From NCBI RefSeq assembly GCF_054482525.1, contig NZ_CM137006.1: a DNA stretch of 64,000 nucleotides; one strand, 5' to 3'. The notes below the pieces were generated by a model that worked only from the letters and a program-made list of their open reading frames with translations, searched no databases and was not told the DNA's origin. The translations under genes were made by a program, and so were the position numbers. Every line of letters starts with the position of its first letter. Positions within the stretch are counted from its first letter, which is position 1. This document shows, in pieces, positions 1 through 64,000 of the stretch.

Positions 1-2
1 TC

Positions 3-668
3 GTGCCGGATTACCTCTATCTGGTGGTGGTGCCCGTCTGTTCGCTGATCCTCGCGGTGTTCCTCGCCCATGCGCTGATTGGTCCGTTTGGTCGCATGAT
101 TGGCGATGGCGTTGCCTTTGCGGTACGTCACCTGATGACCGGCAGCTTTGCTCCGATTGGCGCGGCATTGTTTGGCTTCCTGTACGCCCCGCTGGTGATC
201 ACCGGCGTACATCAGACCACGCTTGCTATTGATTTGCAGATGATTCAAAGCATGGGTGGTACGCCAGTGTGGCCGCTGATTGCGCTGTCGAATATCGCTC
301 AGGGTTCCGCCGTGATAGGCATTATCATTTCCAGCCGCAAGCACAATGAACGCGAGATCTCCGTGCCTGCCGCTATCTCCGCCTGGCTTGGAGTCACTGA
401 GCCTGCTATGTACGGCATCAACCTGAAATATCGCTTCCCGATGCTGTGCGCGATGATTGGTTCTGGTCTGGCAGGATTGCTATGCGGCCTGAACGGCGTT
501 ATGGCGAATGGCATCGGCGTAGGCGGCCTGCCGGGAATTCTCTCGATTCAACCGAGCTACTGGCAGGTGTTTGCGCTGGCAATGGCTATCGCCATCATCA
601 TCCCGATTGTACTCACCTCGTTTATCTATCAGCGGAAATACCGCCTGGGCACGCTGGACATTGTTTAA
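3..668 (+). CDS. treB: PTS trehalose-specific EIIBC component, C-terminal part (5' end outside window)
   Basis: ORF-track translation is a polytopic membrane protein; lies directly upstream of treC as in the E. coli treBC operon. Confidence 0.85.
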   Translation: MPDYLYLVVVPVCSLILAVFLAHALIGPFGRMIGDGVAFAVRHLMTGSFAPIGAALFGFLYAPLVITGVHQTTLAIDLQMIQSMGGTPVWPLIALSNIAQGSAVIGIIISSRKHNEREISVPAAISAWLGVTEPAMYGINLKYRFPMLCAMIGSGLAGLLCGLNGVMANGIGVGGLPGILSIQPSYWQVFALAMAIAIIIPIVLTSFIYQRKYRLGTLDIV

Positions 669-717
669 TTTTCTTCGGGGCGCAATTGCGCCCCCTCGCA
701 TTTGCAGGAATAACGTA

Positions 718-2373
718 ATGACTAATCTTCCCCACTGGTGGCAAAACGGCGTTATCTACCAGATTTATCCAAAGAGTTTTCAGGACACCACGGGTAGCGG
801 CACCGGCGATTTACGTGGCGTTATCCAGCGCCTGGACTATCTGCATAAACTGGGCGTTGATGCCATCTGGCTAACCCCCTTTTATGTCTCTCCCCAGGTT
901 GATAACGGTTACGACGTAGCGAACTATACGGCGATTGATCCCACCTACGGCACGCTGGACGATTTTGACGAACTGGTGACACAGGCAAAATCGCGCGGGA
1001 TTCGTATCATTCTCGATATGGTGTTTAACCATACCTCTACCCAACATGCCTGGTTTCGCGAGGCGCTGAACAAAGCAAGCCCTTACCGCCAGTTTTATAT
1101 CTGGCGCGATGGAGAACCAGAAACGCCACCGAACAACTGGCGTTCAAAATTCGGTGGTAGTGCGTGGCGCTGGCATGCGGAAAGCGAACAGTACTATTTG
1201 CATCTCTTTGCACCAGAACAGGCGGATCTCAACTGGGAGAATCCAGCGGTACGCGCAGAGCTGAAAAAAGTCTGTGAGTTCTGGGCCGATCGTGGGGTCG
1301 ACGGGTTGCGCCTGGATGTGGTGAATCTGATCTCCAAAGACCCGCGTTTCCCTGATGACCTGGATGGCGACGGGCGTCGCTTCTACACCGACGGGCCACG
1401 AGCACACGAGTTTTTGCACGAGATGAACCGCGATGTGTTTACGCCACGCGGGTTAATGACCGTAGGTGAAATGTCCTCCACCAGCCTTGAGCATTGCCAG
1501 CGATACGCGGCTCTGACAGGCAGTGAATTGTCGATGACCTTTAATTTTCATCACCTGAAGGTCGATTATCCCGGTGGTGAGAAATGGACGCTGGCTAAAC
1601 CTGACTTTGTGGCGTTAAAAACATTGTTCCGCCACTGGCAACAAGGAATGCACAACGTGGCATGGAATGCCTTGTTCTGGTGTAACCACGATCAGCCGCG
1701 CATTGTTTCTCGCTTTGGTGATGAAGGTGAATACCGCGTGCCTGCGGCAAAAATGCTGGCGATGGTGCTGCATGGCATGCAGGGAACGCCATATATCTAC
1801 CAGGGCGAAGAGATTGGCATGACTAACCCACATTTCACGCGCATTACTGACTATCGCGACGTGGAGAGCCTCAATATGTTTGCCGAGCTGCGCAACGATG
1901 GGCGTGATACCGACGAGTTATTGGCAATCCTCGCCAGTAAATCCCGTGACAACAGTCGCACACCCATGCAATGGAGCAACGGCGATAATGCCGGGTTTAC
2001 GGCTGGCGAACCGTGGATTGGCCTGGGCGATAACTATCAGGAAATCAACGTAGAAGCCGCGCTGGCCGATGAGTCCTCGGTGTTTTACACCTACCAAAAG
2101 TTAATCGCACTGCGTAAGCAAGAAGCCGTCCTGACATGGGGCGATTACCAGGATCTGCTGCCAAACAGTCCTGTATTGTGGTGCTATCGCCGTGAATGGA
2201 AGGGGCAAACCTTGTTGGTCATTGCCAACCTTAGCCATGAGATCCAACCCTGGCAGCCAGGGCAAATGCGCGGCAACTGGCAGCTTGTGATGCATAACTA
2301 CGAAGAAGCCTCACCACAACCCTGTGCCATGACTTTACGGCCTTTTGAGGCTGTCTGGTGGTTACAGAAGTAA
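718..2373 (+). CDS. treC: trehalose-6-phosphate hydrolase
   Basis: 551 aa from ATG at 718; glycoside hydrolase family 13 sequence recognised as TreC; ORF-track frame extends upstream, start chosen to match known length. Confidence 0.93.
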   Translation: MTNLPHWWQNGVIYQIYPKSFQDTTGSGTGDLRGVIQRLDYLHKLGVDAIWLTPFYVSPQVDNGYDVANYTAIDPTYGTLDDFDELVTQAKSRGIRIILDMVFNHTSTQHAWFREALNKASPYRQFYIWRDGEPETPPNNWRSKFGGSAWRWHAESEQYYLHLFAPEQADLNWENPAVRAELKKVCEFWADRGVDGLRLDVVNLISKDPRFPDDLDGDGRRFYTDGPRAHEFLHEMNRDVFTPRGLMTVGEMSSTSLEHCQRYAALTGSELSMTFNFHHLKVDYPGGEKWTLAKPDFVALKTLFRHWQQGMHNVAWNALFWCNHDQPRIVSRFGDEGEYRVPAAKMLAMVLHGMQGTPYIYQGEEIGMTNPHFTRITDYRDVESLNMFAELRNDGRDTDELLAILASKSRDNSRTPMQWSNGDNAGFTAGEPWIGLGDNYQEINVEAALADESSVFYTYQKLIALRKQEAVLTWGDYQDLLPNSPVLWCYRREWKGQTLLVIANLSHEIQPWQPGQMRGNWQLVMHNYEEASPQPCAMTLRPFEAVWWLQK

Positions 2374-2517
2374 ATCTTCGCTAAGCCCCGGTAATGCCTG
2401 TCATTCCGGGCTTTTGCCTGTCAGTATGTTGTTTTTGTTGATTTTATAATCAAAAAATTCATTAAAAAATTTACATATCGTTGTAGCGCCCGTCATCCGT
2501 ACGCTCTGCTTTTTACT

Positions 2518-2531
2518 TTGAGCTACATCAA
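2518..2531. promoter_or_regulatory. FNR-like site TTGAGctacATCAA upstream of nrdD
   Basis: One mismatch to TTGAT-N4-ATCAA; nrdDG is known to be FNR-activated. Confidence 0.5.
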
Positions 2532-2548
2532 AAAAAGTTCAAACATCC

Positions 2549-2562
2549 TTGATGCAAAGCAC
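2549..2562. promoter_or_regulatory. second, weaker FNR-like half-site region (TTGATgcaaAGCAC)
   Basis: TTGAT half-site roughly 30 bp downstream of first site. Confidence 0.35.
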
Positions 2563-2604
2563 TATATATAGACTTTAAAATGCGTCCCAACCCAATATGT
2601 TGTA
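2558..2604. promoter_or_regulatory. putative NrdR boxes (cactatatatag ... cccaatatgttgt)
   Basis: Two AT-rich palindrome-like motifs about three helical turns apart upstream of nrdD, resembling NrdR-box architecture. Confidence 0.4.
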
Positions 2605-2766
2605 TTAATCGACTATAATTGCTACTACAGCTCCCCACGAAAAAGGTGCGGCGTTGTGGATAAGCGGATGGCGATTGCGGAAAGCACCGGAAAACGAAAC
2701 AAAAAAACCGGAAAACGCCTTTCCCAATTTCTGTGGATAACCTGTTCTTAAAAATATGGAGCGATC

Positions 2767-4905
2767 ATGACACCGCATGTGATGAAACGAGACGGCTGCA
2801 AAGTGCCGTTTAAATCAGAGCGCATCAAAGAAGCGATTCTGCGTGCAGCTAAAGCAGCGGAAGTCGATGATGCCGATTATTGCGCCACTGTTGCTGCGGT
2901 TGTCAGCGAGCAGATGCAGGGCCGCAACCAGGTGGATATCAATGAGATCCAGACCGCAGTTGAAAACCAGCTGATGTCGGGTCCATACAAACAACTGGCT
3001 CGTGCTTACATCGAGTACCGTCACGATCGCGACATTGAACGTGAAAAACGCGGTCGCCTGAACCAGGAGATCCGTGGTCTGGTCGAGCAGACCAACTCCT
3101 CGTTACTCAACGAAAACGCCAACAAAGACAGCAAGGTGATTCCAACCCAGCGCGATCTGCTGGCCGGGATCGTGGCTAAACACTATGCACGCCAGCACCT
3201 GCTGCCGCGTGACGTGGTGCAGGCACATGAACGTGGTGATATTCACTATCACGATCTCGATTACTCGCCGTTCTTCCCGATGTTCAACTGCATGTTGATC
3301 GACCTGAAAGGCATGCTGACCCAGGGCTTTAAAATGGGGAACGCCGAGATTGAACCGCCGAAGTCGATCTCTACGGCAACCGCTGTAACTGCGCAGATTA
3401 TTGCTCAGGTCGCCAGCCATATTTATGGCGGCACCACCATTAACCGTATCGATGAAGTGCTGGCACCGTTTGTCACCGCCAGCTACAACAAACATCGCAA
3501 GACCGCAGAAGAGTGGAACATCCCGGACGCCGAAGGCTACGCTAACTCTCGTACCATCAAAGAGTGCTACGATGCCTTCCAGTCGCTGGAGTACGAAGTA
3601 AACACCCTGCACACCGCCAACGGTCAAACACCGTTTGTGACCTTTGGTTTTGGTCTGGGCACCAGCTGGGAATCGCGCCTGATTCAGGAATCTATCCTGC
3701 GTAATCGTATCGCAGGCCTCGGTAAAAACCGTAAAACTGCGGTGTTCCCGAAACTGGTGTTTGCGATTCGCGATGGCCTGAACCATAAAAAAGGCGATCC
3801 GAACTACGACATCAAACAGCTGGCGCTGGAGTGCGCAAGCAAGCGCATGTATCCGGATATCCTGAACTACGATCAGGTAGTGAAAGTCACCGGTTCGTTT
3901 AAAACCCCGATGGGCTGCCGCAGCTTCCTCGGCGTGTGGGAAAATGAAAACGGCGAGCAGATCCACGATGGTCGTAACAACCTCGGCGTGATCAGCCTGA
4001 ACCTGCCGCGTATTGCTCTGGAGGCAAAAGGCGATGAAGCCACCTTCTGGAAGCTGCTGGATGAACGTCTGGTGCTGGCACGTAAGGCGCTGATGACCCG
4101 TATCGCTCGTCTCGAAGGCGTGAAAGCGCGCGTGGCCCCGATCCTCTATATGGAAGGTGCTTGTGGCGTGCGTCTCAATGCTGACGATGATGTTTCTGAA
4201 ATCTTCAAAAACGGTCGTGCGTCTATTTCGCTGGGTTACATCGGCATCCACGAAACCATTAACGCGCTGTTCGGCGGCGAGCATGTTTACGACAACGAGC
4301 AGCTTCGCGCGAAAGGTATCGCGATTGTTGAACGTCTGCGTCAGGCGGTGGATCAGTGGAAAGAAGAAACGGGTTATGGTTTCAGTCTCTACAGCACGCC
4401 AAGTGAAAACCTGTGCGACCGCTTCTGCCGTCTCGATACCGCTGAGTTTGGCGTGGTGCCGGGCGTGACCGATAAAGGTTACTACACCAACAGTTTCCAC
4501 CTTGATGTGGAGAAAAAGGTGAACCCGTATGACAAGATCGACTTTGAAGCGCCTTACCCGCCGCTGGCGAACGGTGGTTTCATTTGCTACGGCGAGTATC
4601 CAAACATTCAGCACAACCTGAAGGCGCTGGAAGATGTCTGGGATTACAGCTATCAGCATGTACCGTATTACGGCACCAATACGCCGATCGATGAGTGCTA
4701 CGAGTGTGGCTTTACCGGTGAGTTCGAGTGCACTAGTAAAGGCTTCACTTGCCCGAAATGTGGTAACCATGACGCCTCCCGTGTGTCGGTGACTCGCCGC
4801 GTGTGCGGATATTTAGGTAGCCCGGATGCACGTCCGTTTAACGCTGGTAAGCAGGAAGAAGTTAAGCGCCGCGTTAAACATTTGGGAAATGGGCAGATCG
4901 GTTAA
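2767..4905 (+). CDS. nrdD: anaerobic ribonucleoside-triphosphate reductase (glycyl radical enzyme)
   Basis: 712 aa; C-terminal RVCGYLG glycyl-radical motif and Cys-rich Zn site; recognised as NrdD. Confidence 0.95.
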   Translation: MTPHVMKRDGCKVPFKSERIKEAILRAAKAAEVDDADYCATVAAVVSEQMQGRNQVDINEIQTAVENQLMSGPYKQLARAYIEYRHDRDIEREKRGRLNQEIRGLVEQTNSSLLNENANKDSKVIPTQRDLLAGIVAKHYARQHLLPRDVVQAHERGDIHYHDLDYSPFFPMFNCMLIDLKGMLTQGFKMGNAEIEPPKSISTATAVTAQIIAQVASHIYGGTTINRIDEVLAPFVTASYNKHRKTAEEWNIPDAEGYANSRTIKECYDAFQSLEYEVNTLHTANGQTPFVTFGFGLGTSWESRLIQESILRNRIAGLGKNRKTAVFPKLVFAIRDGLNHKKGDPNYDIKQLALECASKRMYPDILNYDQVVKVTGSFKTPMGCRSFLGVWENENGEQIHDGRNNLGVISLNLPRIALEAKGDEATFWKLLDERLVLARKALMTRIARLEGVKARVAPILYMEGACGVRLNADDDVSEIFKNGRASISLGYIGIHETINALFGGEHVYDNEQLRAKGIAIVERLRQAVDQWKEETGYGFSLYSTPSENLCDRFCRLDTAEFGVVPGVTDKGYYTNSFHLDVEKKVNPYDKIDFEAPYPPLANGGFICYGEYPNIQHNLKALEDVWDYSYQHVPYYGTNTPIDECYECGFTGEFECTSKGFTCPKCGNHDASRVSVTRRVCGYLGSPDARPFNAGKQEEVKRRVKHLGNGQIG

Positions 4906-4917
4906 TCTTCACTCTGC

Positions 4918-5050
<133 letters not shown>

Positions 5051-5062
5051 CCAGGCGAAATA

Positions 5063-5527
5063 ATGAATTATCATCAGTACTATCCTGTCGACATCGTCAA
5101 CGGCCCCGGCACTCGCTGCACCCTGTTTGTCTCCGGGTGTGTTCATGAATGCCCCGGTTGCTATAACAAAAGCACCTGGCGGGTAAATTCCGGTCAGCCA
5201 TTTACCAAAGCAATGGAAGACCAGATCATTAACGATCTGAATGACACTCGCATCAAACGCCAGGGGATTTCCCTCTCCGGCGGCGATCCGCTGCATCCGC
5301 AAAACGTGCCGGATATTCTGAAACTGGTACAACGCATCCGCGCCGAATGTCCGGGTAAAGACATTTGGGTGTGGACAGGCTATAAACTCGACGAACTCAA
5401 CGCTGCGCAAATGCAGGTTGTTGATTTGATTAACGTACTGGTCGACGGCAAATTTGTGCAGGATTTAAAAGACCCTTCCCTGATCTGGCGCGGCAGCAGC
5501 AATCAGGTGGTGCATCATTTGCGTTAG
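5063..5527 (+). CDS. nrdG: anaerobic ribonucleotide reductase activating protein (radical SAM)
   Basis: 154 aa; CVHECPGC radical-SAM cysteine motif near N-terminus. Confidence 0.95.
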   Translation: MNYHQYYPVDIVNGPGTRCTLFVSGCVHECPGCYNKSTWRVNSGQPFTKAMEDQIINDLNDTRIKRQGISLSGGDPLHPQNVPDILKLVQRIRAECPGKDIWVWTGYKLDELNAAQMQVVDLINVLVDGKFVQDLKDPSLIWRGSSNQVVHHLR

Positions 5528-5818
5528 TCACTCATCCAGCCGTTTAGTCGCGTCTTCATAAACGGCTGAGTTCTCTCTCTTACCAATAGCTATCACCAAC
5601 ACGAGCAACTCTTTATCGTTAACCTGATAAACCAGGCGATATCCCTGTGTGCGCAGCTTAATTTTGTAGCAGTCCGGTAAATCCCGCAGTTTAGCCGATG
5701 GATTGCGCGGCCTTTTCAGCACATCCTCAAGCTTTTTTTTAAATTGTTCCCGGACTGTCACGCCCAGTTTTTGCCACTCTTTCAGCGCCCGCGGATCAAA
5801 CGCCAGCTCATAGTTCAT
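5528..5818 (-). CDS. RelE/ParE-family type II toxin (mRNA interferase-like)
   Basis: About 97 aa from ATG at 5816-5818 (ORF-track frame extends further upstream); RelE-like sequence; start overlaps stop of upstream antitoxin gene. Confidence 0.72.
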   Translation of the reverse strand: MNYELAFDPRALKEWQKLGVTVREQFKKKLEDVLKRPRNPSAKLRDLPDCYKIKLRTQGYRLVYQVNDKELLVLVIAIGKRENSAVYEDATKRLDE

Positions 5819-6050
5819 CCAGTCGGACCTTAATGGCCTCTTGTGGGTTGGCCAGTCGTTCCCTGACAGTGCGTAACAAGGCTTCTTCACTATCACTGAC
5901 AGTGAGCGTTTTTACCGGCATTCGTCCATTTTCCGCAACGTACTGAAACAGCAGTCGCACTGCTTCAGTAGGCGTGATATTTAATTTTTCCAGCACCGCA
6001 TAAGCCTCATTTTTCAGTTTGTCATCCAGGCGGACGTTAAGTGTGGCCAT
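5808..6050 (-). CDS. RelB/DinJ-family antitoxin
   Basis: 80 aa; N-terminal MATLNVRLDDKLK resembles ribbon-helix-helix antitoxins; GGAGG Shine-Dalgarno 5 bp upstream; 11-bp overlap with toxin gene. Confidence 0.7.
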   Translation of the reverse strand: MATLNVRLDDKLKNEAYAVLEKLNITPTEAVRLLFQYVAENGRMPVKTLTVSDSEEALLRTVRERLANPQEAIKVRLDEL

Positions 6051-6074
6051 TATGCCTCCGGTAATTATGAAAAG

Positions 6075-6110
6075 TGTAATGCATTATAGCATTACATATG
6101 CATTACATTC
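6075..6110. promoter_or_regulatory. putative toxin-antitoxin operator: palindrome TAATGCATTA plus three GCATTA(C) repeats
   Basis: Read directly from sequence 25-60 bp upstream of antitoxin start codon. Confidence 0.4.
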
Positions 6111-6241
6111 ATTTCTGGAAAACGCCTCGCAAAAATGAGGACGACACGCAGGAATATGCCGTGGTGAAGATAGATATTGCGGTGATTTTACGAAGGGAGA
6201 AGAAAGCGTTGGGCGGTAACGTTTCACCGCCCAATAAGGAA

Positions 6242-6631
<390 letters not shown>

Positions 6632-6810
6632 TCACTTCCTTTTTTATTTACACTTCATCCTTCACACTGCCTCATCGACGGCTACGCTCATTCGCCCGAG
6701 TCACGTACTGCGAGTACGCTCCCCGGCCCTCATTCACTTTCCGTCTCGATGCAGTGCGAATGATTTTGTGTAATTTTTTAGTTTATAGCGCGGCAGGTCG
6801 CGCCAGTTTT

Positions 6811-8163
6811 TTACTGCCCGGCGATTTTCATCTCCGGCAACAGCACAGAACCACACTGTATATTACTGCGTGTTTCAATATCGTTACCGACGGTGACAAT
6901 ATTGCGCCACATATCTTTTAAATTACCTGCGATGGTGATTTCACTAACCGGATACTGAATTTCGCCATTCTCTACCCAGAAGCCCGCTGCACCACGGGAA
7001 TAATCACCGGTAATGGCACTCACGCCCTGGCCCATCAGCTCCGTCACCACCAGCCCGGTACCCATCTCTTTGAGCATTTGTTCGAAGCTTAGCCCTTGTC
7101 CGGCAATCCGCCAGTTGTGAATACCGCCTGCGTGTCCAGTGCTTTTCAGCCCCAGTTTCCGCGCCGAGTAGCTGGTCAGCAGCCACTGAGTCAGAATGCC
7201 ATCTTTAATAATATCGCGACGCTCGGTGCGCACACCTTCGCTGTCGAATGGCGTAGAGGCCAGCCCTTTCAGCAGATGCGGATGCTCTTCAATGGTCAGC
7301 CAGTCCGGCAGAATTTGTTTACCCAGCGAATCCAGCAGGAAGGTAGATTTACGGTAAACCGATCCACCCGCTATCGCCCCCACCAGATGCCCAAAAAGCC
7401 CGGTTGCCACTTCATTGGCAAAAATGACCGGCGCTTTCATGGTGGAGAGTTTACGCGGTGACAGGCGCGATAAAGTACGGCGAGCACAGTCGGCCCCAAC
7501 CCACTCTGGCGTTTGCAGATCGCTCATCGCACGACCAATGGTGTAGGCGTAATCACGCTCCATATCGCCATTTTCTTCAGCAATTACACAGCTGGAGAGC
7601 GAATGACGCGTAGAGCAGTAACCCTGCAACATGCCGTGGCTGTTGCCGAAAACTTTGACACCGTAGTGGCTGTTAAAGCTGCCGCCTTCGGTATTGGTGA
7701 TGCGTTTGTCCGCCTGCAATGCCGCCTGTTCTGCGCGGGCCGCCAGTTCAATGGCTTCATCCGGGGAAACTTCCGCAGGGTGGAACAAGTCGAGATCCGG
7801 TGCGTCAAAGGCCAGCAGCTCTTTGTCTGCCACGCCGGCACAGGGATCTGGCGAGGTATAACGGGCAATATCCAGTGCCGCCTGTACGGTGCGGGCAATG
7901 GCCTGCGGGCTTAAATCGGTAGACGATGCGCTACCTTTGCGGTTCTGGTGATAAACAGTGATCCCCAACGCGCCATCGCTATTGAATTCAACATTCTCCA
8001 CTTCACCATAACGCGTGCTTACGCTAATGCCGGTGGTCTTGCTGACGGCAACTTCCGCACCGTCCGATTTGCCTGAGGCCAACTCCAGCGCAGTGGAAAC
8101 TGCTTCTTCCAGAATCTTGCGCTGCGCTTCAACTTGAGAGATTACTTTCATTGCAAGTGCCAT
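6811..8163 (-). CDS. pmbA: metalloprotease PmbA/TldE
   Basis: 450 aa; recognised PmbA sequence. Confidence 0.95.
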
Positions 8164-8256
8164 AATGTAGAGAGTTTCTCTGAAGTCTAACAGAGAACCG
8201 TTTTTCAGTGCGCATCTTAACTGGTAACATTAGCCTCTTTTTTTAAGGAGCCTGAG

Positions 8257-8808
8257 ATGACTAAGCAGCCCGAAGACTGGCTCGACGACGTTCCCGGTGA
8301 TGACATCGAAGACGAAGGCGATGAAATTATCTGGGTCAGTAAAAGTGAAATTAAACGCGATGCCGAAGAGCTAAAACGCCTTGGCGCGGAAATTGTTGAT
8401 CTGGGGAAAAACGCGCTGGATAAGATCCCGTTAGATGCGGATCTGCGCGCGGCTATTGAGCTCGCCCAGCGTATTAAGATGGAAGGTCGCCGCCGCCAGT
8501 TGCAGCTCATCGGTAAGATGCTGCGCCAGCGCGATGTTGAACCGATCCGTCAGGCGCTGGATAAGCTGAAAAACCGTCACAACCAGCAGGTGGTACTGTT
8601 CCATAAACTGGAAAACCTGCGCGATCGTCTGATCGACCAGGGTGATGACGCCATCGCTGAAGTATTAAATCTGTGGCCCGATGCCGATCGTCAGCAACTG
8701 CGAACTCTGATCCGCAACGCGAAGAAAGAGAAAGAAGGGAATAAGCCGCCGAAATCCGCACGCCAGATTTTCCAGTATCTGCGCGAGTTAGCGGAGAACG
8801 AAGGGTAA
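8257..8808 (+). CDS. yjgA: ribosome-associated protein YjgA (DUF615)
   Basis: 183 aa; acidic N-terminus and conserved position divergent from pmbA. Confidence 0.9.
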
Positions 8809-8835
8809 TTTTCGTTGTTGATGTGAGTATGGTTT

Positions 8836-9630
<795 letters not shown>

Positions 9631-9734
9631 ATCAGCATACTTGTCCTTAGCCTTCTGCAGTGACAGCTGGTAGTACAGCGTGCTTCTGGCCAGCCCTGCA
9701 GCCTTTAACAGGTCAGACTGGCAGTGTCCGCACC

Positions 9735-10265
9735 TCAGGCTCCGGATGACTTTCGTTTTTTCTCCAGCTCCTGGCGCTTTTTTTCCAGGAGATGCTCCTG
9801 CATGGCTTTCAGATATGCATTTTCTGCGCGAAGATAACGCAGCTCATTCTTCATCTCTTCCGGCGTCATGTTTGCCTCGTTTTCATGGGTATCATCAGAA
9901 CGGGTCATGCTTTTCTCCTTCCTGCGCCTGATAAAGGCCTCATTACCAGATTTGCGGTAGCCTTTTATCCAGTTTTTAACCGTGTTGTGGCTGGGAATGT
10001 TAAACCGGGCAGCTACCCGGGGTAGAGACTCAGAATGCCCGAGAGCATAAAGAACCACGCAAAGTTTATCTTCAGGAGAATAGCTACGCTTGTGTCTGCA
10101 ATCCAGTGCCCGAGGACCGTGAAGAAGAAAAAGATTAATCCAGTGTGAGAGGCTGGTGTGAGAAAGTTGAAAGAGTTTTGCCGTAGAAATGATGCCTGCA
10201 TGACCAGCCAGGTAGTGATTTACAGCGGCAAGTTTTACTTCAAATGAATGTTTCATAAACTGCAC
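9735..10265 (-). CDS. IS3-family transposase OrfA (HTH plus leucine zipper)
   Basis: 176 aa; helix-turn-helix N-terminus and C-terminal heptad-repeat region. Confidence 0.8.
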   Translation of the reverse strand: MQFMKHSFEVKLAAVNHYLAGHAGIISTAKLFQLSHTSLSHWINLFLLHGPRALDCRHKRSYSPEDKLCVVLYALGHSESLPRVAARFNIPSHNTVKNWIKGYRKSGNEAFIRRRKEKSMTRSDDTHENEANMTPEEMKNELRYLRAENAYLKAMQEHLLEKKRQELEKKRKSSGA

Positions 10266-10307
10266 CTTCAGATGTCAGATTATGTCCAACATTTGGGGTG
10301 CAGTTCA

Positions 10308-10380
10308 TCAAGCGTCGCATCAGGCACTATGCTCAAATGCCGGATGCGGCGTAAACGCTTTATCCGGCATACACACACAT
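10308..10380. repeat. REP palindromic unit right half plus adjacent REP
   Basis: agcgtcgcatcaggc ... gccggatgcggcgtaaacgc. Confidence 0.6.
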
Positions 10381-10394
10381 GCAAGGCTTCAGAA

Positions 10395-11768
10395 TTACTG
10401 CGCGGCTTCCGCTTTCTTCGCCAGTCCATCCAGCAGTTTCTGATGGATCCCACCAAAACCGCCATTGCTCATCACCAGAATATGGTCGCCAGGCTGAGCG
10501 GTTTTCACCACCATATCTGCCAGCGTATCCACATCGCCGCTCCAGTGTGCAGGCTGAACGCAGGCTTCTGCCACTTCTGCCACCTGCCACGGAATATGCG
10601 CCGGTTGCAGCAGGAAGACTTCATCGGCACGACCTAATGAAGGTGCCAGATCGTCTTTGCAGATCCCCATTTTCATGGTATTCGAGCGCGGTTCCAGCAC
10701 AGCAATAATGCGCGCCGTACCACCAACTTTGCCACGCAGCGCCGCCAGCGTTGCCAGAATCGCCGTCGGGTGATGGGCAAAATCGTCATATACCGTGACG
10801 CCATTCGCTTCACCACGCAACTCCAGACGGCGACGAGCATTAATAAACGAACCCAGCGCGTTAGCGGCATCTGCCGGCGCTACACCAACATGGCGAGCCG
10901 CCGCAATCGCCATCAGGCCATTGTGCATATTATGTTCGCCTACCAGCGACCATTTCACTTCACCCACTTTTTCGCCATCCAGCAAGACTTCCCATTCAGA
11001 AGCGTCAGTGGTCAGCTTTTTCGCCTGCCAGTGACCTTGCTCGCCCACCAGCTCCTGCTCGCTCCAACAGCCCATCGCCATGGTCTGTTTCAGGTTGATG
11101 TCGTTTTCCGGCCAGATAATACGGCCCTGCCCCGGAACGATACGCACCAGATGGTGGAACTGTTTCTGGATCGCTTTCAGGTCGTCAAAGATATCGGCGT
11201 GATCGAACTCAAGGTTGTTGAGGATCAGCGTACGCGGGCAGTAATGGACAAATTTAGAGCGTTTGTCGAAGAAGGCGCAGTCGTACTCATCCGCTTCGAT
11301 AACAAAGAAGTCGCTTTCGCCCAGACGCGCCGAGACCTCAAAGTTCCCCGGCACACCGCCGATCACAAATCCTGGTTTGTAACCGCACTGTTCCAGAATC
11401 CAGGTCGCCATTCCCGCTGTAGTCGTTTTACCGTGTGTACCGGCGACGGCCAGCACCCAACGGTCACGCAGCACAAAATCGTGCAGCCACTGCGGACCTG
11501 ACATATAAGGGATGTTTTTTTCCAGTACCGCTTCCACACACGGATTTCCACGGGTCATGGCGTTGCCAATAATCACCAGATCCGGCTGCGGTTCGAGCTG
11601 GCTGGCATCGTAACCCTGAATCAGTTCAATGCCTTGCTTCTCAAGTAAGGTGCTCATCGGCGGATACACATTGGCGTCCGAACCCGTTACTTCATGGCCT
11701 AACTGGCGCGCCAGCATCGCCAGACCGCCCATAAACGTGCCACAAATTCCTAAAATATGAATGCGCAT
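10395..11768 (-). CDS. mpl: UDP-N-acetylmuramate:L-alanyl-gamma-D-glutamyl-meso-diaminopimelate ligase
   Basis: 457 aa; Mur ligase fold sequence recognised as Mpl. Confidence 0.95.
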
Positions 11769-11943
11769 ACGTCACTATCCTTTTTTAATCTGCCGCTCAT
11801 TTTACGCATATGTCGGGCAAGTGAGAAACGCATTTCAGGATAATCCGCAATTTGCTGGCGCGATTCACCTGAGCGCAACATTGAGATTATTTGTTAAGAT
11901 TGTTGCGGTCGCTTTACTCCATAAACATTGCAGGGAAAGTTTT

Positions 11944-12942
11944 ATGAAAACGTTAGGTGAATTTATTGTCGAAAAGCAGCACGAGTTTTCTCATGCTACC
12001 GGTGAGCTCACTGCTTTGCTGTCGGCAATAAAACTGGGCGCCAAGATTATCCATCGCGATATCAACAAAGCAGGACTGGTTGATATCCTGGGTGCCAGCG
12101 GTGCTGAGAACGTGCAGGGCGAGGTTCAGCAGAAACTCGACTTGTTCGCTAATGAAAAACTGAAAGCCGCACTGAAAGCACGCGATATCGTTGCGGGCAT
12201 TGCCTCTGAAGAAGAAGATGAGATTGTCGTCTTTGAAGGCTGTGAACACGCAAAATACGTGGTGCTGATGGACCCCCTGGATGGCTCGTCCAACATCGAT
12301 GTTAACGTCTCTGTCGGTACCATTTTCTCCATCTACCGCCGCGTTACGCCTGTTGGCACGCCGGTAACGGAAGAAGATTTCCTCCAGCCTGGTAACAAAC
12401 AGGTTGCGGCAGGTTACGTGGTATACGGCTCCTCTACCATGCTGGTTTACACCACCGGATGCGGTGTTCACGCCTTTACTTACGATCCTTCGCTCGGCGT
12501 TTTCTGCCTGTGCCAGGAACGGATGCGCTTCCCGGAGAAAGGTAAAACCTACTCCATCAACGAAGGAAACTACATTAAGTTTCCGAACGGGGTGAAGAAG
12601 TACATTAAATTCTGCCAGGAAGAAGATAAATCCACCAATCGCCCGTATACCTCGCGTTATATCGGTTCACTGGTTGCGGATTTCCACCGTAACCTGCTGA
12701 AAGGCGGTATTTATCTCTACCCAAGCACCGCCAGCCACCCGGACGGCAAACTGCGTTTGCTGTATGAGTGCAACCCGATGGCATTCCTGGCGGAACAAGC
12801 GGGCGGTAAAGCGAGCGATGGCAAAGAGCGTATTCTGGATATCATCCCGGAAACCCTGCACCAGCGCCGTTCATTCTTTGTCGGCAACGACCATATGGTT
12901 GAAGATGTCGAACGCTTTATCCGTGAGTTCCCGGACGCGTAA
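11944..12942 (+). CDS. fbp: fructose-1,6-bisphosphatase class 1
   Basis: 332 aa from ATG at 11944; ORF-track frame extends upstream. Confidence 0.95.
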
Positions 12943-12950
12943 TCTCCTGC

Positions 12951-12977
12951 GCCTCTCCACACGGAGAGGCGTTTTTA
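12951..12977 (+). terminator. rho-independent terminator after fbp
   Basis: gcctctccacacggagaggc stem-loop followed by TTTTT. Confidence 0.6.
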
Positions 12978-13970
12978 TCGCTGCGCAATATTGACTCTTG
13001 CCACTGGCGAACTCTGGCGATTCTCCCACAGCACCGTTAATCCACGCTGTAATGCTATAAAAATAAACAACAAAATACCGATGGCGATTTTCGTCCACCA
13101 TGAGCTCAGCGTGCCATCAAAGTTTATGTAAGTCTGAATCAGTCCCTGAATCGCCACGCCAAAAAGCGTTCCCAGCACCGTTCCTACCCCACCACTTAAC
13201 AACGTACCACCAATCACCACCGACGCGATGGCGTCCAGTTCCACACCTACGCCCGCCAGCGCATATCCTGCCTGGGTATAAATCGAGAAGACAATCCCCG
13301 CCAGCGTTGCCAGTCCGGTGGAGAGCATATAAATGCGAATAGTGGTGCTGCGAGTGGAAATCCCCATCAGGTTCGCCGACGTTGCGTTGCCGCCAATGGC
13401 GTATACCTGATTACCAAAACGGGTACGATGCGCGAGGAATATGCCGATAACCACCACCGCCAGCATCAGCAGCCCCATCGCACTTAAGCGACCGCCGCCA
13501 GGGATTTTCCATGCAAGGCTTGAGAGCGTGTCATAAATGGGGTGGTTTATCGGGATCGACTCTTCCGAAACGAGATAGCTGACGCCGCGCAAAAAGAACA
13601 TCCCTGCAAGGGTAATGATAAATGCCGGGATCTTCAGGGCGTCGATCAAAAGCCCCATAAATGCGCCAAAGGCACAGCCCATTACCAACACCAGCGGAAA
13701 CGCCAGCAACGGCGAGAGGCCGAAATCGCCAATCACTTTTGCCAGAAACACGCCGGTAAAGGCGATCACCGAACCGACGGAGAGATCGATCCCACCGGAG
13801 AGGATCACAAAGGTCATGCCAACGGCGATGATCCCCAGAAAAGCGTTATCGGTCAGGATATTGCAGATCACTCTTGTGGAAGCAAAACCGGGAAACTGCG
13901 TCAGACAGTAGAGATAACCCAGCACAAAGACGCCGATGGTGATCATCAGCGGCAGGTTACGTTTTATCAC
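12975..13970 (-). CDS. yjfF: galactofuranose ABC transporter permease
   Basis: 331 aa polytopic permease; last gene of ytfQRT-yjfF cluster. Confidence 0.9.
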   Translation of the reverse strand: MIKRNLPLMITIGVFVLGYLYCLTQFPGFASTRVICNILTDNAFLGIIAVGMTFVILSGGIDLSVGSVIAFTGVFLAKVIGDFGLSPLLAFPLVLVMGCAFGAFMGLLIDALKIPAFIITLAGMFFLRGVSYLVSEESIPINHPIYDTLSSLAWKIPGGGRLSAMGLLMLAVVVIGIFLAHRTRFGNQVYAIGGNATSANLMGISTRSTTIRIYMLSTGLATLAGIVFSIYTQAGYALAGVGVELDAIASVVIGGTLLSGGVGTVLGTLFGVAIQGLIQTYINFDGTLSSWWTKIAIGILLFIFIALQRGLTVLWENRQSSPVARVNIAQR

Positions 13971-14982
13971 GGCTACGCACTCCTTTAATCAGACTGATAA
14001 AGCGTTGCGACTGAACAATCAACACGCAAAGCACCACTACCGCTTTCACCACCTGGTTCATCTCTGGCGGAAAGCCCGAAAGCAAAATTCCGGTGTTCAT
14101 CCCCTGAATAATCAGCGCCCCTACCACTGAGAGCAGCAGGTTAAAACGCCCGCCCATCAGCGATCCGCCGCCAATCACCACCGCAAGAATGGCGTCCAGC
14201 TCCAGCCATAATCCGGCGTTGTTGGCATCGGCACCGCGAATATCCGCCGCCACGATAATGCCCGCAATCGCAGCACACAGCCCGCTCAACACATAAGTGA
14301 GCATGACGATGATTCGTGTGTTGACTCCGGTATTTTTGGCCGCCCGAATGTTGATACCAACGGCTTCGATAAACATCCCCAGTGCCGTTCTGCGGGTTAA
14401 CAGCCAGAAGAGGAGAAGCGTCAGTACCGCAATAATGACTGGTGTTGGCAGGAACACCAGCGATCCGCTGCCAAACCAGGAGAGATCCGGCGAGTTAAAC
14501 GTGACGATCTGTCCGGAGGTGATCAGTTGCGCCACGCCGCGCCCGGCGACCATCAGGATCAGGGTGGCAACAAACGGCTGAATTTTGAGGATCGCTACCA
14601 GTATGCCGTTCCACAATCCCGCCAGGATGCCAGTGCCCAGGGCACTTAACAAAACAATTGGCAGGCTGAATCCCGCGACCGTCATCGCAGCCGTTGTGGC
14701 TCCGGCGATAGCCATCACCGCCCCTACGGAGAGATCAATCCCACCAGTGGCGATAACCAGCGTCATGCCAATCGCCAACAGCGCAACGGGGGCCGCACGG
14801 TTAAGAATGTCGATAGGGCTACCGAACAAACGCCCATCCTGAAGCACCACCTGCCAGAAATGCGGGGCCACCAGGCTATCGACCAGCAGCACCAGCAACA
14901 GTGCTACCAGCTGCGGCATTCCTGTTGGCCAGCGAAAGCGCCTTTTCGGCGGCGTAGTGTCCGGGAGAGATTGAGGCATCAC
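13957..14982 (-). CDS. ytfT: galactofuranose ABC transporter permease
   Basis: About 341 aa; start codon uncertain within the first nine codons of the ORF-track frame. Confidence 0.88.
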   Translation of the reverse strand: MMPQSLPDTTPPKRRFRWPTGMPQLVALLLVLLVDSLVAPHFWQVVLQDGRLFGSPIDILNRAAPVALLAIGMTLVIATGGIDLSVGAVMAIAGATTAAMTVAGFSLPIVLLSALGTGILAGLWNGILVAILKIQPFVATLILMVAGRGVAQLITSGQIVTFNSPDLSWFGSGSLVFLPTPVIIAVLTLLLFWLLTRRTALGMFIEAVGINIRAAKNTGVNTRIIVMLTYVLSGLCAAIAGIIVAADIRGADANNAGLWLELDAILAVVIGGGSLMGGRFNLLLSVVGALIIQGMNTGILLSGFPPEMNQVVKAVVVLCVLIVQSQRFISLIKGVRSRDKT

Positions 14983-14992
14983 ACTGTTCTCC

Positions 14993-16495
14993 TTACGCCG
15001 CAATGGCGTTCATGATCGCCGGAACGGAAAGCTCTGCCAGCGGGATCTCCGCCACCTGTTTGCGATCGCGCATGATAATCACCCGGTCGGCATAGCCCAC
15101 CAGCTCTTCCAGTTCAGAGGAGATCACCAGCAGCGCCAGACCATCAGCGCACAGCGTTTCAATCAGGCGGATGATCTCGGCATGCGCACCAACGTCAATG
15201 CCGCGCGTTGGCTCATCGAGGATCAGAAATTGCGGTCGGGTCAGTAGCCAACGTGAAAGCAACACTTTTTGCTGATTGCCGCCGGAGAGAAATTCAATCG
15301 GTTGTTCAGTTGAAGGTGTGCGAATGCCAAGCTGGCGGATAAAGCGTTGGGCAATCTCTTGCTGTTCTTTGCGGGAAATCGGTCGTAGCCAGCCGCGCTG
15401 GGCCTGGAGAGCGAGGATGATATTTTCCCGCACCGAGGCGGCAGCGATGATGCCATCGGTTTTCCTGTCTTCCGGGCAGAAGCCAATGCCCAGTACCGAA
15501 GCCTGATGTGGTGATCGCAGGGTTTGCGGTTTGCCTTTGATCAACGCCGTGCCGCTGTCAGCAGGTTTGATCCCGAAGATCACTTCGGCGGTTTCGGTAC
15601 GTCCTGATCCCAGCAAGCCTGCCAGGCCAACGATCTCGCCGGGGCGTACTTCGAGATCAAACGGTGCGATCGTTCCTTTTTTGCCGTAATTTTTGAACGC
15701 GGCAACGGGTTTGTCGCTCAGCAATGTTCGTCCGGCACGCTGTAGCGCGTGGGTGTCCAGCTCGCGCCCCAGCATCATTTTTACCAGTTCGATCTGCGGT
15801 AGCTCGCGGGTTTCCCGACAGCCTACGAAACTGCCGTTGCGTAAGACGGTGATCCGATCGCTGACCTGATAGACCTGATCGAGAAAGTGAGTGACAAAGA
15901 TCAGGCTGACGCCGCGATCGCGCAACTGACGCATCAGGCCAAACAGTAACTCTACTTCCTGAGTGTCGAGGCTGGCGGTGGGTTCATCGAGGATCAGCAC
16001 TTTGGCAGAGAGATCGATAGCCCGGCAAATGGCGACGATTTGCTGCATCGCGACTGAAAAGCGGTTGAGCGGTTCCCGCACGTCGAGGGAGAAACCGTAA
16101 GATGCCATCAGTTCGGTGGCGCGCTTTTCCATCTCTTTACGGCGTAGAAGGCCGAAACGTTTGGGTTCGCGACCTATGAATAGATTATCAGCGACCGACA
16201 TATTGGGTAGCAGGTTGACTTCCTGATAGACGGTGCCGATGCCGAGTTGTTGTGCATGGGCGGTATTTTTCGGTGAGATAGTCTGGCCTTCCAGCCAGAT
16301 GGTGCCACGATCGGCGTGGTAGACACCGGTTAATGCTTTGATTAGCGTTGATTTTCCCGCCCCGTTTTCACCGAGCAGCGCCATGATTTCACCACGGCGC
16401 AGGCTGAAATCAACGTTGTCTAACGCTTTGACGCCGGGGAAAAATTTACTTAATCCTTCGGTGCGGAGGATTTCCTGGTGTTGGTTAGTATTCAT
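14993..16495 (-). CDS. ytfR: galactofuranose ABC transporter ATP-binding protein (duplicated ATPase)
   Basis: 500 aa from ATG at 16495; two Walker A motifs. Confidence 0.9.
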   Translation of the reverse strand: MNTNQHQEILRTEGLSKFFPGVKALDNVDFSLRRGEIMALLGENGAGKSTLIKALTGVYHADRGTIWLEGQTISPKNTAHAQQLGIGTVYQEVNLLPNMSVADNLFIGREPKRFGLLRRKEMEKRATELMASYGFSLDVREPLNRFSVAMQQIVAICRAIDLSAKVLILDEPTASLDTQEVELLFGLMRQLRDRGVSLIFVTHFLDQVYQVSDRITVLRNGSFVGCRETRELPQIELVKMMLGRELDTHALQRAGRTLLSDKPVAAFKNYGKKGTIAPFDLEVRPGEIVGLAGLLGSGRTETAEVIFGIKPADSGTALIKGKPQTLRSPHQASVLGIGFCPEDRKTDGIIAAASVRENIILALQAQRGWLRPISRKEQQEIAQRFIRQLGIRTPSTEQPIEFLSGGNQQKVLLSRWLLTRPQFLILDEPTRGIDVGAHAEIIRLIETLCADGLALLVISSELEELVGYADRVIIMRDRKQVAEIPLAELSVPAIMNAIAA

Positions 16496-16521
16496 AGTTT
16501 CCCCCGTTGTAAAGCGTGCGC

Positions 16522-16600
16522 CAGATAAGACACAACAGCGTCGCATCAGGCATCTCGCACAACCGCCGGATGCGGCGTGAATGCCTTATCCGGCGGCCCA
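16522..16600. repeat. REP elements in ytfR-ytfQ spacer
   Basis: gataagacacaacagcgtcgcatcaggc and gccggatgcggcgtgaatgcc motifs. Confidence 0.6.
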
Positions 16601-16627
16601 CAAGTCGGCATTAGGCATTGATGCCCC

Positions 16628-17584
16628 TCAATACCCCATGTTTTTCTTCTTCTCTAACTCTTCTTTTGCGGTATTAGGCAGGTAAAGGGTGGACTTGGTC
16701 AGGGTCAGCTTTTCAGGCATGGTGCCGTCTTTTTTATATTTCTCCAGCGCATCAAAAGCGGGGCCTGCCATGTTCGGCGTCAATTCAACACTGGCGTTCG
16801 CTTCGCCATCAATCATCGCTTTGTAGATGTCCGGCACACCGTCGATAGAGCCTGTCAGGATATCTTTGCCCGGTTTCAGGCCCGCTTCTTTAATTGCCTG
16901 AATTGCACCAATCACCATGTCATCGTTATGGGCGTAAACCATGCAGATGTTTTTGCCGTTGTTTTCCGCTTTGATAAAGCTCTCCATCACTTCTTTGCCT
17001 TTGCTGCGGGTGAAGTCACCTGACTGCGAGCGGATAATTTTGATATTTGGCGCATTCTTAATGGCTTCGGCAAAGCCTTTCTTACGGTCAATGGCGACGC
17101 TGGCCCCAACGGTGCCCTGCAGCTCCACCACGTTGCATGGTTTGCCATTCACTTCTTTTACCAGCCAGTCACCAATCAACTTGCCTTCGAGGATGTTGTC
17201 GGCGGTGACAGTGGTCATATAGAGAGATTTGTCTTTCACATCGATGGAACGGTCAAGCAAGAAGACCGGGATTTCGGCATCTTTCGCCTCTTTTAATACC
17301 GGCTCCCAACCGGTCGCTACCACTGGAGCGATAAAGATCGCATCCACCCCTTGCGCGACGAAGGAACGTACCGCTTTAATCTGGTTTTCCTGCTTTTGCT
17401 GACCATCGGCAATTTTCAACGTAATTCCGCGCTTTTCGGCTTCACTTTTCGCCACATTGGTTTCTGCGGCGCGCCAGCCGGATTCCGATCCGACCTGCGA
17501 AAATCCAACGGTTAATGGAGCGGCCAACGCCATAGACGACATGGCTGCCGAGACTGCAGAGACTACAAGTAAGCGTTTCCACAT
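16628..17584 (-). CDS. ytfQ: periplasmic galactofuranose-binding protein
   Basis: 318 aa with signal peptide; periplasmic sugar-binding fold. Confidence 0.9.
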   Translation of the reverse strand: MWKRLLVVSAVSAAMSSMALAAPLTVGFSQVGSESGWRAAETNVAKSEAEKRGITLKIADGQQKQENQIKAVRSFVAQGVDAIFIAPVVATGWEPVLKEAKDAEIPVFLLDRSIDVKDKSLYMTTVTADNILEGKLIGDWLVKEVNGKPCNVVELQGTVGASVAIDRKKGFAEAIKNAPNIKIIRSQSGDFTRSKGKEVMESFIKAENNGKNICMVYAHNDDMVIGAIQAIKEAGLKPGKDILTGSIDGVPDIYKAMIDGEANASVELTPNMAGPAFDALEKYKKDGTMPEKLTLTKSTLYLPNTAKEELEKKKNMGY

Positions 17585-17893
17585 AGGGTTGTCCTCGTCG
17601 GGGTAATTATTATTGGTGAAAAGATGTTCGCGAAAAAACTATAGACAATTCGTTATGTAACGGATTGCGTTACATCACACTTCAAAAAAGTAAATAAAAC
17701 GTTAATCACAAGTTTGTAATCGCTTTCACCTCACTATGAAAAATGCGGCTACGGTTATGGATTTTCCTGCTCTTTAAACCATCTTAAAACTGGCTAAAAA
17801 GGAAAATGAAGAAGAAAACAAGCGAAGACATTCGGCGCGAGTTGGCTATAATACTCGGCACTTGTTTGCCACATATTTTTAAAGGAAACAGAC

Positions 17894-18424
17894 ATGAGCT
17901 TACTCAACGTCCCTGCGGGTAAAGATCTGCCGGAAGACATCTACGTTGTTATTGAGATCCCGGCTAACGCAGATCCGATCAAATACGAAATCGACAAAGA
18001 GAGCGGCGCACTGTTCGTTGACCGCTTCATGTCCACCGCGATGTTCTATCCGTGCAACTACGGTTACATCAACCACACCCTGTCTCTGGACGGTGACCCG
18101 GTTGACGTACTGGTCCCGACTCCGTACCCGCTGCAGCCGGGTTCTGTGATCCGTTGCCGTCCTGTTGGCGTTCTGAAAATGACCGACGAAGCCGGTGAAG
18201 ATGCGAAACTGGTTGCGGTTCCGCACAGCAAGCTGAGCAAAGAATACGATCACATTAAAGACGTTAACGATCTGCCTGAACTGCTGAAAGCACAGATCGC
18301 TCACTTCTTCGAGCACTACAAAGACCTCGAAAAAGGCAAGTGGGTGAAAGTTGAAGGCTGGGAAAACGCAGAAGCCGCTAAAGCTGAAATCGTTGCCTCC
18401 TTCGAGCGCGCAAAGAATAAATAA
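17894..18424 (+). CDS. ppa: inorganic pyrophosphatase
   Basis: 176 aa; recognised Ppa sequence. Confidence 0.95.
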
Positions 18425-18429
18425 GTTCT

Positions 18430-18480
18430 TCTAGCGTAATAACCCTGAACGCCGGGCTTCGGTTAGTAGGGGTTTTTTAT
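18430..18480 (+). terminator. probable ppa terminator
   Basis: GC-rich hairpin-capable segment ending in ggggtttttt. Confidence 0.4.
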
Positions 18481-18502
18481 GCCCGCGATAAATAAACACA
18501 CC

Positions 18503-18853
18503 TTATTCCACCACCGCCTGCAAACGTAATAACGCCTCTTCCACCACCTCACCCGCAGCCAGACCAATACGCTTTGCCAGCCGGGCGCGTAGATCCATCA
18601 TCCGCACCTGATTCACCAGCACCACGCCGTGCACATCGCCTTCTTCGCAATGTAAAGGAACGCTAAATCCGGCATAACGGGCAAAATTTCCGCCCTGCGT
18701 AATGGGGGCCACCAGCGTCATTCCCAGTTGATTAAAGGCTTGAACGGAGAGCACAAGCGCAGGTCGACCAGCACCTTGCTGTTCATGGCCGCTTGCTGGA
18801 TCAAAGCCAACCAGCACAATGTCTCCCCGTTCAAATTCACTTTTCTTTACCAT
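18503..18853 (-). CDS. chpB: ChpB (ChpBK) MazF-family endoribonuclease toxin
   Basis: 116 aa; PemK/MazF fold sequence. Confidence 0.9.
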   Translation of the reverse strand: MVKKSEFERGDIVLVGFDPASGHEQQGAGRPALVLSVQAFNQLGMTLVAPITQGGNFARYAGFSVPLHCEEGDVHGVVLVNQVRMMDLRARLAKRIGLAAGEVVEEALLRLQAVVE

Positions 18854-19098
18854 ATTTCGTCACCCGCAGGGGTGGATTTACCCCAGACATCCTGCTCGCT
18901 AAGTTCCGTGGCGTTCATGTCACACTGTGCCAGCAGTTCATCAAGCGAGTAGCGCCTGGAGATGGGTGTCAGAATCAGTTGATTGTTGCTCACTTGCGCC
19001 TCCACGCTCTGCCCCGGCCGTAAGTTAAGTTCTTTCATCACAACATTAGGAATGACCATACCTGAACTGTTCCCCCATCTTTTTATGGTAATACGCAT
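18847..19098 (-). CDS. chpS: ChpS (ChpBI) antitoxin
   Basis: 83 aa from second Met; AbrB/MazE-like. Confidence 0.9.
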   Translation of the reverse strand: MRITIKRWGNSSGMVIPNVVMKELNLRPGQSVEAQVSNNQLILTPISRRYSLDELLAQCDMNATELSEQDVWGKSTPAGDEIW

Positions 19099-19113
19099 CT
19101 GCACCTCCTTAAG

Positions 19114-19128
19114 TTATACAAAGTATAA
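19114..19128. promoter_or_regulatory. inverted repeat TTATACaaaGTATAA upstream of chpS (candidate operator)
   Basis: Perfect 6-bp arms read from sequence just upstream of the chpS Shine-Dalgarno. Confidence 0.4.
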
Positions 19129-19270
19129 CTCACGGTGCTACAGGAAACGTTTTACCCCTGCGCATTTGTGAACGCCAGCAGAGTTTTTTATGCGTTAACA
19201 GATATGGAAAGCGGCTCGGAGAGAAAAGCAAAAGGTGAGGGAATTACAAAACAGAATGCGAGTCGTCTCG

Positions 19271-19300
19271 CAAAAAACAACGCCACCCGAAGGTGGCGTA
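19271..19300 (-). terminator. rho-independent terminator downstream of ytfP
   Basis: acgccacc/ggtggcgt stem followed by T-run on minus strand. Confidence 0.55.
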
Positions 19301-19309
19301 TGCGTATGG

Positions 19310-19651
19310 TTACTTATCCCTGTCTAACCAGTCGCCGCTTTCAATTAGCTTTAATCCATCGACGGGTCGTTGATAAACGTACATCCATGCACTCCCGTAC
19401 GGCGTCTGAATCAACTGGCGCGCGTATTCACCGCCCCTGGTGCGCAAGGCATCAAGTTCGGCCAGCGTGGCGTTGTCAATACGATAAACTTCACCGTGTA
19501 CTGTTCCGTTCCCCAGAACTGCGCCTGGATAGTGGCCCAGGCTATACAACTGGTAGTTATCGATACTGAAATCGCCCAGTAACTGGGCATTGGTCATCCA
19601 GTGACTGTTGCCTTGTTTGTGGCGTAAACTGCCGTAGACAAATATTCGCAT
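19310..19651 (-). CDS. ytfP: gamma-glutamylcyclotransferase-family protein
   Basis: 113 aa; recognised YtfP. Confidence 0.9.
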   Translation of the reverse strand: MRIFVYGSLRHKQGNSHWMTNAQLLGDFSIDNYQLYSLGHYPGAVLGNGTVHGEVYRIDNATLAELDALRTRGGEYARQLIQTPYGSAWMYVYQRPVDGLKLIESGDWLDRDK

Positions 19652-19653
19652 TG

Positions 19654-25205
<5,552 letters not shown>

Positions 25206-25368
25206 TTAAACGGCTTAACAAAAATCCAGTAATATGGATTAAAAAGCAGACTAAACCCCAAATATTTCTTATGTTTTACTTTAGACCTATTCACGGCGGT
25301 TATTGTGTGCAAATACGCCTCTTGTTACAACCTTAACCCCAATGACCGATTTTCGGGAGAGCGACACC

Positions 25369-26007
25369 ATGAGTTTATTCGATAAAAAGCATCTGGTTTC
25401 CCCCGCCGATGCCCTGCCTGGACGTAACACCCCGATGCCCGTAGCCACACTGCATGCGGTCAACGGTCACTCAATGACCAATGTACCTGACGGAATGGAG
25501 ATTGCCATTTTTGCGATGGGTTGTTTCTGGGGTGTGGAGCGTCTGTTCTGGCAGTTACCCGGCGTTTACAGCACCGCCGCAGGCTATACCGGCGGCTATA
25601 CGCCAAATCCGACTTATCGGGAAGTGTGCTCCGGTGATACAGGTCATGCCGAAGCGGTACGCATTGTTTACGATCCTTCCGTCATCAGCTATGAACAGTT
25701 GCTACAAGTATTTTGGGAGAATCACGATCCCGCCCAGGGAATGCGTCAGGGCAATGACCACGGCACGCAGTATCGTTCAGCGATTTATCCACTGACCCCA
25801 GAACAGGATGCTGCTGCTCGCGCCAGTCTGGAACGTTTTCAGGCGGCGATGCTTGCCGCCGATGACGATCGTCACATCACCACGGAAATCGCGAACGCCA
25901 CACCGTTTTATTATGCCGAAGATGACCACCAGCAATATCTGCATAAAAACCCGTATGGTTACTGTGGAATTGGCGGAATTGGCGTCTGTCTGCCGCCGGA
26001 AGCATAG
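25369..26007 (+). CDS. msrA: peptide methionine sulfoxide reductase A
   Basis: 212 aa; GCFWG active-site motif. Confidence 0.95.
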
Positions 26008-26043
26008 CGTTACGGGTACAAATGTAGATTGTTGATAAAGTGC

Positions 26044-26150
26044 TATTTGTCTATGCCGGATGCGGCGTAAACGCCTTGCCAGGCCTACAAAATCGTCCAA
26101 AATCAATATATTGTGGGGACTGCGTAGGCCTGATCGGCGTAGCGCATCAG
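26044..26150. repeat. REP elements in msrA-ytfL spacer
   Basis: gccggatgcggcgtaaacgcc ... ggcctgatcggcgtagcgcatcag. Confidence 0.6.
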
Positions 26151-26329
26151 CCAGTTTTTCATTTATCAGCAGTCTGAATTTTAACCCTCTGGCGGCTTTA
26201 CAGTACCTTACGCTATACTAGCCACTGAAAATGCCGGTTCACTTTCTTCGAATCGGCTTTCAATGTGTATTTCACACAAATTAATCAACTTCCCCTTCCG
26301 AGGATCTGGCCTGAAAGGTCGGATAAGAT

Positions 26330-27673
26330 ATGTTAAACAGTATTTTAGTCATACTCTGCTTGATCGCTGTAAGTGCGTTCTTCTCGATGTCCGAGATCTC
26401 GCTTGCGGCCTCACGCAAAATCAAACTTAAACTGCTGGCTGATGAAGGCAATATAAATGCCCAACGCGTTCTGAATATGCAGGAAAATCCCGGCATGTTC
26501 TTTACCGTGGTCCAAATCGGTCTGAACGCAGTGGCGATTCTCGGCGGTATCGTCGGTGATGCGGCATTTTCTCCAGCTTTTCACAGCCTGTTCTCCCGCT
26601 ATATGTCGGCAGAACTCTCTGAGCAACTGAGCTTTATTCTCTCTTTCTCGTTAGTGACTGGCATGTTTATCCTGTTTGCGGATTTAACCCCGAAACGCAT
26701 CGGTATGATTGCGCCAGAAGCAGTGGCTTTGCGTATCATCAACCCGATGCGCTTCTGCCTGTACGTTTGCACCCCGCTGGTGTGGTTCTTCAACGGCCTG
26801 GCGAACATAATCTTCCGTATTTTCAAACTGCCAATGGTACGTAAAGATGACATCACTTCTGATGACATCTACGCGGTAGTGGAAGCCGGTGCGCTGGCGG
26901 GCGTGTTACGTAAACAGGAACACGAGCTGATTGAAAACGTCTTTGAGCTGGAATCCCGTACCGTTCCGTCTTCAATGACACCGCGTGAAAACGTGATTTG
27001 GTTTGATCTCCACGAAGATGAGCAAAGCCTGAAGAATAAGGTGGCGGAACATCCGCACTCTAAGTTCCTCGTCTGTAATGAAGATATTGACCACATCATC
27101 GGCTATGTCGATTCTAAAGACCTGCTGAACCGCGTGCTGGCTAACCAAAGCCTGGCACTGAACAGCGGCGTACAAATTCGCAACACGCTGATTGTGCCGG
27201 ATACGTTAACCCTTTCAGAGGCGTTGGAAAGTTTTAAAACCGCAGGTGAAGACTTCGCGGTGATCATGAACGAGTACGCGCTGGTGGTGGGGATCATCAC
27301 CCTCAACGACGTGATGACCACGCTGATGGGCGATCTGGTCGGTCAGGGGCTGGAAGAGCAGATTGTCGCCCGTGATGAGAACTCATGGCTGATTGACGGC
27401 GGCACCCCAATTGACGACGTCATGCGCGTGTTGGATATTGACGAGTTCCCGCAGTCGGGCAACTACGAAACCATTGGAGGCTTTATGATGTTTATGCTGC
27501 GTAAGATTCCGAAACGCACCGATTCGGTGAAATTCGCCGGCTACAAATTTGAAGTGGTGGATATCGATAACTACCGCATCGACCAGCTGCTGGTGACCCG
27601 AATCGACAGCAAGGCCACCGCCCTTTCGCCAAAATTGCCTGATGCTAAAGATAAAGAAGAAAGCGTCGCGTAA
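26330..27673 (+). CDS. ytfL: CNNM/CorC-family membrane protein (DUF21-CBS-CorC_HlyC)
   Basis: 447 aa; recognised YtfL. Confidence 0.9.
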   Translation: MLNSILVILCLIAVSAFFSMSEISLAASRKIKLKLLADEGNINAQRVLNMQENPGMFFTVVQIGLNAVAILGGIVGDAAFSPAFHSLFSRYMSAELSEQLSFILSFSLVTGMFILFADLTPKRIGMIAPEAVALRIINPMRFCLYVCTPLVWFFNGLANIIFRIFKLPMVRKDDITSDDIYAVVEAGALAGVLRKQEHELIENVFELESRTVPSSMTPRENVIWFDLHEDEQSLKNKVAEHPHSKFLVCNEDIDHIIGYVDSKDLLNRVLANQSLALNSGVQIRNTLIVPDTLTLSEALESFKTAGEDFAVIMNEYALVVGIITLNDVMTTLMGDLVGQGLEEQIVARDENSWLIDGGTPIDDVMRVLDIDEFPQSGNYETIGGFMMFMLRKIPKRTDSVKFAGYKFEVVDIDNYRIDQLLVTRIDSKATALSPKLPDAKDKEESVA

Positions 27674-27734
27674 CCCCCAGAAACATCAACGGCTCCTGAA
27701 TCAGGAGCCGTCTTATTACTGCATAGCACTTTGG

Positions 27735-27941
27735 TTAAGCCATCTCTGTTTGCAGACGCATAACCTGACGGTTAACTTCGGACATCACTGACAAATGCAG
27801 CTTATCCTTCACTTTTGGGATAAGAATCTTACCCTTATCAAATTCAAAAGCGCCAACGTCCTTGATGTATAACCGTCCACGGAACAGGATCTTTACGTAC
27901 TTCGCCACCTGAAGTGGGTTGTACCGTTGGAAAATTTTCAT
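27735..27941 (-). CDS. ytfK: small protein YtfK (DUF1107)
   Basis: 68 aa from internal Met of the 90-aa ORF-track frame. Confidence 0.85.
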
Positions 27942-28265
27942 TGTTATCTCCTGCTGAGTATTACGCCTGTGCGGTGCCACAATCGGCCCAACTATTATGA
28001 GGCGCAAATTTTAATGCTTAGTGACTATAGACTATCCGGGCAATGTTTCCACCGCGTATAACTTTTTTTACCTAAAGGTTACAATTATTCAGAATTATCT
28101 TTTTACCGAAGCGCCGTCTTCAGTATAAGCATTCATTTTTCATATGATTTGTGCGCTTGACCGCAAACTGGCATCACACTTGCGGGAAATTCGATAAATA
28201 GCACATATGATTAAAACTCAGACCCAAGTGGTCGGATCACCTGCATATCATAAGAAGGAAACACC

Positions 28266-28820
28266 ATGACCCTACGCAAGATTCTGGCACTCACCTGCCT
28301 GCTGTTGCCGATGATGGCTTCCGCACATCAGTTCGAAACCGGTCAGCGAGTGCCGCCGATTGGCATTACCGATCGGGGCGAGTTGGTGCTTGATAAAGAT
28401 CAGTTTAGCTACAAAACCTGGAACAGCGCGCAGTTAGTGGGAAAAGTGCGAGTACTGCAACATATTGCTGGTCGCACCTCTGCAAAAGAGAAAAATGCGA
28501 CACTGATTGAAGCGATTAAAGCTGCGAACTTACCGCACGATCGTTACCAGACCACCACCATTGTTAACACCGACGACGCAATTCCGGGTTCCGGCATGTT
28601 TGTGCGCAGCAGTCTGGAGAGTAATAAAAAGCTTTATCCCTGGTCGCAGTTTATTGTCGATAGCAATGGCGTCGCGCGCGGTGCCTGGCAGCTGGATGAA
28701 GAAAGTTCCGCTGTAGTGGTGCTGGATAAAGACGGTCGCGTGCAATGGGCCAAAGACGGGGCGCTCACACAGGAAGAGGTGCAGCAAGTGATGGACCTGC
28801 TGCAAAAGTTGCTCAAATAA
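28266..28820 (+). CDS. ytfJ: periplasmic protein YtfJ
   Basis: 184 aa with signal peptide. Confidence 0.9.
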   Translation: MTLRKILALTCLLLPMMASAHQFETGQRVPPIGITDRGELVLDKDQFSYKTWNSAQLVGKVRVLQHIAGRTSAKEKNATLIEAIKAANLPHDRYQTTTIVNTDDAIPGSGMFVRSSLESNKKLYPWSQFIVDSNGVARGAWQLDEESSAVVVLDKDGRVQWAKDGALTQEEVQQVMDLLQKLLK

Positions 28821-28853
28821 TGGCAATAACATAAATTCTGCAAAAATAATTTT

Positions 28854-28880
28854 CCCCTATCGTTATCTATGGGATAGGGG
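28854..28880. terminator. hairpin between convergent ytfJ and ytfI
   Basis: cccctatc/gatagggg stem with AT-rich flanks. Confidence 0.45.
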
Positions 28881-28909
28881 AATTAAGCCTCTGAGTTCTT
28901 ACGCCGAAC

Positions 28910-29821
28910 TCATACTGGTAACGCTAGTTGCTTTTTTTTAAACGCCTCAATGGTCGATTTATATTTCTCGCAAATCTTTTCTTCGGTAATATCACTATCT
29001 GCGGCCAGATTCGCACTTACTATCGCATCCACTTGTTCGGCTAATTCGACTTGTTGGCAACCTGCATTAACCAGAAAATTATAAATAAGAGAGTAGTCTT
29101 CATCCTCCAAAACAACAGAGGAACCATTACGAAAACGTTCATCCCCTCCATAGATTTTAAGCGCAAAGCCCAAAGATTCTATGACTATGGCAAAATTATC
29201 ATCAATTATTTTTTCGTAAATATACCATCCATCGCATTCTTTAATTCCACCTCCTGGAATTTGGAGGTCAAATTTACCCCGTTTTAATTTACTTACTATA
29301 TCATCCAATACAGCATAACCTAAAGACACGTCACCAAACGCCTGGCGAATATAACCTTTAATCCTTTCCGGTATGTCAGACTGTTTTTTCTGCAGAATAT
29401 CCCAGGCATACAATCTTCTGTTTTGTTCTAACGGAAACTCGCGGTTTTTGAAATCCATGAATGAGTTATACTCATTTATTGTTATGGGAATTTCTTCGTA
29501 TTCAAATCCACTGCCTCGCAATGTCATTATATATTCGGCACCGTTATCTTTAAGGCTGAAACTGATAAGAAACTTATCCATGGTGTTAACAGTTTCATTT
29601 TTTGATGAAAGTACCTGATAACTATTTTTATCAATCTGAGTTGCGCAACGAAAGAACTCCCTCAAAGTTAACAGGCTATCATAATTTGAAATCCAATCTT
29701 TTTTATTAAATGCATGCTGGATATTGTTAAAAAAATTGTTTGAATGTGTTTTTGTATGCGATGATTTTACGAATAACTCCACCGCACCAATAAAATTATT
29801 GTGTCTGATCCTGGGTAACAT
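28910..29821 (-). CDS. ytfI: hypothetical protein, AT-rich
   Basis: 303-aa ORF at the K-12 ytfI position; markedly lower GC than neighbours; no recognisable domain. Confidence 0.7.
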   Translation of the reverse strand: MLPRIRHNNFIGAVELFVKSSHTKTHSNNFFNNIQHAFNKKDWISNYDSLLTLREFFRCATQIDKNSYQVLSSKNETVNTMDKFLISFSLKDNGAEYIMTLRGSGFEYEEIPITINEYNSFMDFKNREFPLEQNRRLYAWDILQKKQSDIPERIKGYIRQAFGDVSLGYAVLDDIVSKLKRGKFDLQIPGGGIKECDGWYIYEKIIDDNFAIVIESLGFALKIYGGDERFRNGSSVVLEDEDYSLIYNFLVNAGCQQVELAEQVDAIVSANLAADSDITEEKICEKYKSTIEAFKKKQLALPV

Positions 29822-30032
29822 ATGGCTACCTTATTTTATTTGGTTATTTTATGTCGCCATTAAATATCTCATTATAGAAGTAAACTATCAAAAAACGCTC
29901 ATTATTAAAATGTAACTTATTAGCAATTGAATTTTTGCACTTTAAATACAATCTCTTTTTATTTATAACTTTTTAGGTTGGGAGAAATCAGGATGGCAGA
30001 ATCAGGAAATACACTGTTTCTGCCATCTGAAT

Positions 30033-30773
30033 TTAGTAAATAGACACTCTGAATCCCGGATTTAGGAACGACTCGCGCGGAGTGTAATCCAGCGGTTTAC
30101 CCTGCCAGTCGTGAACGTGCGCTCCGGCAGCTGCAGCCACAGCATGACCAGCGGCGGTGTCCCAAATATTCGTTGGTCCGAAGCGCGGGTACAGCTGCGC
30201 CTGTCCTTCCGCCACCAGGCAGAATTTCAGCGAAGAGCCGATGGACGTGGTCTGATGTTCGCCAAGCTGTTGCAGATACTCTTTCAGCTCCGCATCTGCA
30301 TGGGAACGGCTGATAACCACCAGCGGCGGGCGCGCATCGCGGACCTGAATCTGCTTGCGCACACCGCACTCTTCTTTCCAGGCTTTGCCTTCTGCCGCGC
30401 TGTACATTACGTTCATTACCGGCGCATACACCACACCTAAAATCGGTTTGCCGTGGTCGATGAGCGCAATGTTAACGGTAAATTCGCCATTACGTTTAAT
30501 AAACTCTTTAGTACCATCCAGCGGGTCTACCAGCCAGTAACGCTGCCAGTGCTGACGGACTTCCCAACCGGGAGGATCTTCTTCAGAAAGGACCGGAATA
30601 TCCGGTGTCAGCGTACGTAAACCGTCCATGATAACGGTGTGAGCGGCAATATCCGCTGCCGTTACCGGAGAATTGTCCGCTTTGCTGACGACGTCCATCG
30701 GTTTCGTCCCGTCGTAGACCTGCATAATGGCATCGCCTGCATTCCGTGCAAGCTGGCATACTTGATCTAACAT
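30033..30773 (-). CDS. cysQ: 3'(2'),5'-bisphosphate nucleotidase
   Basis: 246 aa; inositol monophosphatase-family motifs. Confidence 0.95.
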
Positions 30774-30962
30774 TTCTCCACCTCGTCTCTGTGAGCGGTG
30801 TTAACTTATTGTTTTACTTATACCCTATCGTTAATGAATGCGCCAACTGTGATAGTGTCATCATTTTCAAAGCGTAAAATTGTGGCATTCTTCACTGTTC
30901 TATAAGTAAGACGTTTATTCTCCCTTTTCTTTCGTATTCCCGATGATAAAAGGATGTCCCTG

Positions 30963-32906
30963 ATGATTAAGTTTAGCGCAACGCTCCTGGCCACGCTGAT
31001 TGCCGCCAGTGTGAATGCAGCGACGGTCGATCTGCGTATCATGGAAACCACTGATCTGCATAGCAACATGATGGATTTCGATTATTACAAAGACACCGCC
31101 ACGGAAAAATTCGGACTGGTACGTACCGCAAGTCTGATTAACGATGCCCGCAATGAAGTGAAAAACAGCGTACTGGTCGATAACGGCGATTTGATTCAGG
31201 GGAGTCCGCTTGCAGATTACATGTCGGCGAAAGGTTTAAAAGCAGGCGATATTCATCCGGTCTATAAGGCATTAAATACGCTGGACTATACCGTCGGCAC
31301 GCTTGGCAACCACGAGTTTAACTACGGTCTGGATTATCTGAAAAATGCGCTGGCGGGAGCGAAATTCCCTTATGTAAATGCCAACGTCATTGACGCCAGA
31401 ACCAAACAGCCAATGTTTACACCGTATTTAATTAAAGACACCGAAGTGGTCGATAAAGACGGAAAAAAACAGACGCTGAAGATTGGCTATATTGGCGTCG
31501 TCCCGCCACAAATCATGGGCTGGGATAAAGCTAATTTATCCGGGAAAGTGACGGTGAATGATATTACCGAAACCGTGCGCAAATACGTGCCTGAAATGCG
31601 CGAGAAAGGTGCCGATGTCGTTGTCGTTCTGGCGCATTCTGGTCTGTCTGCCGATCCGTATAAAGTGATGGCGGAAAACTCAGTTTATTACCTCAGTGAA
31701 ATTCCGGGTGTTAACGCCATTATGTTTGGTCATGCTCACGCCGTTTTCCCGGGTAAATATTTTGCTGATATCGAAGGGGCTGATATCGCCAAAGGCACGC
31801 TGAATGGTGTTCCGGCGGTAATGCCAGGCATGTGGGGCGATCATCTTGGTGTGGTCGACTTACAACTCAGTAATGACAGCGGTAAATGGCAGGTGACGCA
31901 GGCGAAAGCGGAAGCACGGCCGATTTACGACATCGCGAATAAAAAATCCCTCGCGGCGGAAGACAGCAAGCTGGTAGAAACACTCAAAGCCGATCACGAT
32001 GCCACACGCCAGTTCGTCAGCAAGCCAATCGGTAAATCTGCCGACAATATGTATAGCTATCTGGCGCTTGTGCAGGACGATCCGACCGTGCAGGTGGTGA
32101 ACAACGCGCAAAAAGCGTATGTCGAGCATTACATTCAGGGCGATCCGGATCTGGCGAAACTGCCGGTGCTTTCAGCTGCCGCACCGTTTAAAGTTGGTGG
32201 TCGCAAAAATGACCCGGCAAGCTATGTGGAGGTGGAAAAAGGTCAGCTGACTTTCCGTAATGCCGCCGATCTTTATCTCTATCCCAATACGCTGATTGTG
32301 GTGAAAGCCAGCGGTAAAGAGGTGAAAGAGTGGCTGGAGTGCTCCGCCGGACAGTTTAACCAGATTGATCCTAACAGCACGAAACCACAGTCACTCATCA
32401 ACTGGGATGGTTTCCGCACTTATAACTTTGATGTTATTGATGGTGTGAATTATCAGATTGATGTTACCCAACCCGCCCGCTATGACGGTGAATGTCAGGT
32501 GGTTAATGCCAATGCAGAGCGGATTAAGAACCTGACCTTTAACGGTAAGCCCATTGATCCGAACGCCATGTTCCTCGTTGCCACCAATAACTATCGCGCT
32601 TACGGCGGCAAATTTGCCGGTACGGGCGACAGCCATATCGCTTTTGCTTCACCGGATGAGAACCGCTCGGTGCTGGCAGCGTGGATTGCTGATGAGTCGA
32701 AACGTGCGGGGGAAATTCACCCGGCGGCAGATAACAACTGGCGTTTAGCACCAATAGCTGGCGATAAGAAACTGGATATCCGTTTCGAAACCTCTCCATC
32801 AGATAAAGCCGCGGCGTTTATTAAAGAGAAAGGGCAATATCCGATGAATAAAGTCGCGACCGATGATATCGGGTTTGCGATTTATCAGGTGGATTTGAGT
32901 AAGTAA
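30963..32906 (+). CDS. cpdB: 2',3'-cyclic-nucleotide 2'-phosphodiesterase / 3'-nucleotidase
   Basis: 647 aa from ATG at 30963; signal peptide; metallophosphoesterase motifs (GNHEFN). Confidence 0.95.
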
Positions 32907-32921
32907 TACACTTCTTTTTCG

Positions 32922-33022
32922 GCCTGCAAATCATCAACCGCATCCGGCATTTATTGGCGGATGCGATGCTGGCGCATCTTATCCGTCCTACAAGTCATAC
33001 ACCGTAGGCCGCGCATCCTGCA
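32922..33022. repeat. REP-like palindromic units after cpdB
   Basis: gcatccggcatttattggcggatgcg ... ccgtaggccgcgcatcc. Confidence 0.5.
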
Positions 33023-33023
33023 G

Positions 33024-33404
33024 TTACGCCGCACGTTCATCCCGCACCGCCAACACCTCGGGCAAATTCAACTCAATCCAGTCCGCCAGTGCAGCAACCT
33101 TTTCGCTCACCTGCTCGCCCAGCGGCGTGAGGCTATATTCCACATGCGGCGGCACCACCGGATACGCGATACGGTTAAGAAAACCATCCTGCTCTAGCGC
33201 CTGTAACGACTGCGCAAGCATCTTTTCACTCACCCCGCCGATTTTGCGCCGCAGGTCGCTAAAGCGATGAGTACCTTCGCGTAGCGCCACCAGAATCAAC
33301 ACCCCCCAACGGCTGGTGACGTGTTTCAACACCTCGCGCGACGGGCACTGTTCCGCAAAGAGATTACCCTCTTTCAGTTGTTGCGACAGGCTAACCTGAC
33401 TCAT
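33024..33404 (-). CDS. ytfH: HxlR-family transcriptional regulator
   Basis: 126 aa from internal Met; divergent from qorB. Confidence 0.85.
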   Translation of the reverse strand: MSQVSLSQQLKEGNLFAEQCPSREVLKHVTSRWGVLILVALREGTHRFSDLRRKIGGVSEKMLAQSLQALEQDGFLNRIAYPVVPPHVEYSLTPLGEQVSEKVAALADWIELNLPEVLAVRDERAA

Positions 33405-33492
33405 TTCATACTTACCTTTTTGTGCGTACTTACTAAAAGTAAGTTTAGGTGTTAGCGTATTTAAACACAAGACAAAACGATGGAGACTTCCC

Positions 33493-34353
33493 ATGATCGC
33501 TATTACTGGTGCCACTGGCCAACTTGGTCATTATGTTATTAACTCCTTACTGAAAACAGTTCCTGCCAGCCAAATAGTGGCTATCGCTCGTAATCCGGCA
33601 AAAGCCCAGGCACTGACAGCACAAGGCATTACCGTGCGTCAGGCTGACTACGGCGATGAAGCCGCACTGACATCTGCACTTCAGGGAGTGGAAAAACTAC
33701 TGCTGATCTCTTCCAGCGAAGTGGGTCAACGTGCCCCGCAGCATCGTAATGTTATTAATGCCGCAAAGGCGGCTGGTGTGAAATTTATCGCTTATACCAG
33801 TCTGCTTCACGCGGATAAATCTCCGCTCGGCCTCGCCGATGAGCACATTGAGACGGAGAAAATGTTGGCTGATTCTGGCATCGTTTACACCCTGCTGCGC
33901 AACGGCTGGTACAGCGAAAACTACCTCGCCAGCGCCCCGGCAGCACTGGAACACGGCGTATTTATCGGTGCGGCGGGCGATGGCAAAATCGCCTCAGCAA
34001 CGCGGGCAGATTATGCGGCAGCTGCGGCACGCGTGATTAGCGAAGCCGGTCACGAAGGCAAGGTTTACGAACTGGCGGGCGATAGTGCCTGGACGTTGAC
34101 ACAGTTAGCGGCGGAGCTGACCAAACAGAGCGGCAAACAGGTTACCTATCAAAATCTGAGTGAAGCTGATTTCGCCGCGGCACTGAAAAGCGTCGGACTG
34201 CCTGACGGACTGGCGGATATGCTGGCGGATTCTGACGTTGGCGCATCGAAAGGCGGTCTGTTTGATGACAGCAAAACGCTGAGCAAATTGATTGGCCGCC
34301 CAACGACAACGTTAGCCGAAAGCGTAAGCAATCTTTTTAATGTTAATAAGTAG
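33493..34353 (+). CDS. qorB: NAD(P)H:quinone oxidoreductase (NmrA-like)
   Basis: 286 aa; N-terminal GATGQLG Rossmann motif. Confidence 0.9.
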   Translation: MIAITGATGQLGHYVINSLLKTVPASQIVAIARNPAKAQALTAQGITVRQADYGDEAALTSALQGVEKLLLISSSEVGQRAPQHRNVINAAKAAGVKFIAYTSLLHADKSPLGLADEHIETEKMLADSGIVYTLLRNGWYSENYLASAPAALEHGVFIGAAGDGKIASATRADYAAAAARVISEAGHEGKVYELAGDSAWTLTQLAAELTKQSGKQVTYQNLSEADFAAALKSVGLPDGLADMLADSDVGASKGGLFDDSKTLSKLIGRPTTTLAESVSNLFNVNK

Positions 34354-34452
34354 TTAATTAAAGTGGCATCCTCCCGCATCCTCTCTGATAATGACGGGAT
34401 GCCGGGAGCAATCATGTCTTCTTCCTGAACGTTTCTTCTGACAGATCAATGG

Positions 34453-35427
34453 ATGCCAGTAATGATTAGCGGCGTGCTGTACGCCCTGTTAGCAGGGTTG
34501 ATGTGGGGGCTTATTTTTGTCGGGCCGTTGATCGTACCGGAATACCCGGCGATGTTGCAGTCGATGGGGCGTTATCTGGCGTTAGGGTTAATTGCGCTGC
34601 CCATTGCCTGGCTGGGACGCGTGCGTCTGCGTCAGTTGGCGCGTCGCGACTGGCTTACCGCCTTGATGCTCACTATGATGGGCAACCTCATCTATTACTT
34701 CTGCCTTGCCAGTGCCATTCAACGTACTGGTGCGCCTGTTTCCACGATGATTATCGGCACCCTGCCGGTGGTGATTCCCGTTTTTGCCAATCTGCTTTAT
34801 AGCCAGCGCGACGGCAAACTCGCGTGGGGAAAACTCGCCCCGGCACTGGTTTGTATTGGCATCGGCCTGGCGTGTGTGAATATTGCTGAGTTAAACCACG
34901 GACTCCCCGATTTTGACTGGGCACGTTATACCTCTGGCATCGTGCTGGCGTTAGTTTCCGTGGTCTGCTGGGCATGGTATGCCCTGCGCAACGCCCGCTG
35001 GCTGCGGGAAAATCCCGACAAACATCCGATGATGTGGGCGACGGCGCAGGCGCTGGTCACGCTGCCGGTTTCGCTTATCGGCTATCTCGTCGCTTGTTAC
35101 TGGCTGAATACGCAAACGCCGGACTTCTCCCTACCTTTTGGCCCCCGTCCGCTTGTATTTGTTAGCCTGATGATTGCGATAGCTGTGCTTTGCTCATGGG
35201 TCGGCGCACTTTGCTGGAACGTCGCCAGCCAGCGATTACCAACGGTGATTCTCGGGCCACTGATTGTCTTCGAAACGCTGGCAGGTTTGCTGTACACCTT
35301 TTTGTTACGCCAGCAAATGCCGCCACTAATGACGCTGAGCGGTATCGCACTGTTAGTGGTTGGCGTGGTCATTGCGGTCAGAGCAAAACCAGAAAAACCT
35401 TTAACTGAATCTGTCTCAGAAAGTTGA
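34453..35427 (+). CDS. ytfF: DMT-superfamily inner membrane protein
   Basis: Polytopic membrane ORF at conserved position; exact start uncertain. Confidence 0.85.
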   Translation: MPVMISGVLYALLAGLMWGLIFVGPLIVPEYPAMLQSMGRYLALGLIALPIAWLGRVRLRQLARRDWLTALMLTMMGNLIYYFCLASAIQRTGAPVSTMIIGTLPVVIPVFANLLYSQRDGKLAWGKLAPALVCIGIGLACVNIAELNHGLPDFDWARYTSGIVLALVSVVCWAWYALRNARWLRENPDKHPMMWATAQALVTLPVSLIGYLVACYWLNTQTPDFSLPFGPRPLVFVSLMIAIAVLCSWVGALCWNVASQRLPTVILGPLIVFETLAGLLYTFLLRQQMPPLMTLSGIALLVVGVVIAVRAKPEKPLTESVSES

Positions 35428-35534
35428 CACGCTGGCAGTGAGTTAAATAAGCCTCTGCTACGTAAGGGTTATAGCTTTTGCCTTAAAGGTGCATTTAAAA
35501 TGCATCTTATCTTATTAAGAATGAGGTATCAGCT

Positions 35535-36197
35535 ATGGCTTATCGCGACCAACCTTTAGGTGAACTGGCGCTCTCTATTCCTCGCGCTTCGGCTCTGTTT
35601 CGTAAATATGATATGGATTACTGCTGCGGCGGTAAGCAAACGCTGGCGCGTGCGGCGGCACGTAAAGAACTGGATGTTGAGGTCATTGAAGCTGAGCTGG
35701 CAAAGCTTGCTGAACAACCGATTGAGAAAGACTGGCGTAGCGCCCCGCTGGCAGAAATCATCGACCATATCATCGTGCGCTACCACGATCGTCACCGCGA
35801 GCAACTGCCGGAGCTGATCCTGCAAGCGACTAAAGTCGAACGCGTTCACGCCGACAAACCGAGCGTTCCAAAAGGGCTGACAAAATACCTGACTATGCTG
35901 CATGAAGAGCTTTCCAGCCACATGATGAAAGAAGAGCAGATCCTCTTCCCGATGATCAAACAAGGCATGGGCAGCCAGGCAATGGGGCCAATCAGCGTAA
36001 TGGAAAGCGAGCACGATGAAGCGGGTGAACTGCTGGAAGTAATCAAACACACTACCAATAACGTCACACCGCCGCCGGAAGCCTGCACCACCTGGAAAGC
36101 GATGTATAACGGCATTAATGAACTGATTGATGACCTGATGGAGCACATCAGTCTGGAAAACAATGTGCTGTTTCCGCGCGCACTGGCGGGTGAGTGA
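35535..36197 (+). CDS. ytfE: iron-sulfur cluster repair di-iron protein
   Basis: 220 aa; hemerythrin-like repeats. Confidence 0.95.
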
Positions 36198-36241
36198 TCT
36201 AAAAGCTGGATGGCATTGCGCCATCCAGCATGATAATGCGG

Positions 36242-37654
36242 TTATTTCCGCAGTTCAGCAGCCCGCTTCTTACCAATAAACAACCAGCCCAGCCCCAGAG
36301 CGATAAACCACAGCGGGGTAACCAGCAGCGCCTGGCGGGTATCATCTTCCAGTGTCAGCAGCACGACCACGAACACAAAGAATGCCATACATACCCAGCA
36401 CATCAGCTTGCCGAGCGGCATCTTGTAGATTGATTTCTCATGCAGGTGCGGACGCTGTTTGCGATACACCAGGTACGAGCAAAGGATAATCGTCCAGACG
36501 AACATAAACAGAATCGCGGAAACGGTTGTAATCATCGTGAACGCGCCAATCACGCTGGGATTCACATACAACATCACCACGCCGCCGAGCAGACAGATAC
36601 AAGAGAAGGTCAGCCCTTTCGCGGGTACTGCGCGCTTAGAGAGTTTAGCGAACGCTTTCGGTGCCACACCTTCCTGCGCCAGACCAAACAGCATACGACT
36701 GGTAGAGAAGACGCCGCTGTTAGCGGAAGAAGCGGCAGAGGTCAGCACCACAAAGTTAATCACGCTGGCAGCCGCAGGCAAACCTACCAACACAAACAGC
36801 TCAACGAACGGGCTTTTCTCCGGGACTACCGAACTCCACGGCGTCACGGACATAATCACAATCAGCGCGAAGACGTAGAACATAATGATACGGATCGGAA
36901 TGGAGTTAATCGCGCGTGGCAGTGATTTCTCAGGGTCTTTGGTTTCCGCAGCTGTTGTACCTACCAGCTCAATCCCTACGAAAGCGAAAACCGCTATCTG
37001 GAATCCGGCAAAGAAGCCACTTAAACCTTTCGGGAACCAGCCGCCGTCATTCCACAAATGCGCGAATGACGCTTCCACACCGGTCGGTGACTGAAAGTGC
37101 ATCGCCACCATGACCAGGCCGACGACAATCAGCGACACAATGGCGACAATTTTGATCATCGCAAACCAAAACTCCATCTCACCGAACATTTTCACGGTGG
37201 CGAGGTTGAGCGTCAGCAGCAGCACTATCACCGCCAGCGAGGCGACCCAGTCGGAGAGATCGGGGAACCAGAACTGAGCATAAGCCGTGATCGCCACCAC
37301 GTCTGCCATACCGGTTACAACCCAGCAGAACCAGTAAGTCCAGCCAGTGAAATATCCTGCCCACGGCCCGAGTAAATCGGAAGCGAAGTCACTAAAAGAT
37401 TTGTATTCCAGATTCGAAAGCAGCAATTCCCCCATTGCCCGCATCACGAAAAAGAGCATAAAACCAATGATCATATAAACGAAAATGATCGACGGCCCGG
37501 CAAGGCTAATCGTTTTGCCGGACCCCATAAACAACCCTGTACCAATGGCACCGCCAATGGCAATAAGCTGAATATGTCGGTTTGTGAGATTGCGCCGTAG
37601 CGACTGTTCAGCCGGAGCCTGATCATCGGCAACGACTTTTACCTGATCTACCAT
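36242..37654 (-). CDS. cycA: D-serine/D-alanine/glycine transporter (APC family)
   Basis: 470 aa; recognised CycA. Confidence 0.95.
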   Translation of the reverse strand: MVDQVKVVADDQAPAEQSLRRNLTNRHIQLIAIGGAIGTGLFMGSGKTISLAGPSIIFVYMIIGFMLFFVMRAMGELLLSNLEYKSFSDFASDLLGPWAGYFTGWTYWFCWVVTGMADVVAITAYAQFWFPDLSDWVASLAVIVLLLTLNLATVKMFGEMEFWFAMIKIVAIVSLIVVGLVMVAMHFQSPTGVEASFAHLWNDGGWFPKGLSGFFAGFQIAVFAFVGIELVGTTAAETKDPEKSLPRAINSIPIRIIMFYVFALIVIMSVTPWSSVVPEKSPFVELFVLVGLPAAASVINFVVLTSAASSANSGVFSTSRMLFGLAQEGVAPKAFAKLSKRAVPAKGLTFSCICLLGGVVMLYVNPSVIGAFTMITTVSAILFMFVWTIILCSYLVYRKQRPHLHEKSIYKMPLGKLMCWVCMAFFVFVVVLLTLEDDTRQALLVTPLWFIALGLGWLFIGKKRAAELRK

Positions 37655-37961
37655 GTTTTTTCTTCCTGTACCTGTCTGTGTTGTTCAGGCTCTACGGCCT
37701 TTAGTCAGTCTATGATACGACGAATCTGTATCGGGACTCATCGATATTAGGTAACAATACGCGGGATGAATACTAAGATTTAGATCTAATGTTAATTTTA
37801 TGTTTAAAGTGAGTGTCATATCACGGTGATAACGCGAAACAGCTCACAAAAATACACGCTTACGCGGTCTTTGCAACACAAAATAGCGCCGTTTGGCAAA
37901 CTGAAGGGTTTATTGCTGAATGCCTGCTCCCCTCTGGTTCGAGGGGAACAGAATGCGCTGC

Positions 37962-38582
37962 TTAGAGGATTTCCAGCAGTTCGACTTCAAACACCAGGGT
38001 GCTGAACGGAGGGATGGATGCGCCTGCGCCGCGCTCGCCATATGCCAGTTCCTGCGGGATAGTCAGTTCCCATTTAGAACCTACCGGCATCAGAGTCAGT
38101 GCTTCAATCCAGCCAGGGATCACTCCATTAACCGGGAATTCAGCTGGCTCGCCGCGAGCAACGGAGCTGTCAAACACGGTGCCGTCGATCAGTTTTCCGG
38201 TGTAATGAACACGAACGCGGTCGGTTCGTGCCGGAATTGCGCCTTCACCTTGGTTGATCACGCGGAATTGCAGGCCAGATTCGGTGCTATTCACACCTTC
38301 TTTTTTGGCGTTTTCTTCCAGGTATTTCACACCTTCAGCAGCCATCGCCTGGAAACGCTGACGACGAACGGCATCGGCGCGTTCGTGGATTTCACGCAGC
38401 GCGCGGTGCACCACATCAACCGGAACAGCCGGATGTTTGCCTTCCAGCGCATCAGCAATGCCTGCAACCAGTGCTTCTGGCAGCAGCCCTTCCAGGCCAG
38501 ATTCACTCAGTTGTTGCCCTACCTGCAAACCAATGCCGTAGCTTGCTTGCGCTTCGATGGTGTCAAAAGTTGGGGTGGTCAT
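37962..38582 (-). CDS. fklB: FKBP-type peptidyl-prolyl cis-trans isomerase
   Basis: 206 aa from internal ATG of the longer ORF-track frame. Confidence 0.95.
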
Positions 38583-38799
38583 CGTATTTCCTTTCTTAGG
38601 GTATAAAGTAGCGGGCAGCATATCAGCCACACTTCTTTGGGTAAAACTTTGTCGCGGGAATGATGACAAATCACGGGGAAAAAGAAACAATAGCAATATC
38701 CCGTATGAATATAATAAAGGCGGGTTTACCACGGACATCATAGCGTTAGCATATTCATAGGCTATGATTGAGGAACAAGACGCGGAGCAGGAGGAAACC

Positions 38800-39438
38800 A
38801 TGCCCGGGCGCTTTGAACTAAAACCAACCCTGGAGAAAGTCTGGCACGCGCCGGACAATTTTCGCTTCATGGACCCGCTGCCGCCGATGCATCGTCGGGG
38901 GATCATTATTGCCGCCATTGTATTGGTGGTCGGATTTCTGCTTCCATCTGATGATACGCCCAACGCGCCGGTGGTGACGCGTGAAGCGCAGTTAGATATT
39001 CAGTCGCAATCACAACCGCCGACAGAAGAACAGCTGCGGGCGCAATTAGTCACACCACAAAATGATCCTGATCAGGTGGCTCCGGTCGCTCCAGAACCTA
39101 TACAGGAAGGCCAGCCAGAAGAGCAGCCGCAAACCACCCAAACGCAACCATTCCAGCCAGATAGCGGAATTGATAATCAATGGCGCTCCTATCGTGTCGA
39201 ACCCGGTAAAACGATGGCGCAGCTGTTCCGCGACCACGGACTGCCCGCTACCGATGTCTATGCAATGGCGCAGGTTGAAGGCGCGGGTAAGCCGCTGAGT
39301 AATTTGCAAAACGGGCAGATGGTGAAAATCCGCCAGAACGCCAGCGGCGTGGTGACGGGCTTAACCATTGATACGGGGAATAATCAACAGGTCTTGTTTA
39401 CCCGCCAGCCGGATGGCAGTTTTATTCGTGCGCGGTAG
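38800..39438 (+). CDS. ytfB: OapA-domain cell-division protein with Pro/Gln-rich linker
   Basis: 212 aa from ATG at 38800. Confidence 0.85.
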
Positions 39439-39538
39439 ATGAAGGGTCAACCAAAAGCCAGCTAAGGAGCGTCTCTTTGATGACCTTACGTCTGGCTTCC
39501 AGTGCCTGGGGGGAAACCATACTGATATGTTGACATCC

Positions 39539-39558
39539 TCCACGCCCTGAAGGACGTG
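39539..39558. repeat. sub-terminal hairpin CCACGCCCTGAAGGACGTGG (TnpB-proximal end)
   Basis: Perfect hairpin read from sequence; matches the hairpin at the other end except two stem bases. Confidence 0.55.
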
Positions 39559-39572
39559 GATCCCTGCTACGT

Positions 39573-40781
39573 TCAGGCTGTCGCCTGAATCATTTCGGTG
39601 GGTTCCTGCTTCAACGAGCGGCCTGACTGCACCATCTCTCCACAGGCAAGAACGGCGTGTCCCGCCGCTAAAATGTTACGAGCGCCGTTTACATCGGCGT
39701 TCGCTGTATATCCACATACCTGGCATCTGAATTTACTTTGTGACAGGCGATTTTCTTTCGCTGTATGACCACAGCACGCGCAACGCTGGCTTGTGTACGC
39801 TGGCGGAACAGCAAGCACCTGACCGCCACTCCAGAGCTGCTTGTACTCAAGCTGGCGGCGCATTTCATACCAGCCCTGATCCAGTATCGAACGGTTTAAA
39901 CCTGATTTTGCCCGGACATTGCGCCCCGGCTGGCTGACCGTACCCGCTGCTGACTTTGACATGTTGCTGACCTTCAAATCCTCAATGACTATCATTGCGT
40001 GGTTTTTGCTGACGGTCGTTGTGACTTTGTGAAGGTAGTCCCTGCGGATATTTGCGATACAGGAATGCAGTCGCTGTATTTTGCGTTTCTGCTTCTGCCA
40101 GTTGTTGCTGAATTTGACCTTGCGGCTTAACTGTCGCTGAAGTCTCGCCAGCGTCTTCTGGTTTTTCTGAAAACTGTTTACAGGCTCAAAGACTGTGCCA
40201 TCTGACAGCGTGGCGAGTTTAGCCACGCCAGCATCCAGCCCGACCATTGATGCTGAAGGGTGAACCGGAGTTGATACTTCACTTTCTGTCTGAATACTGA
40301 TGTACCACTTACCGCAGGACTGGCTGACCGTGACATTTTTCACAACACCCGTGACCTGACGGCTATTCCGGTAGCGCATCCAGCCCAGTTTCGGCAGAAA
40401 AATACGGCTGTTTTCCTGATCGAGCTTAACGCCCTGCGGGTAGCGGAATGCATCATTCTGTCCCCGCTTTTTGAATCGGGGAAAAGCAGCCCGCTTCTGG
40501 AAGAAGTTTTTGTAAGCCCGCTCAAGGTCTTTCAGTGATTGTTGCAATGGCTGTGAGGGCGAATCTTTAAGCCATTGCGTTTCAGTGGCGTTTTTCCACT
40601 CAACCAGCCAGGAAGCCATTTTCCCGTAAGGGATGTATTTATTACCGGCCTTATGATTCTCATTCTGAAGCGCCAGAGCACGATTGAAAACGAAACGACA
40701 TGCGCCTGCGAAGCGCCTCATTTCACACTCCTGTTGACCACCTGGTCTTAACTGGAATTTAAATGCCTGTAATCGTTTCAC
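39573..40781 (-). CDS. tnpB: TnpB (IS200/IS605 OrfB; RuvC-like RNA-guided nuclease family)
   Basis: 402 aa; GLDAGV (RuvC-I Asp), VIEDL (RuvC-II Glu), CxxC...CxxC zinc finger, DVNGARNI (RuvC-III Asp). Confidence 0.85.
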
Positions 40782-40788
40782 AGGTCAA

Positions 40789-41262
40789 ATGATACTTTGG
40801 TCTGTGAAAAAAGAAACCGATATCCGACGGGGAAGGCATTGTGTTTTCCTGATGCATGTTCACCTGGTCTTTGTCACCAGATACCGACGTCAGATTTTTG
40901 ACTATGACGCGACAGAAAAACTACGCACTTACTTTTCAAATGTATGTGCTGATTTTGAAGCTGAACTGGTTGAAATGGATGGCGAACCAGATCACGTCCA
41001 TTTGTTAATTAACTATCCTCCCAAACTGGCGATATCCAGTCTGGTAAACAGCCTCAAAGGCGTATCGGGTAGGTGACTGCGACGAGATCGACCAGATATT
41101 GCAGTCAGGTATTACTACAAAGGCGTTTTGTGGAGTCCTGGCTATTTTGCCAGTAGCTGCGGAGGTGCGCCAATATCCGTCATCCGCCAATACATTGAAC
41201 AACAGCAAACACCTGGTCAGGTGGAAAACCGCGCCTTATATCCCCGCCCTGAAGGACGGGGT
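40789..41262 (+). pseudogene. tnpA: IS200-type TnpA (Y1 HuH transposase) interrupted by in-frame TGA at 41074-41076
   Basis: 95-aa N-terminal part with HuH-like HVHLL motif; same frame continues after TGA with the conserved LWSPGYF C-terminal motif, then reads through the terminal hairpin. Confidence 0.7.
41242..41261. repeat. sub-terminal hairpin CCCCGCCCTGAAGGACGGGG (TnpA-proximal end)
   Basis: Perfect hairpin read from sequence. Confidence 0.55.
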
Positions 41263-41280
41263 TTTACGGCGCACTGGATA

Positions 41281-41670
41281 AACCAGGCCAAGCGTATGCT
41301 GGTTGATCAAATAATATCCCCCAAGCGCAGCAATATTAATATTCACCTGCAATGGGTCGCTATCTGCCTTAAAAATATTGTGTTTCTTCCCTTCATCCAA
41401 TAATTCCATTAAATGCAAGTGCGCATGATTAATTTCTAAGAGACGCTGTGATTTTGCATAATGCACACCTTTACTTTGGTTTTCACTATGCACAATTTTT
41501 AAAAACCTGGGATTAGCAATATAATAACCCCAGGTAAAATCGATGATTTTTTCAATGGATTTTTGTGGCTGGTTAACCTGCTGATTAACGAACGCACCGA
41601 TACCGACAGCGTAGAATAATTACATACCGCACAACAAGAATGTATGGTGTAAGGCGTTGTCAGTCATCTC
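41281..41670 (-). pseudogene. ytfA: regulator-like remnant at the ytfA position; frame broken by TAA after a 15-codon N-terminal ORF
   Basis: Open frame continues into the IS end; short MTDNALHHTFLLCGM ORF then stop then about 130 in-frame codons; family not assigned. Confidence 0.35.
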
Positions 41671-41843
41671 CCTCCCTGGGTGCACCTTTATATCCGTGAT
41701 GAGCGATTTTTGATATTAATATCTTTTACTATCCGCTATTTTCACCACTTCAGAAAACAAACTTATTTTTATTAATATCGATTATTTATTCTGTGCACAT
41801 TCAGCTGCGATATTTATAAAAAAATTAAACAGGCAAAAATACA

Positions 41844-42638
41844 ATGACATTACCAACCACTATTTATTCATTTCCTGCATATTCACCCCGTTTTTCGTCC
41901 ACCGACAAACCAGTAAAATTAAAATTTCATCAATACGCACGCGCTACATTACTTTCAAATCGTGGAAGAGACCATAATTGCGATGGCAGACATACTGTTG
42001 AGATCCACAAACTAGATCTCTCAGACTGGCAAGCATTCAATAAACTAGCGATGGCGTGTAATGCTTACGATGGAATAACAATGAATGGTGATAATTCTTT
42101 TGGATGGAACCATGAAGCTACATTAGATAATATTCACGCCCAGAAATACAATAAAGCTTACGCGGGTGCGAGGTTAACCGCAGAACTGAAATATTTATTG
42201 CAAGATGTCGAATCCTTCGAACCCAACAGTAAATACACAATACACGAGGTTGTTTTGGGTCCAGGTTATGGTACTCCAGACTATACCGGCCAAACGATAG
42301 GATACGTTGTAACCCTTCCTGCCCAAATGCCTAATTGCTGGTCATCTGAACTACCAACAATCGATCTTTATATCGACCAACTTCGCACTGTTACAGGCGT
42401 TTCTAATGCCCTCGGATTCATCATTGCTGCATTGCTAAACGCGTATTCTGATTTACCCCATGATTTGAAAATTGGTCTGCGTTCCTTATCAGGTTCAGCC
42501 GCAATCTACTCGGGTTTGGGTTTCGAGCGAGTGCCGCAGGAGCGAGACATCAGTTGCGCTCGTATGTATCTAACGCCAGCAAACCATCCTGACTTATGGA
42601 CACAAGAGAATGGTGAATGGATCTACTTGCGAAACTAA
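41844..42638 (+). CDS. yjfZ: hypothetical protein YjfZ
   Basis: 264 aa; AT-rich; conserved position before rplI. Confidence 0.85.
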   Translation: MTLPTTIYSFPAYSPRFSSTDKPVKLKFHQYARATLLSNRGRDHNCDGRHTVEIHKLDLSDWQAFNKLAMACNAYDGITMNGDNSFGWNHEATLDNIHAQKYNKAYAGARLTAELKYLLQDVESFEPNSKYTIHEVVLGPGYGTPDYTGQTIGYVVTLPAQMPNCWSSELPTIDLYIDQLRTVTGVSNALGFIIAALLNAYSDLPHDLKIGLRSLSGSAAIYSGLGFERVPQERDISCARMYLTPANHPDLWTQENGEWIYLRN

Positions 42639-42660
42639 TACCTGACGAAAAATAGAAAGC

Positions 42661-42687
42661 AAAACGCCGACCAGTGGTCGGCGTTTT
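42661..42687. terminator. bidirectional rho-independent terminator between yjfZ and rplI
   Basis: aaaacgccgacc agtg gtcggcgttttt: perfect stem with A-run and T-run flanks. Confidence 0.65.
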
Positions 42688-42708
42688 TACGTCTCGTTGA
42701 ATAACGAA

Positions 42709-43170
<462 letters not shown>

Positions 43171-43199
43171 TCAAAGTCGTATTAATGGACCGTGACCGA

Positions 43200-43746
<547 letters not shown>

Positions 43747-43752
43747 CAGAAA

Positions 43753-44166
<414 letters not shown>

Positions 44167-44474
44167 TTATTCAGCCTCCTGTCTGGGTCAGCCGAATCCC
44201 GGGGAGGCAAGGAACGTGTTAAAGGTCGGCTGAAAAATGACGCGTTATAGTACTGACATACCCCGCTAAACTCAAGGCCAGCCGACAAATAAATCTCATC
44301 CTTCACCAAATCGTACTAACACGCTGATTTGAAGTTCATCACACTTCATTATGGTGTTTTTTTGAACAACTGCATCAGAAATGGTCACCATCAACTTCTT
44401 TATCATTGATTAAAATTAAATCAGAAGATCATCACAGAGGAGAGCACACAAAGTCAGCCGTCGAGGAGGTATCT

Positions 44475-44750
44475 ATGTTCAGTCGTGTTTTAGCCCTTCT
44501 GGCTGTGCTTTTGCTAAGTGCAAATACATGGGCAGCCATTGAAATTAATAACCACCAGGCCAGAAATATGGACGATGTGCAAAGCTTAGGCGTGATTTAT
44601 ATCAACCATAACTTCGCCACTGAAAGTGAAGCACGTCAGGCATTAAATGAAGAGACAGATGCGCAGGGCGCAACGTACTACCACGTGATTCTAATGCGGG
44701 AACCGGGGAGTAACGGCAATATGCACGCCAGCGCGGATATTTATCGCTAG
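44475..44750 (+). CDS. yjfY: DUF1471-family small periplasmic protein
   Basis: 91 aa from internal Met; signal peptide. Confidence 0.85.
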   Translation: MFSRVLALLAVLLLSANTWAAIEINNHQARNMDDVQSLGVIYINHNFATESEARQALNEETDAQGATYYHVILMREPGSNGNMHASADIYR

Positions 44751-44790
44751 CACCAGGTATAACCAACGAAACATTGCCATAGTTTGCTTT

Positions 44791-44817
44791 GCCCCCTTCG
44801 CAGGGGGCTTTTTTTGA
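44791..44817 (+). terminator. rho-independent terminator after yjfY
   Basis: gcccccttcgcagggggc stem followed by TTTTTTT. Confidence 0.65.
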
Positions 44818-44878
44818 AAAACGGCTGCGGAATTAGACCAGTTATCTCCCGAAGAAGGAAATTTCCGCAGCGCGTGTT

Positions 44879-45565
44879 TTACTTCTGCCCGTAATAAGCG
44901 TTAGGACCGTGCTTACGCATGAAGTGTTTATTCATGAGGTAGCTGTCGATGTGATTCAGTTGCGGGTTTATACTGCGCGCAATCCACGCCATTTTCGCCA
45001 CTTCTTCCATCACCACCGCGTTATGCACCGCATCGTGGGCATCTTTCCCCCAGGCGAACGGTCCGTGCTGATACACCACAATTCCCGGCGTATGCAGCGG
45101 CTCGGCGTTGCCCAGCGTTTCGATAATCACTTTGCCAGTGTTCAGTTCATACTCACCCTGCACCTCTTCTTCGCTTAATCCACGCGTACACGGGATATCA
45201 CCAAAGAAGTAGTCAGCGTGCGTGGTGCCTAACGCCGGGATCGCCAGCCCCGCCTGCGCCCATGCGGTGGCATGAGTGGAGTGGGTATGGACAATGCCGC
45301 CAAGCGACGGGTAACGACGGTAGAGTTCGAGATGCGTCGCAGTGTCGGAAGATGGGCGATACTCCCCTTCCACCACCTTGCCGCTCATATCAACCACCAC
45401 CATATCGGCCGCTTTCATGGTTTCGTAGGCAACGCCGCTGGGCTTGATCACCACCAGCCCGCGTTCGCGGTCGATAGCGCTGACGTTGCCCCAGGTAAAG
45501 GTCACCAGCCCGTAGCGCGGCAGCTCCATGTTGGCTTCAAATACCTGCTGTTTTAGCTTTTGCAT
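44879..45565 (-). CDS. ulaF: L-ribulose-5-phosphate 4-epimerase
   Basis: 228 aa from internal Met; class II aldolase/adducin fold. Confidence 0.95.
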
Positions 45566-46419
45566 TATGCCGCCTCCACCATGCCCGCTTTCGCCATGCG
45601 CGCTTTCACCCAATCACGCGCTTTCGCCACTTCTGCCGCCGGGTCTTCCGCCGTTTCGCTCCACATCTCAATCAGGTACGGCCCGCAATAGCCACTCTGT
45701 TTGAGCGTTTCGAAGCAACGTTCGAAATCCACTACGCCTTCGCCAAACGGCACATTTTTGAAGACGCCTGGTTTGGTGTCTTTCACATGCACCGCGACGA
45801 TATGCCCAATTCCGGCCTGCAATTCCATCTGCACGTCGTTGTCCCACGCCGACAGGTTGCCGATATCCGGGTAGAGCTGGAACCATGGGTTGTTGAGATA
45901 GTGCGCGTAACCCAACGCCTTACTGATGGAGTTCATCAACGGGTAATCCATGATCTCCATCGCCAGCGTCACCTGCGCGCGGCTTGCCATCTCAACGCTC
46001 TCTTTCAGGCCGTCACGGAAACGACGACGCGTTTCGTTATTGGCTTCCTGATAGTAAACGTCATAGCCCGCCAACTGGATCACGCGAATGCCGACGTCCT
46101 GGGCGAACTGGATAGCTTTGCGCATAATCTCCAGCCCCTGCGCCCGCACTGCGTCATCTTCGCTACCCAGCGGGAAACGACGATGAGCAGAAAGGCACAT
46201 GGACGGCACGCGCACGCCAGTTTCAACAATCGCATTCACCAGCGCCAGACGCTGCTCGCGGCTCCAGTCGAGGCGAGACAGTCGATCGTCCGTTTCATCT
46301 ACCGACATCTCGACAAAATCGAAGCCCAGCGTTTTTGCCAGTTGCAGCCGTTCCAGCCAGCACTCCCCGCCGGGGAGCGCTTTTTCATAGATGCCAAGCG
46401 GGATTTGTTTGGACAACAT
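45565..46419 (-). CDS. ulaE: L-ribulose-5-phosphate 3-epimerase
   Basis: 284 aa. Confidence 0.95.
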
Positions 46420-46428
46420 ATCCGCTCC

Positions 46429-47079
46429 TTAGCCCCACAGTTCGGCGATGGAACGTTTGAACTGACGCGCGGCTTCAACCGGAGAAGCGGCATCACGGAT
46501 GCTGCGGCCAGCGATAAAGACGTGGATCGGAATGCCTTTGAACAGCGGCAGATCTTCCAGCGCCAGGCCACCGGTGACGGTTACTTTGAAGCCCATATCG
46601 GAAAGACGTTTGATCGCGGTAATATCTGCTTCGCCCCACGCCACGCCTGCGGCCTGTGCGTCACGGCTGCGGTGATAAACCACCTGCTGAATACCTGCGT
46701 CGCGCCACTGTTGCGCCTGTTCCCAGGTCCAGTAGCCGGTCAGTTCGATCTGCACGTCGCCGTTAAACTCTTTTGCCACGTCCAGCGCGCCTTTGGCGGT
46801 GTTGATATCCGCACAGCAAATTACGGTCACCCAGTCAGCGTTGGCTTCGAAGCACATACGAGAAAGGATTTTGCCCGCATCGGCAATTTTGGCGTCAGCC
46901 AGTACGATTTTGTGCGGGTAAAGCGCTTTCAGGTCACGAACCGCACGCACGCCTTCGCCCACGCACAGAATGGTGCCCACTTCGATAATGTCGACTTCTT
47001 CGGCAATCAGGCGAGTGGTTTCGTAAGCGCTATCCATAGTCTGGTTATCCAGCGCGACTTGCAACATCGGTAATGACAT
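46429..47079 (-). CDS. ulaD: 3-keto-L-gulonate-6-phosphate decarboxylase
   Basis: 216 aa from internal Met. Confidence 0.95.
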
Positions 47080-47092
47080 CTTCAATTCCTTC

Positions 47093-47557
47093 TTAAGCTG
47101 CCGCGTTGGTGCGGTCAATTAAATCCAGTACTTCCTGCTCGGTACGGCAGGCGCGTAAACGGTCGAAATTCTCTTCATCTTCAAACAGGTTGACGATCTG
47201 CATGATGCCCACTTCCTGGTGAGTGTTGGCATCGACCGCCGCCATGGTGATGAGGATATCCACCGGGTCGTTATCTTCGTGGTTGAACTCCAGCGGCTTT
47301 TTCAGCGTTACCAGAGAGAAACCGGTTTTCTTAACGCCCTCTTCCGGACGCCCGTGCGGCATTGCCAGTCCCGGTGCGATAACGAAATAAGGACCAAACT
47401 GTTCAACGCCATCCAGAATCGCCTGGTAGTAACGCGGCTCTACCACATCTGCCGCTACCAGCAGGTCAACACCGATTTTCACCGCTTCCTGCCAGGTATT
47501 TGCTTCGGCCTGCAGGCGGATAGATTTATTTTCAGCCAGCGAATCACGTAATTTCAT
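47093..47557 (-). CDS. ulaC: ascorbate-specific PTS EIIA
   Basis: 154 aa. Confidence 0.95.
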
Positions 47558-47566
47558 GGCGCGTCC

Positions 47567-47872
47567 TTACTTCACATCCTGCGGGAAATGCGCTTTGATC
47601 ACTTCCAGCAGTTTCGGGCCAAAGTCAGCAGGAGAGAGCATGTTGCGCACGCCAACCACATATTTGTTGCCGGTCACGGTGATTTCGCCCGCAATGTGCG
47701 TAGAAGCGATGATGATATCCGCGCCGCTCAACTCGCTTTTGTATTCGCCAACCGCGCAGCTGTTTACCGTGTGGTCAATGTTTGATTGGGTTAAAAACTG
47801 GTCCACTTTCATCTTCATGATCATGGAACTGCCTTGTCCGTTGCCACACACAGCCAGAATACGTACGGTCAT
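47567..47872 (-). CDS. ulaB: ascorbate-specific PTS EIIB
   Basis: 101 aa; CGNGQGSS phospho-cysteine motif. Confidence 0.95.
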
Positions 47873-47887
47873 AATCAAAACTCCTTA

Positions 47888-49342
<1,455 letters not shown>

Positions 49343-49639
49343 TCACTCTAATTTTCAAAAGTAATCACAACAAGATTATTTATGATTAAATGTGACGCGA
49401 CCCGCAAATAATTCCGCATGGATAGAGTGGGATTCACACAACGAAATAATTATTCATTTAAATTCATTTAGTTAATTGAATTACACATTCCATTAAATCT
49501 TTCCACACTCAAAATCAACAACAACTTCCCTGGCAAAAAGTCAAAAAATGGTCATTGCCTTCCTGAAAAAATAGTGTCAGGATTAATCAAAACCAATCAC
49601 ATATTGATTCGAATTGAACTATCATGAAGGTAAATGGCG
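49343..49639. promoter_or_regulatory. divergent ulaG / ulaABCDEF control region
   Basis: AT-rich 297-bp spacer between divergent operons; known site of UlaR, CRP and IHF control; individual sites not resolved here. Confidence 0.5.
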
Positions 49640-50704
49640 ATGAGTAAAGTGAAAAGTATCACCCGAGAATCCTGGATCCTGAGCACTTTCCCGGAGTGGG
49701 GTAGCTGGCTGAATGAAGAAATTGAACAAGAGCAGGTCGCCCCTGGCACATTTGCGATGTGGTGGCTAGGCTGCACCGGGATCTGGCTGAAATCAGAAGG
49801 TGGCACCAACGTTTGCGTTGATTTCTGGTGCGGCACTGGCAAACAAAGTCACGGTAACCCGTTAATGAAACAGGGTCACCAGATGCAGCGCATGGCTGGC
49901 GTGAAAAAACTGCAGCCAAACCTGCGCACCACCCCGTTTGTTCTTGATCCGTTTGCGATTCGCCAGATCGACGCGGTACTGGCGACTCACGATCACAACG
50001 ATCATATCGACGTTAACGTCGCTGCTGCCGTAATGCAGAACTGTGCTGATGACGTACCATTCATTGGACCGAAAACCTGCGTTGATTTGTGGATTGGCTG
50101 GGGCGTACCGAAAGAGCGTTGCATCGTGGTCAAACCTGGCGATGTTGTAAAAGTGAAAGACATTGAAATTCATGCGCTTGACGCTTTCGACCGTACTGCA
50201 CTGATCACCCTGCCTGCCGATCAAAAAGCGGCTGGCGTACTGCCAGATGGCATGGACGATCGCGCAGTAAACTACCTGTTCAAAACCCCTGGCGGTTCCC
50301 TGTATCACAGTGGCGATTCCCACTACTCTAACTATTATGCGAAGCACGGTAACGAACATCAGATCGATGTGGCGTTAGGATCGTACGGTGAGAACCCGCG
50401 CGGTATTACCGACAAAATGACCAGCGCCGATATACTGCGTATGGGTGAAGCCCTGAATGCGAAAGTGGTTATTCCGTTCCACCACGATATCTGGTCAAAC
50501 TTCCAGGCCGATCCGCAAGAAATCCGCGTGCTGTGGGAGATGAAAAAAGATCGTCTGAAGTATGGCTTCAAGCCGTTTATCTGGCAGGTGGGCGGCAAAT
50601 TTACCTGGCCGTTGGATAAAGACAACTTCGAGTACCACTATCCGCGTGGTTTCGATGATTGCTTCACTATTGAACCGGATCTGCCGTTCAAGTCATTCCT
50701 GTAA
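49640..50704 (+). CDS. ulaG: L-ascorbate-6-phosphate lactonase (metallo-beta-lactamase fold)
   Basis: 354 aa from third codon of ORF-track frame; HDHNDH motif. Confidence 0.95.
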
Positions 50705-50811
50705 TCTGTCGTTTATACCGGATAGCGTGGAGTAGTTCGCGCTATCCGGCGTAGTATTTCCTGGCTATTTCAAATATCATCTAAAAAAATCAAATTTTAT
50801 CGGAATAGCTC

Positions 50812-51567
50812 ATGACTGAAGCACAAAGACATCAAATCCTCCTGGAAATGCTCGCACAATTGGGCTTTGTGACCGTTGAGAAAGTCGTTGAGCGTCTGGG
50901 AATTTCGCCTGCCACTGCGCGACGCGATATCAATAAACTTGACGAAAGCGGCAAACTGAAAAAAGTGCGCAATGGCGCAGAAGCTATTACCCAACAGCGC
51001 CCGCGCTGGACGCCGATGAATCTGCATCAGGCGCAGAATCACGATGAAAAAGTACGTATTGCTAAAGCGGCCTCGCAGCTGGTTAATCCGGGCGAAAGCG
51101 TAGTCATCAACTGCGGCTCCACCGCGTTTCTGCTTGGGCGGGAAATGTGTGGCAAGCCTGTGCAAATCATCACTAATTATCTACCGCTGGCAAATTACCT
51201 GATCGATCAGGAGCATGACAGCGTGATCATTATGGGCGGACAGTACAACAAAAGTCAGTCCATCACTTTAAGCCCGCAAGGTAGCGAAAACAGTCTCTAT
51301 GCCGGGCACTGGATGTTTACCAGCGGCAAAGGGCTGACAGCAGAAGGGTTGTATAAAACCGATATGTTGACGGCAATGGCAGAGCAGAAGATGCTGAGCG
51401 TGGTAGGGAAACTGGTGGTACTGGTTGATAGCAGTAAGATTGGCGAACGCGCGGGAATGCTTTTTAGCCGTGCCGATCAAATCGATATGCTGATCACCGG
51501 CAAAAATGCTAACCCGGAAATCCTGCAACAACTGGAAGCGCAAGGGGTCAGCATTCTGCGTGTTTAA
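50812..51567 (+). CDS. ulaR: DeoR-family repressor of the ula regulon
   Basis: 251 aa; N-terminal HTH. Confidence 0.95.
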
Positions 51568-52313
51568 AGATGCTGGCGGAAAAATGTCACGGCAGCATCT
51601 AACGCCTCAGGCGTAATGCGGTGACGCACGCCTGGCTGCCATGAACAGGTTAGCAGTTTATCCCGTCCCGTCTCGCTTAAGGCCTGCTGCAAACGTAGTG
51701 ATTCGTCGGCAGGCACGACGTCATCGTCAAGGCCATGCCACAGCAGTAGAGGTCTGTCACCAAGTTGTTCCAGGTGGTTTGTCGCTTCCCACTCTGCCAG
51801 CGGCGCGACAATGTTATTGAATTCATTCTGCTGTGCTGCCGTTTCAGGTATCAGCGGTGGAAACAGTGAACGGGCGAGCAATGTAAAATAGCCCGCTCCC
51901 ATCATGCTGGCGGTACATTTCACCGTGGGGTGGCGAGCGGTAATTCCCAGTGCCGTCATCGCGCCCATCGACGCGCCACCGACTGCCAGACGGTCATCAA
52001 GCAGCCAGTTTTCTTCGGCTATTGCCGCACGTAAAGTAGTGAATTCCTGCATACTTTGTAGCAAGATTTGCCAGAATTGATTTAACCGCCGCGCTGCGTC
52101 GCCACTAAAACGACTACCGTGATCGGGCGCATCCGGCATGATCACCCGCAAACCAGCCTGCGCCAGCGCAACGGCAAAATAGCTATACACCAGACTGGAC
52201 GAAGTAAAGCCGTGATAAAAAATCGCGCACGGTAACGGGGTATCTTTTTGCCCGACAGGATAAGCATGAAGAACGGGAATATCTGCCAGCTCGCGTGATT
52301 CTATTTCAATCAT
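51564..52313 (-). CDS. yjfP: alpha/beta-hydrolase esterase
   Basis: 249 aa; GxSxG-type motif (GGASMG). Confidence 0.9.
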
Positions 52314-52494
52314 CTGTCTCTCCTTTTTGTCTGGTATGACATGAAGAAATCCTTAGCACAAGTTTCTGCTGGCGGTATTAGTTCATAATGTTGAGATGTG
52401 GGTTACGCTTTCGTCACGTTTTCATTCGAAAATCGCGTACCAGGTAACAATTCGGGAACATTCCCCCAAAGTTAAATTAATAAGGCACTACACT

Positions 52495-52824
52495 ATGGTT
52501 AGCAGGAAACGTAATAGCGTTATTTACCGGTTTGCCAGTTTATTATTGGTGTTGATGTTAAGTGCCTGTAGCGCACTGCAAGGTACGCCACAGTCAGCAC
52601 CGCCAGTAACGGACCATCCGCAAGAGATTCGCCGCGACCAGACGCAAGGGTTACAGCGAATAGGTAGCGTAAGCACGATGGTTCGGGGTTCTCCGGATGA
52701 CGCATTAGCAGAAATCAGAGCGAAAGCTGTCGCTGCAAAAGCTGATTATTACGTTGTCGTCATGGTGGACGAAACCATCGTGACAGGACAGTGGTATTCA
52801 CAAGCCATTTTGTACCGTAAATAA
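52495..52824 (+). CDS. bsmA: biofilm stress and motility lipoprotein
   Basis: 109 aa from internal Met; lipobox LSAC. Confidence 0.88.
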   Translation: MVSRKRNSVIYRFASLLLVLMLSACSALQGTPQSAPPVTDHPQEIRRDQTQGLQRIGSVSTMVRGSPDDALAEIRAKAVAAKADYYVVVMVDETIVTGQWYSQAILYRK

Positions 52825-52972
52825 ATCAGACAACTTACATAGTCAGCTTTACATTGCTTTGCGTCCCTATGCGTTTACCTGTGCACAATAAATTACCGGC
52901 TGGAAGCTCGGGCGTTTATTACCGCGATGGAATGCCCTGCAACATGTGGGGAAACGAAAAATGGAGCTGACG

Positions 52973-53248
52973 ATGAAACAATTACTTGCCTCACCCTCGC
53001 TGCAATTAGTGACTTATCCTGCGAGCGCCACGGCACAGTCTGCAGAATTCGCCAGTGCTGACTGCGTGACGGGCCTGAATGAAATAGGTCAGATCTCAGT
53101 TAGCAATATTTCAGGGGATCCGCAGGACGTGGAACGTATCGTGGCGTTAAAGGCCGATGAACAAGGTGCGTCATGGTACCGCATTATTACCATGTACGAA
53201 GACCAGCAGCCTGATAACTGGCGCGTGCAGGCGATACTGTATGCGTGA
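52973..53248 (+). CDS. yjfN: DUF1471-family small periplasmic protein
   Basis: 91 aa from internal Met. Confidence 0.85.
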   Translation: MKQLLASPSLQLVTYPASATAQSAEFASADCVTGLNEIGQISVSNISGDPQDVERIVALKADEQGASWYRIITMYEDQQPDNWRVQAILYA

Positions 53249-53270
53249 GTGTCATCTACAGCAAATGAAC

Positions 53271-53308
53271 AATGCCGGATGCGGCGCGAGCGCCTTGTCC
53301 GGCCTATA
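53271..53308. repeat. REP element
   Basis: aatgccggatgcggcgcgagcgccttgtccggcc. Confidence 0.6.
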
Positions 53309-53364
53309 ATTTTCACATATTTCATTGAGTTAATCGAAACCAGCGTCGCATTAGTCGTATACGC

Positions 53365-54990
53365 TTACACACACACTCCCCCCGTCGCCCGCAGCAATAA
53401 ATCATTCTGGATCTGCTCTGACAACCGTACGCCGCCGCGCGTATCTAACATCACCTGACACCACGCCTGCGCCATTGGCGGAGAGGCATATTTCAACATT
53501 TGCGCACCGCAGCCCAGCAGGAATAGCTGATGAGTAATCTCTCGCCCCAGTTCTTCAGCTGGCTTACGCAGCTGCTGCTGTAAACGACGAACCGCGCGAT
53601 CAAAATAGCGATCCTGCCCTTTCACTTCCACAAATGCTTCCGACAATAAGTCGTATACGCCCGCTTGCTTATTGAGAACGCGCAGCACATCCAGGCACAT
53701 AATATTGCCGGAACCTTCCCAAATACTGTTTACCGGCATCTCCCGGTAAAGCCGCGGCAGCTCGCTCTCCTCGCAATAACCAATGCCGCCCAGCACCTCC
53801 ATCGCTTCGGCCACAAACGGCATACCTCGTTTGCAGATCACAAATTTTGCCGCAGGCGTAAATAAACGCGCCCACAGGGCTTCTTTGGCATCGGCACGCC
53901 GGTCCCACGCTCGCGCAAGACGAAACAGCAACGCCGTTTGCCCTTCAAGCTGAAGTGCCATGCGACTTAAGACATGACGCATAAGGGGCTGTTGGATCAA
54001 TGGATTACCAAAAACATGGCGTTGATGTGCATGATAAATCGCCAGCGAAAATGCACGGCGCATCATGGCATGGCTACCCAGGGCGCAATCAAAACGCGTC
54101 ATCCCCCCCATTTTCAGGATCAGACGAATTCCTTCCCCTTCCTGCCCCAACAACCAGCCAATGGCATCCTGAAACTCCACTTCGCAGCTGGCGTTAGAGC
54201 GATTACCCAGCTTATCTTTCAGCCGCTCGAGGCGAATCGCGTTGCGTTGCCCGTCAGGCAAAAAGCGCGGCACAAAAAAGCAGGACAAACCGCCCGTAGT
54301 CTGCGCCAGCACCAGATGCGCATCGCTTTGCGGCACCGAGAAAAACCATTTATGCCCCACCAGCCGATAAGAGCCATCTTCCAGACGCTCTGCGCGGGTG
54401 GTGTTGCTCATGACATCGGAACCGCCCTGCTTTTCCGTCATTCCCATGCCAATCAACAAACCGCGTTTTTGCCCACCTGGCAATAAGTGAGAATCGTAGC
54501 GATCGCTCAACAGCGGCGTGGTCCAGTCCTGAAACGGCGTGGGTAACATCTGTAACAACAATGGCGTGGCGGCAAAGGTCATGGTTATCGGACATAACGA
54601 CCCTGCCTCAACCTGTGCGTGCAACATAAAACGCGCTGCGCGCGCCACAAATGCGCCGGAGCGAGCGTCTTCTTCCCAGGCAAGATTGTGCACCCGGTTG
54701 GTACATAGCGCCTGCATCAGCAAGTGCCAGGCGGGGTGAAAACGCACATCGTCCAGATGGCGTCCTTGCGCATCGTAGCGCAATAATTCAGGCGGATTCA
54801 CATTCGCCAGCCGCCCCAGTTCAAGAGATTCAGCCGTTCCTAACTGCTGACCAATACTGGCTAGAAAATCGCTATCCCAGCCAGCACCTTCACGCGTTAC
54901 CGCTTCACAGAGCGCGCCATCAGACAGGTATAAGTTACTGTTATTTAATGGTATAGGTTGATTAAAAACGGTGTGAGTTTGCCAGTGCAC
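53365..54990 (-). CDS. aidB: AidB (acyl-CoA dehydrogenase family, adaptive-response protein)
   Basis: 541 aa assuming GTG start at 54990. Confidence 0.93.
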   Translation of the reverse strand: MHWQTHTVFNQPIPLNNSNLYLSDGALCEAVTREGAGWDSDFLASIGQQLGTAESLELGRLANVNPPELLRYDAQGRHLDDVRFHPAWHLLMQALCTNRVHNLAWEEDARSGAFVARAARFMLHAQVEAGSLCPITMTFAATPLLLQMLPTPFQDWTTPLLSDRYDSHLLPGGQKRGLLIGMGMTEKQGGSDVMSNTTRAERLEDGSYRLVGHKWFFSVPQSDAHLVLAQTTGGLSCFFVPRFLPDGQRNAIRLERLKDKLGNRSNASCEVEFQDAIGWLLGQEGEGIRLILKMGGMTRFDCALGSHAMMRRAFSLAIYHAHQRHVFGNPLIQQPLMRHVLSRMALQLEGQTALLFRLARAWDRRADAKEALWARLFTPAAKFVICKRGMPFVAEAMEVLGGIGYCEESELPRLYREMPVNSIWEGSGNIMCLDVLRVLNKQAGVYDLLSEAFVEVKGQDRYFDRAVRRLQQQLRKPAEELGREITHQLFLLGCGAQMLKYASPPMAQAWCQVMLDTRGGVRLSEQIQNDLLLRATGGVCV

Positions 54991-55073
54991 TGTGTCTCCC
55001 TCCATCAATGGCAGTCACCCTTAGTATGGTCACTGCCATGGATTCCTGATAGAAAGAGATTGCTAAAACATTC

Positions 55074-56237
55074 TTATCCAGCAATGTAATGCGGAACGAA
55101 ACGTGAGGTGTCTTTGGTGATCAGCGTGTTATCTTCACGGATCCCCATTCCGCACGCTTCATCATCGACAATCCAGCTACCGATGAGTGTGTAGCTATCG
55201 CCAAATCGCGGCAGAGGTTGAAACGCCTGGTAGATCATCGGTTCATCGGCGTAATCACCATCAGCGTGGTCAACGACGTTATTCTGACCGTCGAAAATGG
55301 TGACATTGCCGCCTTCGCGCGAGTAGATCGGTTTACGCACATAGCTTTCGCCAGCGGCAATCTGCGATTTTTCACCCTCAAACCAGGATGCAAGAAGGTT
55401 AGGATGACCAGGGAAGAAGCGCCAAAGCAGTGGCATTAGCCCTTTATTACTCAAGATACTTTTCCATAACGGCTCCACCCATTGCTCGCGACGCTTGCGC
55501 AGCAGCGGACCGTTATCGTCACGCATCATCCACTCTAGCGGATACAGCTTAAATGCACGCTGGATGACATTATCATCAAGATCGGTCAGTACGCCGCCGA
55601 CGCCCAAACCGAGATCTTCAATGTAGATAAACCGCGACTCCTGCCCTGCCTGCTGGGCGCAGTCCTGCAAGTACAGCACGGTACTCCTGTCTTCATCGGT
55701 GTCCTGACAGCAGCAAAAATAAAACGGTTCCCGACTGTAAAGCTCACTAAAGCGCGAAATCAGGCGTTCCTGAATAGCATTGTACTGATCGGCATCACGC
55801 GGAATAATGCCGCTGCGCCGGGCATCCTCCAGCCACAGCCACTGGAAATAAGCCGATTCATACAACGAGGTTGGCGTATCGGCGTTGTACTCCAGCAGCT
55901 TCACCGGCGCATTGCCACACCAGGCAAAATCCATCCGGCCATAGAGCGAAGGATCGCGTGCGCGCCAGCTTTCGGCGATCACATCCCAGTACAACGGCGG
56001 GATCGCCAGTTGCGTCAGGATCTCTTCGTCTTTAACCGCGCGATCCACCACCTCAAGGCACATCTGATGCAGTTCCGCAGTTGGTTTTTCGATCTGCTCT
56101 TCAATCTGACGCAGGGTAAAGCGGTAAGCCCGACTCTCATCCCAATAGATTTCATTGTCGATGATATGAAAGTCGAAACCGTTGTCAGCGGCGATCTGGT
56201 CCAGATCCCACCGTACAGGAACGTTGTGTCTCAGCAT
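55074..56237 (-). CDS. yjfC: glutathionylspermidine-synthase-like ATP-grasp protein
   Basis: 387 aa from internal Met. Confidence 0.9.
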   Translation of the reverse strand: MLRHNVPVRWDLDQIAADNGFDFHIIDNEIYWDESRAYRFTLRQIEEQIEKPTAELHQMCLEVVDRAVKDEEILTQLAIPPLYWDVIAESWRARDPSLYGRMDFAWCGNAPVKLLEYNADTPTSLYESAYFQWLWLEDARRSGIIPRDADQYNAIQERLISRFSELYSREPFYFCCCQDTDEDRSTVLYLQDCAQQAGQESRFIYIEDLGLGVGGVLTDLDDNVIQRAFKLYPLEWMMRDDNGPLLRKRREQWVEPLWKSILSNKGLMPLLWRFFPGHPNLLASWFEGEKSQIAAGESYVRKPIYSREGGNVTIFDGQNNVVDHADGDYADEPMIYQAFQPLPRFGDSYTLIGSWIVDDEACGMGIREDNTLITKDTSRFVPHYIAG

Positions 56238-56239
56238 GA

Positions 56240-56878
56240 TTAGCCTCCCCAATGCCCACGGGCGCTGGAAGAACGACCATAGCCGCCGCGAGAAACGGTT
56301 GACGCTTTTTTGGTGGTAAAGCCGCCCGAAGAATAGGACTCTTTTTTGCCAGAACCGGAGCGCCAGGAGTAATCACCGGAAGTGTTGCGCCAGACGGGGC
56401 GCGAAGCAAAAGAGGAACCGCCGCTGTTATACACAAACTGCTCGTCGCGATCTTTACGAATAACCCGGCTTAACAAAAATCCAGAAACAACCGGGATCCA
56501 ACTCTGTTCAACGTTGTCGTAGTAACAATTTTCATACTTAGACTGACAATTCTGCTGAGTCATATTCTTCGGAACATCGGCATAAAACGCCGCTTTGGCG
56601 TTGTTCCAGCCATGAGCACAGATATCTGAATTATTACCGTCATCAATACAATCCTGCACAGTCGAGTAAAACGTTCCGTCGCCGTCGTTATCGACATCGC
56701 CACTATCGCCACAACCTTTCAATACGAAAAAAGCGGCACCGCCCATTAGCGCCAACGTTAAGTATTTTTGTGCGTAACGATTGCGACGCGGTTCAAAAGG
56801 ATTATTCGGTCTACCAATGCGACTGATCGCTCCGTGACCAATTTTACTGTTATTTCTTGATTTGCGTTTTCTGGCCAT
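56240..56878 (-). CDS. yjfM: DUF1190-family protein, Gly/Ser-rich C-terminus
   Basis: 212 aa. Confidence 0.88.
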   Translation of the reverse strand: MARKRKSRNNSKIGHGAISRIGRPNNPFEPRRNRYAQKYLTLALMGGAAFFVLKGCGDSGDVDNDGDGTFYSTVQDCIDDGNNSDICAHGWNNAKAAFYADVPKNMTQQNCQSKYENCYYDNVEQSWIPVVSGFLLSRVIRKDRDEQFVYNSGGSSFASRPVWRNTSGDYSWRSGSGKKESYSSGGFTTKKASTVSRGGYGRSSSARGHWGG

Positions 56879-56887
56879 GATCGTCCA

Positions 56888-57286
56888 TTACCATGTCATA
56901 CAAGCTGCGTTAAAAATACCGCCAGCCAGTGCGGCGGTTCCCATAAACATTCCTGCTGCGGTATTGTGATTAATAATTTTTTCGCTTAATGCGGGCATAT
57001 AAAGTCTGACGCCAGCAAAAACGAGTAACTGAATCACCAGTGCGATCCCGCCCCAGGCGAAATAGTCTGGAATACTCACCGCATTGATTGCCGCACTGGA
57101 TAAGGGGATCACGTAACCCAACAATGTACCGCTGAACGCCAGTGACGCCGCGGTATTATTGTTTTTGATTAACTGCCATTCGTTGTGCGGTGTAATTTTA
57201 GAATAGATAAACAGAAAAATAATCACCATAGCCACGCCAATAAAAAAATAGGCACTAAAGGCAAGAAGAGAATCCAGTATATGCAT
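56888..57286 (-). CDS. yjfL: DUF350-family inner membrane protein
   Basis: 132 aa from internal Met; four hydrophobic helices. Confidence 0.88.
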   Translation of the reverse strand: MHILDSLLAFSAYFFIGVAMVIIFLFIYSKITPHNEWQLIKNNNTAASLAFSGTLLGYVIPLSSAAINAVSIPDYFAWGGIALVIQLLVFAGVRLYMPALSEKIINHNTAAGMFMGTAALAGGIFNAACMTW

Positions 57287-57303
57287 TGTAAACGTCCTTG
57301 TAA

Positions 57304-57963
57304 TTAACCAATAATATGAAGTGATGTCAGCGGGATATCGACACCCAACGCGCGCGAAAATAACCACTCTGGCTCGCCGAGATCGTTAAAAGATTCCTCA
57401 CCATTTAGCAGCAAATATTCGTAAGTATCTTCGGTTACTTGCCGTTGGTAGCCCATGGTAAAATTATGTACTTCCCATTTGGCATGGTTTTGATTTTCTA
57501 CTTTTTCCAGCATGTAGACGGGTTCGATATTTCCCGGTTCTTCGCTGTTAAAAAATCGCTGCCAGCGTTTTTCCTGCCAGTTTAAGGTCATTGCCCCCAT
57601 CGCTTTGGCATTGATCGTCTCGCGCCAGTGACTCTCTTTACTGATACCGTAGCTCTCTTCATAGACAAAGAGCTTGATATCATCAATGTCATCAATATTT
57701 TCGCCGCCGGTGGTATTGATTTGCAGAAACTCATCGCCTGAAGTGTAGTAGCGGAAAATCTGGCTACCGCCGCCCAGATCGATGTGACTGACAGCGGCTA
57801 CCGTAAATTCCTCACCCGGCAGCGCAATCAGCAATTCATCTTCCAGCAAACGAAACGCTAACGTGTCGAGCGTAAAGCCACTATTGAGATGCAGACCCAG
57901 CGGACCGCGAGCGATAGCAGGCTTATTATCCTTGCCAAACAGACGCTGGAAAAAACCAGACAT
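57304..57963 (-). CDS. yjfK: DUF2491-family protein
   Basis: 219 aa. Confidence 0.88.
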   Translation of the reverse strand: MSGFFQRLFGKDNKPAIARGPLGLHLNSGFTLDTLAFRLLEDELLIALPGEEFTVAAVSHIDLGGGSQIFRYYTSGDEFLQINTTGGENIDDIDDIKLFVYEESYGISKESHWRETINAKAMGAMTLNWQEKRWQRFFNSEEPGNIEPVYMLEKVENQNHAKWEVHNFTMGYQRQVTEDTYEYLLLNGEESFNDLGEPEWLFSRALGVDIPLTSLHIIG

Positions 57964-58013
57964 ATTTTATCCTTAAAATAGTTGCCAGCCTTGCAGTGAG
58001 GCTGGCAAAAAAA

Positions 58014-58712
58014 TTACTCGCCCTGTTGGCGTTGCAGTCTTGCTAATACATCCTGGGCGCTACTTTTATTGCTACCGCCTATTCCGGCTTCCGCCAGCTT
58101 TTCATCAAGATCGCGACCGTCTGCGACTTTTTCCAACTGTGCAGCAGCATCCAGGCGAGCCTGACGTTCGGCCTGACGCGTTTGCAGGCGTTTTAAGGAT
58201 TCTGCCGCTGTCGAAACGCTGGAAGATGCGCCAACGGTAGAGGTCGTTACAGCCTGTTGTGCACGCTGCATGGCTTCAGTGGCTTTAACGACTTCCATTT
58301 GCTGCTCAAACTGAGCGATACGCTGCGCTGTCGCTGTAACTGCTTTTTCCACGCCATCACGGGAGACTTCCAGATTCGACAACACTTGCTCTTCAGCGGT
58401 AATGAGATTCTCAAGGCGCGCGATTTCTTCAGCAACTTCGTTAATCAACGACGGATTAACGTTCTTGCTTAACGCTTCCAGCGCACGAGCTTCCAGACTG
58501 GCTTTGCGCTCACGTAAATCTTTCAGCTTATCGTGACTTAATTTCACCCGCGCCAGCAGATCAACGCGAGATTTTCCGGCTTTATCGAGTTCAGCTTTAG
58601 CGTCACGAATATGCTGTTCCAGCATGCGCACGCCCTGGGTTTCTTCAATGGATTCTTCCGCTTGGGAGATAAACGATTTCCCCAGCGTAAATAAACTTTT
58701 TAAAATTCCCAT
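58014..58712 (-). CDS. yjfJ: PspA/IM30-family coiled-coil protein
   Basis: 232 aa; heptad-rich, Ala/Glu/Gln/Arg-rich coiled-coil. Confidence 0.9.
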   Translation of the reverse strand: MGILKSLFTLGKSFISQAEESIEETQGVRMLEQHIRDAKAELDKAGKSRVDLLARVKLSHDKLKDLRERKASLEARALEALSKNVNPSLINEVAEEIARLENLITAEEQVLSNLEVSRDGVEKAVTATAQRIAQFEQQMEVVKATEAMQRAQQAVTTSTVGASSSVSTAAESLKRLQTRQAERQARLDAAAQLEKVADGRDLDEKLAEAGIGGSNKSSAQDVLARLQRQQGE

Positions 58713-58730
58713 AAATACCCGTCCTTGTAA

Positions 58731-59132
58731 TTAGTGTGAATATTCTTCTGTAATTTCAGCCAGATCCAATGCGTTATCTACCAGCGAGGTTATCTCAAGC
58801 AGGATATCTTCAAGAGAAGATTTAAGCGATAACGCCCCGAAAACAATGTAATACTCTTCCTGTTGTACGCTGGAGATCCCTACCGATGACAACGGCATCA
58901 TCTTCTGATTTCTTAATAAGAAGGTATTAAATTCATCTGGATTGCTGATACTACTTACCGGACAAATAAAGGTTTCGATAATCATTTGGCGGGAAGTAAA
59001 TAGAATATTGATTTGCAAATCGCCATAATCATTCATTTTAATAGTTAATGCGTTCTCGCCATTTGTTACATCAATATTTTGTTCAGGTACAGTTTGCAGC
59101 GCCGTCGCCAGCACCAACGGATTCCATGTCAT
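58731..59132 (-). CDS. yjfI: DUF2170-family protein
   Basis: 133 aa. Confidence 0.88.
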   Translation of the reverse strand: MTWNPLVLATALQTVPEQNIDVTNGENALTIKMNDYGDLQINILFTSRQMIIETFICPVSSISNPDEFNTFLLRNQKMMPLSSVGISSVQQEEYYIVFGALSLKSSLEDILLEITSLVDNALDLAEITEEYSH

Positions 59133-59211
59133 ATATTATTCCATATAAATTAAGTTTAAATATTAATAAAATGAATATTTGCAGTACGTAATTATCTTAC
59201 CAGCTAAACAC

Positions 59212-59239
59212 AAAAAAAAAACCATCCAAATCTGGATGG
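59212..59239 (-). terminator. rho-independent terminator (minus strand) downstream of dehydratase gene
   Basis: ccatcca/tggatgg stem with 4-nt loop followed on minus strand by T10. Confidence 0.6.
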
Positions 59240-59323
59240 CTATTTAGAAGAACCAAAAATTTAACGCTATGCATACGATAAAAAATGCGCCAGTCTACAT
59301 ACGCTGACGCTAATGATTAGTCA

Positions 59324-60925
59324 CTACAAGTCTAACGACCGCTTCCACAACATAAAGTCAAACTGTTCAAGTTTGTCTGCCTTCACGACGTAGTCCTTAC
59401 TGGCAGTTTCAATAACTTTTTCAAATAATTCTCTACTCACATCTTCCAGCGGAGTGCCGTCAATCACTGGGCCACAGTCGAAATCAATCATGTCAGACAA
59501 TCGTCTGGCAATCGTGCTGTTGGTGGATATTTTTAACACCGGAACAATCGGGTTACCGGTGGGCGTACCAAGACCCGTCGAGAAGATAACCACATTACAT
59601 CCTGCTGCTACCAATCCGGTTACCGCGTCCACGTCATTGCCCGGAGTACACACCAACGATAATCCACTATCGGGCATCGGTTCAGCGTAATCGCATACAC
59701 TCACAATTGGCGCTCGCCCGCCTTTTTTCGCTGCTCCGGTAGATTTTATTGCGTCAGTAATCAACCCATCCGCAATGTTGCCAAAACTTGGGTTATCCGC
59801 AATGGTGGTATCGAAAAAGTTCGCTGTCTTTTCGTAGCCTTGCATTAGATTGAGGAACTTTTTTTTATCCTCAAGATTAATACAACGCTTAACCATATCA
59901 CCTTCTGCCCCACATAATTCTGGAAATTCTGCTAACCCGGAAGCGCCACCAAGCGTTGTCAACCAGTCAGAAACCAGCCCCATTGCAGGGTTGCCGGAGA
60001 TACCAGAAAAACCATCGGAACCACCACACTTCATCCCCACTTTGAGACAGGAAAGAGGGACCTCTACTCTTTCTGTCGGCTTCACCGCTTTCATTGCCTC
60101 GAAAGTCTGCTGTAAAGCGGTCTGCATCATCCGCTCTTCGCTGTCCCACTCCTGTTGGAGAAAGTAGAGCGCAGGTTTATCAAATTCAGGATTACGTCTC
60201 GCCAGCGCATCCTTAAACATTTTCTGCTGCGCTTTTTCACATCCTAAACTGAATACCGTCATACCGATTACATTCGGATGGTCAGCATAAGCAGCTAATA
60301 CATCGCACATAGTTTCACAGTCTGAAGTTGCACCACCACAACCACTGGTGACCGTAATACAGCGAACACCTTCAATATGCGGGAACATTCTCGCGGTTTC
60401 GATCAGTTCATCGCTACCGGACGTCAGATTAAGAGCAAACTTTTTCAGTGAGTTATTGGTATAACCCAAAGCATCATTCAAAGCATTGGTTAACTTACTG
60501 ACATTACGGTTCTCGCAAAATACCAATGGAAAGACTAACCAGTAACTGGCAGTACCCACTCTGCCATCGTCACGGACATAACCTTTAAAAGTGCGGGTGC
60601 TCCATTCAGAGACATCCGGTGCCTGCCAGTGGTAGGGTTCAACATCCTCCAGTGTGACAGGAGCTGCATAGTGGCGAATATTATCAACGGTAATCGCTTC
60701 TCCCTTAACGATGGGACGCGTGGCCTTGCCAACTGGCGTACCGTACATCGAAACAATGCCATCCAGAGGAATATCTTGCGTCGCAAACTTATGTTTAGCC
60801 TTAACATCAGTTACTAACGTTATGTTGTCGTCATCCCACGAGTACGATTCTCCAGCGTGCAGGTCTTTCAACGCGACAATGAGATTATCGTTACTGTCGA
60901 TACGTAATATTTTTTGCATAATCAT
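59324..60925 (-). CDS. UxaA/GarD-family sugar-acid dehydratase (altronate / galactarate dehydratase-like)
   Basis: 533 aa; N-terminus resembles UxaA (MQYIKIHALDNVAVAL-type SAF region); Cys-rich central region; length between UxaA and GarD. Confidence 0.75.
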   Translation of the reverse strand: MIMQKILRIDSNDNLIVALKDLHAGESYSWDDDNITLVTDVKAKHKFATQDIPLDGIVSMYGTPVGKATRPIVKGEAITVDNIRHYAAPVTLEDVEPYHWQAPDVSEWSTRTFKGYVRDDGRVGTASYWLVFPLVFCENRNVSKLTNALNDALGYTNNSLKKFALNLTSGSDELIETARMFPHIEGVRCITVTSGCGGATSDCETMCDVLAAYADHPNVIGMTVFSLGCEKAQQKMFKDALARRNPEFDKPALYFLQQEWDSEERMMQTALQQTFEAMKAVKPTERVEVPLSCLKVGMKCGGSDGFSGISGNPAMGLVSDWLTTLGGASGLAEFPELCGAEGDMVKRCINLEDKKKFLNLMQGYEKTANFFDTTIADNPSFGNIADGLITDAIKSTGAAKKGGRAPIVSVCDYAEPMPDSGLSLVCTPGNDVDAVTGLVAAGCNVVIFSTGLGTPTGNPIVPVLKISTNSTIARRLSDMIDFDCGPVIDGTPLEDVSRELFEKVIETASKDYVVKADKLEQFDFMLWKRSLDL

Positions 60926-60952
60926 ATTCTTCCAGTCAGATGTTCAATCTTA

Positions 60953-62254
60953 TTAACTGTATGCTTTTGCTGCCTGTTGGCTCTTTTGCAGCAATCCAAT
61001 CAATAATGCGCAGCCGATAGTAATTACAGACAACGCCATCAATCCGGCGATGCTGCTATCCATTGCCCGATCAACCTCAACACGGATAAGAGGAGCAAGG
61101 AACGAGCAGAAAGCGCCCATCGTGGTGCAAAAACCGATCCCCGCAGCCAGTGCCGGACCAGTAAGAAGTTGTGGAGGGAAAGTCCAGAATATTGGCTGTA
61201 CTGAGAGGAAACCAACCGCACTTAAACAAAGTGCACCAATCGCCACAACAGGCCCCGCAAATGCGGAAAGGGCAAGGCCGACAGCAGCAGCCAACATACA
61301 CATAACCGAAATGGCCACACGCCGGGAAGGATTGCGGTCAGCAATTCGCGGAATGTAATAGACGCCAAAAGCAGAGCACGCCCATGGTATTGCCGCGACT
61401 AATGACTGCTTAAAGCCAAGGCTTTCTCCCATCAGCGATGCAACCTGTGACGGAAGGAAAAACATTAAACCATATACTGATATCTGGATGGTGCCGTAGA
61501 TTAATGCCAGATGCCAAACTTTGGCATTTTTCAATGCTGAAATCACTGAACTGGTTTCTGTTTTCTGTCGTTCAGATTCCAGTTGCTTATTCAAAGCGTC
61601 TTTTTCTTCCTGGGTAAGAAATCGCGCTTTCGTCGGATTATCATCAAGGTAGAACCAGGCAAAGATACCAAGCACTAATGCCGGCAATCCCTCAATGACA
61701 AACATCCAGAACCATCCTGGACGTCCCATCCAGCCATGTAGTTCAAGTAAAGCTCCCGATATTGGCGAACCGAGCGTTAACGCCAGCGGCACCCCCAACA
61801 CAAATATTCCCACGACCGATCCGCGAACCTTGTTAGGAAAATAAATGGATGCGAGCAGTAAAATGCCGGGATAGAACCCCGCCTCGCCCAGCCCTAACAG
61901 AAAGCGCAAAATAATAAATTGCGTTTCACTGGTGACAAATCCCGTCATTGCCGAGAGAAGGCCCCAAATTGCAGTTGTAATACTTAACCACTTTTGTGCG
62001 CCGATTTTATTGAGGATCAGGTTAGCTGGAATGCCGAAAAGTGCATAGGCAGCGAAAAATATTCCTGCACCGAGAGCGAATGCCGACTCTGATAATCCAA
62101 TATCCAGTTTCATTGCATCTTTGGCAAAGCCAACATTTACCCGATCAATAAAGGCAACAAAATACATTATGAACATTAAGGGTACTAAACGTTTCCACGA
62201 TTTTTGAATTGCGGAATTCAACAGCGGATTATCGTATTGGGTTATATTAGCCAT
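60953..62254 (-). CDS. ACS-family MFS transporter (hexuronate/aldarate transporter-like)
   Basis: 433 aa; N-terminal FIDRVNVGFA motif typical of ExuT/GudP/GarP-type transporters. Confidence 0.75.
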   Translation of the reverse strand: MANITQYDNPLLNSAIQKSWKRLVPLMFIMYFVAFIDRVNVGFAKDAMKLDIGLSESAFALGAGIFFAAYALFGIPANLILNKIGAQKWLSITTAIWGLLSAMTGFVTSETQFIILRFLLGLGEAGFYPGILLLASIYFPNKVRGSVVGIFVLGVPLALTLGSPISGALLELHGWMGRPGWFWMFVIEGLPALVLGIFAWFYLDDNPTKARFLTQEEKDALNKQLESERQKTETSSVISALKNAKVWHLALIYGTIQISVYGLMFFLPSQVASLMGESLGFKQSLVAAIPWACSAFGVYYIPRIADRNPSRRVAISVMCMLAAAVGLALSAFAGPVVAIGALCLSAVGFLSVQPIFWTFPPQLLTGPALAAGIGFCTTMGAFCSFLAPLIRVEVDRAMDSSIAGLMALSVITIGCALLIGLLQKSQQAAKAYS

Positions 62255-62304
62255 AAATAAATCCTTAGTTCTGTTGGTAAGATATTCTATTTATAGGTTT
62301 TATA

Positions 62305-63198
62305 TTATTTATAATAATCGGTGACAGATAAAATTTCCTGCAATCTCCGGGATTGAATATCATCAAGTATATTAAATGGTGAAGAACACCGTTCTGATTG
62401 AATAACCCCCTTTAACTGAAGGGCTTTTTTGAAAGTGGGAATAAAAGGAGAATTCACGCTGTAAACGGCCATTAGTTGATCGACTATCTGCTGATGCTGC
62501 GCGACTGCAAGTAAATCGTCATTCATGAATGCTTGCATCCAGGAGGCAAAAAATTCAGGGACAATATTGGATAAACCACCAATACAGCCATCTCCACCAG
62601 ATAGTATGTTGTGGGCAAAATTATTGTCATATCCTGCATACACTTCAAAATGAGGGATATTTTTCTTTACGGTATTGATAACCTGCGCAGTATGGAAAGC
62701 ATCAGGGACGGTATCTTTCATACCAATAATATTGGGATACTTATCTGCCAGTCGTAAACAAATCTCTGGTGATACGCTGTACCCGGTTCTCTCCGGGAAG
62801 TTATAAATAAAAATATGAGCCGGGGTTTGGCTTGCAATCGTACTGTAGAAATCAAAAATAGCTTCATCATCCAGAGGGAAATAATAAGGACTGATGATCA
62901 TCACACCATCCAATCCTTGCTCCCAGGCGTAATTGGCCAGTGATATTGATTCATTGACGTCCATGCGACTGGCTCCGGCATAAGCCTTCATATCGCCTCG
63001 GGAAAACTCACTACAGGTTTTAATCATTTGGCGGGCGTTTTCCATATTAAGCGAAAAAAACTCACCAGTACTGCCCATCACAACAAACCCGGACACGTGA
63101 TTTTTAATAAAATCATAAACCTGAGTGTTTTGCTCTGGATCGATTCGCCCTTGTTCATCAAATATGGTGACAACGGGGGTTATGTAACGACTTTTCAT
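62305..63198 (-). CDS. DapA/NAL-family Schiff-base lyase (candidate 2-keto-3-deoxy sugar-acid aldolase or 5-dehydro-4-deoxyglucarate dehydratase)
   Basis: 297 aa; GSTGE motif, YNFPERTGY motif and catalytic-lysine context IGMKDT match the DHDPS/NAL family. Confidence 0.75.
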   Translation of the reverse strand: MKSRYITPVVTIFDEQGRIDPEQNTQVYDFIKNHVSGFVVMGSTGEFFSLNMENARQMIKTCSEFSRGDMKAYAGASRMDVNESISLANYAWEQGLDGVMIISPYYFPLDDEAIFDFYSTIASQTPAHIFIYNFPERTGYSVSPEICLRLADKYPNIIGMKDTVPDAFHTAQVINTVKKNIPHFEVYAGYDNNFAHNILSGGDGCIGGLSNIVPEFFASWMQAFMNDDLLAVAQHQQIVDQLMAVYSVNSPFIPTFKKALQLKGVIQSERCSSPFNILDDIQSRRLQEILSVTDYYK

Positions 63199-63526
63199 GC
63201 CTACCTCATCATAGTTTTATTGTTCATATATACAAACAACGTTTTTAAATACAAACTAAAATGAGTATACCCAACCTCAGAAATGAGTCAAATTTAGCCA
63301 ATCACAGAAGTAATACACATAAGATATTGATATATTTGGAGTAATTATGCAGGGGGCCTGCATAAAAAACAATCACAGTTCTTTTTTTATCCGTTTTATG
63401 ACCAGTATCACGCTAAAAAAGGACTGATGGGGTCAACAGCAGTCAAGGAACGCGAGGGGGTTAATTTACTTGAATTATAATTCTCCCTAGAATGGTGCAT
63501 TACTCATGGTAAGGGAAATAGTCATT

Positions 63527-64000
63527 ATGGAACATAAGCCTACCATCCGGGTGTTAGAGATACTGGAAGCACTGGCAGCGGAGAATCAGGGTGTTTCATT
63601 AACTCACCTTTCGGAAAAAACAGGCATCCTGAAAGGAACGATTTTTCCCATCCTCAAAACGCTGGTTGAACAGCGGTACATCAGTTATGACGCTAATACC
63701 CAGCTTTATAATCTGGGGATCTCCTGCTCGATTCTGTCCCGTGCTTTCCTCGACAGATCGTACTGGTTAAAAATGGTTTACAAAGAGATGAACAACATTG
63801 TCAAAGAGTGCAATGAAGTTTGTCAGATGGGGATCCTGGACGGTGCAGATGTTTTATATATCAATAAGGTGCAGGCGGCACAAACCGTACAACTGGTTTC
63901 ACATATTGGGACTCGTCTGCCTGCTATCTATTCTGCGCTGGGAAAAGCCATTATCTGTGAATACAGTGATCAACAAATTCGGCAACTCTACCCTGACGGT
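63527..64000 (+). CDS. IclR-family transcriptional regulator, N-terminal 158 codons (3' end outside window)
   Basis: ATG at 63527; N-terminal winged HTH typical of IclR regulators; divergent from the catabolic genes. Confidence 0.7.
   Translation, partial: MEHKPTIRVLEILEALAAENQGVSLTHLSEKTGILKGTIFPILKTLVEQRYISYDANTQLYNLGISCSILSRAFLDRSYWLKMVYKEMNNIVKECNEVCQMGILDGADVLYINKVQAAQTVQLVSHIGTRLPAIYSALGKAIICEYSDQQIRQLYPDG

Follow-up and report, generated by a model that had tools for sequence, protein, structure and literature searches.

What brings a PspA/IM30-family protein and a peptide--spermidine ligase together in one compact run of bacterial genes, and do the members of that run serve one system or several? 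The locus considered here lies at 55074-59132 of a 64,000-nt window (the whole stretch of DNA analysed, to which all coordinates refer), with six open reading frames on the minus strand: yjfI (58731-59132; 133 aa; DUF2170, Pfam 8e-44), yjfJ (58014-58712; 232 aa; PspA_IM30, 5e-58, full length), yjfK (57304-57963; 219 aa; DUF2491, 2e-71), yjfL (56888-57286; 132 aa; DUF350, 1e-33), yjfM (56240-56878; 212 aa; DUF1190, 7e-18) and yjfC (55074-56237; 387 aa from the RefSeq ATG, the longest frame starting at a TTG at 56252; GSP_synth, 4e-149). All six Pfam scores far exceed their gathering cut-offs and the gaps from yjfI to yjfC are 18, 50, 17, 9 and 2 bp, as expected from a first-pass annotation that had described six co-directional, tightly packed genes of these families. 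The window is 100% identical to Escherichia coli PCN033, whose RefSeq annotation carries the same six genes, and Pfam, PDB and RefSeq are concordant on their identities: the locus is the core-genome yjfIJKLMC of E. coli.

This cluster is real and already in the literature. The yjfI-yjfC block has a fixed place on the E. coli chromosome, being present in 5425 of the 5426 complete genomes, and, among 49 DUF1190-anchored loci sampled from taxa that include several orders of Gammaproteobacteria, 31 keep all six families in identical order, spanning Endozoicomonas, Aliivibrio, Lysobacter, the P. syringae group, Thiotrichaceae and others. The same order is found in Citrobacter, Enterobacter and E. 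fergusonii, and the six-family arrangement also in one metagenomic locus. Because the order recurs in the 31 loci and in enterics, the arrangement is, judged from gene order, far above chance expectation, and the module was rightly called conserved. Comparative analysis also shows it to be put together from parts that can be separated: I-J, a K+ channel that may be absent, K-L and M-C. Precisely this neighbourhood forms the third CesT/Tir-PspA operon group of Ravi et al. 2024 (mSystems, PMC11237479), with which it shares DUF2170, a YjfJ-type PspA, an ATP-grasp ligase, DUF350, DUF1190 and DUF2491; their prototype has a ligand-gated K+ channel, which E. coli lacks, Enterobacter has and one Salmonella carries split, and they do not name the ligase substrate. 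The earlier statement that the function is undefined thus survives for the module as a whole, for which no published assignment was found in the literature, and fails for its parts, which have this described neighbourhood and the structural, enzymatic and phenotypic data given below. The role in envelope stress or conjugation that it suggested is one that the literature likewise proposes.

The foreign island that had been said to adjoin yjfI is a four-gene insertion (UxaA-family hydrolase, MFS transporter, DHDPS-family protein and IclR regulator) carried by 512 of the 5426 E. coli genomes. The match to island-free strains stops at ~59245, and the island therefore was inserted after the stop codon of rlmB and before the terminator of that gene. 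That terminator, identified by a terminator scan at 59222..59241 (minus strand; RNA fold dG -12.6 kcal/mol, z -4.1) and followed by a U run, is conserved with K-12, the island junction lying just upstream; it ends rlmB in K-12 and the last island gene here, and bounds the yjfI control region on its upstream side. Alignment with K-12 then places a T-tract at 59212..59221 (minus strand), T10 here and T9 in K-12, which ends 80 nt before the yjfI start codon. The laboratory-evolution mutation that turns on yjfIJKL falls in this tract, and is given in Table S1 of Rychel et al. as 4410053 DEL (T)9->8, intergenic (+47/-80) rlmB/yjfI. The AT-rich remainder (59133..59211, minus strand), at least 95% identical to K-12, is a putative promoter region with -10-like elements TGgTAAGAT (59202-59194) and GATAAT (59196-59191); a simple sigma-70 scan of it found nothing, and the sigma-54 pattern TGGCAC-N5-TTGC had no match there at up to two mismatches. 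Transcription would start within the 80 bp past the upstream terminator.

The first two genes make up the I-J part. YjfI is predicted to be a CesT/Tir-like chaperone-fold DUF2170 protein and the cytoplasmic partner of YjfJ: the CesT/Tir assignment of DUF2170 is that of Ravi et al. 2024 (PMC11237479), YjfI is related to the BacA crystal structure 8Q8O (1e-16) while scoring 94 on the BacA equivalog model against a cut-off of 300, and the AF2 interaction probability for BacA-BacB of P. aeruginosa is 0.981. YjfJ, a PspA/IM30 (bacterial ESCRT-III) coiled-coil protein, is presumed to be the membrane-binding effector. From family membership and from the homologues we infer a membrane-stabilising role, by which YjfI would hold or deliver YjfJ, and YjfJ would bind the inner membrane on its cytoplasmic side and stabilise that side in stress, heat for example. 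The phenotype on record is heat tolerance gained by yjfIJKL overexpression: the (T)9->8 change activates the YjfJ iModulon in heat-evolved strains, that heat-adaptation iModulon comprises yjfIJKL only, and plasmid activation of yjfIJKL gives a >1.21-fold gain in growth rate at 42 °C. BacB, the YjfJ homologue of P. aeruginosa, increases upon osmotic shock. The classical E. coli phage-shock system (pspABCDE/pspF/pspG) has a PspA/IM30 effector and membrane stress in common with this locus, whereas Pfam finds no PspB/PspC or PspF partners here, there is no sigma-54 promoter, YjfJ reportedly forms no PspA-like large rings, and the partners are instead a chaperone-fold protein, DUF350 and polyamine chemistry. 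P. aeruginosa bacABCDEF (PA3732-PA3727), with a BacA crystal structure, an operon supported by RT-PCR, and biofilm and virulence phenotypes, shares solely the dyad BacA-BacB, equivalent to YjfI-YjfJ; the other bac genes differ (PA3729, 76 kDa; PA3730, a 23-kDa TM protein), the sigma-54 site proposed for bac is absent here, and its authors describe the organisation as 'very different'.

Directly 3' of the yjfJ stop codon, a scan finds a GC-rich hairpin with a ten-base-pair stem (57982..58008, minus strand; dG -18.5, z -3.1). The stem recurs, with other loops, in K-12, in E. fergusonii (z -5.2) and less strongly in C. freundii (z -1.4). The hairpin may act as a partial terminator or stabilise the mRNA 3' end, and probably reduces expression of the genes downstream. 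At this same position, the yjfJ-yjfK junction, Enterobacter, Salmonella (split) and 17 other loci have the K+ channel gene, where E. coli has a 50-bp spacer with the hairpin and no channel gene; an RCK-type K+ channel stood ancestrally before K-L and was lost in Escherichia. YjfK is beta-rich, has no signal peptide and carries alignment-invariant R71, Y73, Q81, E153, E182 and E189; a PDB profile search found no relatives of it. YjfL is a four-helix DUF350 protein, annotated 'inner membrane protein' in K-12, and in the operon groups of Ravi et al. (PMC11237479) DUF350 is found alongside PspA and polyamine enzymes. The two may pair a cytoplasmic beta-rich protein bearing a conserved polar site with a 4-TM membrane partner, YjfL being a candidate partner or anchor by analogy with LiaI or PspBC.

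The last gene encodes the ligase. YjfC is a stand-alone ATP-grasp peptide--spermidine ligase, the product name it bears in K-12 RefSeq: it matches the PDB structures 7UK6/7UK7 'acid--amine ligase YjfC' at 3e-272, its paralogue YgiC (51% identical) is represented by 7UK8/7UKA, and in vitro peptide-spermidine ligase activity is reported for both (Pederick et al. 2023). Sui et al. 2012, who also compared YjfC, reported YgiC to be without glutathionylspermidine synthetase activity. YjfC is homologous to the ATP-grasp synthetase domain of Gss and trypanothione synthetase, and yet differs in size (387 aa vs 619 aa for Gss), in the absence of the amidase domain and in its score on the NCBIfam Gss model (164.7, cut-off 882). 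In Gss itself, the C-terminal glycine carboxylate is joined to spermidine. Other ATP-grasp enzymes, such as RimK (ribosomal protein S6) and tubulin tyrosine ligase, modify a protein C-terminus, and in SUMO-spermidine a eukaryotic diglycine C-terminus is amidated with spermidine; in these cases the enzyme families or the acceptors differ from YjfC, and the likeness is by analogy only. Nearer to hand, ygiB-ygiC of the tolC operon is a paralogous pair of DUF1190 protein and peptide--spermidine ligase, which unlike yjfMC is next to tolC, Cpx-responsive and without PspA, DUF2170, DUF2491 or DUF350 neighbours; loss of YgiBC and YjfMC aggravates the tolC growth defect, the pairs acting in parallel.

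The partner of the ligase is YjfM, a lipoprotein-like protein with a lipobox and four Cys in invariant alignment columns, 23% identical and paralogous to YgiB (E 3e-12). Its AF2 model has a folded core (residues 68-170) and a disordered tail, SRGGYG...HWGG-COOH, of the same type as the YgiB tail TRGGFG...SMGG. A conserved hydrophobic stretch considered as a route for the tail back to the cytoplasm is modelled as beta-strands, not as a transmembrane helix. Across 122 DUF1190 representatives sharing <50% mutual identity, the C-terminus is GG in 96 and GS in 15, and 79 of those 111 end in [W/F]GG or WGS, so that [W/F]-G-G-COOH preceded by SRGGFG is near-invariant. The last two residues of YjfM have entropies of 0.0 and 0.33 bits, where the corresponding figures for YjfI, J, K and C at these loci are 2-3 bits; the two residues are the most conserved of the protein, the spacer before them varying in length. 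The ligase gene adjoins the DUF1190 gene in 45 of 49 loci, and in four of four more distant, independently chosen DUF1190 genes.

Whether these parts act together must be weighed against the alternative that yjfIJ(KL) and yjfMC are independent neighbouring units whose adjacency is inherited and without present coupling in E. coli. The iModulon stops at yjfL, one paper names a transcription unit yjfIJ, a conserved hairpin follows yjfJ, the I-J dyad has other partners in P. aeruginosa, one locus has I-J divergent from the remaining genes, the sub-modules occur apart elsewhere (M-C without the others in ygiBC, in Rhodobacteraceae and in large phages), and there are variants without I, L or C; yjfMC is probably at least partly uncoupled from yjfIJKL. 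Full independence nevertheless seems improbable, set against an order and tight or overlapping spacing kept over several gammaproteobacterial orders, gaps of 9 and 2 bp that are too short for a promoter, and associations of PspA, polyamine enzymes and DUF350 that arise independently in other operon types. An anti-phage or conflict system using membrane remodelling and the ligase, which phage-borne DUF1190 and ligase homologues and the response of PspA-family proteins to phage secretin stress might suggest, is very improbable: PADLOC returned no meaningful hits (weak coiled-coil noise only), Pfam shows no nuclease, toxin or sensor domains, and a core-genome block at a fixed site is not a variable defence island. 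One functionally linked envelope-maintenance system is the reading that we consider fairly probable, and its closer description as an inner-membrane maintenance module built of separable sub-modules around a YjfJ-type PspA (bacterial ESCRT-III) has about an even chance of being right.

Within such a system the acceptor of YjfC has two candidate identities. The new lead added by this analysis, offered tentatively, is a proposal that in the cell YjfC acts on the [W/F]-Gly-Gly-COOH tail of its DUF1190 partner, in E. coli a peptide ending ...SRGGYGRSSSARGHWGG. YjfC amidates peptide C-terminal carboxylates with spermidine in vitro, and the YjfM tail would be its natural target, much as the glycine carboxylate of glutathione is for the related glutathionylspermidine synthetase. 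It is equally conceivable, and also somewhat doubtful, that the ligase joins polyamine to free cytoplasmic peptide, giving a small soluble conjugate which YjfL may export, and that YjfM is a periplasmic lipoprotein that binds metal or a ligand and has its conserved tail for another purpose, such as partner binding (e.g. YjfL), sorting or protease recognition. The in vitro activity is described for peptides, and Ravi et al. regard DUF1190 as a lipoprotein that chelates metal, with which the four invariant Cys agree. Topology also counts against the tail as acceptor: it is expected to be periplasmic because of the lipobox and Cys-rich core, whereas YjfC requires ATP and has no signal peptide, so that the two are predicted to lie across the membrane from each other. 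Some tails stand without an adjacent ligase, in four Photobacterium loci and in Klebsiella phage KB57, the Vequintavirinae phage examined. A soluble conjugate nevertheless leaves unexplained the conservation of the terminal residues and free carboxylate behind a variable spacer, and the lone M-C-type pair in phages and Rhodobacteraceae. In an AF2 model of YjfM fused to the ligase (paired alignment), read from pLDDT and secondary structure, the SRGGYG region appears as a beta-strand at pLDDT 71-76, compared with about 50 and no secondary structure in YjfM alone, while the linker stays at about 30 and the last five residues, GHWGG, fall below 50 and are not confidently placed. We know of no polyaminated bacterial lipoprotein; if the tail of YjfM is indeed the acceptor, YjfC would give an envelope lipoprotein a polycationic C-terminus.

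The six co-directional genes at 55074-59132, all on the minus strand, belong to an operon class that has already been defined in the literature. The gene order and family names proposed in the first-pass annotation hold, with Pfam matches far above cut-off for every product and RefSeq annotating the same six: yjfI (58731-59132, DUF2170), yjfJ (58014-58712, PspA_IM30), yjfK (57304-57963, DUF2491), yjfL (56888-57286, DUF350), yjfM (56240-56878, DUF1190) and yjfC (55074-56237, GSP_synth), the last counted from the RefSeq ATG at 56237, with its longest open reading frame starting from a TTG at 56252. Intergenic gaps from yjfI to yjfC are 18, 50, 17, 9 and 2 bp. Identity to E. coli PCN033 is 100% over the stretch, and 5425 of the 5426 complete E. 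coli genomes carry the six genes. Ravi et al. 2024 (PMC11237479) describe a dyad of a CesT/Tir-like YjfI and a YjfJ-type PspA, accompanied by an ATP-grasp ligase related to glutathionylspermidine synthetase/amidase (Gss), a DUF350 protein, a DUF1190 'metal-chelating lipoprotein' and DUF2491. The E. coli locus matches their group 3 (CesT/Tir-PspA-polyamine), in which the DUF2170-PspA dyad shares one gene string with ligase, DUF350, DUF1190 and DUF2491 genes, but lacks the ligand-gated K+ channel of the group 3 operon; it is a member of that class, minus the channel.

The module is therefore real but not new, and the first-pass view that its function remains undefined stands only in part. We found no paper assigning a function to the module as a whole; the neighbourhood, the YjfC and YgiC structures, the ligase activity, a heat-associated iModulon and a tolC phenotype have all been published. 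The first-pass interpretation is thus supported in part, and the literature likewise proposes an envelope-stress or conjugation role.

The foreign island noted beside yjfI is also confirmed, as four genes between rlmB and yjfI in PCN033 that K-12 lacks; of the 5426 complete E. coli genomes, 512 have them. It occupies 59246-64000 and runs on past the end of the window, encoding a UxaA-family hydrolase (59324-60925), an MFS transporter (60953-62254), a DHDPS-family enzyme and an IclR regulator, and looks like a sugar-acid catabolic islet. Homology to island-free strains ends at ~59245, placing the insertion after the stop codon of rlmB but ahead of its terminator; the yjfI control region was left intact. 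GC content at the far end of the island is ~0.40.

At the head of the module, YjfJ matches the PspA_IM30 profile over its full length (residues 2-232 align with profile positions 1-220 and score 196.7 bits, where the cut-off is 33.9), and a sequence search of the PDB with YjfJ returned no match. Whether it polymerises in the manner of PspA is disputed: a review reports that YjfJ does not form large PspA-type rings or rods, whereas a homology model in Rychel et al. suggests assembly into large complexes. YjfI scores 149 bits against the DUF2170 profile (cut-off 27) and matches the crystal structure of its P. aeruginosa homologue BacA (8Q8O) at 1.2e-16, and a CesT/Tir-like chaperone fold has been assigned to it in the literature, including by Ravi et al. 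Against the BacA equivalog model NF050185 of NCBIfam it reaches 94.3 bits for a cut-off of 300, matching the C-terminal 120 model residues only.

Neither of two other PspA systems compared here accounts for this arrangement. The canonical Psp regulon (pspABCDE/pspF) is controlled by PspF from a sigma-54 promoter and partners PspA with PspB and PspC, whereas the region upstream of yjfI is devoid of a sigma-54 match and the neighbours of yjfJ are DUF2170, DUF2491, DUF350, DUF1190 and GSP_synth genes; lacking both a sigma-54 site and PspBC, the yjf locus does not qualify as a canonical Psp regulon. The P. aeruginosa bac operon shares with yjf only the dyad BacA-BacB (homologues of YjfI-YjfJ), its other partners being quite different, and the yjf locus is therefore not a bac operon either. 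For the same reason bacABCDEF was rejected as a full six-gene homologue that could supply evidence on operon structure or phenotype. In a protein search seeded with a Pseudomonas YjfI, P. aeruginosa was not among the top matches listed.

Upstream of yjfI, a canonical terminator hairpin (59241-59222, minus strand; dG -12.6, z -4.1) runs into a T-tract at 59221-59212 that aligns as T10 in PCN033 and T9 in K-12. The genes yjfIJKL constitute the 'YjfJ iModulon'. Strains evolved under heat induce it strongly, and activation of these genes from a plasmid raises growth rate at 42 C. Rychel et al. traced activation of yjfIJKL in heat-evolved K-12 to a laboratory-evolution (T)9->8 contraction 80 nt upstream of yjfI. 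This site is exactly the T-tract at 59212-59221, and natural variation in T-tract length may therefore tune expression of the operon. The remaining 79 bp before yjfI are AT-rich, nearly identical to K-12 and carry -10-like hexamers of a putative promoter. A sigma-54 promoter, as proposed for P. aeruginosa bacA, was rejected here, since a scan for the consensus TGGCAC-N5-TTGC allowing up to 2 mismatches found no match between 59133 and 59323; Mace et al. likewise report no RpoN site at E. coli yjfJ.

Within the module, a hairpin with a 10-bp GC-rich stem lies directly 3' of the yjfJ stop codon (58008-57982, minus strand; dG -18.5, z -3.1). The stem is kept with a differing loop in K-12 and E. 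fergusonii (z -5.2 in the latter) and is weaker in C. freundii. We infer that it acts as a partial terminator or 3' stabiliser, giving an excess of YjfI and YjfJ over the downstream products, a reading that fits both the 'yjfIJ operon' of one paper and the high copy number expected of a polymer-forming protein. A terminator-like hairpin inside yjfL (56918-56938) was considered as the cause of the absence of yjfMC from the iModulon and discarded, as a z of -0.37 does not set it apart from shuffled sequences. An Rfam search over the whole region matched no RNA family. At the distal end, no clean intrinsic terminator was found in the 83-bp spacer between yjfC and aidB. The spacer holds a long and very stable inverted repeat (54995-55059, minus strand; dG -40.3 kcal/mol over 101 nt, z -5.8) immediately upstream of the aidB start codon. 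As no U-run follows it, the repeat probably belongs to the control region of aidB and does not terminate yjfC.

Comparison with relatives shows what once lay at the position of the post-yjfJ hairpin. After 155 DUF1190 representatives had been collected, 47 genomic loci were fetched by DUF1190 alignment and annotated with local HMMs of the six E. coli proteins; two enteric loci bring the total to 49. All six families occur in the order I-J-(channel)-K-L-M-C in 31 of these 49 loci, in a sample biased towards RGGFGSx[AS]AA tails by the 12-sequence DUF1190 alignment used in the scan. The complete order spans Endozoicomonas, Aliivibrio, Lysobacter, the P. syringae group, Marinobacterium, Thiotrichaceae and Ectothiorhodospiraceae. 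A gene for an Ion_trans_2 plus TrkA_N/RCK K+ channel lies at the J-K junction in 17 sampled loci, its place being taken in the P. syringae group by a rhomboid protease gene (junction genes of either kind at L053:3935-5020, L004:6958-8028, L007:5841-6908 and L045:6235-6789, in locus-internal coordinates). Enterobacter retains an intact channel gene overlapping both neighbours; in one Salmonella it is split into two open reading frames; it has been lost from Citrobacter, E. fergusonii and E. coli, the last having only 50 bp from yjfJ to yjfK. The hairpin of E. coli therefore marks the scar of a lost seventh gene.

Other variants show parts of the module to be separable: Rahnella lacks yjfI, Dyella lacks yjfL, four Photobacterium loci lack the ligase and Rhodobacteraceae carry ligase and DUF1190 only. 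On one metagenomic contig (L056:2580-7739) the DUF2170-PspA dyad is transcribed divergently from a channel-DUF2491-DUF350-DUF1190-ligase block; here the module has been split naturally between J and the channel.

YjfC is the crystallised E. coli 'acid--amine ligase YjfC' (7UK6_A, 3.4e-272 over residues 1-387), with PDB structures 7UK6/7UK7 for YjfC and 7UK8/7UKA for its paralogue YgiC. Its GSP_synth match, a pre-ATP-grasp/ATP-grasp synthetase, scores 497 bits, and Gss and trypanothione synthetase chains are matched at 1e-32 to 7e-38. It is nevertheless not Gss: Gss bears an N-terminal CHAP amidase, whereas the 387 residues of YjfC match the synthetase part only, and against the Gss model PRK10507 of NCBIfam the protein reaches 164.7 for a cut-off of 882. 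YgiC is reported to be devoid of glutathionylspermidine synthetase activity (Sui et al. 2012, who also compared YjfC); both YjfC and YgiC are reported to be peptide-spermidine ligases in vitro (Pederick et al. 2023), and K-12 RefSeq names both products peptide--spermidine ligase. YjfM-YjfC is paralogous to YgiB-YgiC, a DUF1190 and ligase pair adjacent to tolC (ligases 51% identical, DUF1190 proteins 23%), and the two overlap genetically, loss of YgiBC and YjfMC reportedly aggravating the tolC growth defect (Dhamdhere and Zgurskaya 2010).

The DUF1190 proteins share a nearly invariant C-terminus. Among 122 representatives of at least 150 residues and mutually below 50% identity, 96 end in Gly-Gly and 15 in Gly-Ser (111 together), the commonest endings being WGG (53), FGG (16) and WGS (10); exceptions appear frameshifted. 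An SRGGFG motif precedes the terminus by 10-35 residues, across a spacer of varying length. Over the 49 loci, entropy at the last two residues of YjfM is 0.0 and 0.33 bits, against 2-3 bits for YjfI, YjfJ, YjfK and YjfC. A ligase gene adjoins the DUF1190 gene in 45/49 loci, and did so in all four further DUF1190 genes picked from distant representatives. The putative lipobox cysteine is nearly invariant; most members have a typical L-A-G-C box, E. coli YjfM an atypical L-K-G-C box behind a basic N-terminus of 40 residues. The family has four invariant cysteines. A Foldseek search of the DUF1190 core against the PDB returned nothing with E <1, and no fold is assigned.

That the very last residues are conserved despite a variable spacer implies that the C-terminus has a function as a free end. 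In the related enzyme Gss, it is the glycine carboxylate of glutathione that becomes activated. Given this chemistry, and since YjfC joins spermidine to the C-termini of peptides, the DUF1190 tail is most simply read as its natural acceptor; a proposed peptide substrate for YjfC, with an SRGGYG motif and terminal GG, is ASTVSRGGYGRSSSARGHWGG. We put forward only tentatively the full proposal that YjfM and YgiB are ribosomally made acceptors whose invariant [W/F]-Gly-Gly-COOH would receive spermidine in amide linkage from the adjacent ligase, YjfC or YgiC, probably ahead of export, to yield a polycationic-tailed envelope lipoprotein beside a PspA-like membrane stabiliser.

An AlphaFold2 (AF2) fusion of YjfC, a 30-residue linker and the last 40 residues of YjfM, built on a 20-genome paired alignment, lends the acceptor role some colour. 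In this model the segment TTKKASTVSRGGYGRSSSAR forms a beta-strand and short helix at pLDDT 71-76, the linker standing at ~30, whilst in YjfM modelled alone the same segment has no secondary structure and a pLDDT of ~50; the terminal GHWGG stays below 50 in the fusion. Such predicted ordering is suggestive only of the tail as acceptor. The predicted topology argues against tail and ligase sharing a compartment, since the putative lipobox and four invariant cysteines point to a periplasmic mature DUF1190 protein and the ligase is cytoplasmic. A conserved hydrophobic stretch, WIPVVSGFLL, was considered as a transmembrane helix that would put the tail in the cytoplasm and found no support: its KD15 is borderline at ~1.2 and AF2 places it as beta-strands in the confident folded core. 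On this topology, modification would have to precede export. Tail-bearing DUF1190 genes without an adjacent ligase do occur, in the four Photobacterium loci and one Klebsiella phage examined, and a host or paralogous ligase could act on such tails in trans.

DUF1190 and ligase form a portable two-gene unit that large phages have acquired, and its travelling alone fits the tail-acceptor reading. Ligase homologues occur in 130 phage records. On two phage-like contigs with NAMPT and RNA-ligase genes, DUF1190 is directly followed by the ligase, and in the one phage examined of its kind, the Aeromonas T4-like phage 50AhydR13PP, a lipoprotein ending in ...GFGSSGG lies two genes upstream of a 'glutathionylspermidine synthase' (phage-borne DUF1190/ligase loci L057:6001-7759, L058:6001-7802 and L060:1345-3697). 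By tblastn, Vequintavirinae-type phages of Klebsiella, Cronobacter and Proteus also match DUF1190. The one such record examined, Klebsiella phage KB57 (L061:2462-3031), encodes a DUF1190 lipoprotein with a complete SRGGFG...SFGG tail and no ligase gene nearby; the expectation that DUF1190 proteins of Klebsiella Vequintavirinae without a ligase would also be without the tail accordingly failed, the short tblastn match being a low-complexity artefact.

How the parts might work together can be sketched from their families. YjfJ would act on the cytoplasmic face of the inner membrane, like other PspA/IM30 proteins, and YjfI, as a CesT/Tir-fold dimer, would bind it, given the BacA crystal structure and an interaction of BacA with BacB that has been reported and to which AF2 assigns a probability of 0.981. 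YjfL may be the membrane partner. YjfK lacks a signal peptide, has R, Y, Q and E residues that are invariant, and may be a cytoplasmic enzyme or sensor; a DUF2491 profile search of the PDB gave no match, and relaxed Pfam scans gave no second family. From structure, Rychel et al. 2025 place YjfK in the outer membrane as a porin and YjfI in the periplasm as a lipoprotein. These localisations are at odds with the lack of a signal peptide in either, with the chaperone-fold crystal structure of BacA and with the cytoplasmic prediction of Ravi et al. for both proteins. The M-C pair would supply a polyamine-modified envelope component.

Other readings must be weighed against this scheme. The ligase may instead make a small-molecule product, with YjfM an unrelated binder of metal or another ligand; the compartment problem speaks against the acceptor role of the tail and the conserved terminus for it, and we regard the small-molecule alternative as less likely than not. 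That the neighbouring units are functionally independent of one another seems unlikely; their separability in the variant loci speaks for it, the recurrence of the complete order in 31 loci against it. A role in conflict or defence is highly improbable; the pair is carried by phages, but PADLOC models give coiled-coil noise only.

The locus is a textbook 'y-ome' operon and among the few PspA/ESCRT-III-type systems in E. coli without a mechanism; it ties membrane repair to polyamine chemistry, and switching it on aids growth at high temperature. To the published picture this analysis adds the dissection into sub-modules, the lost channel with a hairpin at its former site, the T-tract switch, the phage-borne pairs and a testable substrate hypothesis for two orphan ligases. 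Were the DUF1190 tail indeed their acceptor, YjfC and YgiC would gain a physiological substrate and bacteria a new post-translational modification, which would account for the dependence of tolC mutants on both pairs and for carriage by phages. It would be the first bacterial system for C-terminal polyamination of proteins, and would resemble in function the SUMO-spermidine of eukaryotes, though the enzymes are unrelated.

Follow-up and report, generated by a model that had tools for sequence, protein, structure and literature searches.

Gene content and boundaries of the island

Between yjfI and rlmB lies an island of four intact genes, about 5.1 kb in full, the greater part of which falls at the end of the window, that is, the whole 64,000-nucleotide stretch of NZ_CM137006.1 (GCF_054482525.1) analysed here. 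As described in a first-pass annotation made from the sequence alone, three co-directional genes are accompanied by a divergent iclR gene that runs off the window, and the four family assignments proposed there are supported by profile, structure-relative and domain evidence. The features of the locus are as follows.

59212..59241, minus strand: intrinsic terminator, with a 9-bp stem (59241-59220) followed by a T run
59246..64000, no strand: inserted island as far as it lies within the window, continuing about 380 nt past the window end
59324..60919, minus strand: UxaA/GarD-superfamily sugar-acid dehydratase, 531 aa, starting at the second ATG
60953..62254, minus strand: ACS-family MFS anion:H+ symporter, with TIGR00893 and HpaX matches
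62305..63198, minus strand: DapA/NAL-family class I (Schiff-base) enzyme, with conserved catalytic residues and PF00701
63219..63237, no strand: candidate IclR operator GTTTGTATATATGAACAAT, between the -10 element and the dapA-like start codon
63264..63291, minus strand: promoter-like site of the catabolic operon (TTGACT, 16 nt, TATACT; 10/12 consensus)
63465..63493, plus strand: promoter-like site of iclR (TTTACT, 17 nt, TAGAAT)
63527..64000, plus strand: IclR-family regulator, first 158 of 259 codons in the window

K-12 lacks the island and has about 20 nt in its place between yjfI and rlmB; in J53 the two genes are separated by 126 nt. The reference gene order expected in the first-pass annotation was therefore correct and its own caveat, that the locus might occupy the same position in K-12, can be set aside. 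Alignment to this junction places the insertion point at about 59245, where homology to island-free genomes breaks off. The far boundary is supplied by the chromosome of PCN033, which is 100% identical to the island: iclR, complete in this strain (L001 16395-17174), ends 306 nt past the window, with another 76 nt to the stop codon of rlmB, and the annotation and the junction alignment together place the far island end just before that stop codon. This extension added no further gene to the four. Neither a kinase, an aldehyde dehydrogenase nor an integrase is annotated in the complete four-gene island of PCN033, and the absence of a kinase first noted within the window thus holds for the whole island.

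The first-pass annotation had the operon end at a strong terminator. The hairpin and its T run are real; they belong to the core genome, however, and not to the island. Since the terminator lies inside 113 nt that are also present in island-free genomes (conserved in 5,397 genomes), it is the native rlmB terminator, co-opted by the island operon, and not inserted DNA.

The G+C content of 59240-64000 is 44.2% versus 51.1% in the remaining window, the lowest other 4.76-kb stretch of which stands at 45.5% (mean 51.2, sd 2.3); four genes of lower G+C content are thus found where rlmB was expected beside yjfI. The low G+C content and the patchy distribution are both as expected of a genomic island. 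Those of a classical mobile genomic island, namely an integrase or transposase, flanking direct repeats and a tRNA site, were not found, and the island ends carry no terminal repeats of at least 14 nt and no IS elements. A target duplication was considered from the likeness of the left hairpin to a small hairpin beside rlmB and was rejected, the likeness being too weak. Positions 58500-64000 gave no match to an Rfam structured RNA.

Distribution in E. coli and other bacteria

The island is carried by 518 of 5,426 complete E. coli genomes, always at the yjfI-rlmB site, and is kept whole at at least 99.2% identity in 512 of them, with all four genes annotated intact in every carrier examined. 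Several carriers have IS2 insertions and one strain retains only a short iclR fragment. Plasmid carriage was rejected: the three PLSDB matches are non-mobilizable records of 0.66-4.9 Mb that appear to be chromosomal DNA.

Leminorella, Morganella, three Klebsiella species and an Acetobacteraceae MAG also carry the cassette, at chromosomal positions that are unrelated, and a further copy lies on a metagenome contig. The order DapA-like gene, transporter, dehydratase is kept in these copies with the IclR gene beside them, that of the metagenome contig lying 5 kb downstream of the cassette; Sodalis harbours a decayed copy. No aldehyde dehydrogenase accompanies the nine cassette copies examined, and a semialdehyde dehydrogenase was found in none of the copies. 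A scan of species-representative genomes returned 4 loci only, the dehydratase peptide patterns used being too specific. A literature search yielded no publication on the island of E. coli; the suspicion that the four genes might make up an already characterised operon was therefore not borne out, and the island is uncharacterised in E. coli, albeit built on a known pathway design.

The dehydratase and the neighbourhoods of its homologues

The dehydratase open reading frame spans 59324-60925, RefSeq and the homologues placing the start codon at 60919. Its membership in the UxaA/GarD superfamily (COG2721) is established by PF08666, PF04295 and PF20629 on a 99%-identical cluster, P0001, whose domains are an N-terminal SAF, GD_AH_second and GD_AH_C. 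Full-length alignments with the K-12 enzymes give identities of 33% (UxaA) and 29% (GarD). GarD is its only NCBIfam match and best solved relative; identity as GarD was ruled out by the curated cut-off, the GarD equivalog TIGR03248 scoring 221.2 bits versus the 730.85 required. C137, C196 and C229 are invariant in 125/125 aligned sequences, including UxaA and GarD of K-12, and C300 is a Cys in 124 of the 125, with a gap in the remaining one. Four conserved cysteines of the superfamily have been proposed as an iron site, and its enzymes act on acids sharing the C2-C4 configuration, namely D-arabinonate, L-fuconate, L-galactonate and D-altronate (PMC6336799). The island enzyme is a member of a distinct subfamily, in which about 20 additional residues are inserted between the first and the second of the conserved cysteines. 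The split-type dehydratase of Fusobacterium is only 35% identical to the fused 531 aa protein of the island, and among the matches listed in a homology search with the Fusobacterium large subunit, 120/120 were from Fusobacterium.

The genes surrounding dehydratase homologues point to L-fucose metabolism. Locus L014 (dehydratase 61% identical) combines an IclR gene and a DapA-like gene (54%) with FucP (309.8 bits; cut-off 280.4), a fuconolactonase-like protein and an aldo-keto reductase. Locus L023 (62%) encodes a fuconolactonase-like protein (353 bits versus a cut-off of 400), an L-fucose dehydrogenase (NF052481, 408 versus 300), FucP (289 versus 280) and a DHDPS-family gene, and locus L018 (57%) an SDR, a RhaM-type mutarotase and FucP (294 versus 280). 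In a neighbour-joining tree, computed without support values, the L014 and L018 (P0117) proteins cluster with the island dehydratase and the L023 protein belongs to an adjacent clade, all three being separate from the clade linked to UxaC. A Massilia homologue (57%) is part of a classical galacturonate cluster (UxaC, UxaB, GH28, KdgK), which implies altronate as its substrate; for a Budvicia homologue (62%), an MFS and an AraC gene are the sole neighbours. The neighbourhoods with FucP lead us to predict an L-fuconate-type dehydratase converting L-fuconate to L-KDF.

The DapA-like protein and the transporter

The DapA-like protein has the residues of the DHDPS/NAL superfamily (PF00701, found on P0121): K161, Y132, Y106 and G42-G45-E46 are the same in DapA, NanA, YagE and YjhH, and the GSTGE motif is conserved. 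Among solved structures, the aldolase YagE is its best relative (E 1.5e-47); identity to YagE and YjhH, both characterised as aldolases, is only 32%, however, and the protein retains Arg137, a DHDPS-like residue absent from both. It is conceivable, if doubtful, that this arginine, conserved in the aldolase clade, denotes a branch of the DapA family with a mechanism of its own. Curated cut-offs ruled out identity as DapA (TIGR00674, 162 bits versus 206.15; 24% identity to K-12 DapA), NanA and KdgD (TIGR03249, 82.3 versus 373.95), the KdgD score being lower than those of the DapA, NanA and KDG-aldolase models. In Fusobacterium and Clostridium, the genes next to the homologues (45-48%) specify an IclR protein (38-41%), an acid transporter of the KdgT type, UxaA in split form and an Fe-dependent alcohol dehydrogenase; the dehydrogenase of Fusobacterium scores as a lactaldehyde reductase (672 bits versus a cut-off of 537). 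The protein is predicted to be a 2-keto-3-deoxy-acid aldolase effecting retro-aldol cleavage to pyruvate and an aldehyde. Of the two routes left open by the first-pass annotation, non-phosphorylative aldol cleavage is favoured over a KdgD-like dehydratase/decarboxylase because YagE is the nearest relative, the KdgD model scores far below its cut-off and the nine cassette copies come without an aldehyde dehydrogenase.

The transporter shows homology to the ACS family (TC 2.A.1.14), with TIGR00893 as best model (257 bits, below the cut-off of 395). It is 51% identical over its full length to YfaV/RhmT of K-12, as compared with 21-27% to LgoT, GarP, DgoT and ExuT (GarP, 24%), suggestive of an importer of 6-deoxy-L-hexonates such as L-fuconate. 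For YfaV, too, the role of L-rhamnonate transporter is putative.

The regulator and its candidate operator

NCBIfam matches to BhcR, KdgR and IclR span the whole regulator, all of them below their cut-offs, and orthologues of this divergently encoded protein display the HTH_IclR plus IclR_C architecture (PF09339 and PF01614). The candidate operator palindrome is identical in Morganella and Leminorella, where the surrounding spacer has diverged, and in three Klebsiella species, Sodalis and a Desulfovibrio MAG, sequences differing from it at no more than 4 positions directly precede the dapA-like gene. Both hexamers of the catabolic promoter are conserved in Leminorella and its -35 element in Morganella; the hexamers of the iclR promoter both lie inside invariant alignment blocks.

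Proposed pathway and alternative explanations

On balance, we consider it probable that the island came in by horizontal transfer as a self-contained catabolic cassette and that the acid it breaks down is of the L-fuconate class, D-arabinonate, L-galactonate and D-altronate being possible side substrates. The RhmT-like ACS transporter would take up the acid, which the putatively iron-dependent UxaA/GarD-family dehydratase would convert to the 2-keto-3-deoxy acid (L-KDF). Cleavage to pyruvate and L-lactaldehyde, through a Schiff base on Lys161, would fall to the DapA-family class I aldolase; with D-arabinonate as substrate, glycolaldehyde would take the place of L-lactaldehyde. We propose that AldA and FucO of the E. 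coli core genome remove the aldehyde, which would explain why the island has neither a kinase nor a dehydrogenase of its own. The divergent IclR protein may repress the operon by binding the conserved palindrome, which follows the -10 element, and would probably be released by the 2-keto-3-deoxy intermediate. The first-pass annotation held that the substrate could not be read from sequence. The homologue neighbourhoods and the 51% identity of the transporter to YfaV/RhmT nevertheless narrow it to the L-fuconate class; the exact acid we can only infer. Since the transporter of the island is a protein other than FucP and no fucose dehydrogenase or lactonase is present, the link to fucose comes entirely from homologues at 57-62% identity.

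The same mechanism might instead serve another acid, such as D-arabinonate (yielding glycolaldehyde), L-galactonate, D-altronate (via KDG to pyruvate and glyceraldehyde) or an unrecognised deoxy-aldonate, an alternative that we regard as rather unlikely while taking it seriously. UxaA/GarD enzymes are promiscuous across the shared C2-C4 configuration (PMC6336799), the Massilia homologue resides within a galacturonate/altronate cluster, YagE cleaves 2-keto-3-deoxy-D-pentonate and the fuc locus of C. jejuni serves D-arabinose too. The transporter, however, is far closer to the 6-deoxy-hexonate-type YfaV than to LgoT, DgoT, ExuT or GarP, FucP is present in three homologue neighbourhoods, one of them with an L-fucose dehydrogenase above cut-off, and E. 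coli already possesses UxaA and KdgK-Eda for altronate.

An aldarate route, in which a GarD-like enzyme would dehydrate galactarate or glucarate and the DapA-like protein would act either as a KdgD-type dehydratase/decarboxylase with 2-oxoglutarate semialdehyde as product or, as a class I enzyme, in place of GarL, appears very improbable. The standing of GarD as sole NCBIfam match and best solved relative of the dehydratase is consistent with it, as is the conserved Arg137, which could bind a distal carboxylate; against it stand the 29% identity to GarD and the score of 221 bits where 731 are needed, the KdgD score (82 versus 374, under the DapA, NanA and KDG-aldolase models), the lack of a semialdehyde dehydrogenase in every cassette copy, the mere 24% identity of the transporter to GarP and homologue neighbourhoods of a neutral-sugar (fucose) type. 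We likewise give hardly any credence to the island being a cryptic or decaying accessory locus devoid of present function in E. coli: about 90% of genomes do without it, and IS2 insertions, the iclR remnant of one strain and the decayed copy in Sodalis would fit such a reading, but the near-identity of the whole island in 512 genomes, the intact annotation of its genes in the carriers examined, the conservation of promoter and operator across genera and the retention of the cassette as a unit in distant taxa all speak for a functional locus.

L-fuconate is accumulated from fucose by C. jejuni and is an intermediate of mammalian fucose breakdown. It is conceivable, if doubtful, that L-fuconate is a cross-fed or host-derived nutrient of the gut and that the cassette is a scavenging module conferring a private carbon source and a colonisation advantage upon particular E. 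coli lineages, among them the successful clones ST1193 and ST167, and upon other gut Enterobacterales. If breakdown of an L-fuconate-class acid is indeed the role of the cassette, four generically annotated accessory genes of E. coli would gain a function, L-fuconate or a close relative would join the repertoire of the species, and the lower half of a non-phosphorylative fucose pathway would be circulating in gut Enterobacterales as an acid-scavenging module. A metabolic difference between ST1193 or ST167 and their island-free relatives would then be open to testing, and the compact dehydratase-aldolase pair, together with a candidate IclR sensor responsive to keto-deoxy acids, could be of use in pathway engineering.

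Comparison with known systems

A non-phosphorylative L-fucose/D-arabinose pathway, known as route I, is reportedly described for FucC/FucH of Veillonella ratti in work by Watanabe (J Biol Chem, 2020). The chemistry proposed here, from L-fuconate through L-KDF to pyruvate and L-lactaldehyde, resembles this route (PMC6946681, PMC12566272, PMC9100392, PMC11199699). Unlike route I, the island has no FucP, L-fucose dehydrogenase, lactonase, mutarotase or aldehyde dehydrogenase; of the three components that would denote a complete route (FucP, L-fucose 1-dehydrogenase and fuconolactonase), 0/3 are present in the full island. Without these upper genes only the acid can be the starting point, and the island is best read as the lower half of this non-phosphorylative pathway, entered at the level of the acid.

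The fuc locus of C. jejuni, likewise of route I, comprises cj0480c (IclR), cj0481 (DapA), cj0482/3 (UxaA) and cj0484 (MFS) and converts L-fuconate via L-KDF to pyruvate and lactaldehyde (PMC6946681, PMC12566272, PMC9100392). As in the island, the IclR gene of cj0480c-cj0489 (FucR) is divergent from an operon that opens with a DapA-family gene; this operon further codes for a dehydratase of the UxaA family and for the MFS transporter Cj0484. The two differ in that the island dehydratase is fused (531 aa) whereas Cj0482/Cj0483 is split (88 + 389 aa). UxaA, GarD and the D-arabinonate dehydratase C785_RS13685 share with the island enzyme their superfamily, the SAF and GD_AH domains and the four conserved cysteines (PMC6336799), although it is only distantly identical to UxaA and GarD (33% and 29%) and lies in a subfamily apart.

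The rhamnonate operon of K-12, yfaX-rhmD-yfaV-yfaU (rhmRDTA), likewise combines an IclR regulator, a dehydratase, an ACS transporter (51% identical to that of the island) and an aldolase without a kinase, and forms pyruvate and L-lactaldehyde. Its dehydratase is of the enolase superfamily and its aldolase of the class II HpcH type, however, so that both are non-homologous to those of the island; the regulators are only 27% identical, and the rhm operon belongs to the core genome of K-12, the island to the accessory genome. The D-xylonate clusters of E. coli, yagEF-xynR and yjhIHG, differ from the island in an IlvD/Edd-family dehydratase, in transporters that are not of the RhmT type and in identities of only 32% (aldolase) and 24-27% (regulator). 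They resemble it in uniting a DapA-family 2-keto-3-deoxy-acid aldolase (YagE/YjhH, the nearest among solved structures), a dehydratase, a transporter and an IclR repressor, and in residing, like the island, in accessory or prophage DNA; their repressor is reported to respond to the 2-keto-3-deoxy intermediate (PMC13279387).

Gene content and boundaries of the island

Beyond the core E. coli genes aidB, yjfC, yjfM, yjfL, yjfK, yjfJ and yjfI near the end of the window, the first-pass annotation had placed three co-directional ORFs and a divergent IclR-type gene running off the window, all of which are present:

59324-60925, minus strand: dehydratase (531/533 aa)
60953-62254, minus strand: MFS transporter (433 aa)
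62305-63198, minus strand: DapA-like protein (297 aa)
from 63527, leaving the window, divergent from the other three: IclR-type regulator

An A+T-rich spacer of 328 nt separates the dapA-like gene from the divergent ORF. The lower G+C content claimed for the region relative to the flanking core was confirmed: 59240-64000 has 44.2% G+C against 51.1% in the remainder of the window, and lies below every other 4.76-kb stretch (minimum 45.5%). Since the core gene yjfI (38.8% G+C) and the yjfI-terminator spacer (58731-59245) are also A+T-rich, the low-G+C zone starts ahead of the true island boundary.

E. coli PCN033 is 100% identical over the island region and its record reveals the sequence past the window end, where iclR (259 codons) is followed after 76 nt by the rlmB stop codon; the complete island thus consists of exactly four genes in approximately 5.1 kb. 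The proposed lack of a kinase holds for this complete island; nor does it carry an aldehyde dehydrogenase, an integrase or any IS element, and no repeats were found at its ends. As anticipated, the island is missing from K-12, where rlmB adjoins yjfI with a gap of only 126 nt (strain J53); in the junction alignment, the island takes the place of some 20 nt that in K-12 connect the terminator hairpin to the rlmB stop codon. The "strong terminator" described at the end of the operon does close it on the minus strand (9-bp stem, 59241-59220, then a T run) but does not belong to the island. Island-free genomes match no more than the opening 113 nt of the query, and the hairpin is part of that stretch; it is therefore the terminator native to rlmB, which the island operon has co-opted. 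In island strains, rlmB is followed instead by two hairpins, a small one and a G+C one of 9 bp, the latter shared with the convergent iclR.

Predicted functions of the island proteins

None of the four proteins reached a curated cut-off among the NCBIfam equivalog models. The dehydratase belongs to the UxaA/GarD superfamily (SAF and GD_AH domains on its 99%-identical cluster), but its identity to K-12 UxaA is just 33%, and to GarD 29%. All four cysteines proposed by Watanabe et al. (PMC6336799) as the iron site of this family are kept and are conserved across 125 aligned sequences, with one gap at the fourth. The DapA-like protein retains the Schiff-base Lys161, Tyr132, Tyr106 and the GSTGE motif, its closest solved relative being the aldolase YagE (E 1.5e-47; 32% identity). 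Unexpectedly, Arg137, equivalent to the aspartate-semialdehyde-binding Arg138 of DHDPS, is conserved throughout the cassette clade, Fusobacterium and Clostridium homologues included; YagE, YjhH and NanA do not have it. The transporter is an ACS family member with 51% full-length identity to K-12 YfaV/RhmT, a putative L-rhamnonate (6-deoxy-L-mannonate) transporter, and only 21-27% identity to LgoT, GarP, DgoT and ExuT. The IclR-type regulator is 24-27% identical to YfaX, XynR and YjhI.

The divergent spacer averages only 69% identity across E. coli, Leminorella and Morganella, in all of which the operon promoter (TTGACT-16-TATACT) and the iclR promoter (TTTACT-17-TAGAAT) are conserved. A 19-nt block between the operon -10 element and the start codon, GTTTGTATATATGAACAAT, is identical in the three genera. 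In three Klebsiella species, Sodalis and a Desulfovibrio MAG, the dapA-like gene is directly preceded by a variant with up to four mismatches; that of Sodalis includes the perfect palindrome TTCGTATATACGAA. This block is a candidate IclR operator of a repressor-controlled promoter.

Distribution and movement in E. coli

The island was found in 518 of 5,426 complete E. coli genomes, each time as a single copy; it is essentially whole in 512 of them, and occupies the yjfI-rlmB site in the three carriers (3/3) whose flanks were examined. Carriers include PCN033, O166:H15 and records named ST167 and ST1193; these belong to phylogroups A, B2 and D. In three backgrounds (PCN033, an ST167 strain and another carrier), island copies agree at 99.2-100% identity along most of the sequence, the final kilobase (iclR 3' end) being more diverged (98.3-98.7%), and the flanks on the yjf side and in rlmB-rnr are 96-99% identical. 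That the island is more alike than its flanks suggests that it is younger than its carrier lineages and spreads by homologous recombination of the flanks. Three PLSDB "plasmid" records with the island (NZ_CP134663.1, AP026530.1, NZ_CP128951.1) range from 655 kb to 4.9 Mb, are classed as non-mobilizable and appear to be chromosomal DNA; plasmid carriage was rejected.

Several strains, AW1.7, ECONIH4 and MS 115-1 among them, have an island broken up by IS2, and an O157:H16 strain retains only 359 nt of iclR, suggestive of ongoing decay in some lineages. In the ST167 strain (NZ_CP093919), a deletion has cut short ulaA and ulaG (1775-3407 of the locus), and the annotation of yjfJ and yjfI has internal stop codons (10716-11834), which may reflect real decay or assembly errors.

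Homologous cassettes and the probable substrate

The dapA-like gene, transporter and dehydratase occur in constant order, with an iclR gene beside them, at unrelated chromosomal positions across taxa. Identities for dehydratase/transporter/DapA-like/IclR are 88/90/81/85% in Leminorella richardii, 81/87/71/72% in Morganella morganii and about 70/80/67/57% in Klebsiella oxytoca, K. spallanzanii and K. indica. The cassette is also present in an Acetobacteraceae MAG and a JGI metagenome contig, the latter with its iclR gene 5 kb downstream, and Sodalis ligni carries a decayed copy. A CBASS-like defence set (SMODS/DncV-like nucleotidyltransferase, ThiF, JAB, SAVED) lies a few kb from the M. morganii cassette (1-3559 of the locus). 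Next to the cassette in Leminorella (10450-11550), the Acetobacteraceae MAG (8850-9995) and the Desulfovibrio MAG (15020-16159) lies a gene for a dehydratase of the enolase superfamily. It resembles L-talarate/galactarate dehydratase, with scores under the cut-off wherever they were obtained, and may provide a second acid entry into the cassette aldolase.

Dehydratase homologues without an acid transporter adjoin instead the upper half of an oxidative L-fucose pathway. The Desulfovibrio MAG locus (L014; dehydratase 61%) encodes IclR, a DapA-like protein (54%), FucP (309.8 bits, cut-off 280.4), a fuconolactonase-like protein and an aldo-keto reductase; a metagenome contig (L023; 62%), a fuconolactonase-like protein (353, cut-off 400), L-fucose dehydrogenase NF052481 (408, cut-off 300), FucP (289, cut-off 280) and a DHDPS-family gene; and locus L018 (57%), an SDR, a RhaM-type mutarotase and FucP (294, cut-off 280). 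In a neighbour-joining tree (no support values), the L014 and L018 dehydratases cluster with the island protein and that of L023 falls in a neighbouring clade, all separate from a Burkholderiales clade whose Massilia member is encoded within a galacturonate cluster (UxaC-UxaB-GH28-KdgK); K-12 UxaA and GarD form distant outgroups.

The DapA-like protein has homologues at 45-48% identity in Fusobacterium and Clostridium, where they are part of a parallel acid-entry module. Also encoded there are IclR (38-41%), a transporter of the KdgT type, UxaA in split form (35%), a member of the FAH family and an Fe-dependent alcohol dehydrogenase; in Fusobacterium this last enzyme passes the lactaldehyde reductase cut-off (672 bits against 537). 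The FAH-family protein, which lies next to the aldolase, is closest to 2,4-didehydro-3-deoxy-L-rhamnonate hydrolase (160 bits, cut-off 500), yet the module has no 4-dehydrogenase.

The island very probably encodes a dehydratase-aldolase sugar-acid route, and L-fuconate is slightly more likely than not to be its main substrate. The foremost alternative is a different acid from this class: Watanabe et al. (PMC6336799) showed that UxaA/GarD-family enzymes act on acids with the C2-C4 configuration common to D-arabinonate, L-fuconate, L-galactonate and D-altronate. The fucose-pathway neighbours listed here point to L-fuconate. An aldarate/KdgD route is unlikely, the DapA-like protein scoring 82 bits with the KdgD model (cut-off 374), as is a dead locus: some lineages show decay, but 512 genomes keep the island essentially whole, and the promoters and candidate operator are conserved across genera.

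In the route that we favor, a sugar acid would be imported by the island transporter and dehydrated to a 2-keto-3-deoxy acid, whose Schiff-base retro-aldol cleavage would yield pyruvate and L-lactaldehyde (glycolaldehyde if D-arabinonate is the substrate). The aldehyde could then be passed to AldA and FucO, the E. coli core enzymes handling such aldehydes. By analogy with KdgR and XynR, the IclR protein would repress the operon until relieved by the keto-deoxy intermediate.

Comparison with known systems

Our literature search brought up no paper on this island in E. coli. It offers a concrete, testable substrate prediction, and its distribution is lineage-specific within E. coli. It also hints at an exchange of L-fuconate in the gut: C. 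jejuni accumulates this acid, and a review of how mammals degrade L-fucose also covers it (PMC13406643).

Among known systems, the nearest is the non-phosphorylative "route I" for L-fucose/D-arabinose, in which Watanabe et al. placed a DapA-family aldolase for L-KDF, the 2-keto-3-deoxy acid from L-fuconate (PMC11199699). The C. jejuni fuc locus comprises cj0480c (IclR-type FucR), cj0481 (DapA), cj0482/3, a split "altronate hydrolase" (88 + 389 aa) assigned to the conversion of L-fuconate to L-KDF, and cj0484 (MFS), together with FucX, FucP, a hydrolase, a mutarotase and an aldehyde dehydrogenase, the pathway ending in pyruvate and lactaldehyde or lactate (PMC6946681, PMC12566272, PMC9100392). 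The island matches the regulator and lower half of this pathway but has an acid importer in place of FucP, the dehydrogenase and the lactonase. K-12 yfaX-rhmD-yfaV-yfaU follows the same four-part logic, with a homologous transporter but non-homologous enzymes; its aldolase step yields pyruvate by annotation. The second product of that step is L-lactaldehyde. The yag and yjh xylonate clusters of E. coli are a further analogue. The parts of the island and its logic are all of known kinds.

Follow-up and report, generated by a model that had tools for sequence, protein, structure and literature searches.

A predicted tandem IclR-family operator in the divergent control region of an accessory sugar-acid operon of Escherichia coli

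Results

Organization of the island

The stretch of DNA analyzed here (the window; 64,000 nucleotides of contig NZ_CM137006.1, RefSeq assembly GCF_054482525.1) contains an island of four genes inserted between yjfI and rlmB. Three of them form an operon on the minus strand. The first (62305–63198) encodes a protein of the DHDPS/DapA family (Pfam PF00701), which has YagE as its closest solved relative, is 32% identical to both YagE and YjhH, and is probably a 2-keto-3-deoxy sugar-acid aldolase. It is followed by the genes of an MFS transporter resembling the D-galactonate transporter subfamily (60953–62254) and of a UxaA/GarD-family sugar-acid dehydratase (59324–60925), both assigned with NCBIfam and Pfam. 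The closest solved relative of the dehydratase is GarD; its score of 221 bits lies under the 731-bit cut-off of the galactarate dehydratase equivalog. The fourth gene, on the plus strand, codes for an IclR-family regulator with Pfam HTH_IclR and IclR_C domains; it starts at 63527 and is truncated by the window end (64000), the full-length gene (locus L001) measuring 780 nt and specifying 259 amino acids. An in-frame ATG is present at 63506, seven codons upstream of the annotated iclR start (63506–63526); having neither a ribosome-binding site nor conservation in other genera, it is probably not used.

Of 5426 complete E. coli genomes, 518 carry the island. In these 518 records, all of which contain the spacer between the operon and iclR, the best match is at least 99% identical to the window in 37 cases and 95–99% identical in the other 481; one of the locations is plasmid-borne, and two locations are present in at least one genome. 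A literature search by RefSeq protein accessions found no paper on the island, and a peptide-pattern scan of genome contigs for relatives of the DHDPS-family protein returned none, the patterns being over-specific. E. coli O157:H16 Res13-Lact-PEA12-26 (L015, 1878–3765) lacks yjfL, yjfK, yjfJ, yjfI, the three-gene operon and the entire spacer; what it retains is an orphan iclR, with an annotated length of 756 nt, separated by an IS1A element from a truncated remnant of yjfM. Elsewhere in the window, collinearity with strain PCN033 places an IS1397 copy next to mpl (~8908–10256), and an IS200/IS605 tnpA remnant with an intact TnpB (InsQ) gene within a TetR-family pseudogene, which they split (~39422–41568).

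The intergenic region and its counterparts in related loci

As the preliminary description had it, the operon and iclR diverge from a common spacer, which extends from 63199 to 63526 between the starts of the DHDPS-family gene (63198, minus strand) and of iclR (63527, plus strand), and which comprises 328 bp with 34.8% GC. No RefSeq feature is annotated inside the spacer in PCN033, a strain 99.98–99.99% identical to the end of the window. The same description called the spacer unusually long and AT-rich, which is not borne out by comparison with 12 more divergent spacers from the corresponding 64 kb of PCN033: these range from 88 to 354 bp (median 211 bp), four of them being 309–354 bp long, and from 35.0 to 43.6% GC (median 40%). 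The ulaG/ulaA spacer, present in the same window, measures 354 bp with 35.0% GC, and the spacers of the orthologous divergent loci measure 326–356 bp. Because the whole island is AT-rich, with 41–47% GC in its coding DNA versus 51% for the rest of the window, a 35% GC spacer corresponds to the usual drop from coding to non-coding DNA. Two other spacers of the island have a GC content lower than that upstream of iclR, namely the yjfI-to-UxaA-gene spacer (59133–59323; 28.8% GC) and the MFS-to-DHDPS-gene spacer (62255–62304; 22% GC).

Contigs carrying relatives of the regulator (48–85% identity) were taken for a comparison of loci. The divergent layout recurs in L002, L003, L006 and Providencia L004, L007 and L008, while in Yersinia L005, K. 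oxytoca L009 and the Cedecea-like L030, iclR is co-directional with the same three genes and lies upstream of them. Pectobacterium L010 (positions 5001–10489, to be compared with 59324–64000 in the window) encodes a regulator and an aldolase that are 55% and 68% identical to ours, and GntP and IlvD/EDD proteins replace the MFS transporter and the UxaA-type dehydratase; the operator described below is kept, suggesting that parts have been exchanged around a constant sensing module. In L032 (4480–5000), the operon order is MFS–UxaA–DHDPS and the spacer is 521 bp long. Finally, L031 (1–5774) contains an orphan regulator homologue (51% identity) with a single degenerate box of 15.1 bits located 345 nt upstream; it adjoins a gene for a 2094-residue protein with kinase, DUF4011 and helicase domains, a radical-SAM gene and an AAA gene, a neighborhood that resembles a defence locus. 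Note that many of the compared loci share ancestry and hence are not independent observations.

Comparison of the spacer across orthologous loci reveals five conserved blocks amid unalignable DNA, with a mean column identity of 67% over the six divergent spacers aligned. This cross-locus comparison supports the earlier proposal that the spacer holds an IclR operator and both promoters; the remainder, roughly 150 bp, is unconstrained AT-rich filler.

A tandem palindrome upstream of the aldolase gene

The preliminary description, which suggested a motif search for inverted repeats, had seen no convincing palindrome by eye. The search gave two 16-bp palindromes, 63222–63237 and 63241–63256, and the absence of a palindrome was thus an error: TGTTCATATATACAAACA (63221–63238) is nearly perfect and has a second copy 19 bp away. 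The gene-proximal box, O1 (GTTCATATATACAAAC; 63222–63237, or 63221–63238 as an 18-mer), is centered 31.5 nt upstream of the ATG of the DHDPS-family gene. The promoter-proximal box, O2 (GTTTTTAAATACAAAC; 63241–63256), also detected with a repeat finder and a position weight matrix (PWM), is centered 19 bp from O1 and 50.5 nt upstream of the same ATG, so that it starts around +2 of the predicted operon transcript. O1 has no mismatch to the degenerate pattern, and its block is invariant in the six-locus alignment and in five E. coli alleles; the box of L002 is the perfect form, GTTTGTATATACAAAC. With zero or one mismatch to the degenerate pattern, the two boxes are the only matches in the 64 kb. 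Allowing up to two mismatches yields five matches versus 0.89 expected, four of which are the two boxes read on both strands, the fifth lying at 23148–23163.

The PWM gives 22.3 bits for O1 and 20.7 bits for O2, against 13.5 bits for the next-best site of the window, and 15.9–24.3 bits for the box pairs of ten loci. As the PWM derives from these very boxes, their scores are circular; what is informative is the absence of any other site above 13.5 bits, both in the 64-kb window and in the 10-kb loci. Besides, the pair was found without any constraint on spacing, and yet the center-to-center distance is 19 bp, close to two helical turns, in all ten loci. In each of the ten, the pair lies just upstream of the DHDPS-family gene, whatever the position of iclR.

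A scan of the whole genome collection for the degenerate box pair produced 11 matches, every one of them beside an IclR-family gene. They come from Providencia (three), Yersinia frederiksenii, four metagenome-assembled genomes (Fusobacteriaceae, Deltaproteobacteria, Selenomonadales and Clostridiaceae), Neobacillus, Burkholderia and Treponema, and thus span several phyla. The IclR homologues encoded next to them are 23–80% identical to the window regulator, and most of the matches adjoin UxaA, IlvD/EDD, GntP or DHDPS genes. More specifically, the tandem pair and its 19-bp spacing are shared by loci whose IclR homologues are only 23–41% identical to ours (L020, L022, L023, L024, L025, L028 and L029, that is, the Fusobacteriaceae, Deltaproteobacteria, Selenomonadales, Clostridiaceae, Neobacillus, Burkholderia and Treponema matches).

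These features agree with what is known of the binding sites of IclR-family proteins. The group-1 consensus, GTYCRAW4TYGRAC ('NGT-12-ACN'), belongs to a motif type enriched for sugar-acid genes; tandem sites 18–22 nt apart occur in 94 orthologous groups, and site centers usually lie 20–80 nt upstream of the start codon (PMC8222616). The box pair conforms to group-1 sites in its tandem spacing, its distance to the start codon and its IclR-gene neighbor, while GTTCATATATACAAAC fits the consensus at 13 of 16 positions and the variant box of L020 and L028, GTTCGTATATACGAAC, at 14 of 16. Altogether, we predict that the two palindromes constitute an IclR operator. A comparison of recognition helices among regulators sharing this operator was uninformative, the helix being generically conserved throughout the family, including in XynR and YjhI.

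The predicted operon promoter and the position of the predicted operator

A predicted σ70 promoter of the DHDPS–MFS–UxaA operon is present on the minus strand at 63264–63291. It matches the consensus at 10 of 12 positions, with a −35 hexamer TTGACT (63291–63286), a 16-nt spacer and a −10 hexamer TATACT (63269–63264), and would direct initiation at about 63257. The heptamer GAGTCAA of the −35 region is invariant over six loci, and the distance that separates TTGACT from the boxes is kept in Yersinia, K. oxytoca, Pectobacterium and L030. Together with the iclR promoter described below, it makes up a pair of outward-facing σ70-like promoters about 240 bp apart that is conserved in orthologues. 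The resulting 5′ leader of the operon mRNA, as read from the sequence, would be about 59 nt long (63199–63257, minus strand) and would hold both operator boxes and a ribosome-binding site, GAGG (63207–63204). A structured leader or riboswitch was rejected (folding z = +0.75); an Rfam scan of the spacer with E-values up to 10 gave only two meaningless matches of ~8.6 bits each, and a terminator scan of the spacer gave none.

The position of the boxes relative to the promoter is itself conserved. In nine loci from at least five genera, the first box starts 34–36 nt past the first T of the −35 hexamer; these include loci with a co-directional iclR and one with different dehydratase and transporter families. 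The layout was also recovered in L030, a locus added after the model was built. In operon orientation, the second box ends 9–33 nt before the aldolase start codon, so the boxes must belong to the core promoter or to the beginning of the transcribed region. L032 departs from this layout: there the pair begins directly after a TTGACA-17-TACATT promoter, but the operator lies ~290 nt upstream of the annotated first gene (MFS), and the compact layout is therefore not universal. Unless its leader is long, the L032 annotation has overlooked a start or a small gene ahead of MFS.

A location at or after the core promoter predicts repression, and occlusion of the operon promoter by a repressor is well supported by the position of the predicted operator, which sits between the conserved −10 hexamer and the ribosome-binding site. 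The IclR family contains activators as well as repressors, however, and one of its members, YjhI, is reported to activate a similar aldolase/dehydratase operon (PMC13279387). The boxes might by analogy be activator sites, the operon being on in the presence of the regulator and its ligand. We regard this as quite unlikely: the boxes lie downstream of the conserved −35 and −10 hexamers, or overlap the core promoter at best, and their proximity to the start codon leaves no room for another promoter downstream; moreover, the regulator is just 24–27% identical to YjhI and XynR.

IHF-like and CRP-like blocks upstream of the operon promoter

An IHF-core-like motif, TATCAATATCTTA, occupies 63320–63332 on the minus strand, approximately −76 to −64 from the predicted operon start. 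It shows no mismatch to the core WATCAANNNNTTR, and its specified positions are invariant in the five E. coli alleles; on the plus strand, the block reads ATTGAT(T/A)A. Such a motif, with at most one mismatch, lies 40–46 nt upstream of the operon −35 hexamer in nine of the ten loci, with a per-locus chance of 1–3% for a window of 40–46 nt that was set after inspection of the data. Yersinia, the only locus without an IHF-like motif, has its CRP-like site at about −70, a canonical class-I position.

The CRP/FNR-type site, TATGA-N6-TCACG (63397–63412), matches 8 of the 10 core positions of TGTGA-N6-TCACA. Its center (63404.5) maps to approximately −148 relative to the predicted operon start, and to approximately −95 relative to that predicted for iclR. 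Across loci the block takes the form T(T/A)TGA-N6-TCACG, and it is kept in each of the six divergent ones although their flanks do not align. The site is shared by all ten loci, although matches to 8 of the 10 core positions occur at chance frequency in the window, which contains 29 CRP-like matches with up to two mismatches versus 26 expected by chance; likewise, the spacer contains two promoter-like matches versus 1.8 expected in shuffled sequence. Since promoter-like and CRP-like matches are no more frequent than chance predicts, it is entirely conservation that carries the case for the promoters and for the CRP and IHF sites.

Motif identity and conserved position suggest roles for CRP and IHF in operon expression, yet the CRP-like block may not be bound by CRP, because one of its half-sites, TTGA or ATGA, has a more FNR-like sequence. 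The block might instead serve the iclR promoter from a class-I-like position (~−95), or bind another factor, whether of the CRP/FNR family or unrelated. Indeed, the site is located between the two promoters, ~95 bp from the predicted iclR start in E. coli, the left half-site is the FNR-like TTGA in four of six loci, and −148 is an unusual location for CRP at a σ70 promoter; none of the canonical activating positions (−41.5, −61.5, −72.5, etc.) is occupied in E. coli, the Yersinia site being the only canonical one. Among the six divergent loci, however, the distance to the iclR −35 hexamer varies from 59 to 74 bp without helical phasing, whereas that to the operon −35 hexamer is steady (112–116 bp). 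Furthermore, the co-directional loci, whose iclR does not adjoin this side of the operon promoter, also have a TGTGA-type site upstream of that promoter; the distance from the site to the −35 hexamer is 106 bp in K. oxytoca and L030, 91 bp in Pectobacterium and 34 bp in Yersinia. We therefore favor a CRP-like site serving the operon, and hold service to iclR or binding of another factor to be rather improbable.

The proposed iclR promoter

The predicted iclR promoter (63465–63493, plus strand) matches 9 of 12 consensus positions and consists of a −35 hexamer TTTACT (63465–63470), a 17-nt spacer and a −10 hexamer TAGAAT (63488–63493); ATTTAC and CCTAGAAT are invariant in six loci. Transcription would start at about 63499–63501, giving a leader of ~27 nt with the ribosome-binding site AAGGGA. 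An autoregulatory operator was sought with the PWM near this promoter and rejected, no site of 9 bits or more being present there in any locus. Autoregulation through the box motif is improbable given an iclR promoter without operator, and iclR seems to be expressed from a separate, unregulated promoter.

Allelic variation and the unconstrained part of the spacer

Five E. coli alleles differ at 20 positions within 63150–63580, all of which fall in the spacer. Twelve belong to a variable filler (63312–63375) that is unalignable in other genera; elsewhere, one affects the 3-nt linker between the boxes and one the unspecified N4 of the IHF-like core, and none of the 20 touches a specified position of any conserved block.

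The filler includes a hairpin (63345–63365) and the first ten codons (63347–63375) of a 26-codon open reading frame (63347–63427). In the window allele, alone among the five aligned, the hairpin has a perfect 9-bp stem and a 3-nt loop (TTATGCAGG GGG CCTGCATAA). The spacer center could in principle encode a 26-residue peptide, the ATG of the frame being preceded at 5 nt by a ribosome-binding site (GGAG), or a small structured RNA built around the perfect stem. Both products are highly improbable. The ORF start is ACG in ECONIH6, and in the majority of E. coli alleles the first ten codons carry the substitutions Q2S, G3E, A4T and H10R and not a single synonymous change. The hairpin arms are broken in four of the five alleles, the frame is lost in L002, the segment cannot be aligned with other genera, and it has neither an Rfam match nor a terminator. 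The open reading frame was accordingly rejected on allele variation and lack of cross-genus conservation, and the hairpin, as a functional element, on its broken arms and the same lack of conservation.

The extent of unconstrained DNA, about half of the spacer, bears on another explanation of its length and AT content, namely horizontally acquired DNA under H-NS silencing, in which only the promoters and the operator would be functional. The presence of the island in ~10% of E. coli genomes is in line with this idea, as is its AT-richness throughout, with flanking spacers of 22–29% GC. Nevertheless, silencing leaves unexplained the conserved positions of the IHF-like and CRP-like motifs across lineages with diverged flanks. 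We consider it possible, if on the unlikely side, and it is compatible with the regulatory model presented below rather than exclusive of it.

Discussion

The spacer is an ordinary two-promoter control region of an accessory E. coli sugar-acid operon, with nothing exotic about it. Comparison of the loci makes it likely that it comprises a divergent pair of σ70 promoters, a repressor operator on the operon side only and a CRP/IHF module farther upstream. In the mechanism that we propose, an IclR tetramer (a dimer of dimers) would bind both palindromes on one helix face, from about +2 to +36, and would thereby block the binding or the escape of RNA polymerase. XynR and YjhI have 2-keto-3-deoxy-xylonate as their effector (PMC13279387); by analogy, the repressor would be released by a pathway intermediate, likeliest the 2-keto-3-deoxy sugar acid formed by the UxaA-type dehydratase. 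Such a ligand would explain how one regulator–operator–aldolase module goes along with two unrelated dehydratase families. The IHF-like site (~−70) and the CRP-like site (~−148) would add catabolite control, IHF bending bringing the distant CRP site towards the operon promoter, while iclR would be transcribed from its own conserved promoter, devoid of operator.

A more speculative reading, which we put forward tentatively and think less likely than not to hold, is that a regulator–operator–aldolase cassette has moved between phyla, from Enterobacterales to Clostridia, Fusobacteria, Spirochaetes and Burkholderia, its tandem GTTYRTATATAYRAAC operator near-unchanged. The dehydratase and the transporter would have been swapped en route (UxaA and MFS versus IlvD/EDD and GntP), and Enterobacterales would have added the remote CRP/IHF module. 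If so, cassette swapping would imply that the sensed ligand is the shared 2-keto-3-deoxy intermediate, and the Enterobacterales module, in which an IHF bend (~−70) would carry CRP from its remote site (~−148) to the promoter, would be an unusual one. The control region is textbook-style, and these results leave the general understanding of gene regulation unchanged. They do provide a concrete and testable map of operator and promoters for an uncharacterized sugar-acid island that occurs in roughly 10% of E. coli genomes as well as in Providencia, Yersinia and Klebsiella. Such a map could aid the discovery of the substrate and the inducer, or the construction of biosensors; related xylonate-type systems influence the growth of Salmonella in the gut.

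Several described systems resemble the one reported here. The ulaG/ulaABCDEF region of the same window (49286–49639) is likewise a 354-bp divergent spacer with 35% GC in a sugar-acid pathway, and its control by the UlaR repressor, CRP and IHF, shown experimentally, is reported in a preprint that cites Campos et al. (2004); a repressor combined with CRP and IHF is thus ordinary for E. coli sugar-acid operons. However, the ula repressor belongs to the DeoR family and the window regulator to the IclR family, and the roles of CRP and IHF are experimental in the former case and predicted in the latter.

SL1344_3500 of Salmonella Typhimurium, an analogue of the present regulator, is described as an IclR-like repressor of a neighboring accessory aldolase/dehydratase/MFS operon, which has a patchy distribution among Enterobacteriaceae (PMC12445098). 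No operator is described for it in that study, and it differs from the present system in its site (glgP–glpD), its IlvD-type dehydratase and its substrate, xylonate (PMC12445098).

At the level of DNA, the boxes are akin to the group-1 tandem operators of Suvorova and Gelfand (2021; PMC8222616), with an even palindrome, 13–14 matches out of 16, centers 19 nt apart and sugar-acid targets, but the consensus has A/T at positions 6/11 where the window boxes have T/A. The covered part of the supplement of that study contains neither GTTTGTATATACAAAC nor TATATACAAAC, nor the names Providencia and Yersinia.

Of the systems described, XynR (YagI) with yagEF comes closest. In the XynR/yagA-yagEF system of E. 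coli K-12, as is predicted for the island, an IclR-family protein regulates the genes of a DHDPS-family 2-keto-3-deoxy sugar-acid aldolase, of a dehydratase and of a transporter; XynR is a repressor with a single target beside its own gene (PMC5934670, PMC13279387). Orthology of the window regulator with XynR or YjhI was nonetheless rejected (24–27% identity). XynR itself is 27% identical to the window regulator, and the aldolases are 32% identical. The dehydratase is of the IlvD/EDD type in the yag system and of the UxaA type in the window, and xynR is not divergent from yagE, unlike iclR and its operon. The yagE box, GTTCTATAATGTAGAAC, is an odd 17-mer, whereas the window boxes are even 16-mers. 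Given the low protein identity and the different box sequence, XynR/yagEF is an analogue of our system and not an orthologue. Even so, two palindromes, read from the K-12 sequence alone and representing a candidate XynR site, are centered 33 and 54 nt upstream of the yagE ATG, compared to 31.5 and 50.5 nt for the boxes of the window.
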